Positions 1 to 64,000 of a stretch of 64,000 bases of DNA are shown here, in pieces (the first letter of the stretch is position 1; each line of letters starts with the position of its first letter). Source of the stretch: an uncultured Bacilli bacterium. GTDB taxonomy: Bacteria > Bacillota_I > Bacilli_A > RF39 > UBA660. The stretch spans positions 18 through 64,017 of the forward strand of contig CALVKJ010000002.1 of NCBI GenBank assembly GCA_944332675.1, given 5' to 3'. Made by a program: the position numbers and the translations under genes. The notes below the pieces were generated by a model. That model did no database searches, was not told the DNA's origin, and saw only the letters and a list, made by a program, of their open reading frames with translations.

Positions 1-1
1 T

Positions 2-223
2 GAAGAAACTGGAGCAACGAAAATTGAAGTAACTCCAGTTAGTGTATATAAAATTAGCACTTTTGCTTTATTGTGTTTTTGTGAAATTTTGGAAATGGAA
101 AAGTTACCAGAAGATTATGAGATGTCAAAAATTATGTTTTCAGATGATTTACCAAATAATCTTACTTATCCAGATACTTTTAGATTATATTTTAAAACAG
201 TTAAGGAAAAAATGGATTTGTGA
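2..223 (+). CDS. 3' end of a CDS that starts left of the window (product unknown)
   Basis: Frame 2 is open from the window edge to TGA at 221-223 (..TKIEVTPVSVYK..LPNNLTYPDTFRLYFKTVKEKMDL*). The listed ORF 42..230 is a low-complexity alternative frame. Confidence 0.4.
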   Translation, partial: EETGATKIEVTPVSVYKISTFALLCFCEILEMEKLPEDYEMSKIMFSDDLPNNLTYPDTFRLYFKTVKEKMDL

Positions 224-233
224 TAAATAAAAA

Positions 234-255
234 TTTTTTTTTTTTTTTTTTTTTT
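234..255. repeat. poly(T) homopolymer, about 22 nt
   Basis: Uninterrupted T run immediately after the stop codon at 221-223 and an A-rich stretch. Confidence 0.9.
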
Positions 256-322
256 GATTAAATTAATGTTTTATATCAAATTAACTCTTTACAAAAAAAA
301 TAAATAGTGTAAAATAAAACTC

Positions 323-707
323 ATGGGAAAAGGTTTTGTTTATGATTATATAAGTGGATTACATTTAGAACTAACAACTAAATGTAATGCTATGTGCCCT
401 ATGTGTAATAGGAATTTTAAAGGCAAGGTGAGAAAGGACTTGTCAATTTTAGAATTGACTTTAAATGATATCAAAAAAATTTTAAAACCTAATTTTATAA
501 GAAATAAACGAACTATATAAGGTCATATTCCATAATACTTTGGTATCTGAAGAAGAAAAAAGAAAATTATTAAAGGAACATATAGAACGAAAATATCCAA
601 TCTTTAAAAGTCTTGATATATCAAAATTAGACATTAACAATGTATGGGATAAATTAGATGAATATAAACAAAAATATGGTGATGAATTTCTTATACAAGC
701 ACTATAA
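323..707 (+). pseudogene. radical SAM enzyme remnant (N-terminal CX3CX2C fragment plus out-of-frame tail)
   Basis: The 65-aa ORF carries LELTTKCNAMCPMCN (CX3CX2C radical SAM cluster motif) but stops at 520. A second open frame, 501-707, continues in another frame. The total is far too short for a radical SAM protein. Confidence 0.45.
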
Positions 708-879
708 AAAAGGTAAAAATTTTATTGTCGCGAAAATGTCGCGAATTAACAAAAATTGCATTAAAATAATGTGACAAAAACACATTATTTTTTTTGAAAA
801 ATTTTAAAAAAATTCAAAAAAAGTCCTTAAAAAGGTCAATTTTTAAATAAAATGAGAATTTTTAAAAATGAAAATATAG

Positions 880-926
880 TTCTCGTAACACATAGGTCGC
901 TGGTTCAAGCCCGGCTTCCAGCACCA
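880..926 (+). tRNA. tRNA 3' remnant only (anticodon-loop-like CTCGTAA, variable AGGTC, T-arm, acceptor 3' strand, CCA); not an intact gene
   Basis: GCTGG-TTCAAGC-CCGGC forms a T-arm, followed by TTCCAGC-A-CCA. No complementary GCTGGAA acceptor 5' strand or D-arm lies upstream. A hairpin terminator follows directly. Confidence 0.5.
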
Positions 927-936
927 TAAGTTGATA

Positions 937-965
937 AAAAGTCCACAAAGTGGGCTTTTATTTTG
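937..965. terminator. bidirectional rho-independent terminator
   Basis: AAAAGTCCAC-AAA-GTGGGCTTTT hairpin with T runs on both strands. It follows the tRNA remnant (+) and overlaps the stop of the minus-strand lipoprotein gene. Confidence 0.6.
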
Positions 966-1494
966 TGCATTCATAAGTAGCTTTCGAGCATTTGATACTT
1001 TCTGTTGGACTAGAAATGCTTTCTTTTCCTTTGTAATAAATAAACTCTTCATCAACGTTTTTTATTGAATATAGCATATATTGGCTATCAAATTTTGATA
1101 GTAAGTCTATTTTTTCTATATTACTGCCATCTAGAGTATATTCTAGCAGAAGACCACCAGAACATCCAGCAACATAAAGCTTATTATCGTAAAAATAAGT
1201 GTATTGAGGATCTTTATAAGAATTAGGATTATCACAAAATCTAATTTCATCGAGTAATACATAGTCATCTTCTGCAACCTTATAAAATAAAGCATTAACA
1301 ATTTCTAGGGTTTCTTCTAAAGTTATATCAGTTATTACATATTCGTGTAAAATACTATCATCATCTGTATAAACATATTTTCTGGAAATGTCATAATCTT
1401 TTAAATCGTAATGCTCAAAGTCATTATATTCATTTTTGCTACAACCACTTAAAAATAAACAAAAAAATAACACTACAATTAAATATTTTTTCAT
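958..1494 (-). CDS. lipoprotein, function unknown
   Basis: Signal peptide with lipobox MKKYLIVVLFFCLFLSG/C. The ATG at 1494 is preceded by a GGTGAT RBS; the track start at 1506 is GTG. Confidence 0.7.
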   Translation of the reverse strand: MKKYLIVVLFFCLFLSGCSKNEYNDFEHYDLKDYDISRKYVYTDDDSILHEYVITDITLEETLEIVNALFYKVAEDDYVLLDEIRFCDNPNSYKDPQYTYFYDNKLYVAGCSGGLLLEYTLDGSNIEKIDLLSKFDSQYMLYSIKNVDEEFIYYKGKESISSPTESIKCSKATYECTK

Positions 1495-1589
1495 ATTGAT
1501 CACCACAATTATTATATCATTTTTAGTTCCTAAGTAATTTAAATTGTTGTACTTTTTTGCTGTTAATAAAAGTCAATACCAAATAAAAT

Positions 1590-2153
1590 CTAATTTAATT
1601 TTGATTTTATATAAGAAAGAAATTCATCGTAGTTATTTAATGTCTTCATTATGTATAAATTTTTGTTCTTTCTCATTTTATTATTATACATATTTGTCAT
1701 ATTAACATTAATCATTAAATAATTTTCATTCTCTTTCAAAAAATTAATTTTATCAATTCTATCATTATAAAATTCCGACGTTTGTAGACTAGTATGCATT
1801 ATTAATTCTAAAATGCTTTCATCTTTCAATCGGTTACTATAATTATCGAATACAAAAAAGGAAAGAGCAGAAGTGGTAATATAATACAAATTATTATCTT
1901 TACCAATAATCCAAGTGTCTAACATTTTATATTTTTTGTGATTTCTACTAATAAAAAATAACACAACAGGAGTCATCATAAGAAAATAAAATAATGTAAA
2001 AGTGTAATACCTTAGTTCTTCATCATCAATTGACACTATTATAAAAAGAAAAAATAATAATAAACCCGTTATTCCTAATCCTATCCACCATTTATCTAGT
2101 GTTGTTAATACCTTGTATTTTCCACCGTTATAATTATAATATCTATCAATCAT
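1590..2153 (-). CDS. membrane protein, function unknown
   Basis: Long ORF with two hydrophobic helices near the N-terminus (WWIGLGITGLLLFFLFIIV, FTLFYFLMMTPVVLFFI). No recognisable motif. Confidence 0.5.
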   Translation of the reverse strand: MIDRYYNYNGGKYKVLTTLDKWWIGLGITGLLLFFLFIIVSIDDEELRYYTFTLFYFLMMTPVVLFFISRNHKKYKMLDTWIIGKDNNLYYITTSALSFFVFDNYSNRLKDESILELIMHTSLQTSEFYNDRIDKINFLKENENYLMINVNMTNMYNNKMRKNKNLYIMKTLNNYDEFLSYIKSKLN

Positions 2154-2162
2154 ACAAACCTC

Positions 2163-2510
2163 CTAAATCCATTGGGGATTAAAATCTTCAGGATTGTCTT
2201 TATTATATAATATAGTAACATCCATTATTGGTAAAGTGCTATCTAGAAATTCTTGAGCATAACCTGGTTCAAACGCATCTTCAACTGCTAATTCCTTTAA
2301 AGGGTTTTCCTTATGTTTAAGATCCTTATTTCTAGCCGTTATATTTTTTTCATCTTTAGTAGTAAATGAGAAAACTGGATAATGAAAGCCATTTTCTTCA
2401 ATAAATTCAACTATTTTCCCATCAACTTTTTCATAATTCCGATTACAAATTTTAACAATTATAACAATAATCAGCACTATAATTACAATACTTAAAGTAA
2501 TATAAAACAT
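2163..2510 (-). CDS. small N-terminally anchored membrane protein
   Basis: N-terminal TM helix (FYITLSIVIIVLIIVIIV) followed by a soluble domain. It sits 9 nt upstream of the 1590..2153 gene on the same strand. Confidence 0.5.
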   Translation of the reverse strand: MFYITLSIVIIVLIIVIIVKICNRNYEKVDGKIVEFIEENGFHYPVFSFTTKDEKNITARNKDLKHKENPLKELAVEDAFEPGYAQEFLDSTLPIMDVTILYNKDNPEDFNPQWI

Positions 2511-2634
2511 ATTAAAATCTCCTTTTACTTTAATCTATTATAACATAAAAAAATGGCATTAAAAACAATAAGTACGTACTTATGAGCTTTTAATTGTTAA
2601 AATATGTTATAATTAAAATAGTAAAGGAGGCAAA

Positions 2635-3177
2635 ATGCAAAAAATTGAATTTGGCTTTGCTAATGATAAAAATCCTAAAGGAACGTGGGAAGGTATTGGT
2701 ATTAGACAAGGTCTATTACTTACTGAAGCAGACTTTTATGGTACAGTTAAAATTGAGAGTAATTCTTATATAGTTGCTAAAGTTACTGAAGATGAATATG
2801 ACCGTTATCCAGAATTGCTAGACAAATTCCTAGTAAGGCCAGCATTAGTGGACCTTTATCCCGATGGATCAGGGACATTATTTATAGATCAAGATGAATC
2901 TTTTGAGGCTTATCAATTAGAAGAATATTTAAATAGTTCCCAAGTTAAAGATAGAATATCTAGCATTGAAGATGTAATTAATTTAAGTAATGGAGTAGTT
3001 CCTGCTGATAAAGCCTTTCAACTTTTAACAGATCAAGATAAAGTAGTAGCAATATCGATTACTCACGATGCTTTTGAAAGAAAAAATAGTGCTTTAAAAA
3101 ATTGCCACTTGTCATTTTCAGAGTTGCAAATGCGTTATGAACAACAACTAGCAGAAAGCCAAAGTGTAAGTAGATAA
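2635..3177 (+). CDS. hypothetical cytoplasmic protein
   Basis: 180-aa ORF with an AAAGGAGG RBS about 6-7 nt upstream of the ATG. No recognisable motif. Confidence 0.55.
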   Translation: MQKIEFGFANDKNPKGTWEGIGIRQGLLLTEADFYGTVKIESNSYIVAKVTEDEYDRYPELLDKFLVRPALVDLYPDGSGTLFIDQDESFEAYQLEEYLNSSQVKDRISSIEDVINLSNGVVPADKAFQLLTDQDKVVAISITHDAFERKNSALKNCHLSFSELQMRYEQQLAESQSVSR

Positions 3178-3242
3178 AATAAAACTTATCTGCTTTTAAT
3201 TTGACTATTATTTTTGTATAATGTTTTTGGAGAGTGCTTACT

Positions 3243-3932
3243 ATGGAAAATGAATATTATAAAGCTTATGATGAAAGATATAAACAAGTCCATGGCAAAA
3301 ATATGTTATGGGCAACACTCAAAAATACTAAAGAAGTAATTGATGCTATAAGAAAGTATAATATATCCAAGACGGATAAAATATTAGATCTTGGTTGTGG
3401 CGAAGGAAGAGATGCTTCATTTCTACTTAATGAAGGATTCAATGTAACAGCTATAGATTATTCAAGTGAAGCCATCAAAAAGTGTAATGAACTTACAAAT
3501 AATAAATATCAAAACAATTTTAAAACATTAGATATATTTGAAGATCACTTAGATGATAAATTTAGATTTATCTATTCAGTTGCAGTATTACATATGTTTG
3601 TTTTAGATGTTCATCGCAATAAATTTTTAGAGTTTATCTATAATCACTTAGAAGACGATGGTATTGCTTTAATTTGTGTTATGGGAGATGGAAAAGAAGA
3701 ATTTCAAACAGATATTAATACATCTTTTAACAATACAAAAAGAAAAATATTACACAATAATCAAACTATAGAAGTTGCAACAACTTCCTGCCGGATTGTA
3801 AATATGGATACTTTCAAAAGAGAATTAACTAACAACGGTTTTTTAATTAAAAAAATATGGATAGCAGAAGATATCCCCGAATTTAACAAATCGATATGTG
3901 CTATAATAAATAAACAATCAAAATTAAAATAA
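3243..3932 (+). CDS. class I SAM-dependent methyltransferase
   Basis: Motif I ILDLGCGEGRD and downstream acidic-loop pattern. The ATG at 3243 has a GGAGAG RBS; the track start at 3234 is GTG. Confidence 0.75.
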   Translation: MENEYYKAYDERYKQVHGKNMLWATLKNTKEVIDAIRKYNISKTDKILDLGCGEGRDASFLLNEGFNVTAIDYSSEAIKKCNELTNNKYQNNFKTLDIFEDHLDDKFRFIYSVAVLHMFVLDVHRNKFLEFIYNHLEDDGIALICVMGDGKEEFQTDINTSFNNTKRKILHNNQTIEVATTSCRIVNMDTFKRELTNNGFLIKKIWIAEDIPEFNKSICAIINKQSKLK

Positions 3933-3950
3933 TGGAAAGTGAGTAATACA

Positions 3951-4265
3951 ATGTCGTATAACAAATTAGTTCGGGATAAAATACCGGAAATTATCAAAAA
4001 TAATAATGAAACACCTATAACCCGAATTTTAAATGATGAAGAATATAAAGTGGAACTTGAAAAGAAATTATATGAAGAATACCAAGAAGTAATTGCATCA
4101 AGTGGTAAGGAGCGTTTAGAAGAACTGGCAGATATGCTCGAAGTAATGATTGCCTTAGCAAATACGCAAAATGCTACTTTAGAAGATATAATTAATATAG
4201 CAGATAAAAAACGCAATAAACGTGGTGGATTTAAAGAAAAAATATTCTTAGAAAGTGTTAAGTAA
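3951..4265 (+). CDS. MazG-like / phosphoribosyl-ATP pyrophosphohydrolase-like NTP pyrophosphatase
   Basis: YNKLVRDKIPEII N-terminus and EELADMLEV helix are typical of this small all-alpha NTP-PPase family. The start is ambiguous between 3939 (GTG) and 3951 (ATG). Confidence 0.6.
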   Translation: MSYNKLVRDKIPEIIKNNNETPITRILNDEEYKVELEKKLYEEYQEVIASSGKERLEELADMLEVMIALANTQNATLEDIINIADKKRNKRGGFKEKIFLESVK

Positions 4266-4323
4266 CTAAGAATTATCTTTTGTCAAAAATTAATTTATTG
4301 TATAATTAACTTATGGTGGTACT

Positions 4324-5283
4324 ATGCAAGTATTATTATTAATAATAGGTTTTATTATAATTATCAAAGCATCTGATCTTTTGGTTGATGCTTCATCTGC
4401 ACTTGCTCTAAATTTTCACGTACCCAAAATGCTTATTGCTCTAACTATTGCTGCTTTTGGAACTTGTGCTCCTGAAATTGCTATATCTTTTCAAAGTGTA
4501 AGTGCGGGCAATGGCGAAATAGCTTTTGCTAATGTTGTTGGTAGTTGTATTGTAAATGTTTTTTTAATTATCGGTTTAGCATCATTTATTCGGCCAATCA
4601 AAGTAAAACACGCAACTATAAAAAAAGAATTACCCATACTTGTAATAATTACTTCTGTTTTTGCAGTTTTAATGCTAGATAGCTTATTTAACCCATTTAC
4701 AAGTGATACTTTTTCCCGCTCTGATGGTATAATTTTATTATTACTATTTGGCTTATTTTTAATATATATAATTCAATTGTTATTTAAAAAAAGTGATTAT
4801 TCGGAAGAAGAGATTGAAAAAATAAAATACAGCCCCATTTTATCTGTAATAATTATCATAGTTTCAATAATTTTAATTATATTTAGTAGTGATTTAATTG
4901 TTGAATGTGCAGAAGCTATTGCCAATCGTCTTAACATTAGTGAAAAATTAATAACAATGTTTGCTATAGTAATTGGTACAAGCTTGCCTGAAATGGTAAT
5001 GACTGTTACTAGCGCTAAAAAAGGGGAATTTGATATAGCTATTGGTAATATTATTGGTACAAATATATTTAACATATGTATAGTTTTAGGTTTGCCAGTA
5101 ATTATTTATGGTGATGTTTTATTAACTGGATTTGGAATAATCGATATTATTGCAGTGTTCTTATCTTCGGCATTATTATTTGCCTTTGCTCGTAGTGAAA
5201 AATTAGTAGATAAAAAAGAAGCCCTGATTATGTTAGCTATATTTGCAATTTATTATATATTTATATTAGTTGAAGGTTACTGA
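4324..5283 (+). CDS. Ca2+/Na+ antiporter, CaCA (YrbG-like) family
   Basis: Polytopic protein with the two alpha-repeat signatures (GTCAPEIAIS..ANVVGSCIVNV and GTSLPEMVMT..GNIIGTNIFNI). Confidence 0.8.
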   Translation: MQVLLLIIGFIIIIKASDLLVDASSALALNFHVPKMLIALTIAAFGTCAPEIAISFQSVSAGNGEIAFANVVGSCIVNVFLIIGLASFIRPIKVKHATIKKELPILVIITSVFAVLMLDSLFNPFTSDTFSRSDGIILLLLFGLFLIYIIQLLFKKSDYSEEEIEKIKYSPILSVIIIIVSIILIIFSSDLIVECAEAIANRLNISEKLITMFAIVIGTSLPEMVMTVTSAKKGEFDIAIGNIIGTNIFNICIVLGLPVIIYGDVLLTGFGIIDIIAVFLSSALLFAFARSEKLVDKKEALIMLAIFAIYYIFILVEGY

Positions 5284-5342
5284 CAAATTTCGACAAAAAT
5301 AGCTGAATATTGTGCTATAATAATTTAAAAAGTGAGGTAATT

Positions 5343-6011
5343 ATGTTAGCTTATGGAGTAAATGTTTTAAAAGAATTAGACAAAAAAAGAATAAAAAAGG
5401 TTATGACTAGTCGTAGGGAAATAATCGATTATTGCAAAGCAAACAAAATCAAATTTGAAGCAGTAGATAATCACACATTAAATAAATTGTCAGACAATAA
5501 TCATCAAGGGGTAATAATTGATATTTACGATTATGAATACTATACTCTTAATGATGTATCTGGGGATTTTGTAGTCATACTTGATCACTTAGAGGACCCT
5601 CACAATTTCGGAGCTATCATTAGAACTTGTGCTGCTGCAGGAATAACTTCGATTATTATTCCTAAGGATCGCTCTGTAAAAGTAACCGATGTTGTTATAA
5701 AAACTAGTGTAGGAACAATTAATTATGTAAAAATTATTATGGTAAGTAATATTGCTGATGCTATTAAAAAGTTAAAAAAGCAAGGCTATTTCATTTATAG
5801 TGCTGATATGCATGGAAAAAATTATCGCAGTATTGATTATAGTGGCAAAAGAGCTTTAGTAATTGGTAACGAAGGTAAAGGAATAAGTAATATTGTTAAA
5901 GAAAATAGCGACTATTTAGTAACTATTCCCATCGATTCAAAAGTTGAAAGCTTAAATGCATCAGTTGCAGCAGGAATCTTAATTTATGCTATGGTAGATA
6001 AAAATGAATGA
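5343..6011 (+). CDS. rlmB: SpoU/TrmH-family rRNA 2'-O-methyltransferase (RlmB-like)
   Basis: LDHLEDPHNFGAIIRT, LVIGNEGKGIS and SLNASVAAGILIY motifs. Its position upstream of sigH-like/secE/nusG matches the Bacillus yacO context. The ATG at 5343 has an AGTGAGG RBS. Confidence 0.7.
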   Translation: MLAYGVNVLKELDKKRIKKVMTSRREIIDYCKANKIKFEAVDNHTLNKLSDNNHQGVIIDIYDYEYYTLNDVSGDFVVILDHLEDPHNFGAIIRTCAAAGITSIIIPKDRSVKVTDVVIKTSVGTINYVKIIMVSNIADAIKKLKKQGYFIYSADMHGKNYRSIDYSGKRALVIGNEGKGISNIVKENSDYLVTIPIDSKVESLNASVAAGILIYAMVDKNE

Positions 6012-6573
6012 ATATGAAATCCTTTATTTAGCGCAAGAACAAAATGAAGATGCTTTATACTTGCTTTATCAAAAATATGAAAGTATTATAAATATGCTAA
6101 TATTTCAAAAAAAGGCTTATATTAGAGCTCTTAATATTGATTATAAGGAATTATATAGTATTTGTTTATTAAATCTTAATGAAGCAATAAGGAAGTATGA
6201 TGCTGATTCCAATGTAACATTTACAACCTTTGTTAGTTCAATTTTTAAAAAAACAATTAACAATTTTATTTATAAACAAAGCTCTCTTAAAAATAGAATT
6301 TTAAATATAAATATTGAATACGATGATAATAATTGTCATATAAAATATTTTACAAACGATCCATATTATATTATGTATTTAACTGAAAAAGGAAATGAAT
6401 TAAAGAAAATTGTAAAATCTCACTTGTCGGATTTTGAGTATCAAGTATATAATTATTTAATTTTAGGGTTATCTTACATTCAAATTGCTCAAAAGTTATC
6501 TAAAAGTCCTAAACAAATAGATAATGCTATACAAAGAATCAAACAAAAGCTAAAAAAGCTTGAAATTAACTAG
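6004..6573 (+). CDS. sigma-70 family factor, SigH-like by context
   Basis: Region 2-like and C-terminal HTH (LSYIQIAQKLSKSPKQIDNAIQRIKQKL). It lies between the rlmB-like gene and secE. Confidence 0.6.
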   Translation: MNEYEILYLAQEQNEDALYLLYQKYESIINMLIFQKKAYIRALNIDYKELYSICLLNLNEAIRKYDADSNVTFTTFVSSIFKKTINNFIYKQSSLKNRILNINIEYDDNNCHIKYFTNDPYYIMYLTEKGNELKKIVKSHLSDFEYQVYNYLILGLSYIQIAQKLSKSPKQIDNAIQRIKQKLKKLEIN

Positions 6574-6630
6574 TGTTTATGGTATATTACTATTGAACAC
6601 GAAAGTGTTTTTTTAAATGGAGGTTAAAAC

Positions 6631-6894
6631 GTGGCGAAAGAAGAAAAGAAAACATTAAAAAAAGATGCCAAAAACAAAAAACAAACTAAAAAAAATGTGG
6701 CCAAAAAAGAAGTAAAGCAACCACAAGAAGGGTATTTTAAACAAGTGCGTAAAGAAATGAAACTTGTCAAATGGCCAAGCGGTAAAGATGTACTAAAGTA
6801 TACAATAGCAACAATTATATTTTGTTTAATTTTATGTTTAATATTTATGGGATTGAATTTAATAATGTCCCTTATTAGAGGATGGGCTGGATAA
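6631..6894 (+). CDS. secE: preprotein translocase subunit SecE
   Basis: Lys-rich N-terminus, then VRKEMKLVKWPS and a single C-terminal TM. GTG start after a GGAGG RBS. Lies immediately upstream of nusG. Confidence 0.8.
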   Translation: MAKEEKKTLKKDAKNKKQTKKNVAKKEVKQPQEGYFKQVRKEMKLVKWPSGKDVLKYTIATIIFCLILCLIFMGLNLIMSLIRGWAG

Positions 6895-7427
6895 TGGAAA
6901 AAGAATGGTATGTAGTAAACACTTACTCAGGTCATGAAAGTAAGGTAAAAGAAAAACTAGAAGCTAGAACTGAATCAATGGGGATGCAAGATTACATATT
7001 CCGAGTAATTATCCCAGAAACTACTGAAGTAGAAGTAAAAGATGGGGTAAAAAAGGAAAAAGTTAAGAAAATGTTTCCTGGTTATGTTCTAGTGGAAATG
7101 ATTATGACTGATGAAGCTTGGTATATTGTAAGAAACACGCCAGGTGTAACAGGGTTTATTGGTTCATCTGGTAAAGGTGCTAAACCAACACCATTATTAC
7201 CCCAAGAAATTGATCGTATTCTTGCTAATATGGGTATGAGTAGAGTAAATATTGAACAAGACCTTAAAGTTGGTGATACAGTTAATATTATTGATGGTCC
7301 ATTCAACGGTATGAGTGGTAAAGTTGATAATATCGATATTGAAAATAATCGTCTTAATATTATCATCGATTTATTTGGTCAAGAAACAAATGTTGATGTT
7401 GAATTATATCAAGTAAGTAAAGTATAA
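6894..7427 (+). CDS. nusG: transcription termination/antitermination factor NusG
   Basis: MEKEWYVVNTYSGHE, FPGYVLVEM and a KOW-like C-terminus. TAATG overlap with the secE stop. Confidence 0.9.
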   Translation: MEKEWYVVNTYSGHESKVKEKLEARTESMGMQDYIFRVIIPETTEVEVKDGVKKEKVKKMFPGYVLVEMIMTDEAWYIVRNTPGVTGFIGSSGKGAKPTPLLPQEIDRILANMGMSRVNIEQDLKVGDTVNIIDGPFNGMSGKVDNIDIENNRLNIIIDLFGQETNVDVELYQVSKV

Positions 7428-7458
7428 AAAAATCTCGTTATTGCACGAGATTTTTGTT
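7427..7458 (+). terminator. rho-independent terminator after nusG
   Basis: AAAAATCTCG-loop-CGAGATTTTT hairpin followed by a T run. Confidence 0.7.
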
Positions 7459-7467
7459 TGCTCTAAA

Positions 7468-8604
7468 TTATGCTTCCTTTTTTCTGTTTAACCATGGAGT
7501 TATAACGTGATCGATTAGGACCATCAAAGCCATTGATAAACCAAGAGTTACAACTACAGTGATTATTGCTAAACAAGGAATATTTGTAATATTAAATGAT
7601 TTATATAAAACTCCGATTATTGGGAAGTGTAACATATAAATATATAATGCTAATTTACCTGGATATTTCCAAATCTTATGATTTAATAACTTAGTTAAAT
7701 AATCTTCATTTAATAATGTTAAGAATATTAATATTGCACATAAAGCATGAATTGTTGTGAAATAGAAGTTAGTTGTAAATAATGTATGATATACAACTAT
7801 ACCTGCACAAATAACTTGAACTATTGTTAATAAAAATTTTGCAGTAGTGCTAAACTTATGAGTTTTTAATTTAGTTATTATTACATTAAATAGTACTCCA
7901 AGTCCCATACATACGAATGCTTGAACAAATGCTTGATTTAAATAACCACCGAGCATTGTTTCATACCACATAGGACTAATTCCATTGATATGGAAATAAC
8001 CATATGCAAGTAAGAATGAAAATGGTGCTATTAAACCAATATATAAGTCTTCACATTTTTCTAGTAAGTAATAAACTAAATAACCAACAATAAATATTGC
8101 TGAAATAAACCATAATGGTCCATTCATTAATGCATGCGCACCATCAGTATATAAGCCATATGCATTATTACCAATACCTAAACTAGTAACAATCGTTCCT
8201 AACCATTCCCAAATAGAATCAATTGCTGTAAATGGCCAATCTTTTATCGGAATCTCACGATAAATATTACTTAATACAAGACCAATAAGTAAAGCAATTA
8301 AGAACGCTGGATAAAGTCCTTTTAATCTTTTTAACAAGTACTTTCCGGCTTCTGCTGCTGGTGTAGACTTCTTGCCCTTTCTCTTTTCTTTGTTTTTCTT
8401 GTAAGATGACATCAAGAAATATCCACTTACAATATAAAATATTATAATGATATCCATTGCCCCAGAACAAGGTATTTTATCCCCAATCATGTATGGTGGA
8501 ATGTGCCAATACATTACTGGATAAATCATAAATACGTGTATTAACATAAAAGTAATACATAAGAAAAATCTCCAAAACTCCACTGAATAGTTTCTTTCTT
8601 GCAT
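7468..8604 (-). CDS. acyltransferase family 3 (membrane O-acyltransferase)
   Basis: About 10 TM helices with the N-terminal RNYSVEFWRFFLCITFMLIHV signature. The ATG at 8604 is preceded by a GGGAGA RBS. Confidence 0.7.
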   Translation of the reverse strand: MQERNYSVEFWRFFLCITFMLIHVFMIYPVMYWHIPPYMIGDKIPCSGAMDIIIIFYIVSGYFLMSSYKKNKEKRKGKKSTPAAEAGKYLLKRLKGLYPAFLIALLIGLVLSNIYREIPIKDWPFTAIDSIWEWLGTIVTSLGIGNNAYGLYTDGAHALMNGPLWFISAIFIVGYLVYYLLEKCEDLYIGLIAPFSFLLAYGYFHINGISPMWYETMLGGYLNQAFVQAFVCMGLGVLFNVIITKLKTHKFSTTAKFLLTIVQVICAGIVVYHTLFTTNFYFTTIHALCAILIFLTLLNEDYLTKLLNHKIWKYPGKLALYIYMLHFPIIGVLYKSFNITNIPCLAIITVVVTLGLSMALMVLIDHVITPWLNRKKEA

Positions 8605-8674
8605 CACTTTCTCCCTTCTGTAAAATACCATTCCTATTTTACAATTATATTGTATCACTTCTATCAATTCTTTT

Positions 8675-9814
8675 TCAATCGTTTTTCACATTTTCTTCAT
8701 CATTTTCAATTTGCACTTCTAAAGTAGTACTAATAATTTTAGTTTTACTCCAAGTTTCATAAAATATTTTTTTGCTAACAGCCAATTTAAAAAAACAAAC
8801 AACATAATAAATAAATATAAATAAACAAAGTAGCAAAACGGAATATACTAGTAAAGTATTACTAAAGTAAGTCAAAATATTTGAACATAGTATTAATACT
8901 AGTAAAGGCATTCCTACATATCCTAAATAGAAAAATAATGTCCTAAGTATCATTTGCATTAGTGTTAACTTTTCACTCTTAGTAGAAACTATTTTAATTT
9001 TCATAAACTTACATCCCAAAGTTTGTCCTTTGAAAAAGTATGGTAATAAAATGAAATATGCTGCAATAAAAATGAGATAATTATAGTTAACTTGGAAATC
9101 AAAGATAATAAATAATATTCCAAATATAAATGTTACAATAAACCAATCGAGCATATAAGCTATACTTCTTCTAACTATTGACACCTTTCGGCCCAATGCT
9201 TTTGCAGTATCATCGATAGTTTCTCTATTTGGTAAAAACTTAAGTAGTAAACTACCAACAAAGTATCCAATTAATCCCCCGCAAGTATTGAGTATCAAAT
9301 CATCAACATCAAACAAACGATATCCTCTCGGATAAATAAAATATAAACCAGTAAGTTGTGTTAATTCAAAAAACAAACTTAATAAAAAAGAATATAGCAC
9401 TGTTTTTTTCAAATTATATTTAAAATAGTAATGTAAATAAGCTCCAAAAGGAATTGTCAATATTAAATTAAATAAAGGTACAATAAATTGATTACTTTTG
9501 ATAGCAGTTAAATATGTAGTAACATCACTTATAACTAAACCACTGTTATTAATAAAATCAGTTATGAAATTAAACGGAATTAATTGCGTTCTTGGAGTAG
9601 TTAATGCGAGGACTTCAGCTCGCGAAGGCAAGGGTAAAATAACTAAAAAATAAGCGGTCAGTAAATATAGTACAAACGAATAAATTATTAAAGCTCTATA
9701 CCAATATACAGATCCATATTTATGATATTCTTTTAAAACATAGGGCATAGTAATTAAAAAAGCAATAAATGGAAATATTATCAAAGCAATTTTTATTATT
9801 GATAAATAGTTCAT
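8675..9814 (-). CDS. VanZ-like / RDD-domain fusion membrane protein
   Basis: The N-terminal half has VanZ-type motifs (PFGAYLHYYF, FDVDDLILNTCGGLIGY). The C-terminal half is RDD-like (RRSIAYMLDWFIV..TLGCKFMKIKIV). Confidence 0.6.
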   Translation of the reverse strand: MNYLSIIKIALIIFPFIAFLITMPYVLKEYHKYGSVYWYRALIIYSFVLYLLTAYFLVILPLPSRAEVLALTTPRTQLIPFNFITDFINNSGLVISDVTTYLTAIKSNQFIVPLFNLILTIPFGAYLHYYFKYNLKKTVLYSFLLSLFFELTQLTGLYFIYPRGYRLFDVDDLILNTCGGLIGYFVGSLLLKFLPNRETIDDTAKALGRKVSIVRRSIAYMLDWFIVTFIFGILFIIFDFQVNYNYLIFIAAYFILLPYFFKGQTLGCKFMKIKIVSTKSEKLTLMQMILRTLFFYLGYVGMPLLVLILCSNILTYFSNTLLVYSVLLLCLFIFIYYVVCFFKLAVSKKIFYETWSKTKIISTTLEVQIENDEENVKND

Positions 9815-9815
9815 T

Positions 9816-10553
9816 CTAATCTTCCTTCTTTAGTTTGTTATTGTTTCCGGTAATTAAAGCTAAATAACCATTTAAGCTATGTAAATCCTTTCGCATAGCA
9901 ACAATTTTATCAGCTCTAGACATAATTCTTCCCTCAATATAAAATGATCTTCTTAAAGAATAGTGTCCAACTTTACCAATTAAAGTTGAAGCTTTCATAA
10001 TTTTTTTATATTTTTCATCTAACAAGTCATATCTATCTTGATTGTTTAATTCTAAATCCGTATCATCAATTGCTCTAACTGGCAATGGATACATATGATG
10101 AATAATTCCATCAATAATTATTAAAGCATTATGACGATCAGAAAAAAATTCTGGAAACCAAGTTATGGCATTAGTAACAGCTTCAATCGGATGAATAAAG
10201 CCATGTTTATTTTTAAATTTTTTATCTTTAGATTTTAAATTATTTTGCCAAGGCTCTTCATATAAATCATGAAACATTGCAATATATATCGCAACATTTA
10301 GGTTAATAAAATCAAATTTTTTTCCTCGTTTTTTAAGTTTCGTTATCAATTTATATGTAACAATAGCATCACATAAAATGTGCTCTCCGATGGTTTTACA
10401 ATCATGATGCCAATAAGGAGCTTTAGTTCTTTTAATGAATTCTTTATGATAACAAATTGGTCTTATTATGTTCCATAGTTTTTTTACATTGTATCCAGTC
10501 AATTTATACTGTTTACAAAAAAACTTGTATTTTTCATAGATTTCTTTTTTCAT
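9816..10553 (-). CDS. HD-domain phosphohydrolase-like protein
   Basis: HHD..GEH and MFHDLYE histidine/aspartate motifs. The internal ATG (M5) has a GAGG RBS; the track start is 10565. Confidence 0.45.
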   Translation of the reverse strand: MKKEIYEKYKFFCKQYKLTGYNVKKLWNIIRPICYHKEFIKRTKAPYWHHDCKTIGEHILCDAIVTYKLITKLKKRGKKFDFINLNVAIYIAMFHDLYEEPWQNNLKSKDKKFKNKHGFIHPIEAVTNAITWFPEFFSDRHNALIIIDGIIHHMYPLPVRAIDDTDLELNNQDRYDLLDEKYKKIMKASTLIGKVGHYSLRRSFYIEGRIMSRADKIVAMRKDLHSLNGYLALITGNNNKLKKED

Positions 10554-10668
10554 AAGATGCCTCATAAAAATTATATTATATAATTGCTTTTATAGCAAAT
10601 CAAATAGTTAATTATCGTTTCTATTCTTGACAGTAATGCATATCTTATATAGAAAGGAGGTTTATAAT

Positions 10669-11607
10669 TTGAACAATTACGAAAGAGCTGTTAAAAAAGT
10701 TCAGTGTGCTGGTGTAAGTGAGCCATGTTGTTGCTGCTTTGGCCCCACCGGTCCGACAGGCCCAGCAGGTCCAGCTACAATTACGGCAGGCTTAACTGTA
10801 ACAACTGCTCCAGGAACCCAAGCTGAAGTAACAAATGTTGGTACTAGTGAAAATGCTGTATTAAGATTTGCAATTCCAGCGGGAGCCACAGGTGCCACAG
10901 GTGCAACTGGTCCGACAGGCCCAACAGGTCCACAAGGAATTGCTGGTACTACTGGTGCCACTGGAGCAACCGGAGCTACAGGCCCAACAGGACCAACAGG
11001 TCCAGCAGGAAATAGTACAACTGGTGCTACAGGTCCAACAGGTCCCACTGGAGCAACTGGAGCCACAGGTCCAACTGGTCCTACAGGAGCCACAGGAGCT
11101 ACTGGACCAACAGGAGCAACTGGAGCTACGGGTCCAACTGGTCCTAGTGTAAATTTAAGCATTGGAACAGTAACTACAGGAGCAACAGCCTCTGCGACTA
11201 TAACGGGTGTTTCACCAAATTTCACTTTAAATTTAGTATTGCCAATTGGTGCCACAGGTGCAACAGGCCCAACCGGAGCATCGGGAGCTACAGGTGCAAC
11301 AGGTCCAACAGGAGCATCAGGAGCTACAGGTGCAACAGGTCCAACAGGAGCATCAGGAGCCACAGGTCCAACAGGCCCAACAGGAGCATCAGGAGCCACA
11401 GGTGCAACAGGTCCAACCGGAGCATCGGGAGCCACGGGTCCAACAGGTCCAACCGGAGCATCGGGAGCCACTGGTCCAACAGGTCCAACAGGAGCATCGG
11501 GAGCCACTGGTCCAACAGGTCCAACAGGAGCATCGGGAGCAACCGGACCAACAGGTCCAACAGGCCCAACAGGAGCAACCGGACCAACAGGTCCAACAGG
11601 CCCATAA
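10669..11607 (+). CDS. collagen-like triple-helix repeat protein (GXT repeats), no globular C-terminal domain
   Basis: Long runs of [22 protein letters not shown] interrupted by a short non-collagen segment ([34 protein letters not shown]). An AAAGGAGG RBS lies 9 nt before an in-frame TTG at 10669; the track start 10627 lacks an RBS. Confidence 0.8.
11234..11604. repeat. near-identical tandem 9/18/27-nt collagen-coding repeats
   Basis: Repeated GGTCCAACAGGAGCATC(G/A)GGAGC(C/T)AC(A/T/G) units. Locally GC-rich relative to the AT-rich flanks. Confidence 0.85.
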
Positions 11608-11616
11608 TAGGAGAGT

Positions 11617-12699
11617 ATGAAAGATTTAAAAATATGTGTTTATGCTATTTGTAAAAACGAAAGCAAATTTATCAAAAGATGGTTAGAATCAATTAAGGAT
11701 GCAGATTATATCTGTGTCCTTGACACTGGTTCAACTGACAATAGCCTAGATTTATTAAAGGAAGCTGGTGTTATTCTAGGAGAAAAACATTTTGAAAAAT
11801 TCAGATTTGACGAAGCAAGAAATGAATCTTTAAAGTTAATTCCTGAAGATGCTGATGTATGCGTTTGTTTAGATATTGATGAAGTAATTATGCCAGGCTG
11901 GAAAGAAGCAATAAAAAAAGTTTGGCAACCTAATACAACTAGACTACGTTATACATATAATTGGAGCTTAGATGAATTTGATAATCCTAAAGTAAGTTTT
12001 TATCAAGATAAAATTCATAATAAAGACTATATTTGGGTAAATGCTGTTCATGAAATATTAAAATATCTTGGGGAACAAGAAGTTTATGCTCAAAGCGAAG
12101 AATTAATTATTAATCATTATCCCGATCCAACAAAATCACGCGGTTCTTATTTGCCATTATTAGAACTAGCAGTGAGTGAAGATCCTGAAAATGATCGCAA
12201 TATGCATTATTTAGGACGTGAATACATGTATTATGGAAAATGGGAAGATGCAATTAAAACATTAAAGAGGCATTTAAATATGAAAAATGCCACTTGGGCT
12301 GATGAAAGATGTGCATCAATGCGATTTATTGCTAGATGTTACAATAATATGGGAGATTTTATTTCTGCTAAAGTATGGTTTGAAGCAGCAATAAAAGAAG
12401 CTCCGCATTTACGTGATCCATTAGTTGAACTCGCTTTGCTTTATTATCAAAAACAGGATTGGCAAAAAGTAATTCACTATTGTGAGATAGCTCAAAGTAT
12501 TCCTTTAAATTATAAAACATATATTAACGAAGTATTTAGCTTTGACGAAACAATCGACGATTTATTGTCTTTAGCATATTATAATATTGATGATATTCCT
12601 AAAGCGATTGAGCATGCTAATAAAGCATTAACTATTAATCCTAATAACGAAAGAATTAAAAATAATCTAGACTTAATGAAAAAAAGTTCTCAAAATTGA
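11617..12699 (+). CDS. glycosyltransferase family 2 domain fused to TPR repeats
   Basis: N-terminal ICVYAICKNESKFIKRWLESIKDADYICVLDTGSTDNS (GT-A fold, DxD-like LDIDE) and C-terminal TPR-like helices. The start is 10 nt after the collagen gene stop, with a GGAGAG RBS. Confidence 0.75.
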   Translation: MKDLKICVYAICKNESKFIKRWLESIKDADYICVLDTGSTDNSLDLLKEAGVILGEKHFEKFRFDEARNESLKLIPEDADVCVCLDIDEVIMPGWKEAIKKVWQPNTTRLRYTYNWSLDEFDNPKVSFYQDKIHNKDYIWVNAVHEILKYLGEQEVYAQSEELIINHYPDPTKSRGSYLPLLELAVSEDPENDRNMHYLGREYMYYGKWEDAIKTLKRHLNMKNATWADERCASMRFIARCYNNMGDFISAKVWFEAAIKEAPHLRDPLVELALLYYQKQDWQKVIHYCEIAQSIPLNYKTYINEVFSFDETIDDLLSLAYYNIDDIPKAIEHANKALTINPNNERIKNNLDLMKKSSQN

Positions 12700-12769
12700 G
12701 AGCTTTTTTGGTTAAAAAAAAGGAAATTCGTCTTTTAAAGTAAATATATAAGGTGAAAGGAGGTAAAAA

Positions 12770-13111
12770 ATGAAAATGACCGAAAAAGAATTTAAGGAAT
12801 CAATAACTAACAAAGGCAAGAGATTATATGTAGAGTTAGCTCTAAGTGATATGCTAGAGATTGATTTTGATGAAATACATAATAAATTAGTTATTGATGA
12901 TCCTGAAATTGTTCAAGACGAAAATATTCCAATATCTAGTCGACCTTACTGCACTATATTTTCTTTTTCAGAATATATTGTAATTATTTTTAAAAATAAT
13001 TCTTTAGAAGAAAAAGAGGATAGTATTTGTTATAAAATTGTTGAAAATATTTCAAAAAAATATCCTGAAATGAAAGTTTGTTCAATTAATTTTAATGAAT
13101 TCGAAGAATAA
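12770..13111 (+). CDS. hypothetical protein
   Basis: 113-aa ORF with an AAAGGAGG RBS. No motif recognised. Confidence 0.5.
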   Translation: MKMTEKEFKESITNKGKRLYVELALSDMLEIDFDEIHNKLVIDDPEIVQDENIPISSRPYCTIFSFSEYIVIIFKNNSLEEKEDSICYKIVENISKKYPEMKVCSINFNEFEE

Positions 13112-13117
13112 TATGAG

Positions 13118-13152
13118 AAAACTACTAGAGGAAGTGAAATCTAGTAGTTTTT
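13118..13152. terminator. bidirectional terminator between convergent genes
   Basis: AAACTACTAGA-loop-TCTAGTAGTTT hairpin flanked by A and T runs. Confidence 0.65.
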
Positions 13153-13155
13153 AAT

Positions 13156-13941
13156 TTAAAATATTCTGTGAATTGAAACGCAAGCAGAATAATTGTCGTT
13201 TGGCACTAAAGAGAAATCTACTTCGGAAGTATTTATTAATCTATAACTAGTTCCACCTGGTGCATAGAAAATAGCATTACCATTTAAAGTTCCAGTATCA
13301 CAACAAGTTAATTTATTGTGAGTCGAAGAGTGAGCAATTAACTCATCTTGTGGCCAATATTGATGAAATTCAACACCTAGAGTTTTGGGCTCACAATTAT
13401 TTTCGTTACTATTAGCATTACGAGCATTTATCCACCAATGTACATTGTATATTCCTTCTTCAGGGATATAGAAATCTCCAGTTGCATTGTTATAAGTAAT
13501 TTTGTTAGATAAATTAGTAGCTTGGAAAAGCAGTGGATTTTGTGCTAATACAGTGGAATTAGTTTCGTCATGCACCATTGCATAACTATTTAAATTTTCA
13601 CCAGCTGGTCCGGTAGGTCCAGTTGCACCAGTAGCGCCAGTAGGTCCTTGAGGTCCAGTAGCGCCAGTAGGTCCTTGAGGTCCAGTTGCACCAGTAGCAC
13701 CAGTAGGTCCTTGAGGTCCAGTTGCACCGGTAGCACCAGTAGGTCCTTGAGGTCCAGTTGCACCAGTAGCACCAGTAGCTCCTCGAGGTCCTGTAGGCCC
13801 CGTAGGTCCAGTTGGTCCTTTTGGTCCGGTAGGTCCAGTACAATTTTTAGTTAAACACTTGATAACTTCGCAAAGGCAATTATTATCTTTATCACCGGTT
13901 CCATTAGTATTAAAGTTAATGTTTTCTAAACAATTTTCTAT
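13156..13941 (-). CDS. BclA-like collagen-like protein with C-terminal globular (C1q/TNF-like BclA_C-type) domain
   Basis: The frame of ORF 13156..13578 stays open upstream to 13956 and encodes [26 protein letters not shown] repeats; I checked codon by codon and found no stops. The C-terminal 140 aa resembles the BclA C-terminal domain. An AAAGGAGG RBS lies 8 nt before an in-frame ATA at 13939-13941, and there is no in-frame ATG/GTG/TTG start. Confidence 0.7.
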
Positions 13942-14077
13942 TTTTCTCGCCTCCTTTCATTAATAGAATATGAGGATTTTGAAAATATGTATATGTGAAT
14001 GTCCAAGCTATCTAATTATTTTTAAGTTAGTAATAAAATTTAGTTGCTATAGTTAATTATTTGTTTGTGATTATATA

Positions 14078-14272
14078 GATAAATTAAAAGAAAATTCAAT
14101 TATTCGAAAAATTCGAATAACTGCTTCTGATGGCAAAGAATATAACACAAATTTCTATAGTTTAAATGCAATATAGAGTTAATTCAAAGGAAGCAATTAG
14201 TTTTAGAATATGGGCAACAAATACATTAAAAGAATATATTAAAAAAGAATATGTTTTAAATACTGAATGATA
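14078..14272 (+). pseudogene. RhuM-family (virulence/Fic-associated) gene remnant
   Basis: Translates to ..IRKIRITASDGKEYNTNFYSLNAI*RVNSKEAISFRIWATNTLKEYIKKEYVLNTE*, matching only the conserved central RhuM block. It has an internal stop and no N- or C-terminal parts. Confidence 0.5.
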
Positions 14273-14294
14273 AAAAAATTCTAGCAATTAAACA

Positions 14295-15083
14295 CTAGAA
14301 TTTTTTAATTAACTTACTTTCAATAAAGATAATTATTTTGTAAAGTATGTAAGAAATAATAATAAGTATTAATATTCCTGCCATAACTAAACTTAGATTA
14401 AATACTTGAGTACCATATATAATTAAATAACCAATTCCTTCTTTACTAACTAGGAATTCTCCCATAATTACTCCAATTAGACTCATTGAAATATTAAGTT
14501 TTAAACTAGAAATAATAGTCTTGTAAGAACTTGGAATAACCAAATGAGTTAATATTTGCGCTTTAGTTGCTCCAAATGATTTTATTAGTTTCATCTTTTT
14601 ATCATCAACATTTACAAAACCATTATAAATTGTAATTATGCTTACTATTAAATTAATAAGCAAAGCCATCACAATTATACTTTTAGTGTTAGCTCCTGCG
14701 ATTATGATAATAAGGGGCCCTAAAGCAACTTTAGGTAAAGAATTAATCATTGTCAAAAATGGATCAACTATTTCCGCAAGTATTGGTATCTCATAGAGAA
14801 TTATAGCTATAATAAATCCTAGTAAAATTCCTAAAACAAAAGCAATTAAAACTTCTTTAAGAGTTGTTAAAATATGATTAAATAAATTATTTTGAGCGAT
14901 AAGCCCCAAAATTGTTTCCCATATTTCACTAGGTTTTGAAAAGACAAATGTATTGATAATATTTTTATTAGCTAAGAATTCCCATAAAGCTAAAAATCCA
15001 ATTACAATTATCACTTGAACTAATATAACAAAGTATTTACGTATCTTTATTTTTTTTAAATACCGTTGTTGCTCTTTAGACAT
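14295..15083 (-). CDS. ABC transporter permease (NitT/TauT, SsuC-like family)
   Basis: Six TM helices and a BPD-type EAA-like loop. Overlaps the ATPase gene by 8 nt. Confidence 0.8.
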   Translation of the reverse strand: MSKEQQRYLKKIKIRKYFVILVQVIIVIGFLALWEFLANKNIINTFVFSKPSEIWETILGLIAQNNLFNHILTTLKEVLIAFVLGILLGFIIAIILYEIPILAEIVDPFLTMINSLPKVALGPLIIIIAGANTKSIIVMALLINLIVSIITIYNGFVNVDDKKMKLIKSFGATKAQILTHLVIPSSYKTIISSLKLNISMSLIGVIMGEFLVSKEGIGYLIIYGTQVFNLSLVMAGILILIIISYILYKIIIFIESKLIKKF

Positions 15084-15819
15084 TTTTATCTAAATCCTTC
15101 CACAATCTATCATACAAATTTGCAAAATTTTTAGCTTTTCTTTTTTCTAGAGGAGTTTCTCCTTCTAAGGATATGTCATAAATACTTTTTATTTTAGCAG
15201 GTCTTTTTGATAAAACGATAATTCTATCTGCTAAACTTAGAGCCTCAGCTATATCATGAGTGATCATTACGACAGTCTTTTTCTCACATTTTATAATGTG
15301 GGCAACATCATTACTGACTGACAACCTTGAAACATAATCTAGAGCTGAAAATGGTTCATCTAAAAATAGAATGTCTGGTCTTGTTGCAAGAGTTCTAATT
15401 AATGCAACTCGTTGGCGCATTCCCCCGGATAATTGGCTAGGGTATTTTTCTAAAAAATCCTTAAGTCCATATTTTTCTAATAACTCTTTAGTATAAGCAA
15501 TGTTTTCTTTTGTTTTTTCATGTCTTATTTCTAGTCCTAATAAAGCATTATCCAAAATATTTAACCAAGGCATCAAAGCATCTTCTTGCAACATATAACC
15601 GATGTTTAAGTTTTCCTTTTTTAATATTTTTCCACTCGACAAATCATCTAAATTAGCAAGTATGTTTAAAAGTGTTGATTTGCCACATCCGCTAGAGCCA
15701 ATAATACATAAAAATTCTTTTTCGTAAACATCAAATGATATATTATCTATTGCAGATATTTCCCCATTTTTAGTATGATACTTTTTACTCAAGTTTTTAA
15801 TTTCTAATAATTTATTCAT
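15076..15819 (-). CDS. ABC transporter ATP-binding protein (SsuB/TauB-like)
   Basis: Walker A GSSGCGKST, signature LSGGMRQR, Walker B ILFLDEPFSALD. Confidence 0.9.
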   Translation of the reverse strand: MNKLLEIKNLSKKYHTKNGEISAIDNISFDVYEKEFLCIIGSSGCGKSTLLNILANLDDLSSGKILKKENLNIGYMLQEDALMPWLNILDNALLGLEIRHEKTKENIAYTKELLEKYGLKDFLEKYPSQLSGGMRQRVALIRTLATRPDILFLDEPFSALDYVSRLSVSNDVAHIIKCEKKTVVMITHDIAEALSLADRIIVLSKRPAKIKSIYDISLEGETPLEKRKAKNFANLYDRLWKDLDKNV

Positions 15820-16807
15820 GATAGAAATTATTAACTAGATCTTCGTATGGAACATACTCATCTATTAAATCAAAATCTATTAAAAAATCTTCTAAGTTAG
15901 TAAATATTTCTTCGCTTACAAATGGATTTTCTAACCAACAATCATATTCTTTATAGCGATCTATCATTAAGGTAAGTTCGGAAACATCTGTATCTGGAAA
16001 TTGTTCAATTATATCTTCAGCAACAATTTTTGAATCATTTTCTAAAGTATATTCTATACCACGAGCTATTGCTTTTGTGAATGCATCAATTACATCACTA
16101 TTTTCTTTAATGTAACTCTTACGGGCATAAAATGCTGTATATGGCACTTCACCACTCATTTCTCCAACACTAGCAACAACTGTACCATAACCTTGTTCTT
16201 CTAAAGAAGTGGCATTAGGTTCAAAAAGATTGACAAAGTCCCCAGTCCCTCCGATAAAAGATCCAGATAATGCTGCAAACTCTACTGAATAATTAATATT
16301 TATTTTATCGATATCTATACCCATATTTTTTAAACCATTCAAGAAATTTAATGCTGGCATTCCTGTGCTTCTTCCAACCAATATTTCTTTACCATACAAC
16401 TCTTCCAATGAAAAATCATCATAATTATCTCTAGCTACAATGAATTGCCCATCTCTTTTAGTAAGACCTGCAAAAATTTGTAAGTAATCTGCTTCATCCT
16501 GATCATAAACATATATTGCTGATTCTGCTCCTGCAAAACCAATTTCTACATCATTTGATAATACTGCAGCACTTACCTTATCAGCTCCGGGAGTTAAAAT
16601 AAGTTCTATTTCTAATCCCTCATCTTCAAAGTAGCCATTTTCTAAAGCAACATAAAGTGGTGTATAAAAAGAACTGTGAGTAACTTCCGCCAAACGGACT
16701 TTGGTAAGTGATGTATCGTCTTTTTTATTAAATACTTTTATTAATATTAAAGAAGCAATTAAAATGATTATAATAATAATTAAAATAATAGTAATTTTCT
16801 TTTTCAA
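15812..16807 (-). CDS. ABC transporter substrate-binding protein (NMT1/THI5-like, SsuA-like), N-terminally anchored
   Basis: N-terminal TM anchor followed by a periplasmic-binding-protein-like domain. First gene of the three-gene operon, with an AGGAGG RBS. Confidence 0.7.
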   Translation of the reverse strand: MKKKITIILIIIIIILIASLILIKVFNKKDDTSLTKVRLAEVTHSSFYTPLYVALENGYFEDEGLEIELILTPGADKVSAAVLSNDVEIGFAGAESAIYVYDQDEADYLQIFAGLTKRDGQFIVARDNYDDFSLEELYGKEILVGRSTGMPALNFLNGLKNMGIDIDKININYSVEFAALSGSFIGGTGDFVNLFEPNATSLEEQGYGTVVASVGEMSGEVPYTAFYARKSYIKENSDVIDAFTKAIARGIEYTLENDSKIVAEDIIEQFPDTDVSELTLMIDRYKEYDCWLENPFVSEEIFTNLEDFLIDFDLIDEYVPYEDLVNNFYHE

Positions 16808-16853
16808 AAAATATTCCTCCTTCTAAAGTAGTATATGAGCCAAGTTTTATTTT

Positions 16854-16878
16854 GGTTATTTTAGTTTTTGTGAAAAAC
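16854..16878. repeat. 25-bp direct repeat, copy 1 (GGTTATTTTAGTTTTTGTGAAAAAC)
   Basis: Identical 25-mer recurs at ~17110-17134. Confidence 0.85.
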
Positions 16879-17110
16879 TGTAAGTTTTTAATACATAAGT
16901 TACAACGTTGGATTAAAAACTTACACTGTGTGTTTCAACACCTTATAGAGTGACTATATGCCGAGAAAACGTAAAATTTTAGGAAGGTTGTGATACACTT
17001 TTTTGTGATTTGCAGTTTTGATACTGCCTTTCTGAAAACTAATCACAACCTGGGTTCATAATATTTTACGGCAAATTGGAATATGTCACGGATCTATTTG
17101 AAACACACAG
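16879..17110 (-). promoter_or_regulatory. highly structured element: 13-bp-stem hairpin plus ~185-nt rod. Candidate leader/attenuator of the ABC operon, ncRNA, or MITE-like insertion
   Basis: Nested inverted repeats: CTGTGTGTTTCAA/TTGAAACACACAG, GTGACTATAT/ATATGTCAC, CGTAAAAT/ATTTTACG, GGTTGTGAT/ATCACAACC. The adjacent hairpin TGTAAGTTTTTAA..TTAAAAACTTACA is followed by GTTTTT only on the minus strand. Confidence 0.35.
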
Positions 17111-17134
17111 GTTATTTTAGTTTTTGTGAAAAAC
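17110..17134. repeat. 25-bp direct repeat, copy 2
   Basis: Identical to 16854-16878. The two copies bracket the structured element. Confidence 0.85.
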
Positions 17135-17138
17135 ATTA

Positions 17139-17167
17139 TTTACAATTTACTTTTTCTTTGCTATAAT
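17139..17167 (+). promoter_or_regulatory. sigma-A-type promoter for the 17194 operon
   Basis: TTTACA-17 nt-TATAAT, about 27 nt upstream of the start codon. Confidence 0.5.
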
Positions 17168-17193
17168 TTATGCAGAATAAAGGGCGTGATTAA

Positions 17194-18474
17194 ATGAAAA
17201 TGTTATCAACTGAAGTAAGAACACTGCTTGATAAGTTGTATAATCTTCGCGGTGAAGATAGTGTTATTCTAACTAAAATGAATAAAGAAAGAGAAGATGC
17301 TATCGAAACTCAAGAAAGAACTAAAAATGAAAAAGAAGTTCTTATCAAGGAAATTGAAAATTTAACTGCAGAGGAAAAAACTTTAGCAGAAGAAGGCGAA
17401 AAATTAACTTCTGTTTTAAGTAGCATCAATAAAGATGATTTTGCTACAGTTTTAGATCGTTTAAATATCGATTTTGATCCTGCAGTAATAAATGAAAAAG
17501 TTAATAGAATGCTTCCAGAAACTATTGCTAAAGTTGTTGCGGAAAATAAAAAGGCTTCTGAAAAACTAGAAAGTGTTGAATCAGAAATGAACAATGCAAT
17601 AACTAAAGTAGAAGAATTAGGAATTCGTAAAGATGAAGCTTTAAGTAATCAAGCAAAATTAAATGAATACTTTGACTTAGCCTTGGCGGGTAATATTAAT
17701 ATAACTCGTGATGAAATAACTTCGTTACTTGAAAAATTTGATTTTTCTGAAAACGAACAAAGAGAAGCTGCGAAAATCTTGATGTTCCCAGAAGATGCTT
17801 TATATGAATATGATGCATCATTTAGAAGTGGTGATAAAGCTAGTGGCAAAACTATAACAGAAGTTTTAGTGGAAGCTAAGAAAGAATCGGAAGTTAAAGA
17901 ACCGCAGACTGAAGTAGTAACTGAACCAAGCAATATTGAACCAGTTAAAGAAAGCGCTAATAAAGATTCAGTTCTAGAAGAAATATTTGACAAAGTAATT
18001 GAAGAAAATACAATTCCAGAAGTAGAACCAACTACTACAGTTTCTCAAAGTTCAATATTTGAAGAATCTACTCCTGCAGTAGCTGAAGAAGCACCAAAAG
18101 AAAATGGACAAAGTGAAAAAGAAATATTATATAAAGTAATGCAAGAAAGTGGTTTAGACCCAGAAGATTATAATGCTAAAACTATTGAAAAACTTTTAGC
18201 AAATTATGATGCTGAAACTTTAAAAAATAATGTAGCTGAATTACGTAGTAAAAATATCGATCTTAAGATATTACGTAACAATATCGAATTGCTATATGAT
18301 AAAGAATTGGCTCAAAAGATTGCAAAATTATTAGAACTTGGAAAAGAAGCTCGTGATATAAGCCTTATGCCAAATGTTTTAGTTAAATATGACTTAAAGG
18401 GTTTAAATAATACGATTAATGTTTTACAAATAAGTGGACTTGATCCAAGAAAGGTACCTTTAATGGCATATTAG
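17194..18474 (+). CDS. coiled-coil protein with acidic linker and C-terminal helical-repeat domain, function unknown
   Basis: N-terminal heptad-rich Glu/Lys sequence, a Pro/Glu/Thr-rich linker and a C-terminal helical region (..ELGKEARDISLMPNVLVKYDLKGLNNTINVLQISGLDPRKV). Confidence 0.55.
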   Translation: MKMLSTEVRTLLDKLYNLRGEDSVILTKMNKEREDAIETQERTKNEKEVLIKEIENLTAEEKTLAEEGEKLTSVLSSINKDDFATVLDRLNIDFDPAVINEKVNRMLPETIAKVVAENKKASEKLESVESEMNNAITKVEELGIRKDEALSNQAKLNEYFDLALAGNINITRDEITSLLEKFDFSENEQREAAKILMFPEDALYEYDASFRSGDKASGKTITEVLVEAKKESEVKEPQTEVVTEPSNIEPVKESANKDSVLEEIFDKVIEENTIPEVEPTTTVSQSSIFEESTPAVAEEAPKENGQSEKEILYKVMQESGLDPEDYNAKTIEKLLANYDAETLKNNVAELRSKNIDLKILRNNIELLYDKELAQKIAKLLELGKEARDISLMPNVLVKYDLKGLNNTINVLQISGLDPRKVPLMAY

Positions 18475-18485
18475 AAAGGAGTTTT

Positions 18486-19154
18486 ATGGAACAAAGAGCA
18501 ATTGAACTAATAAACGAAACTAAAGCAAATTTTAAAGAACAAGATGCCGCACAAATTAATAAATACTGTGTATCCTATGATTTGGCGGATCCAGAATCTT
18601 TAAAAGTTTTAGAAAGCCACGGAATAACAATAAAAAAGCCTTCACAAGCAATAGTTTTAACAGAAGAACCAGCTAACTTGGATAGAAAAATAAAGCTTGC
18701 TGAAGAAATGGGATTTGTTGATGCATACAAACAAAATCCTCGACATTTGTCGCAACCAATTGAAAAAGTAATAAAAAGAATGTCTATGGCTGATGCTAAT
18801 AATATTAGTTATAAAAATGAAAAGGGCGCTTATGCATCATTCTTATTTAGCAATAGAGCTTTTAATTACATAGCTGGCAAAAGCACTTTAACTGAAGGTG
18901 ATAGCCCGGAGCAAGATCTTGATTTAGCTGAAGTGAAAGAAGATGCTTTGCGTATCCTAGAAACTTTTGCAATGGAAGATAAAAAAGATGAAATATATGC
19001 TCGCATCGATGCTATAGCTGATAAGGATTTAAGTGAAAAAGAAATGCTTGTCGAAGCTCTTAAAACACTTGGTGGTGCTGAAAGCGTATTAACTGAAACA
19101 ATTGATACAATATTGCTTCAAAAAGAAGAAATGAAAAGAGGAAGAGTAGCATGA
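18486..19154 (+). CDS. hypothetical helical-repeat protein
   Basis: 222-aa ORF 11 nt after the previous gene, with a GGAG RBS. Contains LAEEMGFVDAYKQNPRHLSQPIEKVIKRM-type helical hairpins. Confidence 0.55.
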   Translation: MEQRAIELINETKANFKEQDAAQINKYCVSYDLADPESLKVLESHGITIKKPSQAIVLTEEPANLDRKIKLAEEMGFVDAYKQNPRHLSQPIEKVIKRMSMADANNISYKNEKGAYASFLFSNRAFNYIAGKSTLTEGDSPEQDLDLAEVKEDALRILETFAMEDKKDEIYARIDAIADKDLSEKEMLVEALKTLGGAESVLTETIDTILLQKEEMKRGRVA

Positions 19155-19438
19155 ATTTTTTAGAAAAATATGGGTTTACTCCAGAAGATATTGAAGAATT
19201 TTTAGATAATACGCCCAAAAAAATCCAAGATGCAATAAAAGAACACGAAGATTTAGTGGAAACTAATCTTAAATTTGTAAAAGATTTAGGAACATCAGTT
19301 TATAAAGAAATATTTATTAATTATCCAGATATATTCTTACTTGATGCTAGTGTTTTTGAAAAGACATTCAGTCAATATGAAACTGCTGAATTAATTGAAA
19401 GTTTAAATAATAATTTTAAAGTAGCTGAATACTTATAA
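19151..19438 (+). CDS. hypothetical small helical-repeat protein
   Basis: ATGA overlap with the previous gene. Contains FLEKYGFTPEDIEEFL and FVKDLGTSVYKEIFINYPDIFLL repeats. Confidence 0.5.
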   Translation: MNFLEKYGFTPEDIEEFLDNTPKKIQDAIKEHEDLVETNLKFVKDLGTSVYKEIFINYPDIFLLDASVFEKTFSQYETAELIESLNNNFKVAEYL

Positions 19439-19444
19439 AAAAAG

Positions 19445-19467
19445 ATTCCTTATTGTAAGGAATTTTT
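19445..19467. terminator. bidirectional terminator
   Basis: ATTCCTTA-TTG-TAAGGAAT hairpin followed by TTTTT, between convergent genes. Confidence 0.55.
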
Positions 19468-20287
19468 AATTGGCTTTTTGTAACCTATATAAATTAATTG
19501 TTGGTTTGTTAAATGCCCTTATATTAAGATTATTATCTGTTCCTAATCCTGCAGATACGTAAAGTTCTGTTTCGTTTACTGTATAATGGTGATCAAGATA
19601 AATATTAGCTCCATCCTTTTTTATTGTTCCGCCGAAAAAAGGAATTCTTATTTGGCCCAATAGAGAATGACCAGCTAAAACTAAATCAACTTGTTTTTCA
19701 GCAATAATATCAATATTATCTGGTTTATGGGTTAGTACTATATTATATACAGTATCTAATTCATCTGCTAAATATAAAGCTGAATCTAATTTATCTATAT
19801 CAGTAATTCCTGTTAGTTTAATTGGTGAAACATCACCATAAAAAATATAGGTTGATTGATCATCTAGCAATATAAAACCGCTATCATTGATTATTTCTTT
19901 GTACAAATCTAAATTTGCTTCATCATTATCTCCGATAACTGCATATTTATATAAAGAACAGTCGAGTAAAGATAATTTTTCTTTTATTATTTCTATTTCT
20001 TCTTCAGTGATGTTATAATCTCTTGCAATCAAATCTCCAGTAAAAACTATTAAATCGGGCTTTAAATTATTGATTTTTTCTGTTATACTATCTAAATCTT
20101 CTACCGTTTTGGTGGAACCGATTAAAAGATCGGAAAATTGAACGATTTTAAAATCATCAAAAGAATCAGGCAAATCTTGAATAGCAATTGCATCTTCAAC
20201 AGTTTTAAAACCGTTAGTATTTATAAAAAACATATATATAACTATTGATATTAGTGCTATAGCTAATATTAAAAGGATTTTTTTCAT
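19466..20287 (-). CDS. membrane-anchored metallophosphoesterase (YkuE-like)
   Basis: Calcineurin-like motifs: FSDLLIG, FTGDLIARD, VIGDNDE, LTHKPD, LAGHSLLGQIRIP. Confidence 0.8.
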   Translation of the reverse strand: MKKILLILAIALISIVIYMFFINTNGFKTVEDAIAIQDLPDSFDDFKIVQFSDLLIGSTKTVEDLDSITEKINNLKPDLIVFTGDLIARDYNITEEEIEIIKEKLSLLDCSLYKYAVIGDNDEANLDLYKEIINDSGFILLDDQSTYIFYGDVSPIKLTGITDIDKLDSALYLADELDTVYNIVLTHKPDNIDIIAEKQVDLVLAGHSLLGQIRIPFFGGTIKKDGANIYLDHHYTVNETELYVSAGLGTDNNLNIRAFNKPTINLYRLQKAN

Positions 20288-20352
20288 TTGACCTCCATTT
20301 TTAATTGTTCAAATAAATAATACCACAATTAGCATTTATAGGCAATTTGCAA

Positions 20353-20381
20353 TTGAAAAAAAACTATATATATGGTAAACT
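20353..20381 (+). promoter_or_regulatory. candidate promoter of the filament operon
   Basis: TTGAAA-17 nt-TAAACT, about 20 nt upstream of the 20403 start. Confidence 0.35.
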
Positions 20382-20402
20382 AAATCATAGGTAGGTGTCG
20401 AA

Positions 20403-21161
20403 ATGTCTAGATATAAATATGTATTATTTTCAATAATTACTTTTGGATTATTTACATTATCAGCAAATGCAGCTAGCTGTAGTTATGAACAAAGGGCTGA
20501 ATTAAATAGTGAAATATCCAATATTACTGCCAACTATGAAGTAATTGAAGTGCCACTTGAAGAAGGAGCAACTCCTCCGGACGCTTTATTAGAATCAGAA
20601 GAGGAAGAATATACATGGATGGTAGAAGCTCTTCAAATAAATATACTAAATTTAACAGAAAATGTTTATGTTGAAGTTACTAATAATTACGACAACCAAA
20701 CTACCGTATATAATTATTCTGATACAGATAATGGAAATATTGCTATAGAATGGAGAACTCTTGGAGAACTAGTAACTTATACTATAAGAGTTTACGCATC
20801 TAGCGCTACTGATTGTGCTGATACATTATTAAGAACCTTACGAGTATCATTGCCAAGGTATAATGACTATGCTACATATGCAGTTTGTGATCAGGTTCCA
20901 GATTATTATTTGTGTCAACGATACGTATTTTTTGATCAAGTAGATTTTAACGAGTTTTCGACCAAAGTTTTAGCGGAAATCGAAAGAGTTGAACAAGAAG
21001 AAGAACAAAACAATGAAGAAGATACCACTTGGTATGAAGAGGTTGGTAATTTTATAAGCGAACATAAAACACCGATAATAATTGGCGTGGTATCTATTTT
21101 AGTTATAGCGGGGGTTATAGTTGTAATAGTAGTAATAAGACGTAGGAGAAGTGAAATATGA
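20403..21161 (+). CDS. secreted protein with C-terminal TM anchor (first gene of filament operon), function unknown
   Basis: Signal peptide (..FTLSANA/AS), acidic segments, and a C-terminal TM plus RRRRSEI stop-transfer tail. ATGA overlap with the next gene. Confidence 0.6.
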   Translation: MSRYKYVLFSIITFGLFTLSANAASCSYEQRAELNSEISNITANYEVIEVPLEEGATPPDALLESEEEEYTWMVEALQINILNLTENVYVEVTNNYDNQTTVYNYSDTDNGNIAIEWRTLGELVTYTIRVYASSATDCADTLLRTLRVSLPRYNDYATYAVCDQVPDYYLCQRYVFFDQVDFNEFSTKVLAEIERVEQEEEQNNEEDTTWYEEVGNFISEHKTPIIIGVVSILVIAGVIVVIVVIRRRRSEI

Positions 21162-24100
21162 AAAAGTTTTTAAAAATTTTAGCAGTTTTTGTAGTATTTT
21201 TCTTTAGTATAAATTCAGCTGAGGCTTTTAGTACTGATACATCAATTGTGTATACTAAAACTAGAGCTGATACAATCAGAATTAACAGTTTAAGGCTTAC
21301 TAACGGTAGTAGTAGCAAAAGTTATTCTACTTACCTTTACAATATGGTGGGTAATGGTGAAACTTATATAACTTATTGTATGGACCCACATAAACCAGCA
21401 GCTACTTATTATACGTTGGACCGTATTTTAGGAGATGCTTCCTATTCTGGTGGAGTTAGAGCATTTGACTATGGGATGTTGGAAATACTTAAACATGCAT
21501 ATACGCAAATTAACAATGAATTTACTACTAGTGATGCAACACCAGAAACCACTCCTGATCCTTTTGTTACAACACTTACTGGTGAAAAACTTTACGCTGC
21601 AGCCAGAATAGCTATTGTATCTTTGAACTCAGCGGTATTCGGCTGGGCTGGTAGAGGTTTAAATGACCAAAGCATGAGAGCAACAGCATCTTCTTATTTA
21701 ACTCGTGGTACATATTGGGCACAATGGCGTGAAGATATTGCTGTTTTTACGGGAACTACTGGTACCACTCCAAGTGAAAGATATAAACAAATAATTAATA
21801 GAAATGAACAATACTATACTTGGTATATGAGTGATTGGGATTTTACTGGTTGGTCTTATGGCAATGATGCTTATGATGTAATTTATGCAGCCAAAGAACT
21901 TTTTGATATTGGTTTGGATGCTGCTGTAGATTTCGTTGAAAATGGCCGTGTTGAATCAAGCATAAGTGGTAGTGTTACTTCAACTGTTCAAGATGGTCAA
22001 AGAACCGAAGATGAAGTTCAAGAATACGTATATATTAATATGGATCTAGTAGACTTTGCGGAAGATGCATATGTCAATAACTTTAATTTCACTTGTAGTA
22101 ATTGCTCAAGTAGTGGTGTAACATACGATTACATGGAATATTACAATGCTGAAAATGAATGGGTAAGATTAACTTCTGATGTTGATATTTCTAAAGTATT
22201 AACACCAGATGAAGATGGCATAAGAAGTGGGACAGTAAGAATCAGAGTTCACTTTACTAAACAAGTATTAGATGAAGAAAATTGTAGCAATGCTTCATTT
22301 ACTGTAACTTACGATTATTATGATCCTAATAAACAATATATTGGAGCTTTATTAAAAAACAAAAATGGTGATTATCAAAGAATGCTTGTTATTGATGAAG
22401 TTTCTGGTGATGTTAATTCCGATGGCATTCCTGGATCTGTTGGTTGTGCTAATCCTGTTTGTGATACACAATTATCAGTTCCAATTTGTAGTGATGATGA
22501 AGACGAAGCAATATCAGAAATTTATGCACCAGAAAATATTAAAAAATGCGTTTTAGATAATCAAGACGATGCTGGAAATAATTATAATTTAGTTGAAGAT
22601 TCTGGTGGAGTTTCTGAAGATAATGCATATTGTCAAGTTTTCTGTAAAGAAGATTACTTTGATGTAATTCAAGAAGAAGGCGGAAATGTCCTTGGTGGTA
22701 TTAAATTGAATCCTGAAATAGAAGATGTTAACTGTGGTGGATATTTCCAATTAACAGCTCACGTAGAAGGTAAGAAAGATTGCTATACTAGTGGCGGAAC
22801 TGAAGATAAAGAAATAAATAGGGAACAATATATTGCCGATATAACAGAAGCTCAAATAACAATGATTAATGCATACAATGAATATTTAAGATGGCAAACT
22901 GCATATGATAGTGTTCCAGAAACAGATAGCAATAAATATCACTCTCTTGAAACAGACCCTTATACTTGTTGCCCTGAGCCACCTGCAACTGGAAGTTGTA
23001 GTTGTGGTTGTGGTATTGATGGATATTGTGTAGGATATAATATCAGCGGAGAAGTTACAGGTTTCTCTTATAGTGATAATGGAGATGGAACGTTAACAAT
23101 TAGTAGAAACCAAACTTTGTCATATAGTTATACAGATGATGGCGGAAGATCAGCAAGTGGCTGTGGTGGAAGTTGTAGTTCTGGATCAACTTCAACATTA
23201 AAAAGGAACCTAAAAGATGATTATTTAGATCCAGCTATAGATGCTTTAAATACTGCAATTAGTAAATATGAACAAATAATTGCTAGCTATAACTCTTGTA
23301 CTACAAATTGGACAAATGAATATCCTTTTGAACAAAAATTGAGTTTCTACTATAGCGAATATCAAGGAAATGAAGATTATAGTCCTTATTACGATTTAAT
23401 TTCTGCAACTGGCGATCCTGATTTATATTATCTTGATCCTGTTGATGAATCATTAGTTGAAGAATATGAAATTGAAATTTGTTTAGATGGTACAACATCA
23501 GAATATGAATGTGAAGGTAGACAATATAATTATGAAGAAATGGATGTTACATTAGGAACTTATAATTATTCTCAAGATTATTCTGAAGTATTCGAACATC
23601 AAGATTATATAAAGTGTAGTGAAAGCGGTTGCTCAATCGATCAAGATGCTTATGTTTCAAATGCAACATTCGTAAAAAAGACTGTTAAAAAATCACAAGA
23701 TTATATAACACCAACTGTGTTCTATCAAATTGAAGCGAATGGACGTATTACTGTAAATAGTGGTTATACTGGAAATGCTTTAACTTTAGATGCACTAATT
23801 AATGCTTTACCAATATCTACTCGTGCTACTGGTGGTGGAGTCTTCAAATTAATGCTTGAAGATTTAGGTGAATTCTATGACCCAAGTGATGCTGTAACTC
23901 AAGCGGATAACTTAGGTAGATTAATAGACTATGGTAGATCGGAAGTTGATGGAGTTAACCACGTTAGAGGAGATAACTACGATAAGAGTGTAGCAGTTGC
24001 TGTAGGAAGAGAAGGAATTGAAACATTTACTGGTGATTACACTTGCTACTACTACTCTGATTGTCGAACTGAAGACTGTCCAGATTGCGACTTTGTCTGT

Positions 24101-24727
24101 GAAGAAGGAGAATGTGAATGGGTATACTGTCCAGATTGTGAATTTGATTGTGTAAACTGTATTTTCAATTTAGATGAATTACAGATAAACTTTAAACCAA
24201 TATCTACTGTAGATGTCGAATCTGCTAATAGAGATTTAGGTTACAACTGGAATGTTAATACAACCCTTGAAGCTCTGGAATTATTGCGAGATAAAGCATC
24301 ACTTACTATTCAAGAAATAGAAACAGAAAATGAAACAATTTACAATAAGACTGGTGATGATTCAGAATTAGACTTTAGTATTAGATTAAATTCTGAAATT
24401 ATCAACTATTTAAAAGAATACAATGGATCTGTTGAAGACGAGGGTGGTTATGCAAATGACTCACTAACTTGCTATTCTGCAACAATTGATGGTAAGAATT
24501 TTGCAAATATCTTCTGTTATAGTGATGTATTAGATGATTTGTATGATCAATATGAAGATCAAATAACATTTGCACCAGGAAGAATTTCTAGAGGTCAAAG
24601 AAATGTAGATTCTGATGGTTCAAGTAATGCCAATGCAAATGGTTATTGGTCATTATGGTCTGGATGGACAGAATCTGAAAAAGTAAATGGTCAATACTCT
24701 GTTATTGGTGGACCATCATGGAAATAG
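21158..24727 (+). CDS. 1189-aa secreted Cys-rich protein (candidate filament-associated adhesin), function unknown
   Basis: Signal peptide MKKFLKILAVFVVFFFSINSAEA/FS; no LPXTG and no C-terminal TM. Cys clusters: CCPEPPATGSCSCGCGIDGYC and DCPDCDFVCEEGECEWVYCPDCEFDCVNC. Confidence 0.65.
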   Translation: MKKFLKILAVFVVFFFSINSAEAFSTDTSIVYTKTRADTIRINSLRLTNGSSSKSYSTYLYNMVGNGETYITYCMDPHKPAATYYTLDRILGDASYSGGVRAFDYGMLEILKHAYTQINNEFTTSDATPETTPDPFVTTLTGEKLYAAARIAIVSLNSAVFGWAGRGLNDQSMRATASSYLTRGTYWAQWREDIAVFTGTTGTTPSERYKQIINRNEQYYTWYMSDWDFTGWSYGNDAYDVIYAAKELFDIGLDAAVDFVENGRVESSISGSVTSTVQDGQRTEDEVQEYVYINMDLVDFAEDAYVNNFNFTCSNCSSSGVTYDYMEYYNAENEWVRLTSDVDISKVLTPDEDGIRSGTVRIRVHFTKQVLDEENCSNASFTVTYDYYDPNKQYIGALLKNKNGDYQRMLVIDEVSGDVNSDGIPGSVGCANPVCDTQLSVPICSDDEDEAISEIYAPENIKKCVLDNQDDAGNNYNLVEDSGGVSEDNAYCQVFCKEDYFDVIQEEGGNVLGGIKLNPEIEDVNCGGYFQLTAHVEGKKDCYTSGGTEDKEINREQYIADITEAQITMINAYNEYLRWQTAYDSVPETDSNKYHSLETDPYTCCPEPPATGSCSCGCGIDGYCVGYNISGEVTGFSYSDNGDGTLTISRNQTLSYSYTDDGGRSASGCGGSCSSGSTSTLKRNLKDDYLDPAIDALNTAISKYEQIIASYNSCTTNWTNEYPFEQKLSFYYSEYQGNEDYSPYYDLISATGDPDLYYLDPVDESLVEEYEIEICLDGTTSEYECEGRQYNYEEMDVTLGTYNYSQDYSEVFEHQDYIKCSESGCSIDQDAYVSNATFVKKTVKKSQDYITPTVFYQIEANGRITVNSGYTGNALTLDALINALPISTRATGGGVFKLMLEDLGEFYDPSDAVTQADNLGRLIDYGRSEVDGVNHVRGDNYDKSVAVAVGREGIETFTGDYTCYYYSDCRTEDCPDCDFVCEEGECEWVYCPDCEFDCVNCIFNLDELQINFKPISTVDVESANRDLGYNWNVNTTLEALELLRDKASLTIQEIETENETIYNKTGDDSELDFSIRLNSEIINYLKEYNGSVEDEGGYANDSLTCYSATIDGKNFANIFCYSDVLDDLYDQYEDQITFAPGRISRGQRNVDSDGSSNANANGYWSLWSGWTESEKVNGQYSVIGGPSWK

Positions 24728-24740
24728 GGGTGAATAGTTA

Positions 24741-25148
24741 ATGAAAAATGCTTTGTGGGGATACTGGTTAGTATTACTTGGAATATTCGTAGTTGTTATA
24801 ATGTTGCTTGTGCAAAATTTAACAACTTCGTCTACCCAAGATTACTATTTAATAAAAGAAATTACGGAAGCAGCTTTAATAGATGCAGTTGACTATTCTT
24901 ACTATCGTACTTTCGGTGAAATTAAAATAAATAAAGAAAAGTTCTATGAAAGTTTTATTCGAAGATTTTCGGAAAACGCTTCAGTTACTACCGACTATAC
25001 AATTAATTTTTACGGAGTTTATGAAGCACCGCCAAAAGCTAGTGTAGAAATTAAAAGTAAATCAAACACATTCAATGTTGTAGGAGATTCGGAATCCTTT
25101 GATATGACTGAAAGAATTGATGCTATTATTGAAGGAAATGCAATATAA
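24741..25148 (+). CDS. pilin-like/pseudopilin-like protein (short leader plus N-terminal hydrophobic helix)
   Basis: MKNALWG then YWLVLLGIFVVVIMLLV, followed by a ~100-aa soluble domain. Same architecture as ORF 32590. Confidence 0.45.
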   Translation: MKNALWGYWLVLLGIFVVVIMLLVQNLTTSSTQDYYLIKEITEAALIDAVDYSYYRTFGEIKINKEKFYESFIRRFSENASVTTDYTINFYGVYEAPPKASVEIKSKSNTFNVVGDSESFDMTERIDAIIEGNAI

Positions 25149-25169
25149 AAATAAAAATGGAGGAATAAA

Positions 25170-25943
25170 ATGGGAAATTTAATAAATACATTTAAAAGAT
25201 TTCTTACAAATAAAACGACAGTTACCATTTTAGGGATAGTAATAGGGATAGCAGTATTATTTTTCTTCTATATGTATCGTGTAAATAATGCTGTTAACCC
25301 TAGAGAAATCCCGGTTGCTACTAGAACAATCGCTGCAACTGAAGAAATTACGCGTGATGATATTAAAATGGTTAGCATCGGAAGTAGTTTTTTAAATGAT
25401 GCTGATGTATATACTAGTGCAGATTCTTTAGTTGGAAAATATGTAAATACTGGTACATCTATTCCAGCTGGAGGAATGTTTTATACTAGCCAAGTGGTTG
25501 AAAAAGAAGAATTGCCAAATTCAATATTTGATGAAATACCTGATGGCTATACAATTTATCAGTTAAGAGTAGATAATGAATCGACTTATGCTAATTCGAT
25601 TTATCCTGGTGATAGAATTGACTTATGGATGTCAACAACGCAAGATGGTTTGGTTTATTATGGTGAATTTATCCACGGAATTGAAGTTTTAGCAGTTCGT
25701 GATTCTAGCGGTGAAAATGTTTTTGATGTAACGAGTGGAAGAACACCAGCTTGGTTACTGTTTGCAGTTCCTACCGATATGTATCGTTATTTAAAAGTTG
25801 CTGAATTTTTATCAGGAGTAACTATAACACCGCTTGTTAGAAATACCAATTATAATTCTGATGTTGGTTCAACTGAAATTACCAATGAAGTATTATTACA
25901 AATGATCGAAAGCAGAATTATGGATATGGGTGGAAGTTACTAG
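25170..25943 (+). CDS. CpaB/RcpC-like Flp pilus assembly protein, copy 1
   Basis: N-terminal TM, then PREIPVATRTIAATEEITRDDI (SAF-like) and a C-terminal beta domain. Paralogue of the next ORF. Confidence 0.65.
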   Translation: MGNLINTFKRFLTNKTTVTILGIVIGIAVLFFFYMYRVNNAVNPREIPVATRTIAATEEITRDDIKMVSIGSSFLNDADVYTSADSLVGKYVNTGTSIPAGGMFYTSQVVEKEELPNSIFDEIPDGYTIYQLRVDNESTYANSIYPGDRIDLWMSTTQDGLVYYGEFIHGIEVLAVRDSSGENVFDVTSGRTPAWLLFAVPTDMYRYLKVAEFLSGVTITPLVRNTNYNSDVGSTEITNEVLLQMIESRIMDMGGSY

Positions 25944-25952
25944 GAGGATAAA

Positions 25953-26741
25953 ATGGGAAATATTTTAAAGAATATTAAAAATGCACTTTTAAATAGAAAT
26001 ACAGTAACTATATTAGCCGTTTTAGCGGGAGTAGTAGTTTTATGGTTTTTCTATAATATGACAGTAAATAATGCCATTAATCCTCAAAGAGTTCCTGTAG
26101 CAACAAGGAACATAACTGCTAAAGAAATGATAACTTCTGAAGATTTTGAGTACGTTGAAATTAATAGTGGATTTTTAGAAAGTGCCAATATTATTACTAA
26201 TGCTAGTCAACTTGTTGGTTACTATGTTAAAAATGAAACTTCGATTGTTGAAGGAGCAATGTTTTACCGCGAACAAGTTGTTGAAAGAAGTGAACTTAAA
26301 GAAAGAGAACAAGAAACTCTACCAGATGGTTACACGATATATTGGCTTCAAGTTGATAACACAAGTACATACGCTAATTCAATTTATCCTGGTGATAAAA
26401 TAGACTTATGGTTGAAAGCTGAAGTTGATGGTCAATTTATTTATGATGAATTTATCAATAGTATCGAAGTAGTTTCTATAAAAAATTCATCTGGAGCTAA
26501 TGTGTTTGATACTCAAACTTCTAGTGAACCAGCTTGGTTATCATTTGCAGTAACTTTCGAAATGGCTGAATACTTAGAGTTAATTGATAGAATAACTGAA
26601 AATAGAATGGAAGTATATCCAGTACCAAGAAATAAATTGTATACAACTGAAGGAGCTGAAGTATCTTATTCGAATGAACTATTATTACAAATGATTGATA
26701 GTTATGCCGGATTTACTCCAGGATCGACAACAACCGAATAA
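25953..26741 (+). CDS. CpaB/RcpC-like Flp pilus assembly protein, copy 2
   Basis: Same layout as copy 1. Shared blocks include DGYTIYWLQVDNTSTYANSIYPGDKIDLW. Confidence 0.65.
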   Translation: MGNILKNIKNALLNRNTVTILAVLAGVVVLWFFYNMTVNNAINPQRVPVATRNITAKEMITSEDFEYVEINSGFLESANIITNASQLVGYYVKNETSIVEGAMFYREQVVERSELKEREQETLPDGYTIYWLQVDNTSTYANSIYPGDKIDLWLKAEVDGQFIYDEFINSIEVVSIKNSSGANVFDTQTSSEPAWLSFAVTFEMAEYLELIDRITENRMEVYPVPRNKLYTTEGAEVSYSNELLLQMIDSYAGFTPGSTTTE

Positions 26742-26769
26742 AAAAGAATTAAATAAGAGGTGGCAAATC

Positions 26770-27876
26770 GTGAATGATGCTATATTTTCACAAATAGATT
26801 TTGGACCTTTAAAAGAGTTTTTAGAGGAAGACAACGTAACTGACGTATCATATTCAAATGGTGGTCAAGTTTGGCTAAAAACTCTTGATAAAGGTGTTTA
26901 TCGCGTAGATAGACCAGAAATAAATAATGCTTTGATGGAAAAGCTTGCTTTTCAATGCTCTAATGTAATGGGTAAAACATTTAATATGGCTCATCCTTTT
27001 TTGGATGCCGAATCAGCTGAGCTTCGTCTTAACTTTGTTCATGAATCAATTGCAACTAATGGTATAGCTTGTGTTATCCGTAAGACGCCTGCCAAAATCC
27101 GTCTTAACAAAGATAAACTTATTAATGAACAATATGTAACTGAAGATTTACATGACTTTTTAATGACTTGCGTTGCAGGGCACTGCAACATAATTGTAAG
27201 TGGAGAAACTGGTTCTGGTAAAACTGAACTTGTTAAATACTTAGCCAGTCATACTAAAGAAAATGAAAAAATTATAACTATTGAAGATACCTTAGAACTA
27301 CACTTAGATAAAATATTCCCACATAGAGATATTGTTGCTATGAAAACAAATAACATTGCCTCATATTCTGATGTTTTGGTAACCTGTATGCGGCAAAACC
27401 CACGTTGGATTTTACTATCCGAAGTTCGTTCTGCTGAAGCGGTTACGGCGGTTCGTAACTCTATATCATCAGGACATAACATCATATCTACAATTCACTC
27501 GGATAGAGCTTTAAATATTCCAATGCGTATGTACAGTTTGCTAGAAAGTAGCCAAGATATTGAACAATTCCTAAATTCAATTCACCGATACGTTCAAATT
27601 GGTATTCACGTAAAAGGTTATATGAGTAAAGAATTAGGCAGATTTCAAAGAGAAATTATTGAAGTTGTTGAGTTCTATGTCGATGAAAACAACGAAGCCA
27701 AAGCCAATATAATATTTAAAAAGAGTCTAGATGGTAAATATAGTTTTAATAATCCAACTAAATATTTAATCGATTACCTTGGAGTTCAAGGGGTAGAGAT
27801 GAAACAAGATTATTTTGAAAAGTCTAAAGGCTCAGTAACAGATATACAACCAGAAAATGCCATTGAAAGTCTATAA
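26770..27876 (+). CDS. TadA/CpaF/VirB11-class type IV filament secretion ATPase
   Basis: Walker A GETGSGKTE, Asp box ITIEDTLEL, Walker B RQNPRWILLSEVR, His box GHNIISTIH. The in-frame GTG at 26770 has a GAGGTGG RBS; the track start 26695 overlaps the previous gene. Confidence 0.85.
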   Translation: MNDAIFSQIDFGPLKEFLEEDNVTDVSYSNGGQVWLKTLDKGVYRVDRPEINNALMEKLAFQCSNVMGKTFNMAHPFLDAESAELRLNFVHESIATNGIACVIRKTPAKIRLNKDKLINEQYVTEDLHDFLMTCVAGHCNIIVSGETGSGKTELVKYLASHTKENEKIITIEDTLELHLDKIFPHRDIVAMKTNNIASYSDVLVTCMRQNPRWILLSEVRSAEAVTAVRNSISSGHNIISTIHSDRALNIPMRMYSLLESSQDIEQFLNSIHRYVQIGIHVKGYMSKELGRFQREIIEVVEFYVDENNEAKANIIFKKSLDGKYSFNNPTKYLIDYLGVQGVEMKQDYFEKSKGSVTDIQPENAIESL

Positions 27877-27891
27877 TAGAAAGGAGTAAAT

Positions 27892-28797
27892 ATGCAAACA
27901 CTTACAGAACTGGTAATTTTACTTATAATAGCTGTAATTGTCCTAATATTTCGGAGAAATCCTGGAGAAAATGTTTATAAATTTGTAGTAGGCAATGTTA
28001 CGCGAATTTATGATAAATATGCTCCGTATTCCTTCAAAATGGTTCGGGAAAAAGCTATTGAATTAGGGCAAGAGTATAATGCACGTCAATATTTAACCCA
28101 AGTTATAATATTTGGGGGTGTCGCAGCCTTAATAGGGTATTTTTACTTCTACAGTATTATAATAGCTGTTATATATGCCATTATTGCTATTGTGTTTATT
28201 CCTTATCTTGCCTACTTACGATGTCAAAGAGTATATAGTGAATATATATTTGAACAAATTCAAACTTATACAACTAACGTTATCATGGAATTTAATACAA
28301 CTCAAAGCTTTGTTAAATCTCTTGAAGGAGTTAGAGATTCTGGAATATTAGAAAATCCGGTATTAGATGATGTTAAAAAGATGATCGATATGTCTTATCA
28401 AAATGGAACAATTGATGAATCTTTACAATATTTCAATGATAAATATCCTTATTATATGGTAAAGAATATGCATCAATTATTCTTGCAAATTACCAAAGAA
28501 GGTGCAAGAGATTCTGGACAAGCTCTAGAAAATATGTCATTAGATATCGATGCCCTAGTTGAAGGTGTATACCGCGATCAAATGGATAGAAAAAACTTCC
28601 ACGGAAGGTTCATTAGGTTTGGTCTAATTCTTTATTTATTAGTGGTTGTTTTAAGATATTTGCTTGGTGAAGAAAATTATATAGCTCTATTAGATATGTG
28701 GTATGTTCAACTTATACTCCATGCCGTAGTAATAATTAATGCTTTTTTCCTAGTTTCGGGAGAAAAATATTATAATGAAGATGTGGGGGTAGAATAA
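27892..28797 (+). CDS. TadB-like platform protein (T2SS-F-type domain)
   Basis: N-terminal TM, central TM pair, a cytoplasmic helical domain and C-terminal TMs. Sits directly after the ATPase gene. Confidence 0.6.
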   Translation: MQTLTELVILLIIAVIVLIFRRNPGENVYKFVVGNVTRIYDKYAPYSFKMVREKAIELGQEYNARQYLTQVIIFGGVAALIGYFYFYSIIIAVIYAIIAIVFIPYLAYLRCQRVYSEYIFEQIQTYTTNVIMEFNTTQSFVKSLEGVRDSGILENPVLDDVKKMIDMSYQNGTIDESLQYFNDKYPYYMVKNMHQLFLQITKEGARDSGQALENMSLDIDALVEGVYRDQMDRKNFHGRFIRFGLILYLLVVVLRYLLGEENYIALLDMWYVQLILHAVVIINAFFLVSGEKYYNEDVGVE

Positions 28798-29585
28798 TGC
28801 AAATAGAAATTATTATTATCGCTGTTATTGTTTTTGTTATTATGACTATCGGCGGACAAATAAATATCAATCAAATGATTAGTGATAATCAAATGCTTTT
28901 CTTAAAGCTTAAAGAAAGTGATTGGGATTTTTTTGTCAGAGCTAGATATGGTAACAGTGTAAACCCTGATGTATTATTTAATAAAAGAATCAAGAACGCT
29001 CTTATTGTAATGGTTTTAGCATTTTTCTTTATGATTCAAGATTTAAATGCTGTTAAAGTTTTAATCATATTTGTTCTCGGTATATTTATATTTAAAATGC
29101 CTTACAATGACATAAAGAAATTTTATAATCAACATATGCATCAAATTGATGCTATGTTACCCCATTATTTAAAGAGCTTGGAAATATTAATACAACACTA
29201 CACTGTACCGGTGGCTATTGGTAAGTCAATGGCAGATGCTCCGGAAATATTTAAAGAAGGATTGCAGGAAATGATCGATGCCATAAATTCTGGTGATGAT
29301 TCCATAGAGCCTTATATGGCTTTTGCTCGTAAATATCCTGTAAGAGATTCAATGCGAATGATGCGGCTTTTATATCGGCTTAGTTTAGGTCGTCAAGAAA
29401 GAAAGCAAGAACAAATTTTAACATTTTCAAGATCGATTTCTAGTTTACAACAAAAAGCCCGGGAAACAAGATATAAAAATCGTTTGGAAAAGATGGAAAG
29501 TAAAACTATGAGTATGCTTATTACAACTGGGTTAGGAGTAATGATTTTACTAATTTTAGCCGTAATGCAACTTATGGGTGCTTAA
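28797..29585 (+). CDS. TadC-like platform protein (T2SS-F-type domain)
   Basis: Same topology as the TadB-like ORF. Contains a helical domain (LPHYLKSLEILIQHYTVPVAIGKSMADAPEIFKEGLQEMIDAINSGDD). Start overlaps the previous stop. Confidence 0.6.
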   Translation: MQIEIIIIAVIVFVIMTIGGQININQMISDNQMLFLKLKESDWDFFVRARYGNSVNPDVLFNKRIKNALIVMVLAFFFMIQDLNAVKVLIIFVLGIFIFKMPYNDIKKFYNQHMHQIDAMLPHYLKSLEILIQHYTVPVAIGKSMADAPEIFKEGLQEMIDAINSGDDSIEPYMAFARKYPVRDSMRMMRLLYRLSLGRQERKQEQILTFSRSISSLQQKARETRYKNRLEKMESKTMSMLITTGLGVMILLILAVMQLMGA

Positions 29586-29612
29586 TTATAGTAAAGTAAA
29601 AAAAATAATTAA

Positions 29613-29641
29613 TTGATATTTAATAAGAAATAAGGTATAAT
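29613..29641 (+). promoter_or_regulatory. internal promoter for the pilin genes
   Basis: TTGATA-17 nt-TATAAT in the only sizeable intergenic gap of the operon, followed by an AAGGAGG RBS. Confidence 0.55.
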
Positions 29642-29671
29642 AAAGATAGGAATAAGGAGGAATTTTAATTT

Positions 29672-29947
29672 ATGAAAGAAGCGACTGGAGAATTAAACAT
29701 GACTGTTGTTACTGTTGTTGCTATAGCAGCTGTTGCAGCATTCTTTTATGCATTTGTTTGGCCAGCAGTTAAAAACCAAATAAATCGTAATACCTACTGT
29801 GCTGCTGCAGTTTCTTGTGGTGAACCAGATGCAGATGGAAATCGTACTTGTCAATATGTTGATGAAGATGGTGATTTACAAGATGTACTTTGTCCTGCAG
29901 ATACTACTACAGGCGGAACTACAGGCGGAACTACAGGTGGTAATTAA
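29672..29947 (+). CDS. pilin-like protein 1 (91 aa, Cys-rich, TTGG-repeat tail)
   Basis: MKEATGELNM leader-like N-terminus, a 22-residue hydrophobic helix, 4 Cys, and a C-terminal TTTGGTTGGTTGGN. Confidence 0.6.
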   Translation: MKEATGELNMTVVTVVAIAAVAAFFYAFVWPAVKNQINRNTYCAAAVSCGEPDADGNRTCQYVDEDGDLQDVLCPADTTTGGTTGGTTGGN

Positions 29948-29976
29948 AGATTAAATTATTAAGTGAGGTAATTTGA

Positions 29977-30222
29977 ATGAAAGAGGCAACCGGGGAACTA
30001 AATATGGCAGTTGTTGTAGCAATATCAATTGCAATCTTGGCGGCCTTTTTTTTCAGTTATTTATGGCCGATTATTAACAATAATTTCTATAGAACATCAC
30101 AATGTGATAAAGCAGCCTGCGACTGCAGTAATATAGAAGTTGTCAATGATGTTGAATATTGCACTCCTTGCTATATAAATGGTGAAGAGATTCCAGGTAT
30201 GAAATGTATTTTTAAAGGGTAG
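29977..30222 (+). CDS. pilin-like protein 2 (81 aa, Cys-rich)
   Basis: First 10 residues identical to pilin 1 although encoded with six synonymous differences. Hydrophobic helix and 7 Cys in the C-terminal half. Confidence 0.6.
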   Translation: MKEATGELNMAVVVAISIAILAAFFFSYLWPIINNNFYRTSQCDKAACDCSNIEVVNDVEYCTPCYINGEEIPGMKCIFKG

Positions 30223-30229
30223 TGGTTAA

Positions 30230-31804
30230 ATGAAAGAATCAGTAAGTGTTACTACAATTTTTCAAATTGTTATACTATTTATTCTATTGTTCACCGCAAT
30301 AATGTGTTTAACAATCAATAATTCTAATGCTTTTGGAGTTAGAGATGAAATTATCAACATTATTGAAATGAACAATGGAAACTATTTGAGTGATGATAAT
30401 TCTGGTTATTTGTCTGAAGAAATTGTTGATGCTATATCAGCTGCTGCCTATAGAACTACAGGTATTTGTGATGCTGAATATACTGGCTTTGAAAGAAATG
30501 GTCAACCAGTTGGATCTGGAGATCTGGCATCAGTATGCATTAGAGAAGTTAGCGTAACTGATGGAATAGATTCTTATTTAGATGAATTATTGGGAGATAC
30601 AGTAGATGCTGAGTTTGTTGAAGGTAAATATTATCAAATAGTTTTGTTTTACCAATTAGATTTACCAGTAATGCGTCAAGTTTACAATTTCCAAACAAAA
30701 GGTGAAACTAAAATCATCTATGAAGAAACTCGTAGTGTAAATACTAGTGGTTCAACAAGTAGTAACAATGGTACTTTGTCAGATATTTTTGATAATAATT
30801 CAAATAATAATACATCTACAGAAACAGGAAATAATAATTCGTCAGGAAATAACAATGAAACGAATAATGGAAACAATATTATGGGGGAGCAATTAGCTTG
30901 TCGTGAAGGTTTAGTTGAATCAGATTTAATAAGTGGTATTCAAGGTGTAGCAATGGCTGTTGTACCTATATATCCCAGTTTAAATGATACAAATAATACC
31001 AGATCGACAAGATTAGATGGAACGAAGTTTTCAATTTTAGGTAATGATGGTACAGCCAACGGTGGAGGCCGTTGGGCCATAATGTATGATGGCGAATGTG
31101 GCTGGGTTGATTCAACTTATATGGCTATTGATGCTACAGATTATTTACCATCTAATGTGAGATTTAATATCACTAATGCAAGTTCTAGTGCTTATTATGC
31201 TTGGGATGGCACGAGTGATGTATGGATTCCCAATTTAACTGGCAAAAGACTATATGATAGTTCCCAATATAACAATTCTTTTGTACCATTAACATTTTCA
31301 TTTGCTCAGAGTTTACGTAATATTGCTCAAAATAATTCAAACAGACAATTTCTTATAAATGATGCTTACAGACCATATTCTGTAACAGTATTAGCTAGAA
31401 ACACTTTAAGCAGTTTAATTAGTAGTAATTCCAATGTTTTAAATGTCGGAATGTCTGGCTGGGGAACTGGCTGGTTTTTAGCTCAAGGGGTTTCTGCTCA
31501 TAATACTGGCTGTGCTGTTGATATTACTTTTGCTGATCTTTCCACAGAACAAATAAGAAATATGCCAAGTGCTATGCACGATTTAAGCAAAAGAGCAGCT
31601 ATTTATACTTATTCTGGTAGTGGTACATACCGTACGGAGTTTACTAACTCTCAAGCATCTACTTTACATAGTATTATGACTGCTGGTGGCTTAGATGACT
31701 TAGCTAGTGAATGGTGGCATTATCAAAGCGATTCTTGCTATAATACAATCCGTAGTCATTCTAGTACAAATGGTGGGCAAAACATTAGTTTTTACGACTT
31801 GTAA
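30230..31804 (+). CDS. fusion protein: TadE-like pseudopilin module + Asn/Ser-rich linker + SH3b-like domain + M15 (VanX/VanY-type LAS) peptidase
   Basis: The N-terminal ~165 aa is paralogous to ORF 32590 (YYQIVLFYQLDLPVMRQVYNFQTKGET vs YYQIIVFYRFNLPVIGDVMTFQVEGTT). The C-terminus has INDAYRPYSV, SAHNTGCAVD and EWWHY zinc-peptidase motifs. Confidence 0.7.
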   Translation: MKESVSVTTIFQIVILFILLFTAIMCLTINNSNAFGVRDEIINIIEMNNGNYLSDDNSGYLSEEIVDAISAAAYRTTGICDAEYTGFERNGQPVGSGDLASVCIREVSVTDGIDSYLDELLGDTVDAEFVEGKYYQIVLFYQLDLPVMRQVYNFQTKGETKIIYEETRSVNTSGSTSSNNGTLSDIFDNNSNNNTSTETGNNNSSGNNNETNNGNNIMGEQLACREGLVESDLISGIQGVAMAVVPIYPSLNDTNNTRSTRLDGTKFSILGNDGTANGGGRWAIMYDGECGWVDSTYMAIDATDYLPSNVRFNITNASSSAYYAWDGTSDVWIPNLTGKRLYDSSQYNNSFVPLTFSFAQSLRNIAQNNSNRQFLINDAYRPYSVTVLARNTLSSLISSNSNVLNVGMSGWGTGWFLAQGVSAHNTGCAVDITFADLSTEQIRNMPSAMHDLSKRAAIYTYSGSGTYRTEFTNSQASTLHSIMTAGGLDDLASEWWHYQSDSCYNTIRSHSSTNGGQNISFYDL

Positions 31805-31813
31805 TAAAAAGGT

Positions 31814-32557
31814 GTGATACACTTGAAAAGAATTGTTTTATTGGGAGCTATCATTTTTCTTCTGAGTGGTTGTACAGTTGATTATAATCTAACTATCGAA
31901 GGAAATTCTTTTAAAGAAGATATTGCAGTTTATACTACTAACGTATCCTCTTTAGATGAAATTCAGCCATCTTATTATAATAGGACTTATAGAACTTTAT
32001 TTGATACTATTAGACAAATGCCAATAGGAATTTATTATGATGCTGATGAACCTTTATATAATCGAACTTTAATCGATGAGGAAAATCGTTATGGTGCTAA
32101 TTTTACAAATGATTTTACTTTTGCTGATTTAGCTCGTTCCAACGCAATAAACAAATGTTACAATCCATCAGATATTATATTAACTGCAGATAGTGATATA
32201 TATACTCTAAGAACTGTATCAAGCTGTCAATTATTCGAATATGAAGAAATTTTTAAAGAATTAAATATTAAAATAACTGTTAATAACTATGTTTTAAGTA
32301 ATAATGCCGATAGTGTTGATGGTAATACTTATACTTGGACTATTAACAGAGATAATTATAATAATAAAACGATAAATATTTCTTATGATACTACAAGGGA
32401 ACCAGTAATAACGAGTACTACTGAGGAAACTAATAGTAATTCGATAATTTCTTGGATTATAGACAATATTCCTATAGTAGCTGGAGGATTATTAGTTATC
32501 ATCACGATAATATGTGTTATAATTATAGATAGTAGAAATAAAAAGAAAATTAATTAG
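31814..32557 (+). CDS. lipoprotein with additional C-terminal TM anchor, function unknown
   Basis: Lipobox IFLLSG/C near the N-terminus and a C-terminal TM (IVAGGLLVIITIICVIII) plus a basic tail. The start is ambiguous between GTG 31814 and TTG 31823. Confidence 0.55.
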   Translation: MIHLKRIVLLGAIIFLLSGCTVDYNLTIEGNSFKEDIAVYTTNVSSLDEIQPSYYNRTYRTLFDTIRQMPIGIYYDADEPLYNRTLIDEENRYGANFTNDFTFADLARSNAINKCYNPSDIILTADSDIYTLRTVSSCQLFEYEEIFKELNIKITVNNYVLSNNADSVDGNTYTWTINRDNYNNKTINISYDTTREPVITSTTEETNSNSIISWIIDNIPIVAGGLLVIITIICVIIIDSRNKKKIN

Positions 32558-32589
32558 TCTGAAGAAATGTAAAGAAAAGGAGATAAAAA

Positions 32590-33036
32590 ATGCGGGAAGT
32601 AACTGGATCTACGTGGGTATTTCAATTGATGATAATTTTTATTCTTATCTTCGCCTGCTTTTTATGTCTAGTTATAAACTACTCTAAAGCTTATCGTGTT
32701 AAGAATGAAGTATTATCGATAATAGAAAAATATGAAGGTATATCTTCGACCTCAGCGGGAATAATTAATAACTATTTAAGAGGAGAATCATATGTAACAA
32801 CAGGATCTTGTCCTGATGGTTATTATGGTATCAAACTTGATAATGATGGTTATGAAGTTGCTCGTAGTGGTCAAAAATATAGTTATTGCTTTAGAGATGA
32901 ATATACAAACGATGGAATGATTTACTATCAAATAATTGTATTTTATCGTTTTAATCTCCCAGTAATCGGAGATGTTATGACATTCCAAGTTGAAGGAACT
33001 ACGGAATCATTCCAAGGAAATGTGGATCGTTATTAG
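32590..33036 (+). CDS. TadE-like pseudopilin
   Basis: MREVTGSTWVFQLMIIFILIFACFLCL N-terminus. Paralogous to the N-terminal module of ORF 30230. Confidence 0.5.
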   Translation: MREVTGSTWVFQLMIIFILIFACFLCLVINYSKAYRVKNEVLSIIEKYEGISSTSAGIINNYLRGESYVTTGSCPDGYYGIKLDNDGYEVARSGQKYSYCFRDEYTNDGMIYYQIIVFYRFNLPVIGDVMTFQVEGTTESFQGNVDRY

Positions 33037-33051
33037 AAAGGAAGATAAAAG

Positions 33052-34044
33052 ATGAACGTAATTATTTCTAACAAATATCAAGCATTGCTGGCTAATTTAG
33101 ATATTGATGTAATAAAAAGTATTAATGGTGAATTTACAGTAGATGAGTTAATTGCTCAATTTTCCAATTTTTATTACAATAAAATGATAATAGATATTAC
33201 TGCTATCAAAGGTTATCAAGATATTAATGTTATTCAACAACTTTCTGTAAACTTTGATATGTCTAAAGTTATTCTTCTTTTAGATGATTCAGAAACCGTT
33301 AATTCTCCAATGTATTTATCGCAATTAGTATCAATGGGTATTTATAATTTTGCTACCAATGTAAATGTTATTAAGTTCTTAATAGATAACCCTAACACTT
33401 ATAAAGACGTAGCTAGTTATCATAACATCAATGGCTTTAAAAAACCGGCGTTAAATGAAAATGTTGTAGATAATACCAAAGGAAAAATAGGACAAAAGAT
33501 TATTGGTTTTAAAAATGTAACAGATCATGCTGGAGCAACAACTTTAGTTTATTTATTAAAACTTCATTTAGAAAAAAATTATAAGGTAAAAGCAGTAGAA
33601 GTCGATGGTAATGACTTTATATTCTTTAATGATGATTCTCTAGAAAGTGTTTCTAGTGTTACATTTAATGATTTTTTAGCCCAAAATATTAATTGCGACG
33701 TTATCTTAGTAGATTTAAATAATAGTTCTGTTGAAAACTATTGCAACGATATTATTTATTTAATTGAACCAGGACGTATCCAATTAAATAAATTAATAAG
33801 AAAAGATAATGAAATATTTGAAAAACTTAAAAACAAAAAGATTGTTTTAAATAGAAGTGTTTTAAATGATAAAGATGTTGATGATTTTGAACGTGAAAGT
33901 GGTAGTAAAGTATTTTATAACTTACCATACCTTGATGATAAATTAGATAATCAACCAATTATTAACAACTTTTTATCTACTTTAGGTTTTAGTAGAGTAG
34001 AAGAAAATAAGGGCGGTTCAGGATTATTTAGTATATTTAAATAA
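33052..34044 (+). CDS. TadZ/CpaE-like protein (receiver-like N-domain plus ParA/MinD-like domain with degenerate Walker A)
   Basis: N-terminal alpha/beta receiver-like segment. The C-terminal segment IGFKNVTDHAGATTLVYLL..VILVDLN occupies the position of the deviant Walker A/B of CpaE-type ATPases but lacks the GKT lysine. Confidence 0.45.
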   Translation: MNVIISNKYQALLANLDIDVIKSINGEFTVDELIAQFSNFYYNKMIIDITAIKGYQDINVIQQLSVNFDMSKVILLLDDSETVNSPMYLSQLVSMGIYNFATNVNVIKFLIDNPNTYKDVASYHNINGFKKPALNENVVDNTKGKIGQKIIGFKNVTDHAGATTLVYLLKLHLEKNYKVKAVEVDGNDFIFFNDDSLESVSSVTFNDFLAQNINCDVILVDLNNSSVENYCNDIIYLIEPGRIQLNKLIRKDNEIFEKLKNKKIVLNRSVLNDKDVDDFERESGSKVFYNLPYLDDKLDNQPIINNFLSTLGFSRVEENKGGSGLFSIFK

Positions 34045-34067
34045 TCAATTGAAGTGAGGTGCGTAAG

Positions 34068-34424
34068 ATGAGTTTTTGTTATAAGACTGCAGTTGTATGG
34101 CAGGTAATTGGTTATGTTTTTTTCATATTGAAAATAGTTATTCCAATGATTTTAATAATCTTAGGAATAATCGATTTTGGTAAAGCGGTTTTATCGAGTG
34201 ATGATAAATCGATAAAAGATGCCGCAATGACTCTTGCCAAAAGATTAATTGCAGGTGTCATAATATTCTTCATTCCAACTGTTATAAATGTCGTATTTAG
34301 TTATATTTCTGGTTTTAGTGAAGATATGCAAGCTGATGCAATGAATTGTATTAATTGTTTAACATCACCGAATGGCTCTTGTGATACAAGTTATGAAGGC
34401 GAAGTTTTTCCAACAGGAAATTGA
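34068..34424 (+). CDS. small 2-TM membrane protein with Cys-rich C-terminal tail, paralogue A
   Basis: Two hydrophobic helices separated by DFGKAVLSSDDKSIKDAA; tail NCINCLTSPNGSCD. The ATG at 34068 has a GAGGTG RBS. Confidence 0.55.
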   Translation: MSFCYKTAVVWQVIGYVFFILKIVIPMILIILGIIDFGKAVLSSDDKSIKDAAMTLAKRLIAGVIIFFIPTVINVVFSYISGFSEDMQADAMNCINCLTSPNGSCDTSYEGEVFPTGN

Positions 34425-34444
34425 CATTTATTTCAAGCAAAATA

Positions 34445-34473
34445 TTGACTTTATTAAGTATATAAGGTAAAAT
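34445..34473 (+). promoter_or_regulatory. candidate promoter for paralogue B
   Basis: TTGACT-17 nt-TAAAAT upstream of an AGGGAGGAG RBS. Confidence 0.4.
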
Positions 34474-34501
34474 GAATGTATATAGGGAGGAGTGCTATAA
34501 T

Positions 34502-34861
34502 ATGGGAAATGTTGATAGTTTTTGTGCACAAACATCAGATATATGGCGTACAATCGGATATTTTTTATTAGTATTTAAAATTGTAATTCCTATTATCTTA
34601 ATAATACTAGGAATGGTTGATTTAGGAAAGGCTGTAATATCAAGTGATGATAAAGCTATTTCTAAAGCTGCAAAGTCATTATTAATGCGTGTAATTGCAG
34701 CTGTAGCAATATTCTTTGTACCAACAATAGTATCATTTGTTATTCAATTAGTTGGTGGTACTGAAGGCGATTATGATGTATGTGCAAAATGTATTTCAAG
34801 TCCAGGTGGCGAAACTTGTACAGATGCATATAACGAATTAAAAGAACTTACTGAAGACTAA
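34502..34861 (+). CDS. small 2-TM membrane protein with Cys-rich C-terminal tail, paralogue B
   Basis: Collinear with paralogue A (LIILGMVDLGKAVISSDDKAISKAA; tail CAKCISSPGGETCTD). The ATG at 34502 has an AGGGAGGAG RBS. Confidence 0.55.
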   Translation: MGNVDSFCAQTSDIWRTIGYFLLVFKIVIPIILIILGMVDLGKAVISSDDKAISKAAKSLLMRVIAAVAIFFVPTIVSFVIQLVGGTEGDYDVCAKCISSPGGETCTDAYNELKELTED

Positions 34862-34871
34862 TTAATAAATT

Positions 34872-34897
34872 ACCACGTTTTAATAACGTGGTTTTTG
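34872..34897 (+). terminator. rho-independent terminator ending the filament operon
   Basis: ACCACGTT-loop-AACGTGGT hairpin followed by TTTTT. Confidence 0.65.
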
Positions 34898-35032
34898 TAT
34901 GGTTATTAATTATACCATATTTAAATATCTCAGCAAATAATTTCATTTATCAATTACAATATAATAAATACTTATAATATTTTATTACAAACTAAAAAGG
35001 ATTGCTATAAGTAACAATCCTTAACTATTATA

Positions 35033-36541
35033 TTATTTATCTTCGTAGATTCCTGTATATTCATATCCATCAAGAGTCTTTTGAGTACTCCATCTATATT
35101 CTGGAGATCTATGCATCCAAGTAGTTTCCTTTTTAGGATTACTAATGCTATATCCATCATATCGATCTTGATTATCTGCTGCATCTCTTACACAATCATC
35201 GTTATATGCAAATGATACATCAAATTTTAGTGGTACAAAATATACATCATAACCTAAATTACTAGCATAATATGGTGTAACGCCATTATGATTTTTATAA
35301 TTTATTGTAACAGTAACTCTATAAACACCACCAGATAAATATACACCACTTACATCAAAAGTAAAGTTATTGCTTTTTAATGATGAGTTTTTATAAGATG
35401 TTACATTACTAATTGCTACATTATATCTATCATTATTTCCTGTCATATATAGGTTTCCACGATTATTTAGATAAGCTCTATAATCAGTATAACCACTAGT
35501 TGAGAAATAAGATTTACTTGAATTTACTACTCCAATAGTAGCATCATTTATATCATCTGGATCTAAATCTAAGAATTGAATTTCATATTCATAGGTACTA
35601 TTTTTCTTTGTACTGTCAGTAACATATCCTGTTGTATAATAAGTTTTTTCAGTATCTTTACAATAATCATAAGTTGTAGTCGTTATCTTTTTATTTTCGT
35701 CATCAGGATCACTTGAATATCCTGTTTTCCAATCAGACCATTTAACAAATTTATACCATCTTGTAGTTTCTTCTGTTGGCTTGTTGTTATCATCATTATT
35801 ATCATTGTCATTATTATTGTTGTTATCATTATCTGGATTACAACTTGTATAACAACATCCTGTAGAACAAGATATTTTAATATTTACTGTAGTTTTAACA
35901 GTGGTAGTAACTTTAGAACTTGTTGAAGAACTTCCCCCAGTAGTAGTTGTACTTGATCCACTATTAGTATTACTATTATTGTTATTATTATTGTTATTAT
36001 TTGTATTACTACTTCCTGAATTATTATCATCATTAGTATCAGTTGGTGTATCATCAACTACAACATCTGTATTAGTTGTATTGTCGCAAGTTCCATTTGT
36101 ACAAGTAGTTTCTTCAATAGTAGTAACAATAAAGTCTGATTTATCACCACAATCCAAACTAACTTTTAAAGCATAATTGCCATCAGCTGTCTTTGTTGTT
36201 TGAACATAACTTGAATTGATATCACAAATATCACCATCTTCAGTAAAGTCGATCAGTAACTTTTGATTTAACATTTGTGATAGTGTCAATTTTTCAGTAC
36301 CACCGACATTTTCTGGTAACTTTGAAGGTGTAAAATATTCAAATGCTGCGTCCTTCATCGCTGTTATGTTGGTAATATATTCGGTATTACCCATTGCTAG
36401 GTTATTATTTGAACTACTGTTATTGCCAGTAAATCTTGTAACAATTAAGCAAACTACAAAAACTACAACTGCCAAGATTACTAACTTAATAGCTAGTCCT
36501 GCCCAATTAAAACTTAATTTTCTGTTTCCTTCTTCGTACAT
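35033..36541 (-). CDS. N-terminally anchored surface protein with poly-Asn/Asp/Thr tracts, function unknown
   Basis: TM anchor (LAIKLVILAVVVFVVCLIV), homopolymeric N runs (NNNNNNNNNSN, NNNNNDNDNNDDNN) and a Tyr/Thr-rich beta-like C-terminal domain. Confidence 0.6.
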   Translation of the reverse strand: MYEEGNRKLSFNWAGLAIKLVILAVVVFVVCLIVTRFTGNNSSSNNNLAMGNTEYITNITAMKDAAFEYFTPSKLPENVGGTEKLTLSQMLNQKLLIDFTEDGDICDINSSYVQTTKTADGNYALKVSLDCGDKSDFIVTTIEETTCTNGTCDNTTNTDVVVDDTPTDTNDDNNSGSSNTNNNNNNNNNSNTNSGSSTTTTGGSSSTSSKVTTTVKTTVNIKISCSTGCCYTSCNPDNDNNNNNDNDNNDDNNKPTEETTRWYKFVKWSDWKTGYSSDPDDENKKITTTTYDYCKDTEKTYYTTGYVTDSTKKNSTYEYEIQFLDLDPDDINDATIGVVNSSKSYFSTSGYTDYRAYLNNRGNLYMTGNNDRYNVAISNVTSYKNSSLKSNNFTFDVSGVYLSGGVYRVTVTINYKNHNGVTPYYASNLGYDVYFVPLKFDVSFAYNDDCVRDAADNQDRYDGYSISNPKKETTWMHRSPEYRWSTQKTLDGYEYTGIYEDK

Positions 36542-36823
36542 AATCGTACCCCCTTTAACTAAGAAAACTATATTCCTTTAAGTCGCTCCTATTTTACCAC
36601 ATTTTGCGAAAAATGTCAAACTTAACATACTTTTGAAACGCCCATTTTACGGGGATTTGTGTTAACATAAGAAACAATTATTAAAATATATTAGAAAAAA
36701 AATAAAAATATGATTGATTTCAAACTAAAGTTCGTGGTAAAATATTTCTGCTGATAATTATTTTTGAAAGTGTATTTTAATTATAAAATATGGTAGAATA
36801 TGTAATGCGAAAGAAGTGATATA

Positions 36824-39631
36824 ATGTCTAATGTAGATAAAATTGTTATTAAAGGAGCCCGTGAAAACAACTTAAAAAATATCGATATAGATATTCCTAA
36901 AAATAAACTTGTCGTTATGACTGGAGTTTCAGGCAGTGGTAAAAGTAGTCTTGCTTTCGATACCATTTATGCGGAAGGTCAAAGAAGATATGTAGAAAGT
37001 CTGTCGGCTTATGCTAGACAATTTATTGGTGTGAATGAAAAACCAGATGTCGATTCTATCGAAGGCTTAAGTCCATCTATTTCAATCGATCAAAAATCAA
37101 CTAATAAAAACCCTCGGTCTACAGTTGGAACTATCACCGAAATTTATGATTACCTTCGTCTTTTATTTGCACGTATCGGTGTTCCATATTGTCCAAATCA
37201 TCATATACCTATAACTAGTCAAAGTATTGAAGAAATGACTAACAAAGTTATGGAATATGATGGTAGTACAGTTACAATTTTGTCCCCGATTGTCCACGGC
37301 GAAAAAGGCACTCATAAAGATTTATTTGATGAGCTACGAAAAGAAGGATATTCCAAAGTCCGTGTTAATGGTAAGATTATGAGTTTAAACGAAGAAATAA
37401 CGCTCGAAAAAAACATCAAGGATAATATTGATATTGTTATGGATAAAGTTACTGTTGATGCCATAGAACGTGGACGTATTTTTGAAGCAATCGAAGAATC
37501 AACAAAGAAAGCTGATGGTAAAGTAATACTCCTTGTTAATGATGAAGAAATTTTAATGAGTGAAAAGTATGCTTGTGTCAAGTGTAATTATTCGATTCCT
37601 GAACTTGAACCTAGACTATTTTCTTTCAATGCCCCATATGGTGCTTGTGAAGAATGTAAAGGTTTAGGAACGAAACTAAAAATTAGTGAAGATTTATTAA
37701 TTCCTGATTGGAACAAATCGATTATGGACGGCGGAATTTCTGCGGTAAGTATGGATTCTTCAACCAATATAACTCAAATTGAAACAGTTTGTAATTACTA
37801 CGGCATTGATATGTATGCACCACTAAAAGATATACCAAGAGAAAAACTAGACTATGTATTATATGGTACTAATGAAACTATGGAATTTAATTATGTTTCT
37901 AAAAATGGTAATACCAGAAATGCTCGTGGTACTTATGAAGGAGTAATTCCTAATTTAGAACGTCGGTATTTAGAAACTAAAAGTGGATGGATTAGAGAAT
38001 GGCTTGATAGTTTTATGGTTGAAACTGAATGTCCTGTTTGTAAAGGAAAACGTCTTCAAAAGTCTGTTCTTTCAATTTATATAAATGATAAAAATATTTT
38101 TGATATGACTGATATGGCTATCGGTGATTTGCTTGAATTCTTAAAAAAACTTAAACTCACCAATGAACAAAAAGAAATAAGTGAATTGATACTTAAAGAA
38201 ATCATTTCTCGTTTAGAATTTTTAAATAATGTTGGTCTATCTTACCTTACATTAACTCGTAGTGCGGGAACTTTATCTGGTGGAGAAGCTCAACGTATTA
38301 GACTTGCAACCCAAATTGGATCTCGTCTTTCTGGTGTCTTGTATGTTTTAGATGAACCATCGATTGGCCTTCACCAAAAAGATAACGAAAAATTAATTAA
38401 TTCCTTAAAAGAAATGCGTGATTTAGGTAACTCTTTAATAGTTGTTGAACACGATACTGATACTATGCTTGCTGCTGATTACTTAATTGATATTGGCCCT
38501 GGCGCTGGTGAATATGGTGGGTGCGTTATGGCTGCAGGTACTCCTGAAGAAGTAATGCACAATCCAAACAGCTTAACTGGTAAATACTTAAGTGGGATAG
38601 AAAAAATTGAAGTTCCTAAAAAACGGCGTAAAGGTAATGGCTTAAAAATATCAATTAAAGGTGCTAAAGAAAACAATTTACGCAATATAAATGTTGATAT
38701 TCCTTTAAATAAATTAGTTGTTGTAACAGGTGTGTCAGGTTCCGGTAAATCATCTTTAATTAATGAAGTACTATATAAAACTTTAGCCAATAAACTATAC
38801 CGTAGTAAAGTAGTTCCTGGTAAACACAAAGAAATAATAGGCCTTGAAAATATCGATAAAGTAGTGCAAATTACTCAAGATGCTATCGGTAGAACTCCAA
38901 GAAGTAATCCCGCAACGTATGTCGGAGTATTTGATGATATTCGTGATATCTTTGCGCAAACTAAAGAAGCAAAAATGCGAGGATATGACAAAGGTAGATT
39001 CTCATTCAATGTTAAGGGCGGAAGATGTGAAAACTGCTGGGGTGATGGTGTTAAGAAAATTGAAATGCACTTTCTAGCAGATGTATATGTTCCATGTGAT
39101 GTATGTAAAGGTAAACGTTATAATAAAGAAACTCTTGAAATAAAATATAAGGGTAAAAACATTAGTGAAGTGCTTGATATGCGTGTTAGTGAAGCTATCG
39201 AATTTTTTGCGAACGTTCCTAAAATTTATAACAAACTTAAAGTTATGATGGATGTTGGTCTTTCATATATTAAATTAGGTCAACCAGCTCCAACACTATC
39301 TGGTGGTGAAGCAGGACGTGTCAAACTTGCTAAGGAATTACAAAAGAAAGCAACAAGTAAATCATTATTTATATTAGATGAACCAACTACTGGACTACAC
39401 ACTGATGACATCAAAAAATTACTTGCAATTTTAAATCGTATTGTTGATAATGGCGATACAGTAATAGTTATTGAACATAACTTAGATGTTATTAAAGTAG
39501 CTGATTATATTATCGACCTCGGTCCAGACGGAGGAAAAAATGGTGGAAAAGTTGTCGTAACAGGAACTCCTGAAGAAGTTGCTAAGTGTTCTAAGTCGTA
39601 TACTGGAGAATTTTTAAAGAAAATATTGTAA
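36824..39631 (+). CDS. uvrA: excinuclease ABC subunit A
   Basis: Duplicated ABC ATPase with GVSGSGKSSL twice, LSGGEAQR/LSGGEAGR signatures and zinc-finger Cys pairs. Confidence 0.97.
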   Translation: MSNVDKIVIKGARENNLKNIDIDIPKNKLVVMTGVSGSGKSSLAFDTIYAEGQRRYVESLSAYARQFIGVNEKPDVDSIEGLSPSISIDQKSTNKNPRSTVGTITEIYDYLRLLFARIGVPYCPNHHIPITSQSIEEMTNKVMEYDGSTVTILSPIVHGEKGTHKDLFDELRKEGYSKVRVNGKIMSLNEEITLEKNIKDNIDIVMDKVTVDAIERGRIFEAIEESTKKADGKVILLVNDEEILMSEKYACVKCNYSIPELEPRLFSFNAPYGACEECKGLGTKLKISEDLLIPDWNKSIMDGGISAVSMDSSTNITQIETVCNYYGIDMYAPLKDIPREKLDYVLYGTNETMEFNYVSKNGNTRNARGTYEGVIPNLERRYLETKSGWIREWLDSFMVETECPVCKGKRLQKSVLSIYINDKNIFDMTDMAIGDLLEFLKKLKLTNEQKEISELILKEIISRLEFLNNVGLSYLTLTRSAGTLSGGEAQRIRLATQIGSRLSGVLYVLDEPSIGLHQKDNEKLINSLKEMRDLGNSLIVVEHDTDTMLAADYLIDIGPGAGEYGGCVMAAGTPEEVMHNPNSLTGKYLSGIEKIEVPKKRRKGNGLKISIKGAKENNLRNINVDIPLNKLVVVTGVSGSGKSSLINEVLYKTLANKLYRSKVVPGKHKEIIGLENIDKVVQITQDAIGRTPRSNPATYVGVFDDIRDIFAQTKEAKMRGYDKGRFSFNVKGGRCENCWGDGVKKIEMHFLADVYVPCDVCKGKRYNKETLEIKYKGKNISEVLDMRVSEAIEFFANVPKIYNKLKVMMDVGLSYIKLGQPAPTLSGGEAGRVKLAKELQKKATSKSLFILDEPTTGLHTDDIKKLLAILNRIVDNGDTVIVIEHNLDVIKVADYIIDLGPDGGKNGGKVVVTGTPEEVAKCSKSYTGEFLKKIL

Positions 39632-39719
39632 CCATTTGTCTAATAAAGTTTTTTGATTGAAAAATACATAGATTTATTACTAGTTTATGATATAATAATT
39701 ACTATAAGGGTGTGATTAA

Positions 39720-40529
39720 ATGGATCGATATATTATTTCGATAGGTAGTGTTAATATTGAATGGTATTCAGTTTTGATTGTAGTTGGAGCAATACTGGCA
39801 ATTATCATGATTATCTTGGAAGCTAAAAGATATGGCTATCCTAAAGATTTTGTATTCAATCTATGTTTTTGGTCAATAATTGTTGGTATAATTGGAGCTA
39901 GACTATATTACGTATTATTTAATTTAGATTTATACACTAATTTTGTTGATGTATTTAAAATATGGGAAGGCGGTTTAGCCATTCATGGAGGTATAATTTT
40001 TGGGTTAATAACATGTTATTTATATTGTAAAAAATATAAAGTACGAACCATTAGAATGCTAGACTTTATTGCTCCTGCTATGCTTCTTGCTCAAGCTATA
40101 GGTAGATGGGGAAATTTCTTTAACCAAGAAGCTCACGGTGCTGTAACAAGTCTACAAACTTTACAAAATCTTCATATTCCCGAATTTATTATTGATGGCA
40201 TGAATATTGGGGGAGTATGTTATCAACCAACATTCCTTTATGAATCATTATGGTGCCTACTAGGAGTTATTATTATATTAATAGTTCGTCGTCTTAAAAT
40301 TACTAAAGTTGGTCAACCATTTGCATTATATTTAATGTGGTATGGTTTAGGTCGATTCTTTATTGAAACGATGCGTACAGATTCTTTGATGCTCGGAGGC
40401 TTTAAAGTAGCACAAATAGTATCAGTAATAATGATTGTGGTTGGTCTAATAATCATTATGATTACTGGACGTAAAGGCCGCTATGAAGATTTGTATGACC
40501 AAGATGAAAATGAAACTGTAAAATTTTAA
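39720..40529 (+). CDS. lgt: prolipoprotein diacylglyceryl transferase
   Basis: GARLYYV, IWEGGLAIHGG and GRWGNFFNQEAHG motifs. Confidence 0.92.
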   Translation: MDRYIISIGSVNIEWYSVLIVVGAILAIIMIILEAKRYGYPKDFVFNLCFWSIIVGIIGARLYYVLFNLDLYTNFVDVFKIWEGGLAIHGGIIFGLITCYLYCKKYKVRTIRMLDFIAPAMLLAQAIGRWGNFFNQEAHGAVTSLQTLQNLHIPEFIIDGMNIGGVCYQPTFLYESLWCLLGVIIILIVRRLKITKVGQPFALYLMWYGLGRFFIETMRTDSLMLGGFKVAQIVSVIMIVVGLIIIMITGRKGRYEDLYDQDENETVKF

Positions 40530-40542
40530 AGGGGGATATTTT

Positions 40543-41418
40543 ATGTATGATATTATTATCATCGGTATGGGAATTAGTGGTATAACTGCTGCAATATATG
40601 CTAAAAGAGCAGGAAAAAATATTTTGTTAATTGATAAATCTGCTCCCGGAGGCTTACTTAACAACATTGATACCATTACCAACTATCCCGGTTTACCTAA
40701 TATAAGTGGACCAGATTTTGCCCTTGCTTTATTAAATCAAATAAATGAATTAGAAATTCCCTATAAAATCGAAGAAGTAATTGACATCTCACTTTCTGGC
40801 AAAGAAAAAACAGTTAAAACTGTATCAAACACTTATAAAGCCCAAAAAATAATCTTGGCTTTAGGTAGGACTCCTAAATTTTTAGGTTTACCTAATGAAG
40901 CATCTCTTTTAGGCAAAGGAGTATCTACTTGTGCTTTATGTGATGCATTTTTCTATAAAAATAAGGATATTGCTGTAGTTGGTACTGGTAATAGTGCTTT
41001 ACAAGAAGCATTATATCTTGCTAATGTTGTTAATAAAATCTATCTTATCAACCGGCGTGATGGCTTCCGAGGAGATGCCTTATTAGTTGATAAAATAAAA
41101 AATAATCCAAAAATTGAAGTAATTTACAATAGTAATATTGAAAGTTTAAATGAATTAGATGGCAAACTAGCTTCTATTACTTTAGATAATGCTACTACTA
41201 TAAATGTATCGGGAGTATTTATCTATATTGGCTTTATACCCGCTACTAAAATAGTGGATCCTAAAATATTAGATGAAAACGGTTATATTAAGGTAAACAA
41301 AAAGCTAGAAACTCCTATCAAAGGGGTTTATGCTATCGGAGATTGCTTAAATAAAGATATTTATCAACTTGTAACTGCTGCCGCTGATGGAGCTAGAGTA
41401 ATAAATAATATTGAATAA
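40543..41418 (+). CDS. trxB: thioredoxin-disulfide reductase-like FAD/NAD(P) oxidoreductase
   Basis: GMGISGITAAIYA FAD motif, redox CALC in the position of CATC, VVGTGNSALQEA NADPH motif and GVYAIGDC. Shorter than typical TrxB. Confidence 0.7.
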   Translation: MYDIIIIGMGISGITAAIYAKRAGKNILLIDKSAPGGLLNNIDTITNYPGLPNISGPDFALALLNQINELEIPYKIEEVIDISLSGKEKTVKTVSNTYKAQKIILALGRTPKFLGLPNEASLLGKGVSTCALCDAFFYKNKDIAVVGTGNSALQEALYLANVVNKIYLINRRDGFRGDALLVDKIKNNPKIEVIYNSNIESLNELDGKLASITLDNATTINVSGVFIYIGFIPATKIVDPKILDENGYIKVNKKLETPIKGVYAIGDCLNKDIYQLVTAAADGARVINNIE

Positions 41419-41446
41419 TCTATATAAATTTGTTATATTATATATG

Positions 41447-41511
41447 TAAGTGTTACCCGTATGGAGTAACGCCTGCATAAATGCTAGAGCGCTATTTTCA
41501 GCGCTTTTTTT
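41447..41511 (+). ncRNA. candidate antisense RNA (or trxB-like 3' UTR) ending at a terminator
   Basis: Possible promoter TTGAAT-17-TATATT (~41411-41439) overlapping the end of the trxB-like gene. Terminator AGAGCGCT-loop-AGCGCTTT plus a T run at ~41486-41511. Fully complementary to the 3' part of the minus-strand transcript. Confidence 0.3.
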
Positions 41512-41578
41512 CATGGCTTCGATCAAGAATGATGAGAACCATAATTATTATTACTTGATAAAATAGATTATCGTTCAT
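41498..41578 (-). CDS. candidate type I toxin-like small hydrophobic peptide (26 aa)
   Basis: ATG..TGA encodes MNDNLFYQVIIIMVLIILDRSHEKKR (hydrophobic core, charged tail). GAGG lies just upstream. Embedded in a GC-rich, highly paired ~220-nt transcript. Too short to appear in the ORF track. Confidence 0.3.
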   Translation of the reverse strand: MNDNLFYQVIIIMVLIILDRSHEKKR

Positions 41579-41677
41579 AACCTCGCCTGGATTCACCCGA
41601 TCTCCCAAAAGTTTCCCCTTGAAAGTGAATTACTCACAAAGAAAAGCAGGCGCCTACCACACAGGTAACGGTTAATT

Positions 41678-41706
41678 ATTCTAAAGTTGATTTGTAAAAA
41701 TTGCAA
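41678..41706 (-). promoter_or_regulatory. promoter for the minus-strand structured transcript
   Basis: On the minus strand: TTGCAA-17 nt-TAGAAT. The predicted start at ~41670 coincides with the first nucleotide of the long-range helix. Confidence 0.45.
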
Positions 41707-41737
41707 GAAAAGTCGTACGACAAAATTCGACATCAAT

Positions 41738-41766
41738 TTGTCATTTTACTAAATTTATGATAAAAT
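41738..41766 (+). promoter_or_regulatory. promoter for ORF 41788
   Basis: TTGTCA-17 nt-TAAAAT. Confidence 0.45.
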
Positions 41767-41787
41767 ATAGCCCAAGGTGCAGGGGTT

Positions 41788-43488
41788 ATGAAGAAAAATA
41801 GTTTTTTAGAATTAATATGTAGTTTAATTGTTATAGTCTTAGTATTAATAGGATTTAAGACTTATGATGAATATATTGAAGCTAACAACAATACTTTAAC
41901 TTATCCATTATTAACATATAATACTGAAGTATCAAACTTTTCTTATATTAATCAAGTAATTTCTCAAAATAAAGTTTATCTTTTATATAATAGTGAAGAT
42001 TATTATTTATTAAAAGAAATAGATATAACTACTAATAAAGAAAACGTTTATTCAGCAATTATTAATAGTACCTGTAAATTACAAAATGAAAATTCTTACC
42101 CTTATATATATTGTTCAGATAATAATACTGTTGAAATCTATGATATTACATTTAATAAGCTAATTACACAAGATATAAGTAGTAATTATAATTATTCTAT
42201 TAATACGAATAATGCTAATATGAGTTTTAGTATTATTGATAATGATATTGCTTATAAATATATTGATGGTTATTATCAAAACAGAAGTAATGCTTTTGTA
42301 TCCCTTGATACTCCTTATATAAAAGATGCCTATTGCACGGATAACTGTTTACTAATTCGTTATAATGACTTAACTGAAATGCTTAGCTTATATCGCGAAA
42401 ATGAATTGTTAGAAACCAATATTGCAGCTTATCAACTTTATAGTAATGGAGTGCTTACTTATAATAATTCTAAGATCAAAATTTATGATGAAAACACCGA
42501 TGAATATAAAGAATTTAATAGTCCAATCGCTGATTTAATAAATACTACTTTTACCCTTGGGGCTAATGACTATTACCTTTATGTTTTAAATGACAATATA
42601 ATAAACGTCTATAATTTGTATAATTCTGCCAATTTTACAAATATCGACATCAGCAAAGTAAAATATGATGTTAATAACTTAACAGTTAATAACAATTATC
42701 TTTATTTATTTACTGATAGTATTTTATATGTCTATGACATTCGCGAAATTGAATTTGACAATTCGGCCTCTAGTTATGAAGACGAATTAATCAACAGTAA
42801 AATTGCTTATTATAATGACATATATAATGTAAATATAAATATTAATAGTGATCCTAGTAATTTAAGTAGTAATTATAATATTACACCAACTACTAATTAT
42901 AATGATATAATTGATGCTCTAGAAGATTTAGAACGTTATTTCCTAGTTTTTAATGCTGACTTTTTTCAAAGGTTTACAGGTTATGGTATGGATGGACTTG
43001 AAATATACTTAGTTGATGATATTACATCTACTACTAAAAATGAATTTGGTAATGCTGATGTAGTAGGGGTATTTGTTCGAAAAAATAATAAGTATAATAT
43101 AATATTAAAAGTAAATAGTGAAGAAAATATTAACACTATTGCTTTCCATGAAACTTTCCATGCTATCGAAGATTATTTAGCATCCTTTAATATTACTTTT
43201 GCTAATTGGGATAATCTAAATCCTGATAACTTTACATATTCCAATATTTATTATACTAATCAAATATTTACGGACACATTAAATAATAATAAATATAATA
43301 ATGGTATTTATTTTATTGATAACTATGCTCGTAGTAATGCTTTAGAAGACCGAGCTAGAACATTTGAATATATTTGCCAAGGTGAAGACTTTAGTGAATA
43401 TCCGCACCTTCAAGCTAAGGTTAAGTATATTAAACAAATAGTATTAGCAAATTTTCCAGAGTTATATAATTCTAGTTATTTTATATAA
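41788..43488 (+). CDS. membrane-anchored Asn/Tyr-rich protein with C-terminal HExxH (putative zinc metallopeptidase) domain
   Basis: N-terminal TM (LELICSLIVIVLVLIGF), a long N/Y-rich beta-like region, and IAFHETFHAIEDY (HExxH) with a downstream Glu/Asp-rich segment. Confidence 0.45.
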   Translation: MKKNSFLELICSLIVIVLVLIGFKTYDEYIEANNNTLTYPLLTYNTEVSNFSYINQVISQNKVYLLYNSEDYYLLKEIDITTNKENVYSAIINSTCKLQNENSYPYIYCSDNNTVEIYDITFNKLITQDISSNYNYSINTNNANMSFSIIDNDIAYKYIDGYYQNRSNAFVSLDTPYIKDAYCTDNCLLIRYNDLTEMLSLYRENELLETNIAAYQLYSNGVLTYNNSKIKIYDENTDEYKEFNSPIADLINTTFTLGANDYYLYVLNDNIINVYNLYNSANFTNIDISKVKYDVNNLTVNNNYLYLFTDSILYVYDIREIEFDNSASSYEDELINSKIAYYNDIYNVNININSDPSNLSSNYNITPTTNYNDIIDALEDLERYFLVFNADFFQRFTGYGMDGLEIYLVDDITSTTKNEFGNADVVGVFVRKNNKYNIILKVNSEENINTIAFHETFHAIEDYLASFNITFANWDNLNPDNFTYSNIYYTNQIFTDTLNNNKYNNGIYFIDNYARSNALEDRARTFEYICQGEDFSEYPHLQAKVKYIKQIVLANFPELYNSSYFI

Positions 43489-43517
43489 ATTAATTCATAA
43501 AATTTACTAGTGATATT

Positions 43518-43760
43518 ATGTTTAGAAGAAGACTATATGAAAGTGAAAACATGAAAATTTATCGTCGAGGATTTTTAGATGGTATAACTTTTACTACTGA
43601 ATTTTTAAAACATACTAATTATGAAGAAACGCTAACTTTTCTTCATAATACTTTGAATAATCTTGATAAATATTCTAAAAAATATCAAATGAACAAAAGA
43701 GATTTAAAGAAAAATACTGAAGTACTAATTCGCACACTTCAGTATTTTTATGATGAATAA
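43518..43760 (+). CDS. hypothetical small protein
   Basis: 80-aa ORF, no motif. The start is uncertain (alternative M12). Confidence 0.35.
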   Translation: MFRRRLYESENMKIYRRGFLDGITFTTEFLKHTNYEETLTFLHNTLNNLDKYSKKYQMNKRDLKKNTEVLIRTLQYFYDE

Positions 43761-43991
43761 CTATTTTATAATTGATTTGGGATAAGGTTTTCTTTCGTCT
43801 GTTTTTCCCAGTAAATAGTCGATAGATGTGTCATAAAAAATTGCTAATTCATATAAGTAATTAATTGGTATTAGTCGCTTACCTATTTCGTATTCGCTAT
43901 ATTGCTGTTGCTTTATACCTAAAACACTAGCAACTTCACTTTGTTTTAAGTCTTTATCTTCTCTTATTTCCCTTAATCTTTGTATGTTCAA
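43761..43991 (-). CDS. XRE-family helix-turn-helix transcriptional regulator
   Basis: LREIREDKDLKQSEVASVLGIKQQQYSEYEIGKR is a typical Cro/C1 HTH. Divergent from the FN3 surface protein gene. Confidence 0.85.
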   Translation of the reverse strand: MNIQRLREIREDKDLKQSEVASVLGIKQQQYSEYEIGKRLIPINYLYELAIFYDTSIDYLLGKTDERKPYPKSIIK

Positions 43992-44029
43992 AATGTATCA
44001 CCTAATATAATTGTTACAAACAAAACAAT

Positions 44030-44065
44030 TTTTGTATTGATTATACAAAACATCTTTTGTATAAT
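44030..44065 (+). promoter_or_regulatory. promoter with overlapping palindromic operator candidate
   Basis: TTGATT-17 nt-TATAAT. The inverted repeat TTTTGTAT-5 nt-ATACAAAA spans the -35, and a third TTTTGTAT half-site overlaps the -10. Confidence 0.45.
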
Positions 44066-44099
44066 TGAAATATATTATAGAGTATATGGAGGAAATATA

Positions 44100-46712
44100 A
44101 TGAAGTCCAAAGTGGTTATAAATAATTTTAAAGAAAAGGTAAAAAATCATATCACAAAGTTTGAAAGTATGAAAAATAAGAAAAATATAGTGTTTATGGC
44201 AATCGGAGCAATAACGCTAATTGCAGTAACACTCGGAGCAACATATGCTTATTTCACAGCCCAAAGCGGTGGTGGAGCAAATATTGATACAAATGTTATA
44301 ACAGGAACAACTGATAATTTATCATTTTCTTTTGGTAGTGAGATAAATATTCAAGCAAATGAAGAAAATTTTGCTCAAGGTATGGGAAACTTATCCGATA
44401 GTACAACAGCCCAAGCCATATTAAGAGCCAATAATACTTCAAATAAAGCAACAGCTAATTATAATATTTATTTAATAATTGAATCTAATAATTTTGAATA
44501 TACAACAGAAAATCAAACTCCAGAAATACTTTTAAATGTAACGGATCCGAATGGTAACCCTGTAGAAAATATTACTGGGTTAGTCAATTATGAAGATGGC
44601 TTTGATATAACAACAAGAACTGGAGGATATCTTCTAGTACCCGATTATGAAATAAGTGCAACAAATGTCCAAACAATCCAAGATTGGAATATCGAAGTAA
44701 CATTTGTCAATTTAAATAGTGATCAAAATGCCAATACCAATAAAACATTGACAGGTAAATTATATTTAACCCAAGAACAAATGAGTAGTTATGAGCTAAC
44801 CCAAATAAGTAACATCGATGCAACAACTACTTACAATAGTATCGATGCAACATTAGATATAACCAATGGAAGTGCAGCAGTAAGTAAATATTATTATGGG
44901 ATAGAAAAAACAAGTGAAGCAATAGCATACAATAATACTAATTCTTTAAAAAAGCTGAGTAATACTTTAGCATCAGCAGAAGATGTAGAATATGTTGAAA
45001 GTGATACACCAAATTATGAATTTACTAATCTAGAAGCCAATACAGAATACACTATATATAGTTATGTAGAAGATGAAAATAAGATAAAATCAAATGTGTA
45101 TTCAACAAATATAACAACAAGTGAATATGAAATACCAAAAATAGATAGTGTAAGTCATAGCGTAACATTAAATAGTATAACGGTTAATGTAACAGCAAGT
45201 AATGGAAGTAATGAAATAGTAAAATATATGTATAGTAAAGATAATGGAGCGAGTTGGGAGGAAAACACATCAAATACTTACACATTTGATGGATTAACAG
45301 ATTCAACTGAATATAAGATAAAAGTAAAAGTAGTTGATAGTGAAGGTAATGAGTCCACTGAGTATTATGAAGCAATAACAACTGAAATATATATCTTACC
45401 AGTAGTAGCAAGTGTGGATGCTACAACAACTTGGAACTCAATTACTTTAACACCAAGTGGAACTAATGGAACAAATACAATAGATCATTATGAATACTCA
45501 ATAGATAATGGAGTATATCAAACAAGTAATGTATTTAATAATCTAACAGATAATAAAGAATATACAATAAGAGTAAAAGCAATAGATAGCGCGGGAAGAG
45601 AATTCAATGTATATGAAACAACAGTAACAACAGATACATACGATTTACCAGTGATAAATAATGTAACAGTCGATAGTACATCAAATAGTATAACGATAAA
45701 TGTTAATGCCACTGGTGGAGATGGAAGTATAGTAAGTTATCATTATTCCAGAGATGATGGAAGTAACTATCAATCAAGTAACAATAACAGTTACACATTT
45801 GATAATTTAACAAGTGGTACAACATTTTATATAAAAGTATATGTAACAGATAGTAATGGAAGAGTATCAAGTGAATATAGCACGAGTGTTGCAACTAAAA
45901 CAACATTGACTAATTATATAGTAAATACAGTATATACTGGGGTAGATGGTGATAACGGACTTTATTATCACGATGGAATAGGAAGCTATACTAATGCTAA
46001 CCAAGAAGCGGGAGATAATAGTTATCGCTATGCTGGAGCTAACCCAAATAACTATGTGTGTTTTGGAGCAACTGGTGCATATTGCCAAAATGAAGATAAC
46101 CAATATAGAATAATCGGCGTATTTAATGACCAAGTGAAATTAATCAAAGCAACGAGTATTGGAAATTATGTTTGGGATGCAGATAGTGTTAATATCTGGG
46201 ATGCAAGTACAAAGCCTGATATATATGCAACATTAAATACAACATACTATAATACATTAGGAAATGAATGGCAAAATCTAATAGCAGAATCAGCTTGGCA
46301 AGTCGGAGGAATGGAACCATATTATGATTATAGTGTACAACAATATTATGATGTAGAAGTAGGAACGGGACAAAGTGGTTATGAAGAAACAATGAAAATA
46401 GGACTAATATATGTATCAGATTATGGATATGGCGCTAGTCCGGAAAATTGGGCAACAGCATTATGGAATTATGATAGTGCGACAAATTCAAATTGGATGT
46501 TTTTAGGATTAAGTGAGTGGACAATATCACGTTTATCTGCGCTGAAAGAACAAGCTTTTAAAATTAATGGTACTGGTTTTGTATTTAGCGACGAAGCTTT
46601 TGATTATGTTTCAAGTGGTGATAATATACGTCCCGTCTTATATCTCAATCCTAATGTCTATGTTCTCGATGGCGATGGTTCAATCTCAGATCCCTACATC
46701 ATAGGAATGTGA
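44100..46712 (+). CDS. secreted surface protein with SipW-type (TasA/camelysin-like) signal, five FN3-like repeats and a C-terminal globular domain
   Basis: The ATG at 44100 has a GGAGG RBS; the track start 43980 overlaps the regulator gene. Signal ..AVTLGATYAYFTAQS. Five ~95-aa repeats, four ending ..TEYxIxVxxxDxxG..S; ..YRIIGVF..VKLIKA.. lies in the C-terminal domain. Confidence 0.75.
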   Translation: MKSKVVINNFKEKVKNHITKFESMKNKKNIVFMAIGAITLIAVTLGATYAYFTAQSGGGANIDTNVITGTTDNLSFSFGSEINIQANEENFAQGMGNLSDSTTAQAILRANNTSNKATANYNIYLIIESNNFEYTTENQTPEILLNVTDPNGNPVENITGLVNYEDGFDITTRTGGYLLVPDYEISATNVQTIQDWNIEVTFVNLNSDQNANTNKTLTGKLYLTQEQMSSYELTQISNIDATTTYNSIDATLDITNGSAAVSKYYYGIEKTSEAIAYNNTNSLKKLSNTLASAEDVEYVESDTPNYEFTNLEANTEYTIYSYVEDENKIKSNVYSTNITTSEYEIPKIDSVSHSVTLNSITVNVTASNGSNEIVKYMYSKDNGASWEENTSNTYTFDGLTDSTEYKIKVKVVDSEGNESTEYYEAITTEIYILPVVASVDATTTWNSITLTPSGTNGTNTIDHYEYSIDNGVYQTSNVFNNLTDNKEYTIRVKAIDSAGREFNVYETTVTTDTYDLPVINNVTVDSTSNSITINVNATGGDGSIVSYHYSRDDGSNYQSSNNNSYTFDNLTSGTTFYIKVYVTDSNGRVSSEYSTSVATKTTLTNYIVNTVYTGVDGDNGLYYHDGIGSYTNANQEAGDNSYRYAGANPNNYVCFGATGAYCQNEDNQYRIIGVFNDQVKLIKATSIGNYVWDADSVNIWDASTKPDIYATLNTTYYNTLGNEWQNLIAESAWQVGGMEPYYDYSVQQYYDVEVGTGQSGYEETMKIGLIYVSDYGYGASPENWATALWNYDSATNSNWMFLGLSEWTISRLSALKEQAFKINGTGFVFSDEAFDYVSSGDNIRPVLYLNPNVYVLDGDGSISDPYIIGM

Positions 46713-46766
46713 AAATCATTCCTTTTTTTATTTTTCTATGATAAAATAAGGGTGGAGTTGAAAATT

Positions 46767-48185
46767 ATGAAAGTTAGAACACGTTATGCACCTAGTCCAA
46801 CTGGGTATATGCATATTGGAAATTTAAGAACAGCAATATTTGAATATTTGCTAGCTAAAAAATATGATGGATTGTTTATTCTTCGCATTGAAGATACTGA
46901 CCAACAACGTGAAGTCGAGGGTGCAATTGACTTTATATATAAAACTTTAGAATTGTGTGGCTTTGTTATTGATGAAGGACCAAATAATGATAAAGGATAT
47001 GGTCCTTATATTCAAAGTGAACGTAAAGCTATTTACAAAAAGTATGCCGAAGAATTGGTAGAAAAGGGTAAAGCTTACTATTGTTTTTGTAGTGAAGAAG
47101 AACTAAATGCTATGCGCGAAAGAGCAAATCAGCGCCACAAACCATTCCTTTACGATGGACGATGTTCGCGTCTTAGTAAAGAAAAAATCGCAGAAAATTT
47201 AGCTAATGGAGTTCCTTATGTTATCAGACAAAAAATGCCTAAAACTGGTGTTACAGTTGTTGATGATATTATCTATGGTAAAATAAAAATTGACAATAGT
47301 ATTCTTGATGACCAAATTCTTCTTAAAAGTGATGGTTTTCCAACTTATAATTTTGCTAATGTAATTGATGATCATTTAATGGAAATAACCCATGTAATCC
47401 GTGGTAAAGAATATTTAGATCAAACTGCTAAGTACAATTTGTTATATGAAGCATTTGGCTGGGAAAAGCCAATCTATGCCCATGTTGCTATGGTTCTAGG
47501 TGAAGATGGTAATAAGTTATCTAAACGTAATGGTGATGCCTCATTTATGGATCTATATAATGAAGGTTACTTACCAGCAGCTATTGTCAACTACTTAAGC
47601 TTACTTGGCTGGAGTCCAACTACTAACCAAGAAGTATTCACAATGGATGAACTAATTAAAAATTTTGATGAAACAAGAATTAGTAAATCCTCAAGTCAAT
47701 ATGATGTAAAGAAATTAAAGTGGTTTAATGCTCAATATATAAAGAAAATGAGTGATGAAGAATACTTGAATTGGATAAAAAAATTCTTTACTCAAGATGT
47801 ATCTGATAAGAGCGAAGACTGGATTGATAAACTTTTATTAATCTATAAAGATCATTTAAATTATGGTAATGAAATAAATGAACTTACCCAAAATTTCTTT
47901 ATTGATTCCATTTCTTTAGATCAAGAAGCTGAAGAATTCTTAAATAGTGATCCTATAACTAAAGATGTAACTGATTGCTTTGCTAGTGAAGTAGAAAAAA
48001 TAAATGATTGGAATACTGATAATATTAATGCCGCAATAAATAATGTTAAGACTACTCTTGGAGTGAAAGGTAAATTACTTTATATGCCAATCCGTATTAA
48101 AGCCAGTGGTTTTATGCACGGCCCAGAGCTTGCAGATACTATCTATTTAATTGGTAAAGATACAGTATTAGAAAGATTAAAATGA
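46767..48185 (+). CDS. gltX: glutamate--tRNA ligase
   Basis: RYAPSPTGYMHIGN (HIGH) and KLSKR (KMSKS) motifs. The ATG at 46767 follows a GGTGGAG RBS. Confidence 0.95.
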   Translation: MKVRTRYAPSPTGYMHIGNLRTAIFEYLLAKKYDGLFILRIEDTDQQREVEGAIDFIYKTLELCGFVIDEGPNNDKGYGPYIQSERKAIYKKYAEELVEKGKAYYCFCSEEELNAMRERANQRHKPFLYDGRCSRLSKEKIAENLANGVPYVIRQKMPKTGVTVVDDIIYGKIKIDNSILDDQILLKSDGFPTYNFANVIDDHLMEITHVIRGKEYLDQTAKYNLLYEAFGWEKPIYAHVAMVLGEDGNKLSKRNGDASFMDLYNEGYLPAAIVNYLSLLGWSPTTNQEVFTMDELIKNFDETRISKSSSQYDVKKLKWFNAQYIKKMSDEEYLNWIKKFFTQDVSDKSEDWIDKLLLIYKDHLNYGNEINELTQNFFIDSISLDQEAEEFLNSDPITKDVTDCFASEVEKINDWNTDNINAAINNVKTTLGVKGKLLYMPIRIKASGFMHGPELADTIYLIGKDTVLERLK

Positions 48186-48562
48186 AGAAATTTATATGGA
48201 TAATAGGGTGGGTTGTGGTATTAGGATTACTAGGATTTGGTATATATAAGTTTTTCATAGATTGTGAAAAAGTCAATACATATTTTGATCGATATTTTAC
48301 TTTAGATGAAATGGATTATGCTGTAGTAGAAGATGCTGTAACAGTAAAGTTATTAGATATTAAAGATGATGAAAATGAAGGACAATATATAGTTAAATTA
48401 TTAGTGTTAAACGATGCTAAAATAGCATACGTTGAATTAGGGAGTATAGATCCATTGTCGGTAGAAATAGATAAATTAAACTTAGAATATACAATTAATT
48501 TAATTAGAGTAGATGACGATGGAGCAACACTTACTATTCACCCAACTACAGATGAGGAGTAA
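48182..48562 (+). CDS. N-terminally anchored hypothetical protein
   Basis: ATGA overlap with gltX. Single TM (FIWIIGWVVVLGLLGFGIY). Confidence 0.5.
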   Translation: MKKFIWIIGWVVVLGLLGFGIYKFFIDCEKVNTYFDRYFTLDEMDYAVVEDAVTVKLLDIKDDENEGQYIVKLLVLNDAKIAYVELGSIDPLSVEIDKLNLEYTINLIRVDDDGATLTIHPTTDEE

Positions 48563-48566
48563 AATT

Positions 48567-49955
48567 ATGAAAATTTATAATACTTTAACAAGGAAAGTTG
48601 AAGAGTTTGTTCCTTGGAATGGCAATGATGTGGGCTTTTATACTTGTGGACCAACTGTATATCACTATGCTCACATAGGTAACATGCGCAATTATATCGG
48701 CCATGACATACTTGATAAAACTCTAAGATATTTAGGATATAATGTAAAAAGAGTAATGAATATCACTGATGTGGGACATTTGACAAGTGATTCTGACTCT
48801 GGTGATGATAAAATGGTTGCTAGTGCGAAAAAAGAAAATAAAACAGTTATGGATATAGCTAGATTTTATACTGATGCTTTTTTCCAAGATTTTGAAGCTT
48901 TAAATAATCGAATACCTGATATTGTTAGTCCTGCCACAGCTAACATCGATGAATATATTAAAATAATTACTAAATTACTCGATACTGGATATGCTTATGA
49001 ATCTGGTGGTAATATCTATTTTGACACAACAAAACTTGATGATTACTACAAGCTTACTAACCACAAAGCTGATGAAATGGTTGTAGGGGTTCGCGAAGGT
49101 GTCGAAGAAGATGCATCCAAGAAAAATCAAAATGACTTTGTTTTATGGTTTACTAAATCGAAGTTTGAATCGCAAGAATTAAAGTGGGATAGTCCTTGGG
49201 GGCTAGGTTATCCGGGCTGGCATATTGAATGTACTGGTATAAGCATCAAATACCTAGGTGAATACTTAGATATCCATGGTGGTGGAGTAGATAACATATT
49301 TCCTCATCATACTAATGAAATTGCTCAAAGTGAATCCTACTTGGGCCATAAATGGTGCAACTATTGGTTTCATAATGAACACTTAAATGATGAAACTGGT
49401 AAGATGAGTAAAAGTAGTGGAGCAATTTTAACGGTAAGTGTCCTAAAAGAAAAGGGGTATAATCCGCTAGCTTTTAGATATATGTGCTTACTTAGTCATT
49501 ATCGCCGCCAACTAGTGTTTTCTTATGCATCCCTAGATGGTGCAGAAAATGCTTATAAAAAATTATTAAGTAGAACTTATGCTTTAAAGTTTGGTGAAAA
49601 TGTTAATAATGAACTTTTCGAAGAATGGAACGATAAATTTAAGTCTTGCTTAGAAGATGATTTAAATACAGCTAATGCTATTACAGTTTTATATGACTTA
49701 CTTAAAAGTGATGTTGATAATGATACTAAATACCACTTAGTTAGCTCTTGGGATGAAGTATTAAGCCTAGATTTGCTTAAAAAAGATCAACCAAAAATAG
49801 AAAATGAAGAATATATTTTAAATAAGATCAAAGAAAGAGATGAAGCTAAGAAAAATAAAGATTATCAAACTGCTGATGCTATTCGTGAAGAACTATTAAA
49901 TAAAGGAATTGTTTTAAAAGACACAAGGGAAGGAACAATCTACGAACTTAAATAA
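48567..49955 (+). CDS. cysS: cysteine--tRNA ligase
   Basis: [13 protein letters not shown] and KMSKS motifs. The ATG at 48567 follows a GAGGAG RBS. Confidence 0.95.
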
Positions 49956-51136
49956 TGAAGAAGTTATCTAAAATATTTATAATACTATTTATTGTTTTTG
50001 CCCCAACCATTGTCTTTGCAGCTTCATTTGATATCACTGGTAAAAATGTTATTCTTTATAATTTAAATGATGATACCGTTTTATATGAACAAAATAGTAA
50101 TGAAAAAACAAGTATTGCTAGTTTAACCAAAATAATGACAACTTTAGTAGCTTTAGAAAATATTTCTGATTTAGATGAAACTGTTGTTATTACTGCCGAA
50201 GATTTTTCTGGTACCGATGGCTATTCTAAAGCAGGATTTAGTATTGGTGATGAAGTAACATATTTAGATTTACTTTATGGTATAATTCTTCCTAGTGGTG
50301 CGGAAGCTGTTAATGCTGTAGTTAATAATACTTTGGGGTATGATGATTTTGTGACCGAAATGAATAATCTAGCCCAAGAAATAGGTTTAAAAAACACTTC
50401 ATTTTCCAATCCAATTGGTAAAGATAATGTAAATAACTATTCGACTGCTAGTGATATTGCAACCATTTTAAAATTTGCTTTAAATAACGAAACGTTTAAA
50501 AAAATATTTACTACCAAAGTGTATACAACATCTAATGGCATCGATCTAGAATGTACTTTATATCCCTATAAAGACATTTTAGAAATCGACAAAATAACAG
50601 GTTCTAAAAGTGGTTTTACAAAAGAAGCTGGAAGATGTTTAGCATCAATTACAACATTAAATGGGGTAGATTATTTACTAGTAGTTATCAATTCTACTAC
50701 TGCTCAAAATTATAGTGCAGTATTAGATACTATAACCATATATGATTATTATAGCGATAATTATAGTTATCAAACAGTTCTTACCCCTAAGGATGTTTTA
50801 GCTACCGTTCCTGTAAAGTGGAGTAACCAAAAAACTTATAATATAACTATTGATGATACAGTTAAATTATATTTAGAAAATGATGCAATTGATAATTTAG
50901 AAATCGACTATGATGGAGTTAATGAAATAGCAGAGTTTACTAAAAAAGGTACTAAACTAGGGACAGTTACTATATCTGATGGTAATGAAATATTATATAC
51001 TGCTGATATAACTTTAGATGCTGATATATCTTATTATAATCCCATAATATTTGCTGTTGGAATACTTTTAGTCTTATTAATTATTATTATTTTTCTAAAA
51101 AGAAAGAAAAGAAAACGTCGTCGCAAGAGAAGATAG
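49955..51136 (+). CDS. D-alanyl-D-alanine carboxypeptidase (S11, PBP5-like) with C-terminal anchor
   Basis: Signal peptide, SIASLTKIM (SxxK), KSGFT (KTG-like), and a C-terminal TM plus KRKKRKRRRKRR. Confidence 0.85.
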   Translation: MKKLSKIFIILFIVFAPTIVFAASFDITGKNVILYNLNDDTVLYEQNSNEKTSIASLTKIMTTLVALENISDLDETVVITAEDFSGTDGYSKAGFSIGDEVTYLDLLYGIILPSGAEAVNAVVNNTLGYDDFVTEMNNLAQEIGLKNTSFSNPIGKDNVNNYSTASDIATILKFALNNETFKKIFTTKVYTTSNGIDLECTLYPYKDILEIDKITGSKSGFTKEAGRCLASITTLNGVDYLLVVINSTTAQNYSAVLDTITIYDYYSDNYSYQTVLTPKDVLATVPVKWSNQKTYNITIDDTVKLYLENDAIDNLEIDYDGVNEIAEFTKKGTKLGTVTISDGNEILYTADITLDADISYYNPIIFAVGILLVLLIIIIFLKRKKRKRRRKRR

Positions 51137-51203
51137 TGTAAAGTTATTTACAAATAATATCTTTTCTTTTTTTCTTAGTGTATAATATATGAAAGGAGAA
51201 ATT

Positions 51204-51905
51204 ATGACAAAATTAAATCATTTAGGAATAATTGTTGATGGTAATGGTCGCTGGGCAAAAGAGCGAGGATTATCTCGCAGTGAAGGACATAAAGCTGGTG
51301 CGGAGGCACTTAAGAATATAATTCTTTATTTATCTCGTGAAAAATTAGTAAAGTTTTTAAGCCTTTATGTTTTTTCCACTGAAAACTTTGGTAGACCAGC
51401 TGAGGAAGTAAATTATTTAATGGATTTATTTTTAAAATGGTTTACTACAGTAAAAAAAGAATATCGTAAGGAAAATATCAAAATATATTTTTCTGGTCGT
51501 AAAGAATATTTAAAACCTAACATTGTTAAAGCAATGGATACTTTAGAGGAAGAAACTAAAAACAATACTGGCTTAGTAGTAAACTTTTGTCTAGGTTATG
51601 GTGGTCGTGCTGAAATAGTTGATGCTACTAAAAAAATTGTTAAGAAAGTTCAAAATAACGAAATAACTATCGATGATATTGATGAAAAATTATTTGCTAA
51701 AAACTTATATCACGAACTACCTGATGTTGACTTTCTGATTCGCACTAGTGGAGAAAATAGGATTAGTAACTTTATGCTATGGCAAATTTCTTATGCAGAA
51801 TTTTATATTCCTAAAGTTTATTTCCCTGACTTTGATATTAAAGAGTTAGATAAAGCTCTATTAGAATATGAAAATAGAGATCGTCGTTTTGGCAAGGTAA
51901 AATAA
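51204..51905 (+). CDS. uppS: isoprenyl transferase (undecaprenyl diphosphate synthase)
   Basis: HLGIIVDGNGRWA, FSTENFGRP and RTSGENRISNFMLWQ motifs. AAAGGAG RBS before the ATG at 51204. Confidence 0.92.
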   Translation: MTKLNHLGIIVDGNGRWAKERGLSRSEGHKAGAEALKNIILYLSREKLVKFLSLYVFSTENFGRPAEEVNYLMDLFLKWFTTVKKEYRKENIKIYFSGRKEYLKPNIVKAMDTLEEETKNNTGLVVNFCLGYGGRAEIVDATKKIVKKVQNNEITIDDIDEKLFAKNLYHELPDVDFLIRTSGENRISNFMLWQISYAEFYIPKVYFPDFDIKELDKALLEYENRDRRFGKVK

Positions 51906-51906
51906 T

Positions 51907-52332
51907 ATGGATTTATATAGTAAAATATTAAATATAAATAACAAAAACATTGAATATGCTATTATCTCTGCTATTGAAGAAGTAAAAAAAGAGTTATCTG
52001 GTCTGGATTATGAAAGAATGTGTCTTGTATATAATAGTTATTTATATGAAGCTTTACTAAAAAGGCACGTTCTAGTTCATATGGTTGATACTAAAGATTT
52101 AGGTTTATCTTATAATCATCGTTTTTTAATTGCTTTTGATGGCACCAATTATTATTTGTGTGATTTAACGTATTCGCAGTTTTTAAATGATGATTTTCCA
52201 AGCCTGCAAAAAAGCGGTTATCAAAAATGTGATGATGATTTAATAAAGACTTACCTAAAAACTATAGATGATCAAGAAATAAATATAGGTATGAATGAAG
52301 TATTTACAAGTAATAATAATTATAGGAAGTGA
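51907..52332 (+). CDS. hypothetical protein
   Basis: 141-aa ORF tightly packed between uppS and ldh. Confidence 0.5.
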   Translation: MDLYSKILNINNKNIEYAIISAIEEVKKELSGLDYERMCLVYNSYLYEALLKRHVLVHMVDTKDLGLSYNHRFLIAFDGTNYYLCDLTYSQFLNDDFPSLQKSGYQKCDDDLIKTYLKTIDDQEINIGMNEVFTSNNNYRK

Positions 52333-52335
52333 AAT

Positions 52336-53229
52336 ATGAATAAAATAGTTATAATTGGTTGTGGTAATGTTGGTATGAGTTATGCCTATGCCTTAGTTAA
52401 TCAAAAATGTAATGTTGATGAACTTGTTTTAGTGGATATTAACGAAGATAAAGCTATCGGTGAAGCAGCTGATTTAAATCATAGTATTCCATATTCTCCA
52501 AATAACTTAACTATTAAAGCGGGAGATTATTCTGATTGTAAAGATGCATCTATTGTTATGATTGCAGCTGGAGCTAATCAAGATGTTGGTGAAACAAGAC
52601 TAGATTTAATTCACAAAAATACTAAAATATTTAAAAGCATAATTGATAATGTCTTGGCATCAGGATTTAATAACATATTTTTAATTGCTACTAATCCTGT
52701 TGATGCTATGAGTTATATTACTTATAAAAATTCTAATTTGCCAGCATCTAAAATAATTGGTACGGGAACAAGTCTTGATACTGCTAGACTCCGTTATATT
52801 TTATCAAGACGATTTGAAATAATGCCCCAAAATGTTCATGCCTATGTTTTAGGAGAGCACGGCGACTCAGAATTTGTTGCTTGGAGTAGTGCAATGATTG
52901 GTTCAGTGAAAATTGATTCCTTATTAAGTAAAAAGGAAAAAGAAGAAATTAGTGATAGTGTGCGTAATTCTGCTTATGAAATAATTAAGAAAAAAGGTAA
53001 TACTTCTTATGGTATTGGAATGTGCTTAGTACGTATTACAAATGCTATATTAAATGATGAAAATGCTATCATTACTGTATCGGCTTTTGACAAAGATGTC
53101 TATATAAGTAGTCCTTGCATTATCAACAAAAAAGGCATTAAAAGAAGATTGAAAATTGAACTAACGGATCAAGAACAAGAATTATATAACAAATCTAAAG
53201 AAGTAATTAGAAATTCTTTAAATCGTTAA
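52336..53229 (+). CDS. ldh: L-lactate dehydrogenase
   Basis: IIGCGNVGMSYAY, GETRLDL, ATNPVD, GTGTSLDTAR and GEHGDSE motifs. Confidence 0.85.
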   Translation: MNKIVIIGCGNVGMSYAYALVNQKCNVDELVLVDINEDKAIGEAADLNHSIPYSPNNLTIKAGDYSDCKDASIVMIAAGANQDVGETRLDLIHKNTKIFKSIIDNVLASGFNNIFLIATNPVDAMSYITYKNSNLPASKIIGTGTSLDTARLRYILSRRFEIMPQNVHAYVLGEHGDSEFVAWSSAMIGSVKIDSLLSKKEKEEISDSVRNSAYEIIKKKGNTSYGIGMCLVRITNAILNDENAIITVSAFDKDVYISSPCIINKKGIKRRLKIELTDQEQELYNKSKEVIRNSLNR

Positions 53230-53235
53230 CTAATG

Positions 53236-53269
53236 ACTATTGACGTAAATAAACGTGTCAATAGTTTTT
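53236..53269 (+). terminator. terminator after ldh
   Basis: ACTATTGACG..CGTGTCAATAGT hairpin (2-nt bulge) followed by TTTTT. Confidence 0.5.
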
Positions 53270-53299
53270 ATTTTATGCTAAAATATAAATGGAGGATAT

Positions 53300-54352
53300 A
53301 TGAAAGTAAGTATAATTGTACCAGTATATAATAGTGAATCTTATTTAAGAGATTGCTTGGATTCTTTAGTTAACCAAACACTAAAAGAAATAGAAATAAT
53401 TGCAATTGATGATGCATCAACTGATAAAAGCCTCGAAATTTTACTAGAGTATGCGAAAAAATATTCTGGTAAAATTAAAGTATTTGCAAATGAACAAAAC
53501 AAAGGTCAAGGAGCATCGAGAAATATTGGCTTATCTATTGCAAACGGTGAATATGTAGGTTTCTTAGATAGTGATGATTATGTTGCCCCCACAATGTATG
53601 AAGAATTATATGAAACCGCCAAAGAAAAAAGAGCAGATATAGTATCTACGAGATTAACATTTGTTAAAGATAGCAGCTATTTAGGTAAAAAATTTGAAAC
53701 CTATGGTAAAGGAGAAAGTTATAGCCCAATTGAAAAACCCGAATTAGTATTAGATGAATCTCCTTCGGTATGTAATAAAATATTTAAGAAAGATTCTATT
53801 AGCAATAATTTCTTAGAAAATTGTATGTGGGAAGATGTAGCCTTTACTTATGCCAGTTTATTTAATGCTAATAGAATTGTTCATCTTAATAATATGGGGT
53901 ATTATTATCGTAAAAGTGCTACCTCCGGAGTATCGGCGAAAGGTTTCAAATATAATCCAAGTTTATTAGACACTTTCAAAGTTGCTGATAGATTAGAAAA
54001 TGATACATTAAAAACTGGACGTTTTGAAAAGTTAAAAGAAAGTATTAGATATATGCAGATAGTAACAACTCTCCAAAGAGTAGCAGAAGTACTTAATTGG
54101 GACGAACCAGAGGATCGGAAAGAAGCATTAATATATGCTATGCATAGGTTAATAACTTGGAAATATGGTGACTGGCGAAACATGGATTTAGCTTCACTTT
54201 CTATGCGGGTAGGAATTCTTGAATTAGATAAAATAAGAAGTATTGTAGAAAAATATGAAGCAAAATTGGCTGAAATGAGAAAAACAGAACCTAACTTAGA
54301 GATGCCGTTCTTACTTTCTGATGAACCAAATAATTTTCCACCCAAAAGATAA
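53300..54352 (+). CDS. family 2 glycosyltransferase
   Basis: VSIIVPVYNSESYLRDCLDSLVNQT..IIAIDDASTDKS and the FLDSDD (DxD) motif. Confidence 0.85.
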   Translation: MKVSIIVPVYNSESYLRDCLDSLVNQTLKEIEIIAIDDASTDKSLEILLEYAKKYSGKIKVFANEQNKGQGASRNIGLSIANGEYVGFLDSDDYVAPTMYEELYETAKEKRADIVSTRLTFVKDSSYLGKKFETYGKGESYSPIEKPELVLDESPSVCNKIFKKDSISNNFLENCMWEDVAFTYASLFNANRIVHLNNMGYYYRKSATSGVSAKGFKYNPSLLDTFKVADRLENDTLKTGRFEKLKESIRYMQIVTTLQRVAEVLNWDEPEDRKEALIYAMHRLITWKYGDWRNMDLASLSMRVGILELDKIRSIVEKYEAKLAEMRKTEPNLEMPFLLSDEPNNFPPKR

Positions 54353-54405
54353 AACACTTGACTTGGAGCAAGGTCCATCTGCTATTATAAAATTATGGTG
54401 ATGAA

Positions 54406-54753
54406 ATGAAGATAAGTGAAGTAAGTAAAAAGTACAATTTACCAGCGGATACCCTTAGGTATTATGAAAAATTAGGATTAATTAATAATGTTTCTAAAGA
54501 ATCTGGGGTAAGAAATTATAGCGAGGAAGATTGCTCACGGATAGAATTTATCATTTGTATGAAACATGCCGGTCTTAGTTTAGAAGATATCAAAAGATTT
54601 ATCGATTTAAATAAATTAGGAGATAAAACTATTCCTGAAAGACTAGAAATATTAGAACACCAGAAAGTAATATTAGAAGCAGAAATAAAAAAGAAAGAAG
54701 AAACATTAGATTATTTAAATTATAAAATAAATTTATATAAAGGAAAGAGATGA
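54406..54753 (+). CDS. MerR-family transcriptional regulator
   Basis: MKISEVSKKYNLPADTLRYYEKLGLI HTH and a C-terminal coiled coil. Confidence 0.85.
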   Translation: MKISEVSKKYNLPADTLRYYEKLGLINNVSKESGVRNYSEEDCSRIEFIICMKHAGLSLEDIKRFIDLNKLGDKTIPERLEILEHQKVILEAEIKKKEETLDYLNYKINLYKGKR

Positions 54754-54757
54754 AAAT

Positions 54758-55246
54758 ATGCAATTAGTAGTTTACTTTAGTTATACAGGGCATACTAAAT
54801 TAATAGCTGAAAAAATAAAAGACAAGTTAAACTGCGATATCCTAGAGTTAAAAAGAGTAGAACCATACTCTAGTGATTACAATGAAGTAGTAAATGATGA
54901 ACAAAATGGGGAAAACAGTAATATTATTTCCGAAATAGAAGATATTAATATTGATTTAAGTAAATATGATGAAATCATTTTAGGTACTCCCGTATGGTGG
55001 TATCGTCCTGCCCCAGTTGTAAGAGCATTCCTGAAAAAATATGATTTATCGGGTAAAACAATTATTCCATTTGCTACAAATGCTGGATGGTTAGGTAGAA
55101 CTTTCGCTGAAATAAAAAGTCTATGTCTTAGTTCTACAGTAACAGACGAAATGGATATTGTCTTTACTACTGATTATGCGGAAAATAAAACGGTTACCAA
55201 AACATCAGAGATTGATGCTTGGATAGATAATTTAAGAAAGGACTAA
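54758..55246 (+). CDS. flavodoxin-like protein
   Basis: VVYFSYTGHTKLIAEKI FMN-phosphate loop and PVWWYRPAP. Confidence 0.75.
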   Translation: MQLVVYFSYTGHTKLIAEKIKDKLNCDILELKRVEPYSSDYNEVVNDEQNGENSNIISEIEDINIDLSKYDEIILGTPVWWYRPAPVVRAFLKKYDLSGKTIIPFATNAGWLGRTFAEIKSLCLSSTVTDEMDIVFTTDYAENKTVTKTSEIDAWIDNLRKD

Positions 55247-55250
55247 TAAA

Positions 55251-55826
55251 ATGGCTAAAAAAGATTTAGGTGTAAAACCATATTTATTTCCTATGCCTGT
55301 TTTAATGATTGCAACATATAACGAAGATGATACTGTTGATGTTATGAACATGGCTTGGGGAGGAATTTGTGATAATGATAAGGTAGCTCTAAACCTATCG
55401 GAAAATCACAAGACTTGTGAAAACTTGAAGAAAAGAGGAGCTTTCACAATTAGTGTTGCAGATGTTGCTCACTTAGAAGAATCTGACTTCTTTGGTACTG
55501 CATCAGGTAATACTATGAAAGATAAGTTTGAACGTACTGGTATGCATGCTACTAAAAGTACGTGGGTTGATGCACCAATTATTGATGAATACCCAATAAC
55601 ACTAGAATGCACTGTTGATAAGATTGGGAATGAAGATGGCGAATTTAGAGTAGTTGGTAAGATTTTAAATGTTTTGGCAGATGAATCCATTTTAGATGAA
55701 TCTGGCAAGGTTGATCCAACTAAAATAAATGCCTTTGTTTTTGATCAATTTCAAAATGGTTATTATCGCATTGGTGAAAAAGTTGGTATAGCTTGGAATA
55801 GTGGTAGAAAATTTATGAATAAGTAA
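55251..55826 (+). CDS. flavin reductase-like FMN-binding protein
   Basis: PMPVLMIATYNEDDTVDVMNMAWGG is typical of the flavin reductase-like split-barrel family. Confidence 0.7.
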   Translation: MAKKDLGVKPYLFPMPVLMIATYNEDDTVDVMNMAWGGICDNDKVALNLSENHKTCENLKKRGAFTISVADVAHLEESDFFGTASGNTMKDKFERTGMHATKSTWVDAPIIDEYPITLECTVDKIGNEDGEFRVVGKILNVLADESILDESGKVDPTKINAFVFDQFQNGYYRIGEKVGIAWNSGRKFMNK

Positions 55827-55836
55827 GGAGAAAAGT

Positions 55837-56580
55837 ATGGTAAAACAAACTGCAGGAAGAGATAACTTAGGTGATTTTGCTCCGAAATTTGCTGAACTAA
55901 ATGACGATGTTTTATTTGGTGAAGTATGGAGTAGAGAGGATAAATTATCCCTTAAAACTAGATCGATGATTACAGTGGTTGCTCTAATGTCGAAAGGAAT
56001 ATTTGATAGTTCCTTAAAAAGCCATATCGAAAATGCTAAGAGAAATGGTATAACTAAAAGTGAAATGGCTGAAATTATTACCCATGCGGCATTCTATGCT
56101 GGTTGGCCAAATGCTTGGGCAGTATTTAAAGTTGCTAAGGAAGTTTATGCTGATAGTGATGCATTAGAAGTTCATGGTGGTATGTTTGGTTTAGGAGAAC
56201 CTAATACGAATTTTGCTCAATATTTTATTGGTAATTCTTATCTTAATCCATTAACTAAACCAGGTGAAGGATCAGTCTTCTTAGCCAATGTAACCTTTGA
56301 ACCAGGTTGCCGCAATAATTGGCATATTCATCATTCAACTAAAAATGGTGGACAAATTCTTATCTGCGTTGATGGTGAAGGTTGGTATCAAGAAGAAGGC
56401 AAACCAGCAAGAAGTCTAAAACCAGGAGATGTTGTGGTAATACCAGCAAATGTAAAACACTGGCATGGCGCTAAAAAAGATTCATGGTTTAGTCATATTG
56501 CTGTTGAAGTACCTGGAGAAAACACCTCAAATGAATGGTGTGAACCGGTAACCGATGAAGAATATAATAAATTAAATTGA
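55837..56580 (+). CDS. carboxymuconolactone decarboxylase-family domain fused to a cupin domain
   Basis: N-terminal FGEVWSREDKLSLKTRSMITV..HAAFYAGWPNA (CMD). C-terminal NNWHIHH..GDVVVIPANVKHWHGA (cupin). Confidence 0.7.
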   Translation: MVKQTAGRDNLGDFAPKFAELNDDVLFGEVWSREDKLSLKTRSMITVVALMSKGIFDSSLKSHIENAKRNGITKSEMAEIITHAAFYAGWPNAWAVFKVAKEVYADSDALEVHGGMFGLGEPNTNFAQYFIGNSYLNPLTKPGEGSVFLANVTFEPGCRNNWHIHHSTKNGGQILICVDGEGWYQEEGKPARSLKPGDVVVIPANVKHWHGAKKDSWFSHIAVEVPGENTSNEWCEPVTDEEYNKLN

Positions 56581-56607
56581 TTTTGCTAAAAGAAAGGAAT
56601 GATTATT

Positions 56608-57489
56608 ATGAAATCAAAAGTTTATTTTATTAAGGATATAACTCCTGAAAACATTATTAAAGCGTATGAAGCTTTAGGAAAGAAACTAGAAGGAAAAGTT
56701 GCTATCAAAATGCATTCTGGTGAAGCTGGTAACCAAAACTATCTAAGACCAGAATTTGTTCAAGATGTTATTAAATATGTTGGTGGTACAGTAGTAGAAT
56801 GTAATACAGCTTATGCTGGTGCTAGAAATACAACTGAAAAGCATCGTGAACTAATTAAGGAACATGAATGGGAAAAATATTTTCCATTTGACTTAATGGA
56901 TGCTGAAGGACCAGACTTAGAATTAGATGTACCAAATGGTAAGATTTTGAAGAAAAACTATGTTGGTAAAAATTTAGCTAATTATGATTCAATGATGGTT
57001 CTATCACACTTTAAAGGTCATGCTATGGGTGGCTTTGGCGGGTCTTTAAAACAACTTTCTATTGGTTGTGCATCATCTGCTGGTAAAACACTAATTCATA
57101 CTGCTGGTGTAACTGATAATCAATATGAATTATTTAATAACTTACCAGCTCAAGATCACTTCCTAGAAGCAATGGCTGATGCTGCCTCAAGCATAGTAAA
57201 TCACTTTAATGGTAACATGGTATTTATAAATGTTATGAAAAATATCTCTGTTGATTGCGACTGTGACGGTAATGCATCTGCTCCATGTATGGCTGATATT
57301 GGTATTCTTGCGAGTTTAGATCCAGTTGCAGTAGATCAAGCATGCTTAGATTTAGTTTATAATTCTACTGATCCAGGTAAAGATAAACTAATTGAAAGAA
57401 TTGAATCTCTTCACGGAGTACATACTGTTGAAGCTGCTGCTGATCTTGGCGTAGGTTCTCGTGAATATGAACTTATAACAATTGAATAA
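56608..57489 (+). CDS. DUF362-like iron-sulfur-associated protein
   Basis: VAIKMHSGEAGN..ECNTAY..DCDCDG pattern resembles DUF362. The ATG at 56608 is the likely start. Confidence 0.5.
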   Translation: MKSKVYFIKDITPENIIKAYEALGKKLEGKVAIKMHSGEAGNQNYLRPEFVQDVIKYVGGTVVECNTAYAGARNTTEKHRELIKEHEWEKYFPFDLMDAEGPDLELDVPNGKILKKNYVGKNLANYDSMMVLSHFKGHAMGGFGGSLKQLSIGCASSAGKTLIHTAGVTDNQYELFNNLPAQDHFLEAMADAASSIVNHFNGNMVFINVMKNISVDCDCDGNASAPCMADIGILASLDPVAVDQACLDLVYNSTDPGKDKLIERIESLHGVHTVEAAADLGVGSREYELITIE

Positions 57490-57498
57490 TTAACTAAT

Positions 57499-57528
57499 AA
57501 CTGTTACATTTTTGTAGCAGTTTTTTAT
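57499..57528 (+). terminator. rho-independent terminator
   Basis: AACTGTTACA-TTTT-TGTAGCAGTT hairpin followed by a T run. Confidence 0.6.
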
Positions 57529-57562
57529 TTCTCAAAAAATTTCAAAAAAACAAATTTACACA

Positions 57563-57591
57563 TTGAAAACGAACAAATGTTATGATATACT
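57563..57591 (+). promoter_or_regulatory. promoter with LexA (Cheo) box-like sequence in the spacer
   Basis: TTGAAA-17 nt-TATACT. The spacer contains CGAACAAATGTTAT, which matches GAAC-N4-GTT of the Bacillus-type SOS box CGAAC-N4-GTTCG. Confidence 0.4.
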
Positions 57592-57616
57592 GTATTTAGT
57601 TATAGGGGGGTAAAAA

Positions 57617-58492
57617 ATGAATAATCTAGTAAAAGATGAAACAAACATTGAAAACTTAATTTATGAAATCCGGGGAGTGCAAGTAATGCTAGATAGCGAT
57701 TTAGCAAAAATTTATGAATGCGTTAATGGGACAAAGTCTATAAATTTAGCAGTTAAAAGACACATTAACAGATTCCCAGAAAGATTTATGTTTCAATTAA
57801 CCAAAGATGAATATTGGAATATTCTAAGGTTTCAATCTGAAACCTTAGAATTGGAACAAGGAAAATATTCTAAATATTTGCCTTATGCTTTCACAGAACA
57901 AGGTGTAGCTATGCTTGCAACAGTACTTAGAACTCCTGTTGCAGAAGAAGTAAGTATCAAAATAATGGATGCTTTTGTTGCAATGCGTAAATATATATCA
58001 ACAAACTTACTTGAGCAAAAATATATAAACAATTTAGTTATAGAACATGATTCAAAAATAAAACTATTACAAGAATCATTTGAAAAATTTAATGAAGAAA
58101 AGAAAGTTAATGAAATATATTTTGACGGTCAAATATATGATGCTTATTCCAAGATACAAGAAATATTTAAAGAAGCCAAGACCAAATTAGTAATAATTGA
58201 TGGCTATGCCGATAATACCATATTAGATATTATTAAAAGATTAAATATACAAGTAACAATTGTAACTAAGCCAAATAATTTATTAACAACACAAGATATA
58301 ACAAGGTATAATGGGCAATATAATAATTTAACAGTAAAATATGATAATACATTTCATGATAGATACTTTATATTAGATGATAGTGTAGTATATCATTGTG
58401 GTGCTAGTATAAATAGAATAGGTTATAAAACATTTTCAATAACTAAAATAAATGATGATGAAGTATGTAAGGCATTGATCAACAAAATATAG
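57617..58492 (+). CDS. ORF6N-domain (KilA-N-like, phage antirepressor-type) protein, full length
   Basis: IYEIRGVQVMLDSDLAKIYE..KRHINRFPERFMFQL..LPYAFTEQGVAMLATVL is the ORF6N signature. Has a C-terminal extension domain. Confidence 0.8.
   Translation: MNNLVKDETNIENLIYEIRGVQVMLDSDLAKIYECVNGTKSINLAVKRHINRFPERFMFQLTKDEYWNILRFQSETLELEQGKYSKYLPYAFTEQGVAMLATVLRTPVAEEVSIKIMDAFVAMRKYISTNLLEQKYINNLVIEHDSKIKLLQESFEKFNEEKKVNEIYFDGQIYDAYSKIQEIFKEAKTKLVIIDGYADNTILDIIKRLNIQVTIVTKPNNLLTTQDITRYNGQYNNLTVKYDNTFHDRYFILDDSVVYHCGASINRIGYKTFSITKINDDEVCKALINKI
57821..57851. repeat. perfect 13-bp-arm inverted repeat inside ORF6N copy 1
   Basis: ATTCTAAGGTTTC-AATCT-GAAACCTTAGAAT. Confidence 0.85.
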
Positions 58493-58504
58493 GAGATAAA
58501 CAAA

Positions 58505-58954
58505 ATGAACAATCTAGTAAAAGACGAAACAAATATTGAAAAATTAATTTATGAAATTCGCGGAGTACAGGTGATGCTTGATTCAGATTTAGCAAGACTT
58601 TATGAGTGCGCTAATGGAACAAAGACAATTAACCAAGCTATAAAAAGAAATTTAGAAAGATTTCCAAATGATTTTTACTTTCAACTAACTAAAGAAGAAT
58701 TATTTGACTTGAAGTCCCAAATTGGGACTTCAAGTTGGAATAGTTATGGTGGTGTTCGTAAGTTACCTTATGCATTCACAGAACAGAGAGTAGCAATGCT
58801 TGCAACAGTTATTAAAACGTCTATTGCTGCCGGTATGAGCGTTAATATAATGAGAGCCTTTGTAGCCATGCGTAAATATATTTCAAAAAACTTAATCGAA
58901 CAAAATAATATTAACAACTTAGTTTTAGAGGATCACACTATTATTGGAAAATAG
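58505..58954 (+). CDS. ORF6N-domain protein, truncated tandem paralogue
   Basis: N-terminal 140 aa collinear with copy 1, then a stop. Downstream DNA still aligns to the copy 1 C-terminal coding sequence. Confidence 0.65.
   Translation: MNNLVKDETNIEKLIYEIRGVQVMLDSDLARLYECANGTKTINQAIKRNLERFPNDFYFQLTKEELFDLKSQIGTSSWNSYGGVRKLPYAFTEQRVAMLATVIKTSIAAGMSVNIMRAFVAMRKYISKNLIEQNNINNLVLEDHTIIGK
58707..58735. repeat. perfect 14-bp-arm palindrome inside ORF6N copy 2
   Basis: ACTTGAAGTCCCAA-A-TTGGGACTTCAAGT. Confidence 0.85.
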
Positions 58955-58989
58955 AAAAAGAATTAGTTTAATTTAAGAATTTTTAATAA

Positions 58990-59215
58990 AGTTTGAAGAA
59001 AAGTAAAAGGTAAGTGAGATATATTTTGATGGCCAAATATACGATGCATATTCTAAAATACAATAAAAATTTAAGGAATCCAAAAATAAGCTAGTAATAA
59101 TTGATAGTTATGCTGATACAACAAATCTTGATATTATTAAAAGATTGAATATAATGAAATTCAAGGTCCCAACTTGGGACCTTGAATTGAAAATATTTAT
59201 CTTATATATTTACTG
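58990..59215 (+). pseudogene. decayed remainder of ORF6N copy 2 plus a fragment of a third copy
   Basis: ..EIYFDGQIYDAYSKIQ*..KLVIIDSYADTTNLDIIKRLNI aligns to copy 1 residues with stops. It abuts a fragment (MKFKVPTWDLELKIFILY..FTEQG) that begins at another palindrome. Confidence 0.6.
59158..59188. repeat. perfect 15-bp-arm palindrome in the third ORF6N fragment
   Basis: AATTCAAGGTCCCAA-C-TTGGGACCTTGAATT. Confidence 0.85.
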
Positions 59216-59275
59216 AACAAGGTTCCAAATTGAAAACTTAAAATTATTAACAAATAAAATTAAACAAATTTAAAC

Positions 59276-59300
59276 TTGAAGTCAAAAATTTCGACTTCAA
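59276..59300. repeat. degenerate copy of the same palindrome family
   Basis: TTGAAGTC-AAAAATTTC-GACTTCAA. Confidence 0.6.
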
Positions 59301-59358
59301 AAATAGTAAATTAATTGTTATTTAGCTATATTAATGGTAAAATTAGATTGTGATGTAT

Positions 59359-59721
59359 ATGAAAAACAAAAAATTAATTAATAGCTTTAAATATGCTTTT
59401 AAGGGAATTGGCTCATCTTTTTTTAGCGAACGTAACATGAAAATTCATGTTTCCATTATGTTAATTGTAATAATTATGGGAATAATATTAAAAATTAGCT
59501 TTTGGGAATGGATAATTTGTATAGGATGGTTTGCCTTAGTTATTGGTGGTGAAATGTTTAATACAGCGATTGAACAGGTAGTAGATATTGCGATGCCTAA
59601 AAAAGACCCAAGAGCTAAACTAGCAAAAGATGTATCAGCTGGAGGAGTTCTGGTTTTTGCCATTGGTTCAGCAATAGTAGGTTTACTTATTTTTATTCCC
59701 AAAATAATAGCTATTTTTTAA
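59359..59721 (+). CDS. dgkA: diacylglycerol/undecaprenol kinase (DgkA family)
   Basis: FKYAFKGI..ERNMKIH, GGEMFNTAIEQVVD and AKDVSAGGVLV motifs; three TM helices. Confidence 0.85.
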   Translation: MKNKKLINSFKYAFKGIGSSFFSERNMKIHVSIMLIVIIMGIILKISFWEWIICIGWFALVIGGEMFNTAIEQVVDIAMPKKDPRAKLAKDVSAGGVLVFAIGSAIVGLLIFIPKIIAIF

Positions 59722-59733
59722 TGGAGGGATAGT

Positions 59734-60231
59734 ATGTCTGAAGTGAAATTTGGTACAATCGGTGGTATTGAACCTAGTAAAATTCAAAAAATTAAACTTA
59801 ATGTCATGGATTATATATTTAATTATAAGGGAATAGATTTAAATCGAGCGTATTTAGAATATTATTTTGATAAAATGAAAACAGTAAATTATAAAGATGG
59901 TATTAAACAAGAAGAAAAGTATACGCCAATTATTTTCTTTGATATTACAGCTCAATTAAATAATAAAGAGTATTCTTTTTCATTTGCTTTAGAAATGGGT
60001 TTAGAACAGTTAAATAATTTAGGAAATAAGCCAACAAATATCAACAATTATATTAACCAAGGAGAAATATTTTTCTCTGAGGATATAGATTTAAATTTTT
60101 ATTTAAATGAAAATCCATATACGTTTCAACCAAGTTATGTAGTTACAAAACTAGAAAAAAACAAATTTGTATTTAAAGTTCAATATCAACTATTGTTCAT
60201 TTGGTTCGTTGTAAAGTTTAATGAGATTTAA
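59734..60231 (+). CDS. hypothetical protein
   Basis: 165-aa ORF with a GGAGGG RBS. No motif recognised. Confidence 0.5.
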   Translation: MSEVKFGTIGGIEPSKIQKIKLNVMDYIFNYKGIDLNRAYLEYYFDKMKTVNYKDGIKQEEKYTPIIFFDITAQLNNKEYSFSFALEMGLEQLNNLGNKPTNINNYINQGEIFFSEDIDLNFYLNENPYTFQPSYVVTKLEKNKFVFKVQYQLLFIWFVVKFNEI

Positions 60232-60365
60232 AATCTTAAAAAATAAAAAGTAAGGTATAATTAATAAAATATCTTTAATAATATTTATGTGTTTGTTATT
60301 GTTAAAATTAATAAAAAATGCTAGAATATTTTCGCTAAATTTCTTTTCTTAAAGGAGGATTTTTT

Positions 60366-62312
60366 ATGTTTGAATTAGTATCAAAATTTAAGCCCAGCGG
60401 AGATCAACCAGAAGCTATAAAAGAACTTACTGATGGAGTAAATAGTGGTAAAAAAGAACAAGTTTTACTTGGAGCAACAGGAACTGGTAAGACTTTTACT
60501 ATTGCGAATGTCATTAAAAATGTAGGAAAACCTACACTTGTTTTAGCTCATAATAAAACTCTCGCTGGCCAACTCTATGCGGAATTAAAAGAATTTTTTC
60601 CAAATAATCATGTTGAATATTTTGTTTCATACTATGACTATTACCAACCAGAAGCATATGTTCCAAGTAGTGATACCTATATTGAAAAAGATGCATCTAT
60701 TAATGATGAAATTGATGAACTAAGACATGCTGCAACTTCAGCTTTGATTAACTATCGCGATGTTATAGTTGTTGCTTCCGTTTCTTGTATTTATGGTATT
60801 GGAGAAAAAGAAGAATACGAAAAAAATATGTTAATTTTAAATATTGGGGATTCTATTTCTCGTAATAAAATTTTAAATCGTTTAATTGACATGACTTATG
60901 AACGAAGTGATTTAGATTTTCATCGCGGAACATTTCGAGTTCGGGGTAATAATATCGATATTGTCCCTGTAAATGAACATGCAAGTGGTATTCGCATTTC
61001 TTTAGAAGATGATAAAGTGGAATCAATTGCCTTATTTGATCCTTTAACTGGAGTGGTTACACAAAATAAAAAAAGTATTACGATATCTCCCGCTTCTCAC
61101 TTTGTTACCAGTAAAGATAAGTTGGATATTGCCATATCTCGTATTGAAGCTGAATTAAAGGATAGATTAGAAGAATTAAAAAATCAAAACAAATTAATCG
61201 AAGAACAACGATTACGAGAACGAACTAATTATGATATTGAAATGCTTCGGGAAACTGGCTTTTGCAATGGTGTTGAAAATTATTCAAGACATCTAGCCCT
61301 TAGAGATGCCGGTGAAACTCCCAGCTGTTTAATCGATTTCTTCCCTAAGGATTTTTTACTAGTGGTCGATGAATCACACGTAACATTACCGCAAGTTCGT
61401 GGTATGTATAATGGCGATAGACAACGTAAACAAACTTTAGTTGATTATGGATTCCGTCTTCCAAGCGCTCTTGATAATAGACCACTTACATTTGATGAAT
61501 TTAACCAAAAAATAAACCAAGCAATTTACGTATCAGCAACACCTGGGGACTATGAACTTGAAAAAACGAGTGGTAAGTTTGTTGAACAAATTATCAGACC
61601 GACCGGACTTCTTGACCCAATCATTGAAGTGCGTAAAACTGAAGGCCAGATTGATGACATTATTAGTGAAATTAGAGATAGAATTGAAAAAAATGAAAGA
61701 GTTTTAATTACGACCCTAACTATTAGAATGAGTGAGGAATTAACAAATTATTTAAAAGAAATGAATATCAAAGTAGCTTATCTACACAGTGAAATAAAAA
61801 CATTAGAGCGTCTTAAAATTATCCAAGATCTCCGCCTTGGCACTTATGATTGTGTAGTAGGTATCAATCTTTTACGGGAAGGGCTAGATATTCCCGAAGT
61901 AAGTTTAATTTGCATATTAGATGCCGACAAGCAAGGATTCTTGCGAAGTGGCAGAAGCCTTATTCAAACAATAGGTAGATGTGCTCGTAATGAACATGGT
62001 AAAGTAATCATGTATGCTGATGAAGTTAGTGAAGCAATGGATGAAGCTATTAAAGAAACGAAAAGAAGAAGAGAAATTCAAGAACGTTATAATGAAGAAC
62101 ATGGAATTACTCCAAAAACAATTGTTAAAGAAATTAAAGAAGTAGTAACTAATAATATGGTTACTGACGAAAAGAAGAAAAAAGTAAGTAAGAAAGAAAA
62201 AGAAAAGATGATTTTACAAATTGAAGATGAAATGAAAGAAGCAGCTCGCAATTTAGACTTTGAACGAGCAATGGAACTTCGGGATATATTATTTGAAATG
62301 AAAGGTATTTAA
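60366..62312 (+). CDS. uvrB: excinuclease ABC subunit B
   Basis: [19 protein letters not shown], a DESH box and a C-terminal UVR domain ([15 protein letters not shown]). Confidence 0.97.
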
Positions 62313-62358
62313 AAAAGCCTTATATTATGGTAAAATCAATGAAGTAGTGAGGTGTATT

Positions 62359-63978
62359 ATGACAACATTTATTTTTGGACATAAAAATCCCGATACTGAT
62401 ACAGTGTGTTCAAGTATCGCATTATCTTATTTAAAAAATGAACTTGGAGGAAAAACAATGCCTAAAGTTTTAGGCAACATTAATAATGAAACAAAATTTG
62501 TTTTAGATCATTTTAAAGTACCAGTTCCTAGTTATTTAAATGATGTACGAGTACGTATAAAAAATATAAAATATGATAAAAAAGCCTATATTAACGAATA
62601 TTCATCAATTGATGCAGCATTTAAATTAATGCAAAAGCAAAATATTACAGCTATTCCCTTAGTGGATGAAAAACGCAAATTAACAGGTTATGTCACTTTA
62701 AAAGAAATTGCTAGATATTTAATTAATGGTAATAAAGAAATTGTTAATACAACATTAGATAATATAATTGATACATTAAATGCTAAAGTTATCACTAAAT
62801 TTGATGACTTAATTTCTGGAGATATCTTAATTGCTGGTTTAGAAGATCGAACTTTAAAAAAATCTATTGAATTATCTTCAAAAGACATTTTAATCGTCGG
62901 AGACCGTTCCAAAGTATTAGAATATGCAATTGAATCCAAAGTTAAATTAATTATTTTGCCATTAAATATAAATATAGATAAAAAAATAATAAAAAAAGCC
63001 GAATTAAATCATATTAATATTATTGCTTCAGAACTAGATAGTTTTCAAATAGCTAGCAAAATACTTTTAAGTAATTATATTAAAAATATTAATACTAATA
63101 AAAGTCCAGTGACAGTTAATAATGATGATTATTTTACCGACTTTAAAACCATGACTCATAAAGTAAATCATACTAATTATCCAGTAATAAATAATAAAAA
63201 CGAATGTTTAGGCTTAATTAGACTTACTGGACCAAATGACTATGAAAAGCAAAAAGTTATTTTAGTTGATCACAATAATTTGGCTCAATCTGTTGATGGC
63301 ATTGAAGAAGCGGACATTTTAGAAATTATCGATCATCACAATCTTGGAGCTATTGGTACATCAGTTCCTATTAATTTCCGTTCTAAACCAGTAGGATGTA
63401 CTTCAACTATGCTTTATGATTTATTTGTTGAAGAAAAAGTAAGTATTCCTAAAAATATAGCTGGTCTTATGCTTTCAGCAATCCTTTCGGATACTCTTTT
63501 ATTAACTAGTCCTACAACTACCGAAGATGATCGCTTTGCGGCAGTTAAGTTAGCCAATATTGCTAAAGTTGATATTGATACATATGGCCTAGAAATGTTA
63601 AAAGCAGCAAGTTCAATTGCTGGAAAATCTGTAGCAGAACTTATAAATATGGATTTAAAAACATATAGTGTTGGCAATAAGACACTAGGAATAAGTCAAA
63701 TAATGACAATGGACTTTGATACAATCAAAGAAAACATAGATGAATTTATAAATAAACTAAATGAAATGGTTAATACTAACTATAGTATTGTTGTAATATT
63801 TATAACTGATATTATAAAAAATGGTTCATATGTTTTATATAATACTAAATCTGCTGATATTATTGCTGATAGTTTTGGTATCAAAAATATTCATCAAGGA
63901 GTATTTTTACCAAAAATGGTATCTCGTAAAAAACAAATATTACCTGCAATATTAAATACTGTTGATAATGAAAACTAG
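62359..63978 (+). CDS. ppaC: family II (DHH) manganese-dependent inorganic pyrophosphatase with CBS-domain insertion
   Basis: FGHKNPDTDTVCSSIA (DHH motif I), DHHN, DHHA2-type SAILSDTLLLTSPTTT, and an inserted CBS pair region. Confidence 0.88.
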   Translation: MTTFIFGHKNPDTDTVCSSIALSYLKNELGGKTMPKVLGNINNETKFVLDHFKVPVPSYLNDVRVRIKNIKYDKKAYINEYSSIDAAFKLMQKQNITAIPLVDEKRKLTGYVTLKEIARYLINGNKEIVNTTLDNIIDTLNAKVITKFDDLISGDILIAGLEDRTLKKSIELSSKDILIVGDRSKVLEYAIESKVKLIILPLNINIDKKIIKKAELNHINIIASELDSFQIASKILLSNYIKNINTNKSPVTVNNDDYFTDFKTMTHKVNHTNYPVINNKNECLGLIRLTGPNDYEKQKVILVDHNNLAQSVDGIEEADILEIIDHHNLGAIGTSVPINFRSKPVGCTSTMLYDLFVEEKVSIPKNIAGLMLSAILSDTLLLTSPTTTEDDRFAAVKLANIAKVDIDTYGLEMLKAASSIAGKSVAELINMDLKTYSVGNKTLGISQIMTMDFDTIKENIDEFINKLNEMVNTNYSIVVIFITDIIKNGSYVLYNTKSADIIADSFGIKNIHQGVFLPKMVSRKKQILPAILNTVDNEN

Positions 63979-64000
63979 GTGACTTATGAAATGTTTAATA

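Follow-up and report, generated by a model that had tools for sequence, protein, structure and literature searches.

A multi-copy chromosomal module, probably of the type I toxin-antitoxin kind, in uncultured gut Bacilli with presumed toxicity of its peptide

The intergenic region beside a trxB-like gene in the window analyzed here, a stretch of 64,000 nucleotides from an uncultured Bacilli bacterium, raises the question of whether a short minus-strand ORF for a hydrophobic peptide, overlapped at its end by a convergent plus-strand RNA, constitutes a type I toxin-antitoxin locus, as a sequence-only reading had proposed. Such systems, which are nearly invisible to annotation and known from few lineages, are defined by a hydrophobic peptide of 20-60 residues that is toxic upon overproduction, an mRNA of 150-400 nt, and an antisense RNA that is complementary to this mRNA and prevents synthesis of the peptide; the 24 families in T1TAdb come from genomes that the literature already covered (PMC8594479). 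A comparison of about 100 diverged copies supports each of the sequence-level parts of the proposal and indicates selection on most of the listed features, and positions 41405-41735, a module of about 330 bp (a unit of about 320 bp) present in the window as one intact copy, probably represent a chromosomal, multi-copy module of this kind, the toxicity of the peptide being presumed. The peptide has 26 residues, its predicted mRNA is about 225 nt long, and a conserved convergent promoter together with a unidirectional terminator defines a predicted RNA of about 66 nt over the 3′ region of the mRNA. The region had also been described as a GC-rich island in AT-rich surroundings; the island is present but modest, with a G+C content of 0.36-0.40 compared with 0.16-0.30 around it.

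At least 11 copies of the module are found in the source metagenome-assembled genome (MAG; 1.05 Mb, 68% complete, for a genome of about 1.5 Mb), where they are 65-75% identical to one another, and the family fills at least 10 sites in a genome of this size in uncultured gut spore-formers, which are known from chicken, rumen, rabbit, horse, and human samples. Its taxonomic spread was taken from BLAST, which gave a match in 15 of 36 other genomes of the same genus (E ≤ 2e-5), and from an exact 24-nt conserved pattern that retrieved 95 stretches from public genomes, all of them gut Bacilli-type MAGs, Candidatus Onthocola included. Altogether, 141 occurrences were present among the fetched loci. 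Both promoters, the start codon, the hairpin, and the inverted repeat are in register across the copies, which also occur in tandem at syntenic intergenic sites with turnover of subtypes at the same site, a behavior that appears to be as in chromosomal type I loci. It should be noted that nine of nine internal partial copies retain the antisense half, a suggestive but biased observation because most loci were fetched by a pattern within that half.

The minus-strand ORF at 41498-41578, stop codon included, encodes the 26-residue peptide MNDNLFYQVIIIMVLIILDRSHEKKR, as had been claimed. The peptide has a short polar N terminus, a hydrophobic core of 14-16 residues, which is short for a transmembrane helix, and a basic tail; its length varies from 22 to 29 residues across the family. 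Conservation of the ORF had been named as a check on the original proposal, and frame 0 runs open over 20 codons or more in 85 of 92 copies, as against 0/92 and 18/92 for the other two frames, with the start codon at the aligned column in 88/92. Among 23 aligned copies, T is invariant at the second position of eight codons (9-15 and 17) that span the hydrophobic core, and column entropy is at a minimum at codon position 2. The alignment therefore indicates that the ORF is under coding selection, but pN/pS values of 0.70 for class A and 0.41 for class B suggest that constraint beyond hydrophobicity is only modest. Two peptide classes, with and without the basic tail, look unrelated and are carried on one RNA scaffold. 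No toxin family was matched when six of the peptides were compared with Pfam and NCBIfam, Pfam giving nothing at E ≤ 10, and none of 10 peptide variants was present in an exact look-up in a collection of 15 billion proteins. The NCBIfam matches below cut-off, MgtU (19.1 bits; cut-off 33) and PhrA (11.6 bits; cut-off 40), are attributed to hydrophobic composition.

The promoter proposed for the peptide mRNA, TTGCAA-17-TAGAAT, was recovered by a promoter scan as a sigma-A-type element at 41678-41706 on the minus strand, and in the 23 aligned copies the TTG of the −35 element and the TA..AT of the −10 element are either unchanged or conserved to at least 90%. Upstream of it on the same strand are two motifs, TGTCGAA at 41726-41732 and, 3 bp after it, TGTCGTA at 41716-41722, which match the Spo0A-box consensus 5′-TGTCGAA-3′ (PMC2731898) at all and at six of seven positions, respectively. 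A forward TGNCGAA box stands at fixed positions in 71 of 82 distinct copies, and direct-repeat pairs of boxes with 3-bp separation are present in 54 of the 82, compared with 0.03% of random 102-nt genome windows. Spo0A_C was found in 24/24 genomes of the genus and spoIVA in the source genome; spo0A was not found in the source MAG at its 68% completeness, a tblastn search with the B. subtilis Spo0A C-domain giving no match there and the receiver domain matching OmpR-type regulators only. With tandem 0A boxes at its promoter in a genus that encodes Spo0A, the module appears to be a candidate member of the Spo0A regulon, and it offers a testable tie between small toxins and the master regulator of sporulation.

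The predicted mRNA core (about 225 nt; 41447-41672 on the minus strand) has a start inferred from the promoter. As a 228-nt RNA it folds with −77.3 kcal/mol (z = −6.4), a value equaled by none of 200 shuffled sequences. The sequence-only reading had proposed that the beginning of the transcript folds back on its far end, and this pairing is upheld: the 5′ arm GTTACCTGTGTGGTAGGCGCCTGC at 41646-41669 pairs with the 3′ arm at 41452-41476 in a closing helix of 13 + 9 bp, hereafter the clamp, and the same bases of the 3′ arm, read on the plus strand, form the 5′ hairpin of the predicted antisense RNA. The median distance from GTTAC to GTAAC is 221 nt in 87 copies. When the helix was checked for covariation, compensatory changes were found in 16 of 22 pairs, namely 8/13 in the first segment, which is paired in 91% of cases, and 8/9 in the second, paired in 75%; these levels were reached by 0/500 shuffles, and slid controls gave 36-51%. 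Cognate arms pair with −31.4 kcal/mol, as opposed to −23.6 for non-cognate and −12.5 for shuffled arms. The helix is better on the sense strand than on its complement in 64 of 82 copies (p = 3e-11), with 197 G·U pairs on the former and 78 on the latter. Covariation and this strand bias therefore point to selection at the RNA level rather than to the terminal repeats of a transposon. The 3′ arm of the clamp is exactly the segment covered by the predicted antisense RNA.

A G-rich block resembling a Shine-Dalgarno (SD) sequence is conserved ahead of the invariant ATG; in the window it is CCAGGCGAGGTT (41579-41590, minus strand). In the minimum free energy fold it pairs with a pyrimidine-rich segment of the leader, UUUUCUUUGUGAG at 41633-41645 on the minus strand, a candidate anti-SD element, and the mean unpaired probability of the ribosome-binding site (RBS) window is only 0.30-0.35. 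Family means for the pairing of this segment with the RBS (−10.0 kcal/mol for cognate, −8.1 for non-cognate, and −7.6 for shuffled sequences) give modest support to such a role across the family. An alternative pairing of the 5′ CGCCTG with a CCAGGCG ahead of the ATG, which had also been proposed, exists in the window copy but is not kept across the family, mean energies of the duplex between 5′ arm and RBS being −8.9 kcal/mol for cognate, −8.7 for non-cognate, and −9.1 for shuffled sequences. When the antisense RNA is modeled as bound, the predicted accessibility of the RBS passes from 0.35 to 0.30, a small change, so that a translational switch upon antisense binding is not evident.

On the plus strand, the proposed promoter TTGAAT-17-TATATT was confirmed by the promoter scan at 41411-41439, where a TG at 41431-41432 makes the −10 element an extended one, TGTTATATT. 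Its −35 element overlaps the stop codon of the trxB-like gene (41416-41418), and the −10, TG, and TTG elements show conservation of 90% or more, up to invariance, in 23 copies. The predicted antisense RNA (about 66 nt; 41446-41511) has two hairpins and a fold of −23.4 kcal/mol (z = −3.7); in the family, the median predicted length is 71 nt, and the two-hairpin structure is that of minimum free energy in 60/84 copies. It would end at an intrinsic terminator at 41486-41511, with a hairpin at 41486-41507 followed by a T-run, which bears out another element of the original proposal and is the only terminator-like site in 41300-41850 (shuffled sequences average 0.2). The hairpin overlaps the last codons of the peptide ORF and its stop codon, the overlap of the predicted antisense RNA with the end of the ORF extending over 41498-41511. 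The stem is paired in 85-93% of cases and shows compensatory changes, and at least six U in the eight positions after the hairpin are found in the antisense direction in 74/93 copies as opposed to 0/93 in the sense direction. No terminator is thus visible for the sense mRNA in these copies, and its 3′ end, and hence the formation of the clamp, would depend on processing. A caveat had been entered that the terminator may simply belong to the trxB-like gene; however, promoter and terminator are both conserved in copies that do not adjoin trxB, and the terminator therefore belongs to the module. The trxB-like gene probably borrows it, and 33 of 82 copies lie at −23 to +55 nt from the stop codon of a gene oriented toward them and so probably serve as the terminator of that gene. 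The module accounts in this way for many terminators of neighboring genes in these MAGs, as well as for otherwise “empty” intergenic regions.

These features are consistent with a mechanism in which we infer both transcripts, the toxicity, and the RNases involved. The sigma-A promoter behind the tandem Spo0A-box-like repeats would drive a peptide mRNA of about 225 nt, whose product presumably has the membrane as its target. Within this mRNA the SD region would be largely paired, in part to the pyrimidine-rich segment of the leader, and the helix of about 22 bp would clamp the 5′ terminus to the 3′ end. The convergent extended −10 promoter would produce the two-hairpin antisense RNA, terminated by the hairpin in that direction only and fully complementary to the mRNA over its last codons, the hairpin, and the 3′ clamp arm. 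Binding of this RNA to the 3′ region of the mRNA would give a duplex of about 66 bp, a likely substrate of RNase III as in txpA/RatA and bsrG/SR4, and would displace the 5′ arm, so that the 5′ end is unclamped and exposed to decay and little peptide is made. A drop in the supply of antisense RNA, or a change in the activity of the sense promoter by Spo0A, would then allow the peptide to be made. The number of presumed toxin genes, at least 10 in a genome of about 1.5 Mb, is large for a purely selfish system and counts against the toxin-antitoxin interpretation, as do the shortness of the hydrophobic stretch, the modest constraint on the peptide, the lack of a match to any known toxin family, the missing sense terminator, the small predicted change in RBS accessibility, and the failure to find spo0A in the source MAG.

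An alternative that retains nearly all of this, but which appears unlikely, is that the peptide gene and its cis-antisense regulator are real and that the peptide is a small, non-toxic membrane protein whose level is only tuned by the antisense RNA, for example in Spo0A-controlled development, membrane remodeling, or the control of a complex in the membrane. Gram-positive bacteria commonly have small membrane proteins that are not toxic, and the evidence from coding, promoter, and structure fits such a peptide as well as it does a toxin. Arrays of Spo0A boxes in a spore-former suggest a developmental role, and the sub-threshold match is to MgtU, a small membrane regulator. However, at least 10 diverged paralogues per genome of about 1.5 Mb, their tandem duplication, the replacement of one subtype by another at the same site, and the conservation of hydrophobicity alone (pN/pS 0.4-0.7) are typical of type I toxins rather than of a protein with a specific partner; elaborate locking of an mRNA, by a clamp and a sequestered SD sequence, is seen where leaky translation is harmful; and the sharing of one RNA scaffold by two unrelated-looking peptide classes also stands against it. 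The toxin-antitoxin reading remains the preferred one, and the module appears to be a new sequence family of that kind.

Among the characterized systems, the txpA/RatA, bsrG/SR4, bsrE/SR5, and yonT/SR6 pairs of Bacillus subtilis have convergent genes, with an antisense RNA that lies toward the 3′ side of the toxin mRNA and covers the end of its ORF, as is predicted for the module; this is an arrangement of Gram-positive type I families (T1TAdb, PMC8594479; PMC6562991) that is expected to produce an RNase III-sensitive duplex (PMC6562991, PMC8594479). Small hydrophobic peptides, SD sequences sequestered within the mRNA, and a Firmicute host are further points of similarity to this group. However, the overlap in the module is about 66 nt compared with their reported 100-140 bp, its antisense target doubles as an arm of the 5′-3′ clamp, it is chromosomal in at least 10 copies rather than on prophages or the skin element, and its toxin promoter has arrays of 0A boxes. 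No homology to the TxpA/BsrG or BsrE/BsrH peptides was detected with Pfam and NCBIfam, and RatA, SR4, and their counterparts were unmatched in Rfam.

In the par locus of Enterococcus faecalis pAD1 (Fst, RNA I/RNA II) and in chromosomal par-like loci, as predicted for the module, convergent promoters are about 300 bp apart, an antitoxin RNA of about 65 nt stops at a shared hairpin, the toxin mRNA of about 210 nt has its 5′ end and SD sequence sequestered intramolecularly, and the peptide combines a hydrophobic core with a C-terminal tail that is charged (PMC7472228). The hairpin of the module differs in not being a bidirectional terminator, given the strand distribution of its U-tract, and the complementarity resides in an inverted repeat at the 3′ end as opposed to the DRa/DRb direct repeats over the start site of par; the 5′ part of the module antisense RNA resembles the 5′ end of the mRNA and is not its complement, and the 5′ arm and the RBS show no complementarity to each other across the family. 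The peptides also lack the PXXXG motif of Fst and gave no match to the Fst family of Pfam at E ≤ 10.

Pairing of the extreme 5′ end of the mRNA with its 3′ end is a feature shared with hok/Sok of plasmid R1, in which long-range 5′-3′ pairing locks the full-length toxin mRNA. This fold-back inhibition was reportedly described by Franch et al. in 1997 (cited in PMC8594479). Sok, however, binds the 5′ leader (mok), whereas the predicted target of the module antisense RNA is the 3′ arm itself; the module shows no leader ORF, and the hok/Sok family belongs to Gram-negative bacteria and has an unrelated peptide. The module would be a compact RNA device of natural origin, with the 3′ arm of its clamp as the antisense target, and its roughly 100 natural variants provide material for structure-function work. 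Finally, LexA boxes overlap the toxin promoters of tisB, symE, and dinQ (PMC6562991), so that tisB/IstR-1, symE/SymR, and dinQ/AgrB of E. coli, like the module, have at the toxin promoter sites for a regulator that acts globally in stress or development; their RNA architecture differs, and the motif in the module is of the Spo0A type, with pairs of TGTCGAA 3 bp apart, rather than LexA.

A more far-reaching and rather doubtful possibility is that the cassettes form a battery of membrane toxins wired to Spo0A in spore-formers with minimal genomes (about 1.2-1.5 Mb). Each toxin mRNA would be inert and stable through its 5′-3′ clamp, and the antitoxin RNA would invade the 3′ arm of the clamp, a mode unlike the known ones of SD occlusion, simple cleavage of a duplex, or block of a standby site. 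As the cell enters sporulation, Spo0A~P would turn all of the cassettes on or off together, with a purpose such as the arrest or lysis of one cell type or the exclusion of phage. If this is so, type I modules would take part in a developmental program and not only in addiction or stress.

A selfish or structural repeat, either MITE-like or a REP-like palindrome that mainly supplies terminators, with the small ORF incidental, is a very improbable identity for the unit. Its multi-copy nature, the inverted repeats of about 25 nt at its borders, its frequent location near stop codons, where it probably acts as a gene terminator, and the existence of partial copies with the hairpin side alone would be expected of such an element. 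However, selection on the inverted repeat acts on the RNA of one strand, as seen from its G·U pairs, and its arms covary rather than maintain one consensus for a transposase site; no target-site duplication is visible in 79 pairs of flanks; and two promoters and a frame-specific ORF, which lie outside the repeats, are conserved as well. The module was also absent from the collections searched, with no match in plasmids and phages by distant blastn or in viral contigs by pattern scan. The within-genome divergence of the copies and their synteny across species indicate that they are not recent transpositions. The identification as a MITE or transposon-derived repeat was rejected on these grounds.

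It is equally improbable that the minus-strand product is a structured non-coding RNA, regulatory or housekeeping, with a closing stem and an untranslated ORF, since the great stability of the fold, the covariation of the closing helix, and the mostly paired SD region, which accord with such an RNA, leave the period-3 pattern, the invariant T in the middle of the codons, and the openness of one specific frame without explanation, and a housekeeping RNA would not be expected in many diverged copies per genome. A confident match to a housekeeping RNA had been named as grounds for refutation; none was obtained with Rfam at gathering thresholds over the whole window, and at E ≤ 10 the 421-nt stretch 41380-41800 gave matches at chance level only (for example, SraG with 19.9 bits and a cut-off of 50). 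The 6S, SRP, and tmRNA-type closing stems, considered because of the 5′-3′ helix, were dropped since no model matched and the unit has many diverged copies. As the one hint of expression, RNA-labeled chicken-gut runs contain 24-38% of sampled words from 41440-41680.

All of the elements that the sequence-only reading had listed are present in the region read here (41000-42100), but the GC-rich island is modest, with a G+C of 0.36-0.40 versus 0.16-0.30 nearby. Promoter scans recover both the minus-strand promoter (TTGCAA-17-TAGAAT, 41706-41678) and the plus-strand promoter (TTGAAT-17-TATATT, 41411-41439), the latter being of the extended −10 type by virtue of the TG at 41431-41432. A single terminator-like hairpin on the plus strand (41486-41507) is followed by a T-run, and the minus-strand ORF 41578-41498 encodes MNDNLFYQVIIIMVLIILDRSHEKKR. 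The stop codon (TAA, 41416-41418) of the trxB-like gene, which reads into this unit from the plus strand, overlaps the −35 element of the antisense promoter. The sole hint of expression comes from RNA-labelled chicken-gut runs, which contain 24-38% of the words sampled from 41440-41680.

The ∼330-bp unit at 41405-41735 (the module), consisting of the peptide gene and the convergent predicted antisense RNA, is a repeated unit and not a single locus. BLAST with a 241-nt core query detects further full-length copies of 69-71% identity in its own assembly (1.05 Mb, 69 contigs, 68% complete), and more sensitive blastn and nhmmer searches raise the number to at least 11, with two tandem pairs and one partial copy. 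Matches at E ≤ 2e-5 were obtained in 15 of 36 other genomes of the genus, often several per genome and often in tandem, ∼350-375 bp apart. The conserved 24-nt pattern GGTAACRCTTACANNTNTANTATA matched 95 stretches in public genomes, all of them in gut MAGs with small genomes that carry the labels uncultured Bacilli, “Tenericutes,” or Erysipelotrichaceae, including Candidatus Onthocola from chicken; the hosts of the positive MAGs are chicken, water buffalo, rabbit, horse, and human. The pattern is also present in 31 metagenome contigs, and a pattern scan found it in no viral contigs; distant blastn searches of plasmid and phage collections for the module returned nothing. Among 401 genomes sampled from the class, exact matches to the pattern are confined to this genus, with none in the 46 other genera of the family or in controls. 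Syntenic sites downstream of trxB, upstream of an ileS-like gene, and upstream of a clpB-like gene are all occupied in relatives; they hold between one and three copies in tandem, and at a given site the class of the peptide is not always the same. Although the trxB-downstream site itself is conserved, the cassettes in it change: it holds one class-A module in the window and two tandem class-B modules (L094:3038-3693) in another species whose trxB homologue is 77% identical.

Alignments of 23 copies (A1 and A2) and of 115 copies (A3) show which parts of the module are conserved. Conservation in the sense promoter is complete or reaches at least 90% at the −35 TTG and at the TA..AT of the −10. 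The ATG is invariant in the 23 copies of A2, and a start codon occupies the aligned start column in 88 of 92 distinct copies; at least 20 open codons follow in frame 0 in 85 of these 92, as compared with 0 and 18 in the other two frames. Codon position 2 has the lowest column entropy and is an invariant T in codons 9-15 and 17, indicating selection for Val, Ile, Leu, Met, or Phe with the first and third positions free; the pooled pN/pS values of classes A and B are 0.70 and 0.41, respectively. Class A peptides (MNDNxFxxVIII...EKRR and relatives) have 26-29 residues and a basic tail, whereas class B peptides (MKEE..LLVIIILLIVVILRLI) have 22-25 residues and no tail. The codons for the class A tail E-K-K-R (GAA AAA AAG CGC TGA, 41498-41513 in the window) coincide with an A-run and the beginning of the stem. 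Read from the opposite strand, these bases supply the antisense terminator with its U-tract and stem; class B ORFs end just ahead of the A-run. None of the known protein families matches the peptides, and ten variants looked up in a collection of 15 billion proteins were all absent from it; hits to MgtU (below the cut-off) and PhrA were attributed to composition. The same conservation could be shown by a small membrane protein that is not toxic and is regulated by a cis-antisense RNA, a reading that we regard as less likely.

The proposed pairing of the two ends of the predicted mRNA is borne out: a helix of 13 + 9 bp joins its first ∼24 nt (41669-41646, the 5′ arm) to 41476-41452 (the 3′ arm). 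The minus-strand RNA 41672-41445 folds with −77.3 kcal/mol (z = −6.4), which none of 200 shuffles matched. Cognate arms pair with a mean of −31.4 kcal/mol, while the means with non-cognate and shuffled arms are −23.6 and −12.5, respectively; the cognate arm ranks in the best 10% of partners in 72% of copies. Covariation, which the sequence-only reading had suggested looking for in homologous loci, is seen in both helices in A3, an alignment fitted to a model that uses sequence alone. In the outer helix, 91% of cells are paired and 8 of the 13 pairs show compensatory changes; in the inner helix, the figures are 75% and 8 of 9. These values were reached in 0 of 500 shuffles, and slid controls were 36-51% paired. 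RNAalifold recovers both the closing helix and the terminator hairpin from A1. In 64 of 82 distinct copies, the helix is more stable when formed by the sense strand than by the complementary strand (Wilcoxon p = 3e-11), and G·U pairs number 197 in the former and 78 in the latter, although the copies are related and these counts are not independent events. Such asymmetry is not expected of a DNA-level terminal inverted repeat, and it therefore argues that the fold-back is selected at the RNA level. A MITE-like element is contradicted by this asymmetry and covariation, by the 79 flank pairs, which show no target-site duplications, by the identity of only 65-75% between copies within one genome, and by the residence of copies at syntenic sites across species.

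The alternative pairing of the 5′ arm with the bases immediately upstream of the Shine-Dalgarno (SD) sequence is present in this copy but not shared by the family, the mean duplex energies being −8.9 (cognate), −8.7 (non-cognate), and −9.1 kcal/mol (shuffled). A pyrimidine-rich segment directly 3′ of the 5′ arm (UUUUCUUUG in this copy) pairs with the SD in the minimum free energy fold and shows a modest preference for its own ribosome-binding region (−10.0 versus −8.1 and −7.6 kcal/mol). Most of the ribosome-binding window is paired in every state modelled, and blocking the 3′ region, which mimics bound antisense RNA, reduces its unpaired probability only slightly, from 0.35 to 0.30. The modelling thus provides no strong case for a translational switch.

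Pairing in the hairpin is kept through compensatory changes (85-93% of cells paired), and at least six U among the eight following nucleotides are found in 74 of 93 copies in the antisense direction but in none of 93 in the sense direction. The hairpin is therefore the terminator of the antisense RNA and does not stop the peptide mRNA. The antisense promoter is conserved in its −10, the TG preceding the −10, and its −35 TTG, even in copies with no trxB anywhere near. The predicted antisense RNA (41446-41511, plus strand) consists of a 5′ hairpin and the terminator hairpin (−23.4 kcal/mol, z = −3.7); across the family, its median length is 71 nt and two hairpins form the minimum free energy fold in 60 of 84 copies. 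In 33 of 82 distinct copies (40%), the module abuts (−23 to +55 nt) the stop codon of a gene that runs into it in the antisense direction, so that its hairpin probably terminates those genes too, and their 3′ UTRs would contain the whole antitoxin sequence. Nine internal partial copies (C20:1962-2067 of the own assembly and loci L043, L112, L056, L106, L099, L040, L047, and L021) all keep the hairpin, the 3′ arm, and the antisense promoter; three have internal deletions that remove the leader, ribosome-binding site, and ORF start and leave both promoters. This fits the idea that toxin loss is tolerated and antitoxin loss is not, in a sample that is biased because most loci were fetched by a pattern within the antisense half.

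No known RNA family matches the module, and the housekeeping RNA that the sequence-only reading had allowed for was not found. In TxpA/RatA, BsrG/SR4, BsrE/SR5, and YonT/SR6, type I systems of Gram-positive bacteria, a 3′-side antisense RNA overlaps the end of the ORF (PMC8594479), a layout that is predicted for the module too. In the 3′-overlap systems of Bacillus subtilis, the duplex is cleaved by RNase III, and SR4 also tightens SD sequestration (PMC6562991). [quoted passage not shown] The 5′-3′ lock is functionally like the fold-back inhibition of hok but differs in that the predicted antisense RNA covers its 3′ arm. The module is accordingly filed as a candidate of the type I toxin-antitoxin kind, a new sequence family outside all named ones, which would work most like the B. 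subtilis 3′-overlap systems. In the most likely mechanism, the mRNA would be made from a Spo0A-box-flanked σA promoter and read through the hairpin, its clamped ends shielding it from exonucleases and its SD being base-paired. An abundant antisense RNA would pair with its last ∼66 nt, giving a duplex that is a substrate for RNase III and freeing the 5′ arm, and the mRNA would be degraded as a result; a falling ratio of antisense RNA to mRNA would allow the peptide to be made.

The sense promoter is preceded, across copies, by shared direct repeats TGTCGAA-N3-TGTCG(A/T)A, which in the window lie on the minus strand at 41732-41726 and 41722-41716. The Spo0A box consensus is 5′-TGTCGAA-3′, and Spo0A∼P dimers bind box pairs 3 bp apart (PMC2731898). 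At least one forward TGNCGAA occurs at fixed positions in 71 of 82 distinct upstream regions, and a reverse box in only one; a 3-bp-spaced pair with at most one mismatch per box is found in 54 of 82, as compared with 0.03% of random 102-nt genome windows. All of 24 same-genus genomes encode a single Spo0A_C domain (PF08769), which is absent from the 68%-complete MAG of the window, and SpoIVA is encoded in that MAG (C46:3073-3783) and in 14 of 15 other genomes of the genus. The presence of both in the genus identifies a spore-forming lineage, and these genomes of ∼1.0-1.5 Mb are unusually small for an endospore former. Control of the peptide promoter by Spo0A is plausible, and could be of either sign, because the sense promoter is near-consensus by itself. 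A precedent for regulator boxes on a toxin promoter is LexA, which controls tisB, symE, and dinQ (PMC6562991), genes that the module resembles in this respect. Repeats of the form TGTCGAA-N3-TGTC(G/T) also precede AT-rich −10-like sequences at several module-free sites (C4:36199, C6:3677, C35:9077, C29:9475, C19:19920, and window ∼5295, which is C2:5312), which suggests that a Spo0A-type regulon may be readable in this genome. A promoter-like TTGTCA-17-TAAAAT on the plus strand (41738-41766; 10 of 12 matches, with TG) would serve the downstream gene for a 566-residue HExxH membrane protein, and since it lies back to back with the box pair, the boxes could act on both divergent promoters.

Follow-up and report, generated by a model that had tools for sequence, protein, structure and literature searches.

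Phage lambda O is a DNA-binding protein whose cognate dyad-symmetric iterons, those of ori-lambda, lie inside gene O itself, in the codons of a flexible linker; among lambdoid phages, the iterons and the N-terminal binding domain of O switch specificity together. Palindromic binding sites are also carried within lacZ, in the case of lacO2, and within spo0J/parB, the gene of its own binding protein, in the case of parS; three TGTTTCACGTGAAACA sites in the assembly studied here are of the parS kind. The C proteins of restriction-modification systems are small helix-turn-helix dimers that autoregulate potentially toxic mobile defence cassettes via palindromic C-boxes, with specificity classes so diversified that there is no cross-talk between systems. 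The ORF6N genes described below, found in a window of 64,000 nucleotides (the whole stretch of DNA that was analysed), each carry a palindrome of their own inside the reading frame. Judging from sequence comparison, this palindrome is probably a double-stranded DNA site read by the ORF6N dimer that the same gene encodes, and probably serves as an autoregulatory operator. The genes and their remains are arranged as follows:

57563 to 57591, plus strand: putative promoter-like sequence TTGAAA-17-TATACT with an upstream TG, preceding copy 1 (consensus scan)
57617 to 58492, plus strand: ORF6N copy 1, intact, 291 aa (Pfam PF10543, E=1.7e-28, 99.2 bits)
58505 to 58954, plus strand: ORF6N copy 2, 149 aa, from the list of open reading frames (PF10543, E=1.1e-29, 103 bits)
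58955 to 59153, plus strand: decayed rest of the C-terminal half of copy 2, with stop codons, 74% identical to copy 1 58054-58249 (D2)

The AlphaFold model of copy 1 (pLDDT 81) predicts a winged helix-turn-helix, a long helix and a PLD-like C-terminal domain, in that order. Copy 2, 77% identical to copy 1 in nucleotides, has a complete DNA-binding domain and a decayed C-terminal domain, and two further decayed ORF6N copies with similar palindromes are present on another contig (C6) of the same assembly, where the same promoter-like sequence stands ahead of the decayed locus; these fragments score 46.9 bits and, like copies 1 and 2, exceed the PF10543 gathering score of 27.8 bits. No solved structure with sequence similarity to copy 1 was found. 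The predicted fold of the C-terminal domain matches F13, PLD3/4, Zucchini and the nuclease domain of SauUSI with a Foldseek probability of 1.0 over 110-160 aligned columns; the canonical PLD motif H-x-K-x4-D-x6-G-S-x-N is absent from this predicted PLD-like domain, which has instead the conserved motif H247-D-R249-x4-D254-x5-H260-C-G262-A-S264-I-N266, with Arg for Lys and an altered spacing. Copy 1 is a candidate single-gene phage defence of the type PDC-S05 by its full-length match to the PADLOC profile (PDLC04869, E=9e-90; residues 6-290 align with positions 12-299 of the 306 in the profile). Close strains have, in the slot bounded by the DUF362 gene and dagK, one ORF6N gene, one with fragments, two with fragments, or four, and neither an integrase nor a transposase was seen beside the ORF6N loci inspected. 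Four palindromes were located in the window, both by reading the sequence and by repeat search; class stands here for bases 3-5 of the half-site:

57821 to 57851, no strand: site 1, ATTCTAAGGTTTCA-ATC-TGAAACCTTAGAAT, 14+3+14, centre 57836, half-site TGAAACC, class GAA, peptide ILRFQSETLE
58707 to 58735, no strand: site 2, ACTTGAAGTCCCAA-A-TTGGGACTTCAAGT, 14+1+14, centre 58721, half-site TTGGGAC, class GGG, peptide DLKSQIGTSS
59158 to 59188, no strand: orphan site 3, in fragment 3, AATTCAAGGTCCCAA-C-TTGGGACCTTGAATT, 15+1+15, centre 59173, class GGG
59276 to 59300, no strand: orphan site 4, TTGAAGTC-AAAAATTTC-GACTTCAA, centre 59288, a relic with one mismatch, arm TTG/TCG

An earlier note on this DNA had claimed that each ORF6N copy has its own palindrome, and this was borne out: three are perfect, differ in sequence and occupy the same codon position, the dyad centre of every copy being the first base of the codon after the conserved Gln73, and all sites share the centre CAA-N-TTG. 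The pattern of site 2 has 0.00 expected occurrences in shuffles of the window. Some details of the note stood and others did not. The palindrome of copy 1 is present as claimed but was given as 13+5+13, and the peptides read for copies 1 and 2 are correct; that of fragment 3 was taken from the wrong frame, the homologous frame reading SRSQLGTLN, a known ORF6N variant. The dyads of copies 1 to 3 do lie a few codons upstream of the LPYAFTEQG block (repeat family D4), a relic of which follows site 3 at 59186-59223 (inverted repeat I13, same repeat family), and the degenerate fourth palindrome that the note mentioned is site 4. At the position equivalent to site 4, the related assemblies L006 and L158 have the perfect TTGAAGTCGAAAATTTCGACTTCAA, of class TCG, so that the window site has undergone one G>A change. 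Genes of the RhuM, KilA-N-like and DUF1016/YhcG-like families in the same assembly show the same palindrome layout as ORF6N.

The earlier note also proposed that the nucleic acid, and not the peptide, is what selection maintains, and suggested comparing many ORF6N genes at the nucleotide level. This comparison was run and places the dyad at the same codon in more than 12 phyla: a perfect palindrome occupies the homologous codon in about 60 of 78 related loci, and a dyad, its spacing always the same and odd, recurs in a set of about 100 related genes, in 80 ORF6N genes from those phyla and class-wide. When the amino-acid sequence is held fixed and codons are redrawn from the same genes, a stem of at least 10 bp arises in 0.04% of the synonymously shuffled trials, compared with 63% of 102 real genes; the palindromes use the rare codons TTG, AGG, TCC, GGG, ACC and GCG. 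The symmetry is thus neither confined to this locus nor the product of a peptide motif and codon usage, the latter being ruled out by the synonymous shuffling. In eight genes the reading frame runs through the same palindrome with an offset of one base, so that it encodes for example FLVENFDQK in place of LRSKISTS, and residues 74-84, which the palindrome encodes, are modelled by AlphaFold as a low-confidence loop (pLDDT below 50). Codon shuffle, frame-shifted palindrome and low-confidence loop together uphold the claim of selection on the nucleic acid. A census of the genome returned 61 perfect palindromes, mostly terminators or A+T-rich; those in coding sequence are confined to four DNA-binding, defence-island families, which speaks against a generic mutational artefact of the genome. 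Throughout the assembly, complementary sites of the ORF6N type occur solely at the three ORF6N loci (contigs C2, C6 and C18), and there is no regulon. Being tied to ORF6N loci, with no transposase or integrase seen, the sites do not behave as dispersed palindromic repeats of the REP, MITE or attC kinds. The exact sites of the window are absent from the viral contig collection, by which a host protein targeting the same site in phages is ruled out. No description of an internal ORF6N palindrome was found in Rfam or in the ORF6N literature searched, and a literature search on RhuM and palindromes returned nothing relevant.

Among the roles that the earlier note had listed, a binding site for the encoded protein is the one favoured by sequence covariation, since three residues of a predicted helix foretell half-site bases 3-5. 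The helices of the two copies are the following:

57731 to 57760, plus strand: copy 1 codons 39-48, predicted recognition helix TKSINLAVKR, specificity residues S41, L44 and R48
58619 to 58648, plus strand: copy 2 codons 39-48, recognition helix TKTINQAIKR, specificity residues T41, Q44 and R48

With the palindrome codons excluded, residues 48, 44 and 41 have the highest mutual information with bases 3, 4 and 5; spaced i, i+3 and i+7, they occupy one face of the modelled helix 39-48. Together they predict bases 3-5 for 81 of the 82 genes in this clade and, in the cross-phylum replicate, which used residues 44 and 48 only, for 66 of 71; at base 3, R48 goes with G in 63 of 64 genes and N48 with T in all 18. 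The classes of sites 1 and 2 agree with the helices of copies 1 and 2, respectively, and the class of site 3 is that paired with the copy 2 helix. The correspondence reads as follows:

Residues 41, 44, 48 = T/S, L, R: GAA, 26/27 genes (this clade)
Residues 41, 44, 48 = T, Q, R: GGG, 16/16 genes (this clade)
Residues 41, 44, 48 = R, E, R: GCG, 10/11 genes (this clade)
Residues 41, 44, 48 = R, E, N: TCG, 9/9 genes (this clade)
Residues 41, 44, 48 = D, K, R: GGA, 7/7 genes (this clade)
Residues 44, 48 = E, R: GCG, 18/18 (cross-phylum)
Residues 44, 48 = Q, R: GTG, 27/32 (cross-phylum)
Residues 44, 48 = L, R: GAA, 7/7 (cross-phylum)
Residues 44, 48 = K, R: GGA, 7/7 (cross-phylum)
Residues 44, 48 = E, N: TCG, 3/3 (cross-phylum)

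The pairings Arg-G, Asn-A:T, Glu-C and Lys-G are compatible with ordinary major-groove chemistry. Exceptions to the code are GGA paired with (T,L,R) in L142 and with (E,Q,R) in L149, and, in genes beyond this clade, GTG paired with (T,Q,R); no clean protein partner was found for the outer positions of the site, whose best columns, 82-87, adjoin the site and may only reflect subfamily. A tree made from the remainder of the domain shows 23 changes of the site class, 23 of residues 44 and 48 and 24 of the joint label, a rough count of independent switches since the tree rests on about 80 residues of related sequences. Residues 49-69, located between helix and site, carry much less information on the half-site bases, on which ground linkage alone is rejected, and the code is kept in the frame-shifted subtype, on which ground contact covariation within the protein is rejected as well. 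As far as such alignments can tell, the covariation of helix and site is not a matter of phylogeny or linkage alone. Same-locus paralogue pairs of one class number 2 of 32, compared with 6.3 expected.

As the bases of the palindrome vary together with the DNA-reading helix, the protein itself most likely docks there; less probable readings are a free hairpin and a recombination site. Strong stems do raise the question as to whether the pairing itself could be selected, in the form of a folded nucleic acid (an mRNA hairpin, a DNA hairpin or a cruciform) that acts as a pause, attenuation or processing site: the three perfect copies have DNA-fold z-scores of -6.8 to -7.5, about -7, and free energies of -12 to -15 kcal/mol, the 13 bp of symmetry per arm go beyond a typical operator, and the position beside the centre is the least constrained (67%), as would fit a 3-nt loop. 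Complementarity amounts to 89-100% at positions 2-12 and 85% at position 13 and falls to background by position 16; perfect symmetry out to position 12-13 exceeds that of most helix-turn-helix operators. The geometry nevertheless speaks for a duplex. Without exception the unpaired middle has an odd length and keeps its place, which fixes the half-site spacing, whereas a hairpin would tolerate shifts of loop parity and position. Sense-strand mismatches comprise 16 G·T and 16 A·C, and this lack of a G·U-type strand bias speaks against an RNA hairpin. A symmetric dimer on duplex DNA would produce paired changes with no hairpin, so that the hairpin, which the earlier note had held to be the reason for the symmetry, is not needed. 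Nor does the suggested pause or attenuator take the form of a terminator: no plus-strand terminator-like hit and no T-tract after the stem on that strand is present at any of the four palindromes, the only such hit near the locus being the terminator of the upstream gene (57499-57522), and a terminator or attenuator is thereby ruled out. So is a known RNA family, since the search with Rfam 15 covariance models gave a best E=0.21, far below gathering scores. Pure structure, moreover, gives no reason for bases 3-5 to track three helix residues. A folded element is, on these grounds, an unlikely explanation, and the palindromes have the properties expected of a duplex operator as far as sequence can indicate, with a dyad of fixed half-site spacing and bases that co-vary with the recognition helix.

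The orphan sites bear on two further explanations. Quasi-palindromes are known to be corrected by template switching during replication, and a functionless palindrome could be kept perfect by such switching within a strand and tolerated by the loop; the encoded peptide is indeed unconstrained, and perfect arms survive in many decayed fragments and dense arrays. Symmetry nonetheless decays in broken genes, with positions 2-12 fully complementary in 68 of 104 intact-domain sites (65%) and in 40 of 122 orphan sites (33%; p=1e-6), and close strains retain sites mutated in one arm as well as hybrid sites (window site 4, L157 and L158). The genome-wide restriction of coding palindromes to a few DNA-binding defence-island families is against such a process too, and it cannot yield a helix-to-base code, which makes it very improbable here. 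Orphan site 3 is perfect in the window and in L006, both of which retain copy 2, and degenerate in L156, L157 and G000:C18, all lacking a gene of the GGG class. Arrays beside some genes (L078 and L088) mix many site classes, which excludes them as operators of the adjacent gene, and in an array-bearing assembly only about four of the seven orphan classes have a matching gene.

On the second explanation, the palindrome would serve for recombination or nicking, and ORF6N cassettes would be cut, swapped, duplicated and deleted there, giving rise to arrays and decay junctions. The variable number of ORF6N genes in the DUF362-dagK slot is in keeping with it, as are the dense array of L078, with eight palindromes 14-45 nt apart within 450 bp, the chimeric or hybrid sites in L158 genes 2 and 3 and in L078 site 8, the centre common to all sites and the predicted PLD-like fold of the C-terminal domain. 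So is the junction between decayed copy 2 and fragment 3, which the earlier note had placed exactly at a palindrome: the homology of copy 2 to copy 1 ends at about 59153, 4 nt before it (D2, D14). The further claim that the palindrome is recombinogenic finds no support in intact genes. In 76 full-length genes, a triplet breakpoint scan detected 5 events under strict thresholds; with looser ones it yielded 53 distinct breakpoints, of which not one fell within 20 nt of the centre. The breakpoints cluster 45-200 nt downstream of the dyad centre, the scan having low power upstream, where only about 220 conserved nt are available. The scan thereby speaks against a recombination hot spot in intact genes. 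The sites also differ in sequence, which a conservative site-specific recombinase would not tolerate; none of the loci seen has a recombinase gene beside it, the HKD motif has H-x-R instead of H-x-K, and selection for binding would account just as well for sites being kept in relics. A role in recombination or nicking thus appears quite unlikely, and the chimeric and hybrid sites leave room for an exchange that may occasionally take place at the CAA-N-TTG centre.

If the palindrome is the protein's own binding site, the ORF6N protein would dimerise, probably via the long helix 109-161, and set its two winged helix-turn-helix domains on two half-sites that read T-T-[G/T]-N-[G/A]-A-C-[C/T]... 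outward from the centre, the dyad spanning 27 bp. Residues 41, 44 and 48 would set half-site bases 3-5, copy 1 pairing (S,L,R) with GAA and copy 2 (T,Q,R) with GGG. As identical subunits would read both half-sites, a change of specificity would be mirrored in both arms and appear as "compensatory" changes, and since the site lies in codons for a disordered loop, the peptide would be free to follow the DNA. The bound protein may block RNA polymerase about 220 nt into the gene, and as to its purpose, the most economical guess is negative autoregulation of a defence gene that could be harmful. Regulator and operator would travel together wherever the cassette lands, and orphan sites may be relics of lost paralogues, kept while a protein of the matching class is still made. 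A much more doubtful extension makes the in-gene site a tether or sensor of the defence, in which the effector stays silent on its own gene until degradation or remodelling of the host DNA by a phage releases or induces it; the effector domain would be PLD-like, Fic/Doc or PD-(D/E)xK, neighbouring orphan-site arrays would tune the response by holding paralogous proteins, and each ORF6N gene would unite protein and site in one self-contained module, whose residue-to-base code is simple and can be reprogrammed.

ORF6N is very widespread, in more than 12 phyla and in phages, is almost unstudied, and matches a candidate anti-phage gene model. Should the binding hold true, each ORF6N member would have a defined DNA target that can be read from its own gene, at least nine classes would make up a residue-to-base recognition table, and the palindrome arrays adjoining ORF6N genes would be accounted for; the Pfam signature "LRSQ..TS" would be conserved owing to DNA and not to peptide. 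In terms of the design of mobile genes, regulator and operator would be fused in one open reading frame and could thus not be separated by transfer, and since RhuM, KilA-N-like and DUF1016-like genes share the layout, the single-gene passengers of defence islands may follow a general rule.

In E. coli B, one PDC-S05 representative reduced T7 and T5 plating about 1000-fold (bioRxiv 10.1101/2024.09.26.614923); the protein assayed there comes from another organism and carries a RhuM domain where copy 1 has ORF6N and a PLD-like domain, and the paper makes no mention of an internal palindrome. The best structural match of the whole copy 1 model is TrmB/TrmBL2 (PDB 5bpd and 5bpi; Foldseek E=7.6e-6), in which a winged helix-turn-helix, a long dimerising helix and a PLD-like C-terminal domain follow in the same order as predicted for copy 1. 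The TM-score, however, reaches only about 0.3, and the sequences show no similarity to copy 1; TrmBL2 is a chromatin protein that binds DNA without sequence specificity, and the operators of TrmB lie in promoters, not in the gene. With the C proteins, ORF6N would share a palindromic site, an autoregulated defence cassette and diversified specificity classes, but C-boxes stand upstream of the gene instead of in coding sequence, and the protein families differ. Phage lambda O resembles ORF6N in having the sites of a DNA-binding protein within its own gene and within its flexible part; its fold and family are unrelated, and its four iterons form a replication origin, whereas ORF6N has one 27-bp palindrome per chromosomal gene and no sign of replication. 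By comparison, lacO2 and parS likewise show that a palindromic protein-binding site is tolerated inside an open reading frame, yet they are single cases with one fixed sequence, whereas in ORF6N a whole family carries its site at one fixed codon, in at least nine specificity classes that co-vary with the recognition helix.

The two ORF6N paralogues of the window, and the decayed remnants that run from the end of copy 2 up to the diacylglycerol-kinase gene (dagK), are associated with four palindromes:

57617-58492, ORF6N copy 1, intact, 291 aa
57821-57851, site 1, perfect palindrome, arms and middle 14+3+14
58505-58954, ORF6N copy 2, truncated paralogue, 149 aa
58707-58735, site 2, perfect palindrome, arms and middle 14+1+14
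59158-59188, site 3, perfect palindrome, arms and middle 15+1+15
59276-59300, site 4, one arm mutated, arms and middle 8+9+8

Every copy has its dyad centred on the first base of the codon that follows Gln73, and the counterpart of site 4 in related assemblies is perfect (TTGAAGTCGAAAATTTCGACTTCAA). The earlier note gave the palindrome sequences correctly but divided that of copy 1 (14+3+14) wrongly into arms and loop, and it read fragment 3 in the wrong frame, the homologous one being SRSQLGTLN. Two further decayed ORF6N fragments, each with a palindrome of this kind, lie on contig C6 of the same assembly.

Shuffles of the window yield 0.00 expected occurrences of the copy 2 palindrome pattern, and the DNA-fold z-scores of the three perfect palindromes are about -7. 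A perfect palindrome with 11-17-bp arms is present at the same codon in about 60 of 78 related loci (gut Bacilli assemblies, 57-83% protein identity), in many different sequences. When synonymous codons are redrawn with the codon frequencies of these same genes, 0.04% of trials give a stem of at least 10 bp, versus 63% of 102 real genes; the arms are built from codons that these genes seldom use (TTG 13%, AGG 13%, TCC 4%, GGG 8%, ACC 8%, GCG 5%). The dyad is also found in other families of the class and in 80 ORF6N genes from Bacteroidota, Campylobacterota, Planctomycetota, Nitrospirota, Desulfobacterota, Verrucomicrobiota, Clostridia, one archaeon and others. The symmetry is thus neither confined to this locus nor explained by an amino-acid motif combined with codon usage, the two alternatives that the earlier note had set against its own claim.

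At the palindrome, it is the DNA that is conserved. In a subtype with the peptide ..FLVENFDQK.., eight genes contain the same palindrome in a frame shifted by one base from that of ..LRSKISTS.., and the residues it encodes form a loop (71-89) with pLDDT below 50 at residues 74-84 of an AlphaFold model (pLDDT 81); together with the codon redraw, these observations bear out the proposal that selection acts on the nucleic acid and not on the protein. Counted outward from the centre, complementarity is 67% at position 1, 89-100% at positions 2-12 and 85% at position 13, and is at background (30%) by position 16; the element is thus a 27-bp dyad. Its unpaired middle is of odd length in all cases and the half-site spacing is constant. 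Sense-strand mismatches amount to 16 G·T versus 16 A·C and thus give no pointer to a single-stranded RNA; no terminator signature was found on the + strand at the palindromes, and an Rfam search with them returned no match.

Among 82 unique ORF6N domains, half-site bases 3, 4 and 5 share most information with residues 48, 44 and 41 when the palindrome's own codons are set aside. These residues are spaced i, i+3 and i+7 along helix 39-48, which in the AlphaFold model is the second helix of the helix-turn-helix. The residue-to-base mapping is nearly one-to-one, R48 going with G at half-site base 3 in 63/64 genes and N48 with T in 18/18, and cross-phylum genes reproduce the table for residues 44 and 48.

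Recognition-helix residues and half-site class (bases 3-5 outward from the dyad centre)
Residues 41, 44, 48 = T/S, L, R: GAA, 26/27 genes
Residues 41, 44, 48 = T, Q, R: GGG, 16/16 genes
Residues 41, 44, 48 = R, E, R: GCG, 10/11 genes
Residues 41, 44, 48 = R, E, N: TCG, 9/9 genes
Residues 41, 44, 48 = D, K, R: GGA, 7/7 genes
Residues 41, 44, 48 = E/A, Q, N: TTG, 6/6 genes
Cross-phylum, residues 44, 48 = E, R: GCG, 18/18 genes
Cross-phylum, residues 44, 48 = Q, R: GTG, 27/32 genes
Cross-phylum, residues 44, 48 = L, R: GAA, 7/7 genes
Cross-phylum, residues 44, 48 = K, R: GGA, 7/7 genes
Cross-phylum, residues 44, 48 = E, N: TCG, 3/3 genes

Both copies of the window fit this code: copy 1 combines S, L, R and TGAAAC, copy 2 combines T, Q, R and TTGGGAC. 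When changes are counted on a tree of the remaining domain sequence, there are 23 in site class, 23 in residues 44 and 48 and 24 in the joint label; site class and residues 44/48 thus switch together. Linkage alone does not account for the code, since residues 49-69, located between helix and site, hold far less information on the half-site than the helix residues do. Contact within the protein is excluded by the frame-shifted genes, which obey the same code despite their different peptide.

Of the roles suggested in the earlier note, the code favours a binding site for the encoded protein. The palindrome is a predicted site at which the ORF6N dimer would occupy both half-sites on duplex DNA; a symmetric dimer would keep changes in the two arms paired without any hairpin, and the hairpin previously invoked for this pairing is not needed. 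The most economical role would be negative autoregulation, in which RNA polymerase would be blocked some 220 nt inside a gene that is potentially harmful; an operator fused into the reading frame would thus travel with its cassette. Within this assembly, sites of this type are confined to ORF6N loci, so that no wider regulon is visible, and same-locus paralogue pairs share a class in 2 of 32 cases versus 6.3 expected. The site might possibly also act as a tether or sensor in defence.

A hot spot lies between the DUF362 gene and dagK (window 57490-59350), where close strains with 91-97% identity in copy 1 carry 1-4 ORF6N genes: one gene in related locus L156, one plus fragments in L157, four in L158 and two plus fragments in the window. 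The same assembly has a second, L156-like version of the locus at C18:1-520, which lacks copy 2: the end of a copy-1-like gene is followed by a degenerate site 3 (GGTCCAAAGTTAGGACC), a site 4 of the GAA class and then dagK. This second version reflects either the binning of two strains into one assembly or a polymorphism of the locus within the sample. Orphan site 3, lying outside an intact domain, is perfect and of the GGG class where the GGG-class copy 2 is present (window, L006) and degenerate where copy 2 is missing (L156, C18, L157), a tie that, with about one independent contrast, is only suggestive. Full complementarity at positions 2-12 is seen, across all loci, in 68/104 intact-domain sites versus 40/122 orphan sites (p=1e-6); symmetry decays after gene loss, which speaks against its being kept up automatically by template switching.

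Upstream of ORF6N genes, orphan sites also form arrays, with eight palindromes in 450 bp (1040-1480) and spacers of just 14-45 nt in L078, and eight (250-1700) among heavily deleted gene relics in L088. Many specificity classes are mixed in both, and the assembly of L078 holds a matching gene for only about 4 of 7 orphan classes; a role as operators of the neighbouring gene does not explain such many-class arrays.

The palindrome had also been thought recombinogenic; none of 53 breakpoints in 76 full-length genes lies within 20 nt of the dyad, though a few chimeric sites occur. In two tandem L158 genes (1605-2444 and 2501-3373), the inner GAA core is intact, the outer arms are mismatched (CTTGCGG vs CTTCAAG) and the sequence 3' of the dyad is copy-2-like; these genes are thus chimeras with the junction within the palindrome. 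The adjoining copy-2 orthologue (3386-3661) has a frameshift inside its own palindrome. In the otherwise full-length genes of L078 (~1698-1700) and L014 (~2596), the palindrome's Gln codon is TAA (LRS*IATS, LRF*IGTS); the C>T change behind it, at half-site base 3, ends the reading frame and disrupts the dyad at the same time.

Copy 1 is a full-length match to the PADLOC candidate defence model PDC-S05, and E. coli B gained about 1000-fold protection against T7 and T5 from a PDC-S05 gene of the RhuM type (bioRxiv 10.1101/2024.09.26.614923). The copy 1 model comprises a winged helix-turn-helix, a 50-residue helix and an alpha/beta domain; its top structural match, TrmBL2, shares this three-part layout and is followed by PLD-superfamily folds, and the HKD-like motif of the protein is conserved, but as H-x-R.

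Coding palindromes in this genome are limited to such DNA-binding defence-island families. Nearly all sampled RhuM genes of the class (L110-L139 and contigs of the source assembly) have a perfect palindrome with 10-14-bp arms about 15 codons past their own helix-turn-helix, such as AACTGTCGCAAATTTTGCGACAGTT (C17:17388-17412) and AGAAAATTCGGAATTTCCGAATTTTCT (C7:16361-16387), with an inner triplet tracked by the residue preceding the helix's conserved His; the window itself holds a decayed piece of a RhuM domain, interrupted by five in-frame stops (~14157-14318, G000:C2:14174-14335). The palindrome of a KilA-N-like gene, AAAGGTCACGAATTCGTGACCTTT (C31:7057-7080), is even-spaced, and those of two DUF1016/YhcG-like genes, PIVDTLCPQLSW (C15:11894-11922) and PIWGSLNPKLTW (C35:7474-7500), fall at homologous codons. 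Three parS-like palindromes with TGTTTCACGTGAAACA lie inside 520 bp at C8:13883-14406.

No prior description of the ORF6N palindrome was found in Rfam or the literature searched. The closest precedents are lambda O, whose iterons lie within gene O; parS within parB; lacO2 and similar operators located in genes; and the C-protein/C-box circuits of restriction-modification systems. None of these is known to be a site shared by a whole family at one fixed codon, with co-varying specificity classes.
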